In this document: positions 1 to 19,592 of the stretch, in pieces
How the letters are laid out: each line of letters starts with the position of its first letter
Position numbering within the stretch: position 1 is the first letter of the stretch
Origin: Promethearchaeota archaeon
GTDB lineage: Archaea > Asgardarchaeota > Odinarchaeia > Odinarchaeales > JBHLKK01
NCBI GenBank assembly: GCA_048939465.1
Contig: JBHLPL010000027.1
Span: forward strand, 1 to 19,592
Reading direction: 5' to 3'
Length of the DNA: 19,592 bases
Notes under the pieces: model-generated
The model's input: the letters and a program-made list of their open reading frames with translations, nothing else
Database searches by the model: none
What the model was told of the DNA's origin: nothing
Made by a program: the position numbers and the translations under genes

Positions 1-1
1 T

Positions 2-1084
2 ATTCTCAAAGAAAGAGGCGGGGATATTAAGCACAAAGAGATATACCCCGGCATTCTGGCAAAAGAATTTGACTATCCAGAAAGTCCAGAAGAGGTGGAA
101 AGAAAGGCATTAGAATGGCTCAAAAGAGAACTACCGGCGCTAAGGGATGTAGTAGGCAAACTCTCAGTAATTCATAATTGTGAGGCTACTCCGGAAGCTG
201 TTTCAAAAGTACTTACAAAAAACCGTAATGTTCCGAAGTCTGAGGTTCTAAACTGGATACTGGAGATGCGGGAGAAAGCAAGGAAAGTTTTCAATAAGAA
301 TATCGTTAGGATAACCCCAAAATATGATACGCGAATAATCGAAACGCCTTCCTATCTGGTTCCCTTCATACCGACAGCGGCAATGAATACCTTCGATTCT
401 CTTACCGATAAACCGTTCAACATCTTCTTCGTAACGACCGACGAGAAAAGATCGCCACCCTCCAGTTCTGCCGATCTAATGCAATCACTGCTCCATGAGG
501 AGTATGGCCACTGTGTGAATTTCTCTAATTCTGCCACTGGATTTGGAGCCAAGCCAAGACTAGTTGAATTGCTGGACTCATACCTGCATTATCAAATCAG
601 TGATGCTATTTCATTCTATAGAGAATTTGAGTTTGTCAAAATGCTGAAGACCATAGGCAAAAGAGGACTGACTCCGGAAGAGAAGGACTTCCTAGATGCT
701 CTATCAAAAGGTGTGGATCTGGAGACTGTCATTCTGGAGAATGAGTTCGTAATGCTGGAATGGAGATTCATAAGATTCTTAAGAGCTATATTTGATTCCA
801 GAGTAAACATGGGAAAGCAAACAATAAGCGAATTTTTGGAGTGGGCTGAGAAAGAGACTGGGCTTAGTAAGAAGGCGATATACGACCAGACATTCTTCTT
901 CTTGGCATACGTAGGGTATGCACCGGTGTATAGCATCGGTGGAGAATCGTTAAGACATCTGCAAGAACTGGCCATAAAGAACAAAAAGTCAGCCATAGAC
1001 TTCAATACTTATGCTAGTGCCATGGGATTTCCTGGTAGAACAATCTTTGAAAAGAGGCTGAAGGACTTCGCAACTGCAAAGTGA
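2..1084 (+). CDS. DUF885-family-like putative zinc metallopeptidase (5'-truncated by window edge)
   Basis: Frame is open from position 2 (ILKERGGDIKHKEIYPG...), so the GTG at 95 is not the true start. Motif order matches DUF885/zincin-like proteins: LLHEEYGH, SDAISFYRE (cf. EGWAxYxE), RFLRAIFDSRVN (cf. RAxRxxxDxxxH), GYAPVYSIG (cf. PxQxxSYxxG). Confidence 0.65.
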   Translation: MLKERGGDIKHKEIYPGILAKEFDYPESPEEVERKALEWLKRELPALRDVVGKLSVIHNCEATPEAVSKVLTKNRNVPKSEVLNWILEMREKARKVFNKNIVRITPKYDTRIIETPSYLVPFIPTAAMNTFDSLTDKPFNIFFVTTDEKRSPPSSSADLMQSLLHEEYGHCVNFSNSATGFGAKPRLVELLDSYLHYQISDAISFYREFEFVKMLKTIGKRGLTPEEKDFLDALSKGVDLETVILENEFVMLEWRFIRFLRAIFDSRVNMGKQTISEFLEWAEKETGLSKKAIYDQTFFFLAYVGYAPVYSIGGESLRHLQELAIKNKKSAIDFNTYASAMGFPGRTIFEKRLKDFATAK

Positions 1085-1089
1085 GAAAC

Positions 1090-3264
1090 CTATGCTATTT
1101 CCAACAATCTTTTTTTCAATTTACTGGCGGTGTCAGCTAACACTTTCAAGTCAAGCGTTGATGAAATACAGCCAATTGCGTGAACAACTTCGCTGATCCG
1201 GCCCAAGACATGCTCCAAATCACCTATATCAACGATATGGGGAGACGCATCTTTTCCTCGAATCCTACTCGAAATGAATTCGAAGGCATTTCCTTCTGAG
1301 GGCCTTAAATCCCTCAAATTATCCTTGGCTAGCTTGATGGCCAAATCAAGAATCTCCTCAGACGATTCGACTTCATTTGAGAGGACTTCCGTCTTTATCT
1401 GAGCTGCCAGTCTGGGCCCTATCCCAAGTCTTGCCACCATGTTGCCGAGTTCCGTACACTTATAGACATCTCCTTTTTGTGCGATGAAATCGGATCCAAT
1501 TAGGAAATCCAGTATTGTCTGTCTTCCGAGAGATCGCGGGATAACGTTTATGGCATAATCCCTCAGGCCTTTGCTTTCCAATGCAAAGTGTGTGAGTTTG
1601 ATGAGGTGTTTGCACAATTTGCTTTCAAGTCTTGCCCTAAACCTCCAGTGTTCACAGCTGCAGGAGGGGCCTTCCGACGTATCAAGAATCACTGAATAGT
1701 AAAGACTCTTAGTTGTACTTCTGATTCTGGCTTCGATTCTGCCGGGATGCGAGTCCATCACCTCGACGTATCTGTCTGGTATCATCATAGCTCTTCGTCG
1801 AACAGATTGGCCAGAATGCTCTTTGATTAATTCATCGATATCTTTTCTATCCAATTTTGCCAATTCTTTGATAGGCTTACCTTCCCTACGTCTTCTAAAC
1901 CACCAAAACGTTTTCCTGAAGGAATCGACTATTCTCTCCTCAGACGCGCCTTGGGGCTCGAATATCTCCAGCAAGGCCATTTCTTGAAGCGTTTCTTCAT
2001 CACCAATGCTACTTTCAATATCATTGTATTTTGGATGTAACTTCCCTTCTCGATCTCTTCTGAAGTACCTATCAATGATTAAATTCTGCTCATATTTGTC
2101 CGTAGCTAATACGATTCCGTATCCCTTAACGTCATATTTCGGCTTTCCCACTCTGCTTAAGATCCTATGAACGCAATTTGGGCTGAGCTCAACGAGTATA
2201 GGAACCGAAGAGACATTCTTCCAAGAAGAGAGCGTTGACGAAGTGTCTTTCAAAATGACAAGGCGTGCAGCCGTATTGATGCTGGAACCTACCTCTGTTG
2301 AGCAAGTTACAACCTTTATTAATCCTTCCTTAAATCCCTCCGTGATGCCTTCTCGTTCATCTGCAGAAAGACCTTCATGATGAAAGGCCACACCATTCAA
2401 CACGAGATCAGCTAGCAGCCTTGATGAATAGCTTATCCTATCCTGAAACTCCTCAGAGAGCTTTTCTGCTTTTGCGCTCTCTTCCAGAGTTAAAAGGGGA
2501 CCTATTGCGCCCTTTAAATTGGCTGCTGTCTTCCTGGCCTCATTTCGGTCCGAAAGATAAACAAGGACTTGACCTCCTTGTTCCACCATGTTTGAAGAGA
2601 GTGTAACAATGGAGTCGTCCTTGCTTGGAGTTAAAACCACGCTCAGTTCAACCGGAACTGGTGGATCCGTAACGTCTATCGGGATACACTCAAGCCACTT
2701 AGCCAGTTCGTAGGGGTTTCCAATATTGGAGCTGAGACATACGAGCTGAAGCCTAGGCAATCTATCCCTAAGACGGATGATAATGCTCTCAAGGAATACG
2801 CCATACCTTTCGTCGCTCAAGACATAGGTTTCATCAATTATGGCTGTCACGATGCTTTTTATCCACGGGGAGTTTTTCCTTAGAGACTTGTCGAATTGGT
2901 TAAATGTTAGAATGATTATGTTCGCAGGTTCGAGGATGACTTCATCGTCTTCTCCAGATGCTATTTCTAGCCCTAATTTCGTATATTTTCTTCTGAACTC
3001 ATCAAGTTTTTCGCGTGCAAGAGCTCTTAGAGGAGTCAAGTAGATTACTTTAGCTTTAGGAGCTGTAAGAGTCATTTGAAGGGCGACAAGTTCTCCGATA
3101 AGCGTTTTTCCACTGGCAGATGGTGAGGTAACCATTATGCTGCTTCCTCTCAGAAGGCCAGACTTGATTGCCTCAATTTGCAACGGCCGTAATTCCTCTA
3201 TCCCTTCCTTCCGGAGGATTTGGATTATTCTCTCATCAGCTCCTGCCTTCTCCAACGTCTCCAA
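1090..3264 (-). CDS. Hel308/Ski2-like SF2 helicase paralog with degenerate ATPase motifs and inserted SWIM zinc finger
   Basis: Q motif LRPLQIEAI, Walker A SPSASGKT, Ia PLRALAREK, GNPYELAKWL, GVAFHHEGL, winged-helix signatures KTFWW and FI...YKCTELG. CSCx15CKH SWIM motif at 1606-1662. TTG start with GGAGG 9 nt upstream. Confidence 0.85.
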   Translation of the reverse strand: METLEKAGADERIIQILRKEGIEELRPLQIEAIKSGLLRGSSIMVTSPSASGKTLIGELVALQMTLTAPKAKVIYLTPLRALAREKLDEFRRKYTKLGLEIASGEDDEVILEPANIIILTFNQFDKSLRKNSPWIKSIVTAIIDETYVLSDERYGVFLESIIIRLRDRLPRLQLVCLSSNIGNPYELAKWLECIPIDVTDPPVPVELSVVLTPSKDDSIVTLSSNMVEQGGQVLVYLSDRNEARKTAANLKGAIGPLLTLEESAKAEKLSEEFQDRISYSSRLLADLVLNGVAFHHEGLSADEREGITEGFKEGLIKVVTCSTEVGSSINTAARLVILKDTSSTLSSWKNVSSVPILVELSPNCVHRILSRVGKPKYDVKGYGIVLATDKYEQNLIIDRYFRRDREGKLHPKYNDIESSIGDEETLQEMALLEIFEPQGASEERIVDSFRKTFWWFRRRREGKPIKELAKLDRKDIDELIKEHSGQSVRRRAMMIPDRYVEVMDSHPGRIEARIRSTTKSLYYSVILDTSEGPSCSCEHWRFRARLESKLCKHLIKLTHFALESKGLRDYAINVIPRSLGRQTILDFLIGSDFIAQKGDVYKCTELGNMVARLGIGPRLAAQIKTEVLSNEVESSEEILDLAIKLAKDNLRDLRPSEGNAFEFISSRIRGKDASPHIVDIGDLEHVLGRISEVVHAIGCISSTLDLKVLADTASKLKKRLLEIA

Positions 3265-3314
3265 AACTGTTTTCCTCCACGAACAAAGATAGAATTTGCA
3301 TCAGGAATAAATCT

Positions 3315-3917
3315 CTATCCTCTACTCTCTTCGCCAATAATCTCTAAGACTCTTAAGACGAATCCTGCTACTTCAACTGCATCCTTGCCAAATAACCTTA
3401 TCAGTCCTTCTCTTGCAAACCCACCAGCATCCACAACAACATCGGGAGTCTTGCCGCCCACACTCTTTATTGCTTCGTTCATTGCCCAGATTAGAGACCT
3501 CCCTTCAGCTTTTCTTATGTGCTCTGGTTCTTTGCTCCTATTGAAATTCGAAACTAAGAGGTTCTTTTCGTGAGCCATTCTTTGTACAGCCCTCAAAGTC
3601 TCCGAATCGTTCTTAATATTTATGACGGATCTCTTACTCCTGTCAAACTTCATCCTGGCTAGAAGGAATCTTGCCATATGACTCGAAGCTCCAAATCGAA
3701 TACAGCCACAGGCGCGAGGAAGACCCGACACAACAGTTATTCTCCCCTCAACACCAGCCACATCTTTTTCAGATCTCGCATTAGGAATCGCCATTACAAT
3801 GTTTGTACGTACCTCAGGTATCAATTGGGAGAATCTAGGCTCAGATTCTAGGATTTTTACAGCCTCAAAAAGGTTCTCGACAACGAAGAATCGATTTGCA
3901 ATTCTCTTGGAATCCAA
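3315..3917 (-). CDS. thiN: Stand-alone ThiN-type thiamine-phosphate synthase
   Basis: LIPEVRTNIVMA...DVAGVEGRI...FGASSHMAR...RSVINIK...PDVVVDAGG..REGLIRLFG; the catalytic-type Arg (GRI) and His (SSH) are present. No ThiD or HTH fusion. TTG start with GGTG upstream. Confidence 0.8.
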   Translation of the reverse strand: MDSKRIANRFFVVENLFEAVKILESEPRFSQLIPEVRTNIVMAIPNARSEKDVAGVEGRITVVSGLPRACGCIRFGASSHMARFLLARMKFDRSKRSVINIKNDSETLRAVQRMAHEKNLLVSNFNRSKEPEHIRKAEGRSLIWAMNEAIKSVGGKTPDVVVDAGGFAREGLIRLFGKDAVEVAGFVLRVLEIIGEESRG

Positions 3918-3953
3918 TCTTACACCGTCCGCAAACTGGTGGATAGTCTGAAT

Positions 3954-5072
3954 TCATGACAGACTCTGCCGCGGCTTGAGCTTGCTTTTTAATCCACTCC
4001 CAGTTAACACAATTACCGTTCTTTCTCTTTTGACTAGCTCATCCATCTCAGTGTGCTTTTTGTAGGCTGCATAAGCTACGGCCGAACTTGGCTCAACATA
4101 GAAACCATTTCTGGCAAGTTCCACAAATGCATCATAAGTCTGATCCTCATTAACGACTTCTGCCTTACCACCAATCTCTTTCAGCTCGTTCACCATCATC
4201 TCCATGAACGGGGGATTTACGCTTACTAAAGCATCTGCGATCGAATCCATCATTTCCGGTCGAGAAAAAGGCTGATTCATCAGTCTGTGATATAGGGGTG
4301 AGACTCTCTCTGGCTGGCACCCCACGACTGTCGGAAACTCATCTGCGAGTCCGGAATTCACCAAATGCCTAAACCCCCTAATTACTCCTAATAACAGTGT
4401 TCCGGCAGAGACCGGCAGGTAGACGTAGTCCGGAAGATTCCATTCAAATTGCTCAGCCAGTTCATAGGCAAGTGTTCTGACTCCGTCATTGAAAATCGGG
4501 TGCCATATGTGTCCTACGTAGAACTTTCCTTTTTCGGGCTTTTGAGCCTTGATCGCGACTTCATTCCGTTCACCTTTAACCCTCTCGACCTCCGCCCCAT
4601 AGAAGAGTATTTGATTGAGTTTTCGCTCTAGTACAGACTCAGGCACAAATATCTTGGCCTTTAAGCCTGCTCTTGAGGAATATGCAGCAATTGAAGCTCC
4701 GGCATTACCTGAGGAGTCTTCAGAGATATAACCTCTTTCTTCTTTTACCTTCCTGTGGATTGCAGAAATCAGAGAAGCTGAACCCCTATCCTTGAATGAG
4801 CTTGTAGGGTTGAGAAATTCAAGTTTGCAATAGAGGTTTTTCCTAATCTTGACAACATGAGTCCATCCTTCGCCAAGACTTACGATTTCTTTTTTATCCA
4901 AATAAGGATAGAAATTCCTATATCGCCAAATTGAGTAATCCTGCTTTTCTATGTTCGCCTTGTCAAAACGAAAATGAAGCTTAACCTCAAATGGGGAACC
5001 ACAACGACATTTGTAATCCAGGATATTCGTTGAGGGGGATTCACACTTAGTACATTTGAGCTCATATCTCAT
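3954..5072 (-). CDS. thrC: Threonine synthase-like fold-type II PLP enzyme with N-terminal zinc ribbon
   Basis: CxxC...CxC N-terminus, LGEGWT, NPTSSFKDRG (PLP lysine), DSSGNAG, VEPSSA, VLTGSGLK. Family is secure; substrate is less so. Confidence 0.75.
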   Translation of the reverse strand: MRYELKCTKCESPSTNILDYKCRCGSPFEVKLHFRFDKANIEKQDYSIWRYRNFYPYLDKKEIVSLGEGWTHVVKIRKNLYCKLEFLNPTSSFKDRGSASLISAIHRKVKEERGYISEDSSGNAGASIAAYSSRAGLKAKIFVPESVLERKLNQILFYGAEVERVKGERNEVAIKAQKPEKGKFYVGHIWHPIFNDGVRTLAYELAEQFEWNLPDYVYLPVSAGTLLLGVIRGFRHLVNSGLADEFPTVVGCQPERVSPLYHRLMNQPFSRPEMMDSIADALVSVNPPFMEMMVNELKEIGGKAEVVNEDQTYDAFVELARNGFYVEPSSAVAYAAYKKHTEMDELVKRERTVIVLTGSGLKSKLKPRQSLS

Positions 5073-5128
5073 GGATAATCCTAAGATCGGACAGAGTTTT
5101 AACTTTATCGTAAGTAGTGCGATTGTGA

Positions 5129-5509
5129 CTATATCTTACTAATTACGCGATCTTCTTTCGGAATCCCCAGGATCTCTCTAAGCGGTTCAGTAAAACACCT
5201 TATGCACAATCTAAACAAATTCCAAGTTTTGTAATCTTCTTTTGACTTCTGCGTCTCGTTCTTCCACTCTTCCAAGTCTTTAAAGCCTGACTTCTCAACG
5301 TATTTTCTGAGAATATCGTCGTGAACTCCATTTAACATAACTTGACAAATGAAGGACAGGTGACCCTTTAGGTTTGTGTTTCCAGACCGATGATAGATGT
5401 CAACAAAAGATTCCTCATCTGGATCTTCTTTCCCCGTTGGCTTCAGAATCAGGACTTCACCGTTATCTATCAAGAATCTGAATATCCTTTCGGAGTCGAT
5501 AGTTATCAT
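5129..5509 (-). CDS. Small hypothetical protein (126 aa), possibly ASCH/PUA-like
   Basis: Part of ORF-track 5129..5761. Protein-like sequence begins at MITIDSERIFRFLIDNGEV (ATG 5509; GTG 5518 alternative), about 26 nt below a TATATATA box. C-terminal LRKYVEKSGFKDLEEW resembles the GFxxxEEW end of ASCH-like archaeal proteins. Confidence 0.55.
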   Translation of the reverse strand: MITIDSERIFRFLIDNGEVLILKPTGKEDPDEESFVDIYHRSGNTNLKGHLSFICQVMLNGVHDDILRKYVEKSGFKDLEEWKNETQKSKEDYKTWNLFRLCIRCFTEPLREILGIPKEDRVISKI

Positions 5510-5534
5510 CCGTCTCACTCGGTCCTGAAGTAAA

Positions 5535-5542
5535 TATATATA
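5535..5542 (-). promoter_or_regulatory. TATA box for the 5129-5509 gene (near-leaderless transcript)
   Basis: Minus strand reads TATATATATTTA; spacing to ATG 5509 fits an archaeal leaderless promoter. Confidence 0.45.
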
Positions 5543-5726
5543 CCTTGCAGTTATTATAAGCTTGTTCGACTGGTGAAAAGTCGTTACATGTGTGTCAATT
5601 CCTATGGTGAAAGGGAGCAAAGTATTGATTGGACGATTATTGAGATTTTGGGAATGCTTCGCATCGGTCCGGTCCATCACGAAAACCAATTCGTGCCTAT
5701 CTTGATCAGGAATAGAGGCTGCCCGT

Positions 5727-6428
5727 ATGAAGAAAGTAGTCCTTTTTGACCTTGGAGACACTCTGATTCATTATTATAAGAAAACTGAGTTTCTTGAGAT
5801 TCTTAAACAGTCGATTTCAAATGTCAGGGAATATTTGAGTCGGAGAAATCTTCTTGGCATCTCCTCGAGGGGTATTTGGCAGAGAGCGACAGATGAGAAT
5901 TATGAGGCAAGAAATCATTGCGTAAGGCCGATGGAAAAGAGACTGGCTCGAGTTTTCAAACTGGGTCACCGTATCCGGTCTAAAGGACTCTTAATGACCA
6001 TGTGTAAGCATTTCATGAACCACATTTTTGGCGGAGCGAGCTACTACGAAGATACTCTAACTACTCTCAGCGAGCTGAAATCATCCAACTTCACTGTAGC
6101 AATTGTGTCCAATACAACGTGGGGCAGCCCTGCCAATCTATGGAGGGAAGAGCTTCGGAGAAAGGGATTAGAAGAGTACATAGAGACAGCCGTATTCTGC
6201 AGAGATGTGGGATGGCGAAAACCAGCGAGACGAATCTTTGAATTTACAATTCGGAAGTTAAATACTACGGCTCAGAATTGCATCTTTGTAGGTGATAATC
6301 CAAGATGGGATGTCGCAGGTGCAAGAACCGTCGGAATAAGAGCAGTCCTTATCGATCGCAGAGACGAAGTGCCCGGCCTTGAAGAAGAAAAGATCAAGAC
6401 CCTAGATGAATTGTGGAACCTTTTGTGA
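5727..6428 (+). CDS. HAD-superfamily hydrolase, subfamily IA
   Basis: Motif I VLFDLGDTL, motif II IVSN, motif III RKP, motif IV FVGDNPRWDV; GAGG upstream. Confidence 0.9.
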   Translation: MKKVVLFDLGDTLIHYYKKTEFLEILKQSISNVREYLSRRNLLGISSRGIWQRATDENYEARNHCVRPMEKRLARVFKLGHRIRSKGLLMTMCKHFMNHIFGGASYYEDTLTTLSELKSSNFTVAIVSNTTWGSPANLWREELRRKGLEEYIETAVFCRDVGWRKPARRIFEFTIRKLNTTAQNCIFVGDNPRWDVAGARTVGIRAVLIDRRDEVPGLEEEKIKTLDELWNLL

Positions 6429-6435
6429 AGTACCA

Positions 6436-6455
6436 AAGGAGTTGAAAGCCTCCTT
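6436..6455. terminator. Short hairpin between convergent HAD and ilvC genes
   Basis: AAGGAG-N8-CTCCTT stem-loop followed by a pyrimidine/T-rich stretch, in the 52-bp gap between two stop codons. Confidence 0.3.
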
Positions 6456-6480
6456 CTTCCTAGATCCTTTTTAGGTCCCT

Positions 6481-7482
6481 TCATTTATTTGTTGATTCAT
6501 TTCCAGAGGTCAGCCCCCTGATTCTTCTCCCGACCGTTTCAATGAGATGTTCTTTATCATGTTTCCGCATATCGTTTAGGGCTGTGTAGTTTGAATCAAA
6601 TTCGGCAATCCATTCTTTTGCATAGCGCCCTGTTTGGATATCCCTGAGTACATTCTTCATTGCATCCTTGACTTTCCCATTGATTATCACCTTACCCCTG
6701 GTTCTTCCACCATACTCGGCAGTACCACTCACGGAATTCCACATACCTTCAATGCCTTTGTGCCAGATCAAATCTACTATTAGTTTCAGCTCATAAAGAC
6801 ACTCGTAATACGCAAGTTCAGGCTGATAACCCGCTTCAACGAGAGTCTCAAAGCCGGCCTTGACAAGCTCTGTTACACCGCCGCAGAGGACAGCTTGCTC
6901 TCCAAAAAGATCCGTCTCAACTTCTTCCCTAAACGTAGTCTCGATGACTCCTGCTCTTGAGAAACCTACAGCTTTGCTTAAGGCTAGAGTCAATTCACGG
7001 GCTTTTCCAGTATAATCTTGATGTACCGCAAAAAGACCAGGTAATCCTGTTCCTTTCAAATAGGATTCTCTAACCGACTCGCCAGGTCCTTTCGGAGCGA
7101 TCATTGTGACATCAACGTAATCTGGAGGAATAATCAGTTCAAAGTGTATATTGAAGCCATGACTGAAGCTAATGGCCTTCCCCCTTTTCAGATTGTTCCT
7201 TATTTGTGTATTGTATACTCCTGGCTGCTCCTCATCTGGTATCAGAATGTGGATAATATCCCCCATCTTTGTGGCTTCATCAATAGTAAAGACTTCGAAA
7301 CCTTCTTCTTTCGCTTTCATCCATGAAGATCCACCTTCCCGAAGACCTAATATTATGTTGAAGTCACTGTCCCGGATGTTCAGGGCTTGTGCCCTGCCTT
7401 GGTTGCCATATCCTACTACTGCAATTGTCTTATCCATTAGAATCCGGTCATCGATATCTCTGTCTCTGTATATCTCTATCAT
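6481..7482 (-). CDS. ilvC: Ketol-acid reductoisomerase (class I, short)
   Basis: IAVVGYGNQGRAQALNIRDS, GLREGGSSW (NADPH-type loop), FSHGFNIHF, MIAPKGPG, ETDLFGEQAVLCGG, SGTAEYG; GGAGGT RBS. Confidence 0.97.
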   Translation of the reverse strand: MIEIYRDRDIDDRILMDKTIAVVGYGNQGRAQALNIRDSDFNIILGLREGGSSWMKAKEEGFEVFTIDEATKMGDIIHILIPDEEQPGVYNTQIRNNLKRGKAISFSHGFNIHFELIIPPDYVDVTMIAPKGPGESVRESYLKGTGLPGLFAVHQDYTGKARELTLALSKAVGFSRAGVIETTFREEVETDLFGEQAVLCGGVTELVKAGFETLVEAGYQPELAYYECLYELKLIVDLIWHKGIEGMWNSVSGTAEYGGRTRGKVIINGKVKDAMKNVLRDIQTGRYAKEWIAEFDSNYTALNDMRKHDKEHLIETVGRRIRGLTSGNESTNK

Positions 7483-7772
7483 TTATTCTAGACCTCCTTC
7501 TTTTGGATGACACGGTCACTGATCGCGAGATTAGCAGCGCGATACCTGATCCTGAATCCGTCAGATCGGGAACCTTTGAAATCTGGTCAAACCTTCACTC
7601 ATCTTCTTGACGAGATAGTTGCTTGTTGCATATAAGATGTTAGCCCTCATTTATCAAGTTCCTTCTTAAGATCTAGTTTGGCACTCTGCGATCTGACGTC
7701 TGAATTCTAGAACAATACTGTGGGAGATTTCTTCGTTTTTCTGGCCTTTCGTATTTTTATGGCAGAGAAGGT

Positions 7773-7812
7773 TATTAAGTATATAGAAGTAATACTGTAC
7801 TTCAGGAGGGTG
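7773..7812 (+). promoter_or_regulatory. BRE/TATA plus strong RBS for the ATP-cone gene
   Basis: Purine-rich GGCAGAGAAG then TATTAAGTATATA; CAGGAGGGTGA 5 nt before ATG 7818. Confidence 0.5.
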
Positions 7813-7817
7813 ATTCT

Positions 7818-8072
7818 ATGGTTAAAATCGAGAAAAGAGACGGGAGAAGTGAAGATTTCGTTGCAGAAAAGGTTGTCGTCAGCGCCGTAAAGAGTGGAGC
7901 CTCTGCCGAAGTTGCTCGGAAGATGGCAGAGGAGATTGAGGGCAGAGTGAAAGAGGGTACGTCTACAAAAGAGATCAAAAGAATGGTCTTGGAAATGCTC
8001 AGGAAGAGAAACCCAGAGTGGGAAAAGAACTGGCTCATCTACGACAGGGCAGTCAAAAAAAGAACTGAATAA
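7818..8072 (+). CDS. Stand-alone ATP-cone domain protein (84 aa)
   Basis: MVKIEKRDGRSEDF...EKVVVS (VxKRDG signature), TSTKEIKRMVLEML; strong RBS. Confidence 0.85.
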   Translation: MVKIEKRDGRSEDFVAEKVVVSAVKSGASAEVARKMAEEIEGRVKEGTSTKEIKRMVLEMLRKRNPEWEKNWLIYDRAVKKRTE

Positions 8073-8255
8073 GCAATAGCAGGAAAAGCGAACAAAAAGG
8101 GGTGAATCGTATCTCGATTGACTTTCCGCTCTGGGAGCCGTCGGTGTTGGGGTTATCGGTCCAGTTATGAGATTCCGCAATATCTATTGAAGACCAGGTC
8201 CTCCTCCCCCCAAGTACGAATGAATCGATTATTTCCCTATACAGACTCACTCATC

Positions 8256-8831
8256 CTACTGTTTCTTAGGTTTGAATTCCTTTCCAATACTGAACGCTTG
8301 TCCAAGGTATTCGCCAATTCTCCAGTAGCGATCATCATAGACCGAGTATATGATCGGCTTGATTTTCTCTATATCAGGCAAATCCTTAGTAAGATATGTC
8401 TCTTCTGCATAGGCTTCCACGATCTCTCCTATGAAGATCTCATCTAATCCCCCGAAGAATAGGTTGACAACGAGCTTGCACTCGAGATTAATAGGACATT
8501 CCATTATCATGGGTGCCGTTTTGAGTCTCCCGTAGAACGTCTCAAAAATGGCTGATTTGTCTGCCCTGGACCCTGAGACTATGCCACAGTAATCTGTTGC
8601 CTCCACCATTTCTTCTGATGGAATATTGACGCTGAAAGTTTTGTTCTCATTGATTCCGATGTTTGTGTAGTGACTTCTGGCGGACGCGATCGATATCATA
8701 GGCGGTTTGGAGTTGACGATGCCGCAATATGCTATTGCCTCGTAGTTTGGTTTATTTTTCACATTTGCCCCAACAAGCGTAGTGGGCATAGGGTATAAGA
8801 AATTCCTAGCTCCGATTTCTTTTTTTCTCAA
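8256..8831 (-). CDS. Flavin reductase-like FMN-binding protein (DIM6/NTAB family)
   Basis: LYPMPTTLVG, HYTNIGINENKTFSVNIP, CGIVSG..DK, APMIMECPINLEC, IFIGEIV. Start reassigned to TTG 8831 (MRKKEIG) because GGGAGG lies about 8 nt upstream. Confidence 0.88.
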   Translation of the reverse strand: MRKKEIGARNFLYPMPTTLVGANVKNKPNYEAIAYCGIVNSKPPMISIASARSHYTNIGINENKTFSVNIPSEEMVEATDYCGIVSGSRADKSAIFETFYGRLKTAPMIMECPINLECKLVVNLFFGGLDEIFIGEIVEAYAEETYLTKDLPDIEKIKPIIYSVYDDRYWRIGEYLGQAFSIGKEFKPKKQ

Positions 8832-9056
8832 ATTTCTTTCCTCCCTTTTCGCCTGAGATTTCTGCTTACGCCCTATCATCCTGAGCCCTAGAGAACCCAA
8901 ATCTGTTTTCCCGAAGACTTTCCGTCCCGGGGTAACCAAAAGGAATCAGGGCTAAAGGCTTAACATGGTTGAGATCTGCGACTCCTTAAGAGTTTTTTGT
9001 TTTTCCAGAGGGAGAGTGATAAGGATTAAATCCATATTGTGTAGAATAGTATCATC

Positions 9057-9887
9057 ATGAAAGAAGATAAGGAAATTGTCACAGTCGCAGTTCAAGGCGA
9101 AAGAGGTTCATATGGTGAAGCTACGGCCTTTCTCTTCTTCGGAAATCGAATCCGGTCGAGATCTTATGTATCCATCTCTGAAGTCTTTGAAGCTGTCGAT
9201 GAGGGCAAAGCAGATTTTGGGGTAGTCCCTATTGAAAACTCTCTGGTTGGAAGTATCGGTGAAACATACGATTTGCTCATTGACTCCAGACTTCACGTCT
9301 ATGGAGAAATAGAACTCAGAATTGAGCATTGTCTGATAGTCCGCCCGGGAACAGTACTGAGTGAGATTGAATCGATTTACTCACATCCCCAGATTCTGAT
9401 TCAGTGCAGGAAATTCTTAGAGAACCTGAAATGCGAATTGATACCGACTTCGGATACGGCGGGCAGTGTAAGAATGATAAAAGATAAGGATCTTACGAAG
9501 GTCGGAGTAATTGCAGGTAAGTGGGCCGCAGAGACATACGGAATGGAGATTATCCGTGAAGGTATCGAGGACAATCCACACAACTACACCCGTTTCTTCA
9601 TCTTATCTGAAAGCGACTCTCTTCCTTCTGGAAACGATAAGACATCAGTGATTTTCTCCATAAAAGATGCTCCAGGCTCTCTCCTAGATGTATTAAGAGA
9701 ATTTGCAGTTAGAAACATAAATCTCACAAAAATAGAGTCAAGGCGAACGAAGAAGAGGCCTTGGGAGTATGACTTCTACATGGATTTTGATGGTCACAAA
9801 AATGACAAGAAATGTCAGGAGGCATTAAGAAACCTTGAAAAGAAATCCATCTTTATTAGAGTTCTGGGATCCTATCCAAAATCGTAA
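9057..9887 (+). CDS. pheA: Monofunctional prephenate dehydratase (PDT + ACT)
   Basis: QGERGSYGE, VVPIENSLVGSI, SHPQ...QC, catalytic NYTRFF, ACT domain PGSL..VL..FA...INLTKIESR...WEYDFYMD. Confidence 0.95.
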   Translation: MKEDKEIVTVAVQGERGSYGEATAFLFFGNRIRSRSYVSISEVFEAVDEGKADFGVVPIENSLVGSIGETYDLLIDSRLHVYGEIELRIEHCLIVRPGTVLSEIESIYSHPQILIQCRKFLENLKCELIPTSDTAGSVRMIKDKDLTKVGVIAGKWAAETYGMEIIREGIEDNPHNYTRFFILSESDSLPSGNDKTSVIFSIKDAPGSLLDVLREFAVRNINLTKIESRRTKKRPWEYDFYMDFDGHKNDKKCQEALRNLEKKSIFIRVLGSYPKS

Positions 9888-9928
9888 TGACGCACAAAAA
9901 TGAGGAGCGGTATTAGGAGGTTGAGAAA

Positions 9929-10636
9929 CTGATAAAAGCAATCCTGTTTGACCTGTATTTGACTCTTATCGATATATCGGACGCAGATGTGGAGCACCTT
10001 TACAGGACCACATGGAAAACCCTTGGCAGTCTCGGCTATCAGACCGACTACAACAGAGTTGTGGAAGTCATTAAGAATGTGTACGAGAAGTGGAGAAACT
10101 ATCGTATCAAGAACCACGTTGAAGTGAATCCCCGTCTTTGGTGGTTCGAAATACTGAACGAATTGAAGGTCAGAGCAAATAGCAAGATCGTGGAAGAAAT
10201 TGTTCAAGCTAGGCATGAAGCTTTCAAGGAAAGAATCAAGCTTTATGATGATGTGGAAGAAAACTTGGTATTGCTGCGCCAAAATCCCTGGTACCTGGGT
10301 ATAATATCTAATAGCTCAGATGGAGTTTTTGCCAGGGACGATATCAGACATCTTGGCATAGATTCGCATTTTGACTTGGTTGTTACCTCAGCAGATCTAA
10401 ATTCACGCAAACCTGACGTGAGAATCTTCAAAAAGACTCTTGAAATATTGAATGTTGAGTCAAAAGATGCAGTTTTGATTGGTGATGACCTGCTCGTAGA
10501 CATAAAAGGAGCTAAAGAAGTAGGAATGTTGACTGTCTATCTGGATAGATCCGGTCATGAAAGGTACGTTGACATTCAGCCAGACTTCCAGATTTCTAGT
10601 CTAAATCAGCTTCAAGAAGTTCTGGCAGGTTTGTAG
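9929..10636 (+). CDS. HAD-superfamily hydrolase (probable CTG start)
   Basis: Motif I (IKAILFDLYLTL) lies upstream of the ORF-track start at 9959. CTG 9929 sits 7 nt after GGAGGT, with an in-frame TAG at 9914. Other motifs: IISNS, RKPD, IGDDLLVDIKGA. Confidence 0.85.
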   Translation: MIKAILFDLYLTLIDISDADVEHLYRTTWKTLGSLGYQTDYNRVVEVIKNVYEKWRNYRIKNHVEVNPRLWWFEILNELKVRANSKIVEEIVQARHEAFKERIKLYDDVEENLVLLRQNPWYLGIISNSSDGVFARDDIRHLGIDSHFDLVVTSADLNSRKPDVRIFKKTLEILNVESKDAVLIGDDLLVDIKGAKEVGMLTVYLDRSGHERYVDIQPDFQISSLNQLQEVLAGL

Positions 10637-10779
10637 AACAAGAAATAAAAGATCCTACGAATCTTCCTAAACTTGTGACCAGAAAAAGTAGTATTGCGGA
10701 GAATGTGTGTGCTAACAATCTTTGGCATTTCATGTTCAGTCTTGTGTTCCAGATTTGGTCTAAGTCAGCTTAACTGCGT

Positions 10780-11187
10780 TCATCTGCGTCTTCGTCTTCT
10801 CCTTCGGATTACTTCATCGCCCCGATAGATGTAGTAGGTTTTTCTTTTCCTTGTCTTTCTCCTGCCTATTTCGTCAACATGTAGAAAGATATCTTCAGCT
10901 GCTACGTCCGCATGCTTTTTCTTCGAGCCGGGTTTACCTATGTGTATTATGCTTTCTGCAAGCCAACGCGGTTTCTTATCCAACTTGATCGTCAGTTTCT
11001 TTGTCTTAAGGAAACCTTTACGAGCGTCAATGATTTCACCGCGCAGAACCACTGGTTCGCCGCTTTCTGTCCAAGTACCCTCGATCTCTGCGTCTACATC
11101 CCATTTTGCCCTGTCCTCATAACGCTTATACCAATCAATGGCCTTCTCCAACTCATCGCCGCTGAAATATTCTTTCGGACGAGACAT
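10780..11187 (-). CDS. Basic hypothetical protein (135 aa) resembling the TrmB C-terminal beta subdomain, with poly-Arg tail
   Basis: ATG 11187 preceded by GGGGTGA. AEIEGTWTESGEPVVLRGEIID...IHIGKPG...DVAAEDIFL pattern; C-terminal R8. Confidence 0.65.
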   Translation of the reverse strand: MSRPKEYFSGDELEKAIDWYKRYEDRAKWDVDAEIEGTWTESGEPVVLRGEIIDARKGFLKTKKLTIKLDKKPRWLAESIIHIGKPGSKKKHADVAAEDIFLHVDEIGRRKTRKRKTYYIYRGDEVIRRRRRRRR

Positions 11188-11328
11188 TAGCTCACCCCAA
11201 ACGGTTTTGTGTTGATTATCATAGTATTTGAATAAAAAGGTTTGTATTTCCTTTTTAAATAAGCACATCTTGTAGTAGATTTAGAGGCCGCAGAACAAAA
11301 GAGGCCTCAGATTTGCTTACGTAAGCTG

Positions 11329-13215
11329 ATGGCACACGTTAAGTTTTTTAGCACGTATTTTCAAGCTGTTAGAAAACGGGGAAAAAAGATGTTCCTCATT
11401 ATGCTAGCATCTGTGGGTGTCATTATTTTCTGGATTCCTACCACGTTATCTAACTGGACGGTGCTCATAAGTGGAACATATCCTGCAGGACCTGCGGGAG
11501 GACGGGGGCAAGAGTTCGAGCACAACAGACTTATGGCCATAAAGTATGTCATGTTTTCGATTATTGGTTTTACCAGGCTTGCACTTGCTATTGTCTTCAT
11601 GGCCATAGTGCCGATATTCATTCTAATGTTGACTATTCCTCTGTATGTTTTGTACATTCTATCTGCCAGAATCGTCTTTTACGGTATCGGAGCCATTATT
11701 CACTCTGTTAGAAAGCTGGGAAGAAGATCGACCATAGCTTTTGGGGTATTGCTCATTGTTACGCCGGTCTTCTTTTTTGGGGTATTCAGCCAGATTCAGC
11801 AGGTTTCGAATGCATACTATTTCAGCAATAATTTCGTTGTTGCTCAGACCGGAAATCTGTTCGATTCTCAAATTTCACCGAATCTTGTTCGACTCATAAC
11901 CCCTGAATTGGCTTGGTCAATCGCCGAACAAAGAATGGCTGAATTTGGCAGCAATATGGAAGTTAAATCGATCCACATAACAAAAAGGAACAGCACTCTT
12001 GTCTGGGTAGCGGCCATTGGCTCAACAAATGTAATAGCCGAAAACTATATCGCGGGATTAGTGGTGATCAGTGCGAACGATCCGACATCTTCTCCCGAGG
12101 TTTTGCATATTCAGTTTGGAATCGGTGAGAATCTATTTTGGACCGCGGATTCTGTTTTTGGAAGCTACCTAAGGGACCCTCAGTACCTGTACGGAAGAGC
12201 CTACATAACATGGCATGCTGGTCAACCTGTTCTTGTCCAGACAAGGTATGAGATTGGTTATGATCTGGTCTCTCGTGCCAAAGGAGTCATAGTGTATGAT
12301 ATAGAAGGAGCAAAGACAGGAGAGTATGCAGCAGATAGTATTCCAAGTTGGATTACCCAACCTTGGGACGAGTATTGGCTTGTTGATCACGTGTCTCGAT
12401 GGGGAGACCTAAGAAGAGGCGATGGTTTTGACTTCTGGGCGGGAGGATTTCTATTTTTCATAGCACCTAGCAGAGATCGGGTTGTCATTTCCGAAACGCC
12501 TCGATTCATCGTCAACCCAGATACCAATGATGTTGACGCCCTCATTTTTGTCCATCCAGCGACCTCAGATAGAACACTCGCAGGAGTGTTTAAAGCAACA
12601 AGGAGTGGAATCTATTATCATGATTACAGATTTGAAAACTACATAAGTGGAATAACAGCAGAAGACCTGATAGAGAGTAAAGTCACTCAGCCGGCTCAAG
12701 GCAGATACTACGCTTCTATGCCAATGCTTTATCCACTAAGTATATCGCCTTCAGAAACCAGACTAGTGTGGTATGTACCACTATACTGGCAGGAGGGGGT
12801 CTATGCGGAGGGGGGATTCATCCCGGGAAATACGATCGCATTTGCTGGCTTGGGTCTCATTGACGCAAAGGATATTAGCTATGCTGTGCTGAAAACAGAC
12901 ATTGAGGGCATGGACGGTGAGGCTACCATAACAACAACTCAAAATGAATTCATCGCTCTATATAGCAAACTTACCAATCTAACGATAACAGTCACTGTAA
13001 GCAACGTTTCGAGCTATGAACTCGACGGAGATACTCATGTTGTCCTAGGTACGAACAATACGCAGTATCCCTATGTGGAAGGTGCTGCAGGAGATTTGAC
13101 AGCTCTTGAATGGTATGAGCTGCTTCAGACAGTTCCTGGTGATACAGTCACGGCGACAATAATGAAGGTTGGAGACCTGTGGAGAATAATTCAGTTTGAT
13201 AACCATGACATATAG
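11329..13215 (+). CDS. Membrane-anchored protein with large extracytoplasmic domain (uncharacterised family)
   Basis: Three to four N-terminal hydrophobic segments, then about 470 aa of soluble beta-rich sequence with several N-x-S/T sequons (NST, NLT, NVS, NNT). Start uncertain (11329, 11389 or later). Confidence 0.75.
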   Translation: MAHVKFFSTYFQAVRKRGKKMFLIMLASVGVIIFWIPTTLSNWTVLISGTYPAGPAGGRGQEFEHNRLMAIKYVMFSIIGFTRLALAIVFMAIVPIFILMLTIPLYVLYILSARIVFYGIGAIIHSVRKLGRRSTIAFGVLLIVTPVFFFGVFSQIQQVSNAYYFSNNFVVAQTGNLFDSQISPNLVRLITPELAWSIAEQRMAEFGSNMEVKSIHITKRNSTLVWVAAIGSTNVIAENYIAGLVVISANDPTSSPEVLHIQFGIGENLFWTADSVFGSYLRDPQYLYGRAYITWHAGQPVLVQTRYEIGYDLVSRAKGVIVYDIEGAKTGEYAADSIPSWITQPWDEYWLVDHVSRWGDLRRGDGFDFWAGGFLFFIAPSRDRVVISETPRFIVNPDTNDVDALIFVHPATSDRTLAGVFKATRSGIYYHDYRFENYISGITAEDLIESKVTQPAQGRYYASMPMLYPLSISPSETRLVWYVPLYWQEGVYAEGGFIPGNTIAFAGLGLIDAKDISYAVLKTDIEGMDGEATITTTQNEFIALYSKLTNLTITVTVSNVSSYELDGDTHVVLGTNNTQYPYVEGAAGDLTALEWYELLQTVPGDTVTATIMKVGDLWRIIQFDNHDI

Positions 13216-13267
13216 CATTGCCATGAATATACCCAGACGTTGCTTCCTCGGAAGTGGAGATGATTAC

Positions 13268-13975
13268 ATGGATTTTGAAATGGGAAAGATGACGTGGTGT
13301 GAGGTTAAGGAATCGATAAGGAACGAAAAAGGAGTTATAGTTCCGATAGGGGCTTTGGAAGAGCACGGACCGCATCTTCCCTTGATTACTGATACGGCTT
13401 TGGCGTGGGGAGTTGCTAAACTTGCTGCAGAGAAGACTGGGTTTCTCGTTATGCCCCCTCTCTTCCTCGGAGTCTGCAGAACAACACGAACTTTTCCTGG
13501 AACGATTTCCATAGGATTCGTAACTCTGAAGAGACTCACAGAAGATATTTTGGAAGAGCTAGCTTCCCAAGGGTTTAAGAAGACTGTTTTGTTCTCATGG
13601 CATGCGGGAAAAAGTCATAGTGCAGCCTTAAGAGAGGCCACATTTGAAACCAAGTTAAGATACAAGGAATTGGATCTTTACTTAATAGTTAGTTCTGAGC
13701 TTTGGAGTGAGGTCGAAAAACTTCTTGAGACGAAACCTTTTCATGCAGGAGAGCTTGAAACATCATTAATGCTGGTTGTTCAACCTGAATTAGTGAAGAT
13801 GGATAGGGCAGTAGAAGAGTACCCAACGGTCCCGCCCTACAGAATTAAGACTACAGGGAAACCTTGGATGCGATCTGGTGTTGTGGGAAATGCAACGTTA
13901 GCTTCTGCAGAAAAAGGAAAAGAGCTGCTTGAAATCATAGTAGACAAGCTTGTTGACATTCTAGAATCTTTCTAG
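13268..13975 (+). CDS. Creatininase/creatinine amidohydrolase family metalloenzyme (ArfB/MftE-related family)
   Basis: MTWxEV, VPIGALEEHGPHLPLITD, PGTISI, HAGELETS, GVVGNATLASAEKG. Start reassigned to ATG 13268 (GGAGATGA upstream). Confidence 0.9.
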   Translation: MDFEMGKMTWCEVKESIRNEKGVIVPIGALEEHGPHLPLITDTALAWGVAKLAAEKTGFLVMPPLFLGVCRTTRTFPGTISIGFVTLKRLTEDILEELASQGFKKTVLFSWHAGKSHSAALREATFETKLRYKELDLYLIVSSELWSEVEKLLETKPFHAGELETSLMLVVQPELVKMDRAVEEYPTVPPYRIKTTGKPWMRSGVVGNATLASAEKGKELLEIIVDKLVDILESF

Positions 13976-13979
13976 TCAA

Positions 13980-14627
13980 TCACTTCAGGTAGCCTTTTGC
14001 TTCTTTGGCCCACTTCTTCAATCTCTCCGCCGAGATTCCTGTTTCCTCTGCTATAATGTCGGTATCCATATTGACAAGATCTTCAAGGGATAATATTCCA
14101 AAATCAATCAGTTTTTTGGCAATAGCCGTTCCGAGACCTTTAAGTGCCGTAAGCATCTCGATTGCCTCAGCCTCTATTTCTTCTTCACCGATCTCTTTTT
14201 CAGCTTTGACCTCTTCTTTTCCGGGCCTTCTCTTTGGTGGCTTCTTTTTGGGTTTTCTTTTGACTCTTTTCTCGGGCTTCTTTGCCGGCTTCTTTGTCTC
14301 TTCTTCTTCCCTCTCTACCTTCTCAGCCTTCCTGATCTTTCTCGGCTTCTTCTCCTTTTTCGGCTTCGCCTTCAGTCTCGGTTTTCTGACTTTCTTTTCG
14401 CCTTCGGTTTCCAGAGTCTCCTTTATTCTCTTTAGATATTCTTTCAGTCGATCTATATTTGCTTCGTTGACAGTTTTCCTTCTTCTGTCAATGGGGATAG
14501 TCATCCATTTGGCTTCATTAACAGTAATATCTGCTTTCTGAAGTTCAGTCAGGCTAAACCCTCGGCCCAGTCTCTTGTTATCTCTGTCGGCCGGAGACTT
14601 AACAAAAGGTCTCAGAGTATCCTTCAT
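13980..14627 (-). CDS. rpl13e: Ribosomal protein eL13 (L13e) fused to Lys/Glu-rich linker and C-terminal (HhH)2 domain
   Basis: RLGRGFSLTEL...IPIDRRRKTV..ANIDRLK is the eL13 core; LTALKGLGTAIAKKL..GI.SLEDL...GIS is HhH-type. ATG 14627 with AAGGTG upstream. Confidence 0.85.
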   Translation of the reverse strand: MKDTLRPFVKSPADRDNKRLGRGFSLTELQKADITVNEAKWMTIPIDRRRKTVNEANIDRLKEYLKRIKETLETEGEKKVRKPRLKAKPKKEKKPRKIRKAEKVEREEEETKKPAKKPEKRVKRKPKKKPPKRRPGKEEVKAEKEIGEEEIEAEAIEMLTALKGLGTAIAKKLIDFGILSLEDLVNMDTDIIAEETGISAERLKKWAKEAKGYLK

Positions 14628-14676
14628 TCTACACACCTTTGAAAGCTAAACCGTTATGACTCACTAAATCATGCAC

Positions 14677-14684
14677 TATAAAAA
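14677..14684 (-). promoter_or_regulatory. TATA box for rpl13e
   Basis: Minus strand GATAAGC-TTTTTATA about 50 nt upstream of the ATG, directly after the upstream gene's stop. Confidence 0.5.
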
Positions 14685-14689
14685 GCTTA

Positions 14690-15676
14690 TCAAATCAGCT
14701 TTATTCGTAATCCCCTTTTCTGTTTTGTTGCATTTTCGTAGACAAGCCAAGCGGCAGCGGCATCTTGAATTGCCAATCCAACACTCTTAAAAACGGTTAT
14801 CTCCTTTGAATCCTCCCTTCCTTTCTTCTTGCCCGTGATGATTTCCCCAAGTTCAGCATAAATGTGCTTTTCACTAATTTCTTTCTGCCTTATTGGAATC
14901 ATGATGTCACCTGCTTCTGCCAATGCTGCTTCTCTAGAATCAACGACGATTTTGGATTTCCTTATGGTTTTTGTGTCAAGCTCTCTTGTTCCAGGAGTAA
15001 AGGCTCCGATAGCATTTATGTGGGTGCCTTCCTTGAGCCAGTCTCCATCAAGAACTGGCACTGTGGATGTAGAGGCAGTGCAAATAATATCAGCCCCCTT
15101 AATAGCTTCCCTACTATTCCTTACAGGCTCGACAGATATGCCGAGACTTTGAGACATTTCCATGGCAAAACTACTACTTGCTCTTGGCCGAATATCATAC
15201 ACCTTTGCTTTCTCGATATTCCTCACCGCGCACAAAGCCTGAAGCTGGGTTCTAGCTTGTGTGCCTGCCCCAATAATAGCGGCTACCGAGGCGTCTTTTC
15301 TGGCCAGATGTTTTGTGGCAACACCGCTTGCAGCTCCAGTTCTTATTGCCGTAAGATAGGCACCGTCCATGATTGCCAGGGGAGTCCCTGTCTTGGGGTC
15401 AATCAGAATAACTAATGCAGAGACTGTAGGGAGCTTATGTTTGATAGGATTATTCGGGTACACCGAAACTGTCTTTAAAGCCAGACTTCCCATGCCAGAA
15501 AGATACGACGGCATAAACAAGACTACCCCGTCATGCCTTTCCGACTCAATTGACTGCCTCAGTGGGAGGACTGTTGTTTTATTTGTCAGCTCAGTAAAGG
15601 CCTTTTCAATCATTTTTATAGCTTCATTCATGTCCAGGAGGAATTTCACGTCCGCTTGAGTTAGAATAACCACCAT
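14690..15676 (-). CDS. Ornithine cyclodeaminase/mu-crystallin family protein (archaeal alanine dehydrogenase candidate)
   Basis: LFMPSY, LKTVSVYPNN, LTAIRTGAASGVAT, IIGAGTQARTQ, ADIICTAS, HINAIGA...ELD, FKSVGLAIQD. Confidence 0.92.
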   Translation of the reverse strand: MVVILTQADVKFLLDMNEAIKMIEKAFTELTNKTTVLPLRQSIESERHDGVVLFMPSYLSGMGSLALKTVSVYPNNPIKHKLPTVSALVILIDPKTGTPLAIMDGAYLTAIRTGAASGVATKHLARKDASVAAIIGAGTQARTQLQALCAVRNIEKAKVYDIRPRASSSFAMEMSQSLGISVEPVRNSREAIKGADIICTASTSTVPVLDGDWLKEGTHINAIGAFTPGTRELDTKTIRKSKIVVDSREAALAEAGDIMIPIRQKEISEKHIYAELGEIITGKKKGREDSKEITVFKSVGLAIQDAAAAWLVYENATKQKRGLRIKLI

Positions 15677-15727
15677 AAGAATCCCTCTGAACCTTCCTTC
15701 TAATCAGGCTGTTATTGAATTCGGTTG

Positions 15728-16777
15728 TTAATGAGGTCTCTTAGCCATTTCCAGCCGGTTCATGCTGTCTTCTATTATTCCCAAAGATACCTTTTGCTGA
15801 TCAATTGTGATTGCCATTTTTGGCGATAAATAGGCTATTTTTGCCAGTTCGAAGATATTCGGAAAACGCTTGTCGTAATCTTCTTCCCAACGAATGTGGT
15901 CCTCAACCGTCAGATGATTTTCAAACAGAAGCGTGTTGTATCTTCCTAAGCTAATCCTTAGAGCAATAGGAATGTGAGGATCTGCCTTTAGTTCCTCCAA
16001 TGCCTTCTTATTCTCTCTGATCGCTGCCAACACATACACTAACAGATAGTTGGGAGGGACGAAGAAATTGGGGAATCTGCAGATAGGAGGCAAGATGACT
16101 CCTTCGTTTGTCAAGTGGGATATCCTCCTGAAAACTGTTTTCCGGTGGATTCCCAGCGTTTTCGATAGATAGCTTTCATTGACTCCTATGCCTTCGCCTC
16201 GAATTAGGGTTCCCAATACCTGAATGCTCGTTTCATCAAACCGAAAACCGTTAATCTCCAGCTCTCCTTTTTCGCTGAATCTTTCTTCTATCAGTTTTAT
16301 GGCAGCATTAGGTGAATATTTCATCATTCTTTTGGTAGTAAAAAACGAGGGAAACGAAGGCTTTCTAGTTGCTCTCGACGGGATCTTGTTCTCCTCGACG
16401 AGCGATTCCCTCCATACCATGTATTGATGAATATCCTTGTGGAATTGAAAAAGAATGGTATTGTGTTCTTCTGATTTGAACTTGAAAGCAGCGAAAATGT
16501 GTTTATCATTTACAATCCAATCATGAATCTTCTTTTCGTTTGGCAGATCTGCGCGGACAACAACCAGAAGCGGATATACTTCGTATAATCCCATGAATGG
16601 GCATATCGGTCTGTCGAGTATTCTTTGAGAGAAAAGCGCCTCAACTCTGTTTCTTATAGTATTTCTATGTCGCCCAAGCTTTTTTGAAAGATAGCTGAGA
16701 TTGACATTTACGCCTCTGCCGGAGCACAGTTCCTTTAATAGTAGCAGGTTTAACTTGTTTCTTAGCAATTCTTTCAT
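15728..16777 (-). CDS. Tandem-duplicated Lrp/AsnC-like (wHTH + RAM/ACT-like) transcriptional regulator
   Basis: Two internal repeats: VNLSYLSKKLGRHRNTIRNRVEAL..PIC.F..NTILF..W and VNESYLSKTLGIHRKTVFRRISHL..PIC.F..NTLLF..W. Confidence 0.72.
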   Translation of the reverse strand: MKELLRNKLNLLLLKELCSGRGVNVNLSYLSKKLGRHRNTIRNRVEALFSQRILDRPICPFMGLYEVYPLLVVVRADLPNEKKIHDWIVNDKHIFAAFKFKSEEHNTILFQFHKDIHQYMVWRESLVEENKIPSRATRKPSFPSFFTTKRMMKYSPNAAIKLIEERFSEKGELEINGFRFDETSIQVLGTLIRGEGIGVNESYLSKTLGIHRKTVFRRISHLTNEGVILPPICRFPNFFVPPNYLLVYVLAAIRENKKALEELKADPHIPIALRISLGRYNTLLFENHLTVEDHIRWEEDYDKRFPNIFELAKIAYLSPKMAITIDQQKVSLGIIEDSMNRLEMAKRPH

Positions 16778-16800
16778 GAGCGTGCATATATTTTGCTAAT

Positions 16801-16815
16801 TTTATATATTTTTCT
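16801..16815 (-). promoter_or_regulatory. BRE/TATA of the tandem regulator (leaderless)
   Basis: Minus strand CAGAAAAA-TATATAAA ending 24 nt before ATG 16777; no RBS upstream of that ATG. Confidence 0.6.
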
Positions 16816-16979
16816 GTGCCAAAAATTCCTATTACTGACAAAGGATGACCGAGTTCATTATGTTTTATTTATCATAGATTTTTATACAAAATTGCTAATC
16901 TTGTTTAACTGCTACTGCAATATTGTTGTAGGGAACCTTGAGACCAAAATGTGTCAAGACCTCGACTTGAAGCAAATGA

Positions 16980-17045
16980 TTTATAAACATAAAGTATATA
17001 TCCAACTTTCCCTTCAAGCCAATCTTAATCAAAATAACCTGGAGG
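16980..17045 (+). promoter_or_regulatory. gdhA promoter and RBS
   Basis: TTTATAAA at 16980-16987 (alternative TATA-like GTATATA near 16994-17000); GGAGG at 17041-17045, 7 nt before ATG 17053. Confidence 0.55.
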
Positions 17046-17052
17046 AAGTAAG

Positions 17053-18309
17053 ATGTCTAGAAGTAAAATAGATCCATATGATGTTGCCCTGGAGCAGCTA
17101 GAAATAGCCGCTAATATGCTAAAACTGGAACCGTGGATACATGAAAATCTTAAACAGCCAAAGAGAATATTGACAGTATCTGTTCCTGTGAAAATGGACA
17201 GCGGCGACGTAAAGGTCTTCACGGGCTATAGAGTGCAACACAACGATGCCCGGGGTCCACACAAAGGGGGAATCAGATATCATCCAGATGTGACACTCAG
17301 TGAAGTCAAGGCTTTAGCGATGTGGATGACCTGGAAATGTGCGGTTTTGGATGTTCCACTTGGGGGAGGAAAAGGAGGAATAATCTGCAATCCAAAGCAA
17401 ATGTCTCAGAGCGAAATTGAGCGAATGAGCAGACGATACTTCTACATGATCATGGATATAATAGGTCCGCGCAGAGACATCCCAGCACCAGACGTTTACA
17501 CAAATCCACAGACCATGGCGTGGATGATGGACACCTACAGCATGGTTAAGAGAAAGCCCGTTTTTGAGATCATCACAGGAAAGCCCCTTACCGTACAAGG
17601 ATCAGAAGGAAGAAATGAGGCAACTTCGCGTGGCGCTTTATTCTGTACAAGGGAAGCAGTTAGAAGGACCATGAATTCAGGTCTAAAAGGTTTGAAAGCG
17701 TCTGTCCAGGGCTATGGAAATGTTGGATGGAATGCTGCCAAGCTACTACATGAAGAGGGCGTCAAGATTTTGGCAGTCAGCGACTCCAGAGGCGGAATAT
17801 TCAATGCCGATGGTCTTGACCCTGTAAAAGTCTACGAACATAAGAAGGAAACTGGCTCCGTCGTGGACTTCCCTGGCACTGACAGAATTACAAACGAAGA
17901 AGTCCTTGAAGTAGATTGCGACGTCCTAGTTCCGGCTGCCCTTGAGAATCAAATAACGAAAGCAAATGCAGACAGAATCAAGGCAAAGGTGGTTGTTGAG
18001 GGAGCCAATGGACCCACATCACCAGAAGCCGACCAGATACTCCATGAACGCGAAGCTTTAGTCGTTCCAGATATTCTGGCAAATGCCGGCGGTGTAACGG
18101 TTAGCTACTTTGAATGGGTACAAAACCTATACCGGGAGTACTGGCCTGAGGACCAAGTCAACGCTAAGCTCGAGGCAAAGATCGTAAAATCGTTCAATGA
18201 CACATATGAAATCCTTCAAAATCATAAGGTTAACATGAGGACAGCTGCCTTAATGCTAGGTGTTGGGAGAGTAGCGGAAGCAATGAAAACACGTGGGATC
18301 TGGCCATGA
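17053..18309 (+). CDS. gdhA: Glu/Leu/Phe/Val dehydrogenase family, glutamate dehydrogenase
   Basis: [68 protein letters not shown]. Confidence 0.96.
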
Positions 18310-18329
18310 ATTGAAATTCACTCATGAAA

Positions 18330-18366
18330 GAATTCGTTTTGGAGATCTAATTTTATCTCCGAATTC
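18330..18366 (+). terminator. Stem-loop downstream of gdhA
   Basis: GAATTC-N5-GGAGAT-N8-ATCTCC-GAATTC followed by CCTTTT, about 20 nt after the stop codon. Confidence 0.4.
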
Positions 18367-18528
18367 CCTTTTGGGCCCAATTCTCATTCAGATGCCGGAA
18401 TATCAGAAGATAGCAGGAAAGAGCGCAATAGGCAAAGAGATATATTTTAATGTTAGACGTTAAATACTACATTCAGTAGACTTCGACGATTGAGCCTGTA
18501 CCACTGATCAGTCTTTGAAGGTTTGATC

Positions 18529-19374
18529 ATGTTTAAAATATTGGAAAATGAAGAACTCGCTCCCGGAGTCAAGAAATTCACAATAATGGCACCCAGAATT
18601 GCCAAGAGAGCCATAGCGGGCCAATTCTTCATCTTAAGAATAGATGAGAGAGGAGAACGAATCCCTCTTACTCTCTATAAATGGAATCCAACCAAGGGCA
18701 CGATCTCCTTCATTTTTAAAGAAGTAGGATTAACAACCAAGAGACTAGGCATGTTAAAGGAAGGGAATTATATTCTGGATGTTGTCGGTCCTCTAGGTCA
18801 TGTTCCCGAGTTGAAGCATTATGGTGAAGTCGCGGTCGTGGCTGGGGGAGTAGGAATCGCATCTGCATACCCCAGAATTGAAGCATTAAGATCCGTGAAC
18901 AACCGATTAGTCGCAATATACGGTGCAAAAACCGCATCAGAACTTATTCTCGTTGATGAGCTGAAAGCCGTAACTGATGAGCTTATCATTTGCACAGATG
19001 ATGGATCAGAGGGATTGAAAGGTTTTACTTCTCAGATCCTCGAGGGATTACTGATTAAAGGGAGGAAATTCGACCTCGTGTTCGCGGTCGGACCTGCACT
19101 CATGATGCGAGCCGTTGCTGAAGTTACGAGGTCTCGCAATGTGAAGACGCTAGTGAGTCTTAACCCGATAATGGTTGATGGAACGGGCATGTGTGGAACC
19201 TGTAGAGTATCAGTAGGTGGGGAGACTAAATTCGGCTGCGTGGACGGCCCGGAGTTTGATGCGCACGAAGTAGACTTTAATGAGCTCCTAGCCCGGCTGC
19301 GGGCGTATTACAAGGAGGAGCAGTTAGCTTTGGAAGACTCCGAGAGAAGATCAGAAGGTGAGACTCATGACTAG
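18529..19374 (+). CDS. nfnA: Electron-bifurcating transhydrogenase small subunit NfnA / sulfide dehydrogenase SudB (FAD, [2Fe-2S])
   Basis: AGQFFILRIDERGERIPLT, GPLG, GGVGIA, TDDGSEG, MVDGTGMCGTCRV...CVDGPEFD. ATG 18529 preferred over TTG 18523 on spacing from the AAGGT RBS. Confidence 0.92.
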   Translation: MFKILENEELAPGVKKFTIMAPRIAKRAIAGQFFILRIDERGERIPLTLYKWNPTKGTISFIFKEVGLTTKRLGMLKEGNYILDVVGPLGHVPELKHYGEVAVVAGGVGIASAYPRIEALRSVNNRLVAIYGAKTASELILVDELKAVTDELIICTDDGSEGLKGFTSQILEGLLIKGRKFDLVFAVGPALMMRAVAEVTRSRNVKTLVSLNPIMVDGTGMCGTCRVSVGGETKFGCVDGPEFDAHEVDFNELLARLRAYYKEEQLALEDSERRSEGETHD

Positions 19375-19592
19375 CAAGTCAACCAAAAAAATCCTACCTC
19401 AACCTATGCCCAAACTCTCGGTTGAGAAGAGAAGAGTTTCCTTTGAGGAAGTAGCTTTGGGCTACGATTGGGATAGCGCTATCCTAGAAGCAACAAGATG
19501 CCTGCAATGCAAAGATGCCCCCTGCATCGGCGGATGTCCTGCTGGAATAGATATTCCTCGATTCATTCGATGCATACAAGAAGATAATCCTG
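19367..19592 (+). CDS. nfnB: NfnB / SudA (GltD-like) large subunit, 3'-truncated; missing from the ORF track
   Basis: My translation: MTSKSTKKILPQPMPKLSVEKRRVSFEEVALGYDWDSAILEATRCLQCKDAPCIGGCPAGIDIPRFIRCIQEDNP, with the FEEVxLGY and CxxCx4CxxxCP motifs. GAAGGTGA RBS; 8-nt overlap with the nfnA stop. Confidence 0.9.
   Translation, partial: MTSKSTKKILPQPMPKLSVEKRRVSFEEVALGYDWDSAILEATRCLQCKDAPCIGGCPAGIDIPRFIRCIQEDNP

Follow-up and report, generated by a model that had tools for sequence, protein, structure and literature searches.

Ribosomal protein eL13 carries a tethered (HhH)2 domain in many Asgard archaea and in Hydrothermarchaeales

An Asgard archaeon of the same order as Ca. Odinarchaeum yellowstonii encodes an eL13 whose core is joined by a long charged linker to a C-terminal (HhH)2 domain of the RAD51-N/RadA-N/NusA-AR type, and the same arm recurs on eL13 in most of the Asgard families sampled and in Hydrothermarchaeales. 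We put at roughly one half the probability that this arm acts as a low-specificity nucleic-acid grip on the surface of the 50S subunit, a function whose binding activity and target we infer. The gene occupies positions 14627..13980 (-) of the window, that is, of the whole 19,592-nucleotide stretch of DNA that was analysed, and its ORF translates into 215 aa. Residues 1-70 (14418..14627 (-)) form the eL13 core, as assigned by Pfam PF01294, NCBIfam NF008914, alignment and fold match. They are followed by a basic K/E/R/P linker (residues ~71-137, 14217..14417 (-), net charge about +21), predicted to be disordered from its pLDDT of 42-62 and its composition, and by an acidic segment (residues 138-156, 14160..14216 (-), net -7), which by composition and in the AlphaFold2 model is partly a predicted helix running into the HhH. 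The (HhH)2 domain itself (residues 157-215, 13983..14159 (-)) is supported by Pfam PF14520, the model, fold match and dN/dS; the TGA stop codon lies at 13980..13982 (-), and a creatininase-family gene, convergent with the eL13 gene, ends at 13975. In the AlphaFold2 model of the full protein, the core reaches pLDDT 87-95 and the C-terminal domain ~90, with residues ~81-145 disordered (42-62). The architecture that an earlier note had read from the bare sequence, an eL13 core, a K/E/R/P linker and a double HhH, was borne out by Pfam, NCBIfam and AlphaFold2. The same holds for its flexible arm, given the disorder of the linker in the model, and for the long linker followed by an acidic stretch, since K, E, R and P make up 79% of residues 70-137.

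Several lines of evidence identify the N-terminal part as eL13. The Pfam model Ribosomal_L13e (PF01294) matches at 51.8 bits against a cut-off of 24.9, although this match partly extends into the low-complexity linker; taken by itself, the core gives a match to NCBIfam NF008914 at E 7.5e-18, and the NCBIfam L13e match spans residues 10-70. At 63.9 bits the protein stays below the 96-bit cut-off of the NCBIfam equivalog PRK12277, a threshold without discriminating power in the Asgard phylum, because 0/400 Asgard genomes reach it. The core motif G-x-G-F..E..D-x-R-R..N is present, with G21, G23, F24, E28, D47, R49, R50 and N57 invariant in the alignment, and the core model superposes on the eL13 chains of ribosome structures with an rmsd of about 2-3 Å over ~70 residues (2.0 Å over 72 columns for yeast eL13, 7ohv_L). 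Matches to eL13 occur in 284 of the 400 genomes of the Asgard phylum, nearly always singly. No second eL13 was found in the source genome, which is 91% complete, so that the objection that a canonical eL13 elsewhere might be the ribosomal copy fails. The suspicion that the fusion might be an assembly artefact fails as well: the fusion is intact in both same-genus genomes, in five close proteins at 70-99% identity and on a contig from a separate study, which covers the gene without gaps and with 8 substitutions. Another contig spans the whole stretch with 1 difference and may be the same source DNA. The second strain differs by three amino-acid changes (residues 111, 127 and 136), all within the linker. 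From knowledge of the family, eL13-HhH is probably the working eL13 of the cell, with its core seated in the 50S as usual. The N-terminal part of eL13 is buried in the 50S (bioRxiv 2021.01.31.429008), and the C-terminus would be the exposed end.

As had been noted, the gene stands outside a ribosomal operon, and so did every eL13 locus inspected, with or without an HhH; the stand-alone position is the norm for Asgard eL13 regardless of the arm. A TATA-box-like TTTTTATA of putative function lies at 14677..14684 (-), 50-57 nt upstream of the ATG, and a Shine-Dalgarno-like AGGTGT, seen in the sequence at 14633..14638 (-), is kept in both other same-genus genomes. The TTTTTATA and the AGGTG site retain the same spacing in 3/3 genomes of the genus; in the whole window, TTTWWATA is found just 5 times. 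The suggestion that the gene has its own TATA holds in that the TATA-like box is kept in the genus, but the T-run of TTTTTATA comes right behind the stop codon of the ornithine cyclodeaminase/alanine dehydrogenase-family gene upstream and could also be a terminator, and the eL13 gene may be co-transcribed with that neighbour; a sigma-70 promoter scan is unsuited to archaea.

The region upstream on the same strand (14690-18309 (-)) holds a glutamate dehydrogenase-like gene, a tandem duplicated HTH regulator and the ornithine cyclodeaminase/alanine dehydrogenase-family gene, in an order kept in a same-genus genome. Next to the eL13 locus, and conserved there in the genus, lies a gene for a probable membrane protein of 628 aa that neither Pfam nor NCBIfam matches (11329-13215 (+)). 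Elsewhere in the window we observed a Hel308/Ski2-like helicase (1090-3264 (-)), whose family match stops near residue 460 and in which a CxC...CxH region, by eye a SWIM-like zinc finger, replaces the usual C-terminal domains; a stand-alone ATP-cone domain protein (7818-8072 (+)); and a 162-aa protein with a seven-arginine run at its end and no confident family (10780-11268 (-)).

A stand-alone gene with a conserved TATA-like box would suit an extra-ribosomal role, in which free eL13 or a clipped HhH domain acts on DNA or mRNA, for autoregulation or in chromatin, while the arm stays idle on the ribosome. Such a role would also be in keeping with the loss of eL13 in whole lineages, matches being nearly absent from three large Asgard families (f4, f14 and f22, with 1/31, 0/12 and 0/22 genomes, respectively), and with a linker that, being exposed, would be open to proteases. 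We nevertheless consider it unlikely: arm-less eL13 genes are equally stand-alone, and the fact that HhH domains have been fused repeatedly, to several different ribosomal proteins, speaks for a function on the ribosome. Heimdallarchaeota have been listed as lacking eL13 (PMC9932298).

The C-terminal domain is matched by Pfam HHH_5 (PF14520) at residues 157-211 (40.6 bits, cut-off 27) and, modelled alone, forms five helices at pLDDT 93. Its fold is closest to the RAD51-family N-domain (VIA Z 9.7, rmsd 1.5 Å, 60 aligned) and, tied with it, to NusA AR1/AR2 (VIA Z 9.0 and 8.7, rmsd 1.6-1.7 Å), and the natural sequence that the eL13-HhH family profile matches best is NusA AR1+AR2 (E 2e-10 summed). 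Profile comparison and fold match therefore both confirm the likeness to RadA/Rad51-N and NusA AR domains that had been proposed. Mitoribosomal proteins also appeared as candidate fold relatives, at a Z of 5.4-5.8 that is under the reliable range, and were not used.

With respect to its motifs, the domain only partly matches its description as a double HhH: hairpin 1 (K163-G-L-G166) has the canonical G-h-G (G164-L-G166), but hairpin 2 (T196-G-I-S199) reads G197-I-S199. Canonical DNA-binding (HhH)2 domains have G-h-G in both hairpins. The second Gly of hairpin 2 is found in 0/34 eL13 domains, all 34 checked being of the G-I-S type, and that of hairpin 1 is kept in 12/24 Asgard domains; hairpin 1 is intact in the source protein and in 10/10 Hydrothermarchaeales domains. 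Judged by these residues, the eL13 HhH is not a canonical DNA clamp and instead has the hairpin pattern of RAD51-N/NusA-AR. The residue R202 maps to K70 of RAD51, a mapping inferred from equal-length spans (profile 10-60 on 1b22 32-82), and the RAD51 K64 position is Thr. A K/R at the R202 position or one before is found in 21/24 Asgard and 9/10 Hydrothermarchaeales domains (30/34), and K70 of RAD51 is needed for nucleosome binding (PMC10990931), but a conserved K/R near a helix start is common and counts as weak evidence. The net charge of the HhH is -1 in the source protein, with a median of +2 among 128 homologs and about -7 in the C-terminal copies of eL32; the eL13 domain is not strongly acidic as the NusA acidic repeats are.

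Within the family, identity is higher in the HhH (87-92%) than in the core (78-81%) and dN/dS is lower (0.035-0.046 vs 0.08-0.10). The HhH is therefore under selection, and this purifying selection is stronger than that on the eL13 core. Phylum-wide, conservation is found mainly at hydrophobic-core positions; W206 is conserved. A homodimer prediction scored 0.00, which speaks neither for nor against dimerisation. An origin as a recent copy of the HhH of the genome's own RadA or eL33 is not supported, a weak tree of 57 columns placing those in a separate group.

These data bear on the possibility that the arm is a protein-docking device like NusA AR1/AR2, which would recruit an RNase, helicase, chaperone, translation factor or assembly factor to the 50S. 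The partners of the NusA acidic repeats include lambda N. More generally the NusA ARs bind proteins, AR2 binding alphaCTD and SuhB (PMC6614801), and docking would agree with the profile match and fold tie described above, with the eroded G-h-G, the neutral or acidic charge and the conserved W206, and with the very strong conservation of the HhH within the genus, which fits a defined interface. That phylum-wide conservation concerns mainly the hydrophobic core speaks against docking, as does the replacement of the module by unrelated folds in close relatives and its presence, in 1-15 copies, on many unrelated proteins. In addition, similar modules are attached to either terminus of eL32 and to the N-terminus of eL33 and match the bL21/uS2 fusion models, which argues against one fixed docking partner. 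We regard docking as the main rival of a nucleic-acid grip, possible if on the unlikely side.

The arm is widespread. Across 40 sampled Asgard relatives and the source genome, at least one HhH is present on 20/28 eL13, in 12/14 families, with 1 to 4 copies per eL13. Carriers identified by name include archaea of the Thor, Jord, Freya, Baldr and Wukong groups and, in culture, Promethearchaeum syntrophicum, whose protein (QEE16476) is annotated as hypothetical; Odinarchaeum eL13 has a Lys-rich tail only and no HhH. No HhH was found on eL13 at about 60 sampled Thermoproteota loci, where the protein is short or ends in an eL15-like basic tail. This tail was observed in Thermoproteales, Thermofilaceae and some Bathyarchaeia (L175, L176, L156, L183, L203, L208), and it matches Pfam L15e at E 8e-5 in 2/3 tested, under the cut-off; the idea that the tail of Thermoproteales eL13 is the eukaryotic eL13 extension was rejected, as it resembles the eL15 end.

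The one profile match outside Asgard and Thermoproteota is to Hydrothermarchaeales, a non-TACK, non-Asgard lineage that NCBI places in Methanobacteriati. Here, eL13 is found in 21/35 genomes (L224-L243, G400-G433), and 12/20 examined carry the same C-terminal HhH, the rest having Lys/Ala/Pro tails or being short. These eL13-HhH genes mostly lie beside the same downstream membrane-protein gene, one of them on a 1.9-Mb contig, and they rule out an Asgard-specific fusion; a 62-column core tree is compatible with both transfer and shared ancestry. We also saw eL13 in two MAGs labelled Bacteroidia (L151, L153), which are probably mis-binned archaeal contigs. The survey of eL13 architectures by lineage that had been recommended thus qualifies the premise that the typical archaeal eL13 is short, which describes most Thermoproteota but not Asgard archaea and Hydrothermarchaeales, in which the arm is the majority form. 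Reviews state that euryarchaea have no eL13 (PMC9932298; bioRxiv 2021.01.31.429008), and its presence in Hydrothermarchaeota (kingdom Methanobacteriati) qualifies that statement.

About 88 aa separate the end of the core from the HhH in the source protein, whereas the median linker among 128 homologs, a Thor-heavy sample, is 22 aa, with fewer than 30 aa in 108/128. The 88-aa linker is an outlier in a gene that is otherwise typical of the widespread type, and with a median of 22 aa the shared function therefore needs little reach. This weakens the earlier lead that the arm might be a specific bridge to RNA polymerase for transcription-translation coupling, a proposal that would be consistent with the likeness of the fold to NusA AR2, a binder of the RNA polymerase alphaCTD, and with the long linker of the source protein. 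To our knowledge, archaeal RNA polymerase has no alphaCTD. Moreover, expressome coupling factors connect the small subunit, at its mRNA entry, with RNA polymerase, the known route running through uS10 and uS3/uS4 (PMC8116511), whereas eL13 is a large-subunit protein. Ribosomes and DNA were seen 50-280 nm apart in Loki/Heimdall cells (PMC8776820), the arm is missing in Odinarchaeum and in all sampled Thermoproteota, and the terminal module is exchangeable. Given the short usual linker and the large-subunit location, specific RNA-polymerase coupling is very unlikely.

The eL13 arm is an exchangeable accessory. Within the Promethearchaeum family (Loki), eL13 ends in an HhH in five genomes and in other modules in others (L042, L045, L216, L219, L222). 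The end is a winged-helix-like domain unrelated to HhH in 3/3 of the genus Harpocratesius and a SAP/Rho_N-like part without HhH in L. ossiferum (atlas 0.78), the names of these swapped-in folds being leads only at atlas scores < 0.9, and one Promethearchaeum-family eL13 ends in a duplicated ~35-aa unit. Lys-rich tails form the HhH-less ends not only in Odinarchaeum but also in some Hydrothermarchaeales. In Asgard family f17 we observed another helical end domain of ~100 aa with no confident Pfam match (L037:1093-1725 (-), L039:1123-1743 (-)).

Related modules are found on further proteins. Among relatives, Jord/Freya have the HhH at the C-terminus of eL32 and Thor-type genomes have 2-4 copies at its N-terminus; the N-terminal modules (Thor eL32, eL33, RadA) and the eL13-type C-terminal modules form separate groups (SH-aLRT 92, 57 columns, weak tree). 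The HhH profile also matches, in 1-15 copies, Mrr-type nucleases, membrane proteins and many unknown proteins. The sole eL33 match of the source genome (L006:737-1435 (+), contig C151) carries at its N-terminus an (HhH)2 domain, both hairpins of which have the canonical glycines, together with a basic linker, and an N-terminal HhH on eL33 is also found in a same-genus genome, in Odinarchaeum and in two families without eL13 matches. An unknown protein on contig C16 (L004:931-1749 (-)) combines an HhH, closely related to that of the same genome's eL33 (SH-aLRT 98), with roughly seven repeats of 9 aa and a C-terminus that is helical. By eye, HhH arrays also occur on an apparent RNA polymerase beta-prime C-terminus and on phasin-like and Yip1-like membrane proteins (P0224, P0144, P0229, P0245), with no Pfam confirmation of these carriers at E 1e-4.

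That eL33, also an HhH carrier, adjoins ES39 (PMC7594248) and that short linkers suggest a nearby target would be compatible with a structural clamp on the supersized rRNA expansion segments ES9/ES39 of Asgard archaea. However, Thor, Freya and Hydrothermarchaeales carry the arm despite small or no supersized segments, ES39 of Thor, Odin and Freya being only 50-60 nt and non-Asgard archaea having no supersized segments (PMC7594248), and L. ossiferum has large segments but no HhH. The distribution of the arm does not fit such a clamp, which we consider highly improbable and rejected.

Comparison with known systems places the protein more precisely. Other archaeal and eukaryotic eL13 (PF01294; PRK12277; P. 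calidifontis 9E6Q chain AH; yeast L13) share its core motifs, fold, single copy and stand-alone gene, but the source protein has in addition the disordered leash and the (HhH)2, and eukaryotic chains match the core only. Haloarchaeal eL32 (Haloarcula marismortui 1JJ2/1S72, residues ~15-57; 9L94 chain Q; PRK12766) is likewise a large-subunit protein with an (HhH)2 and a charged linker, and the eL13-HhH profile matches the HhH of Haloarcula eL32 at E 2.2e-6; it differs in its carrier, in the N-terminal position of the HhH and in its acidic linker, and the tree of N- and C-terminal modules contains no haloarchaeal sequence. The C-terminal fusion forms of bacterial bL21 (PRK12278) and uS2 (PRK12311) also append an HhH-like domain to a ribosomal protein, and their models are matched by 4-5/13 eL13-HhH family members (best E 3.5e-5 and 3.4e-3), but the carriers are bacterial, the fusion is independent and the similarity to the eL13 HhH is weak; we know of no established function for the bacterial domain. 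With HhH domains recorded on eL32, bL21 and uS2 in NCBIfam and PDB, tethered HhH domains on ribosomal proteins are a known kind at database level. Databases label HhH-fused eL13 as L13e or hypothetical, with a precomputed Pfam architecture, and we found no paper on it in a search whose coverage was thin for subscription journals. The RAD51/RadA N-domain shares with the eL13 HhH the fold, the G-I-S second hairpin and the basic residue at the K70 position, but eL13 has no recombinase core or filament, and its HhH belongs to a subfamily distinct from the genome's own RadA. Finally, NusA AR1/AR2 (TIGR01954) share the fold, the C-terminal tether and the eroded G-h-G, whereas the eL13 domain is not markedly acidic and is tethered to the ribosome.

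Where the HhH is absent from eL13, its slot is filled by basic or probably nucleic-acid-binding parts, and the module hops between carriers and termini; we therefore favour the nucleic-acid grip. The RAD51/RadA-N and NusA AR domains as closest solved folds, R202 at the K70 position and the intact first hairpin of the source protein and of the Hydrothermarchaeales domains count in its favour. The missing second Gly of hairpin 2 and its incomplete retention in hairpin 1 of Asgard domains count against it, as do the source HhH, which is not basic, and the equal closeness in fold of the protein-binding NusA ARs. In the mechanism we propose, the eL13 C-terminus would lead via a floppy leash to a RAD51-N-type (HhH)2 domain, which, close to the surface of the large subunit, would hold the backbone of duplex nucleic acid weakly and independently of sequence, with the basic linker adding electrostatic affinity. 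[quoted passage not shown] The arm would be an accessory rather than a stereospecific adaptor.

Among prokaryotes, Asgard archaea offer the closest models of the ribosome ancestral to the eukaryotic one, and the only Asgard ribosome structure that we found in the literature is a map at 11.7 Å (PMC9834061). At least one flexible HhH arm appears to be present on most Asgard ribosomes, and we found no paper that describes it. We offer as a speculation that tethered HhH arms may be an ancient, repeatedly re-attached accessory by which large subunits are anchored to other nucleic acid, be it mRNA, the chromosome or adjacent ribosomes, and translation is thereby organised in the cell. The eL13 form, common to Asgard archaea and Hydrothermarchaeota, would go back to deep ancestry or to an early transfer; the eukaryotic eL13 chains matched do not show it. 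Since P. syntrophicum is in culture and has the arm, the question of what it does is testable now, and the answer would also explain the long-known, so far unexplained HhH domains on haloarchaeal eL32 and bacterial bL21/uS2.
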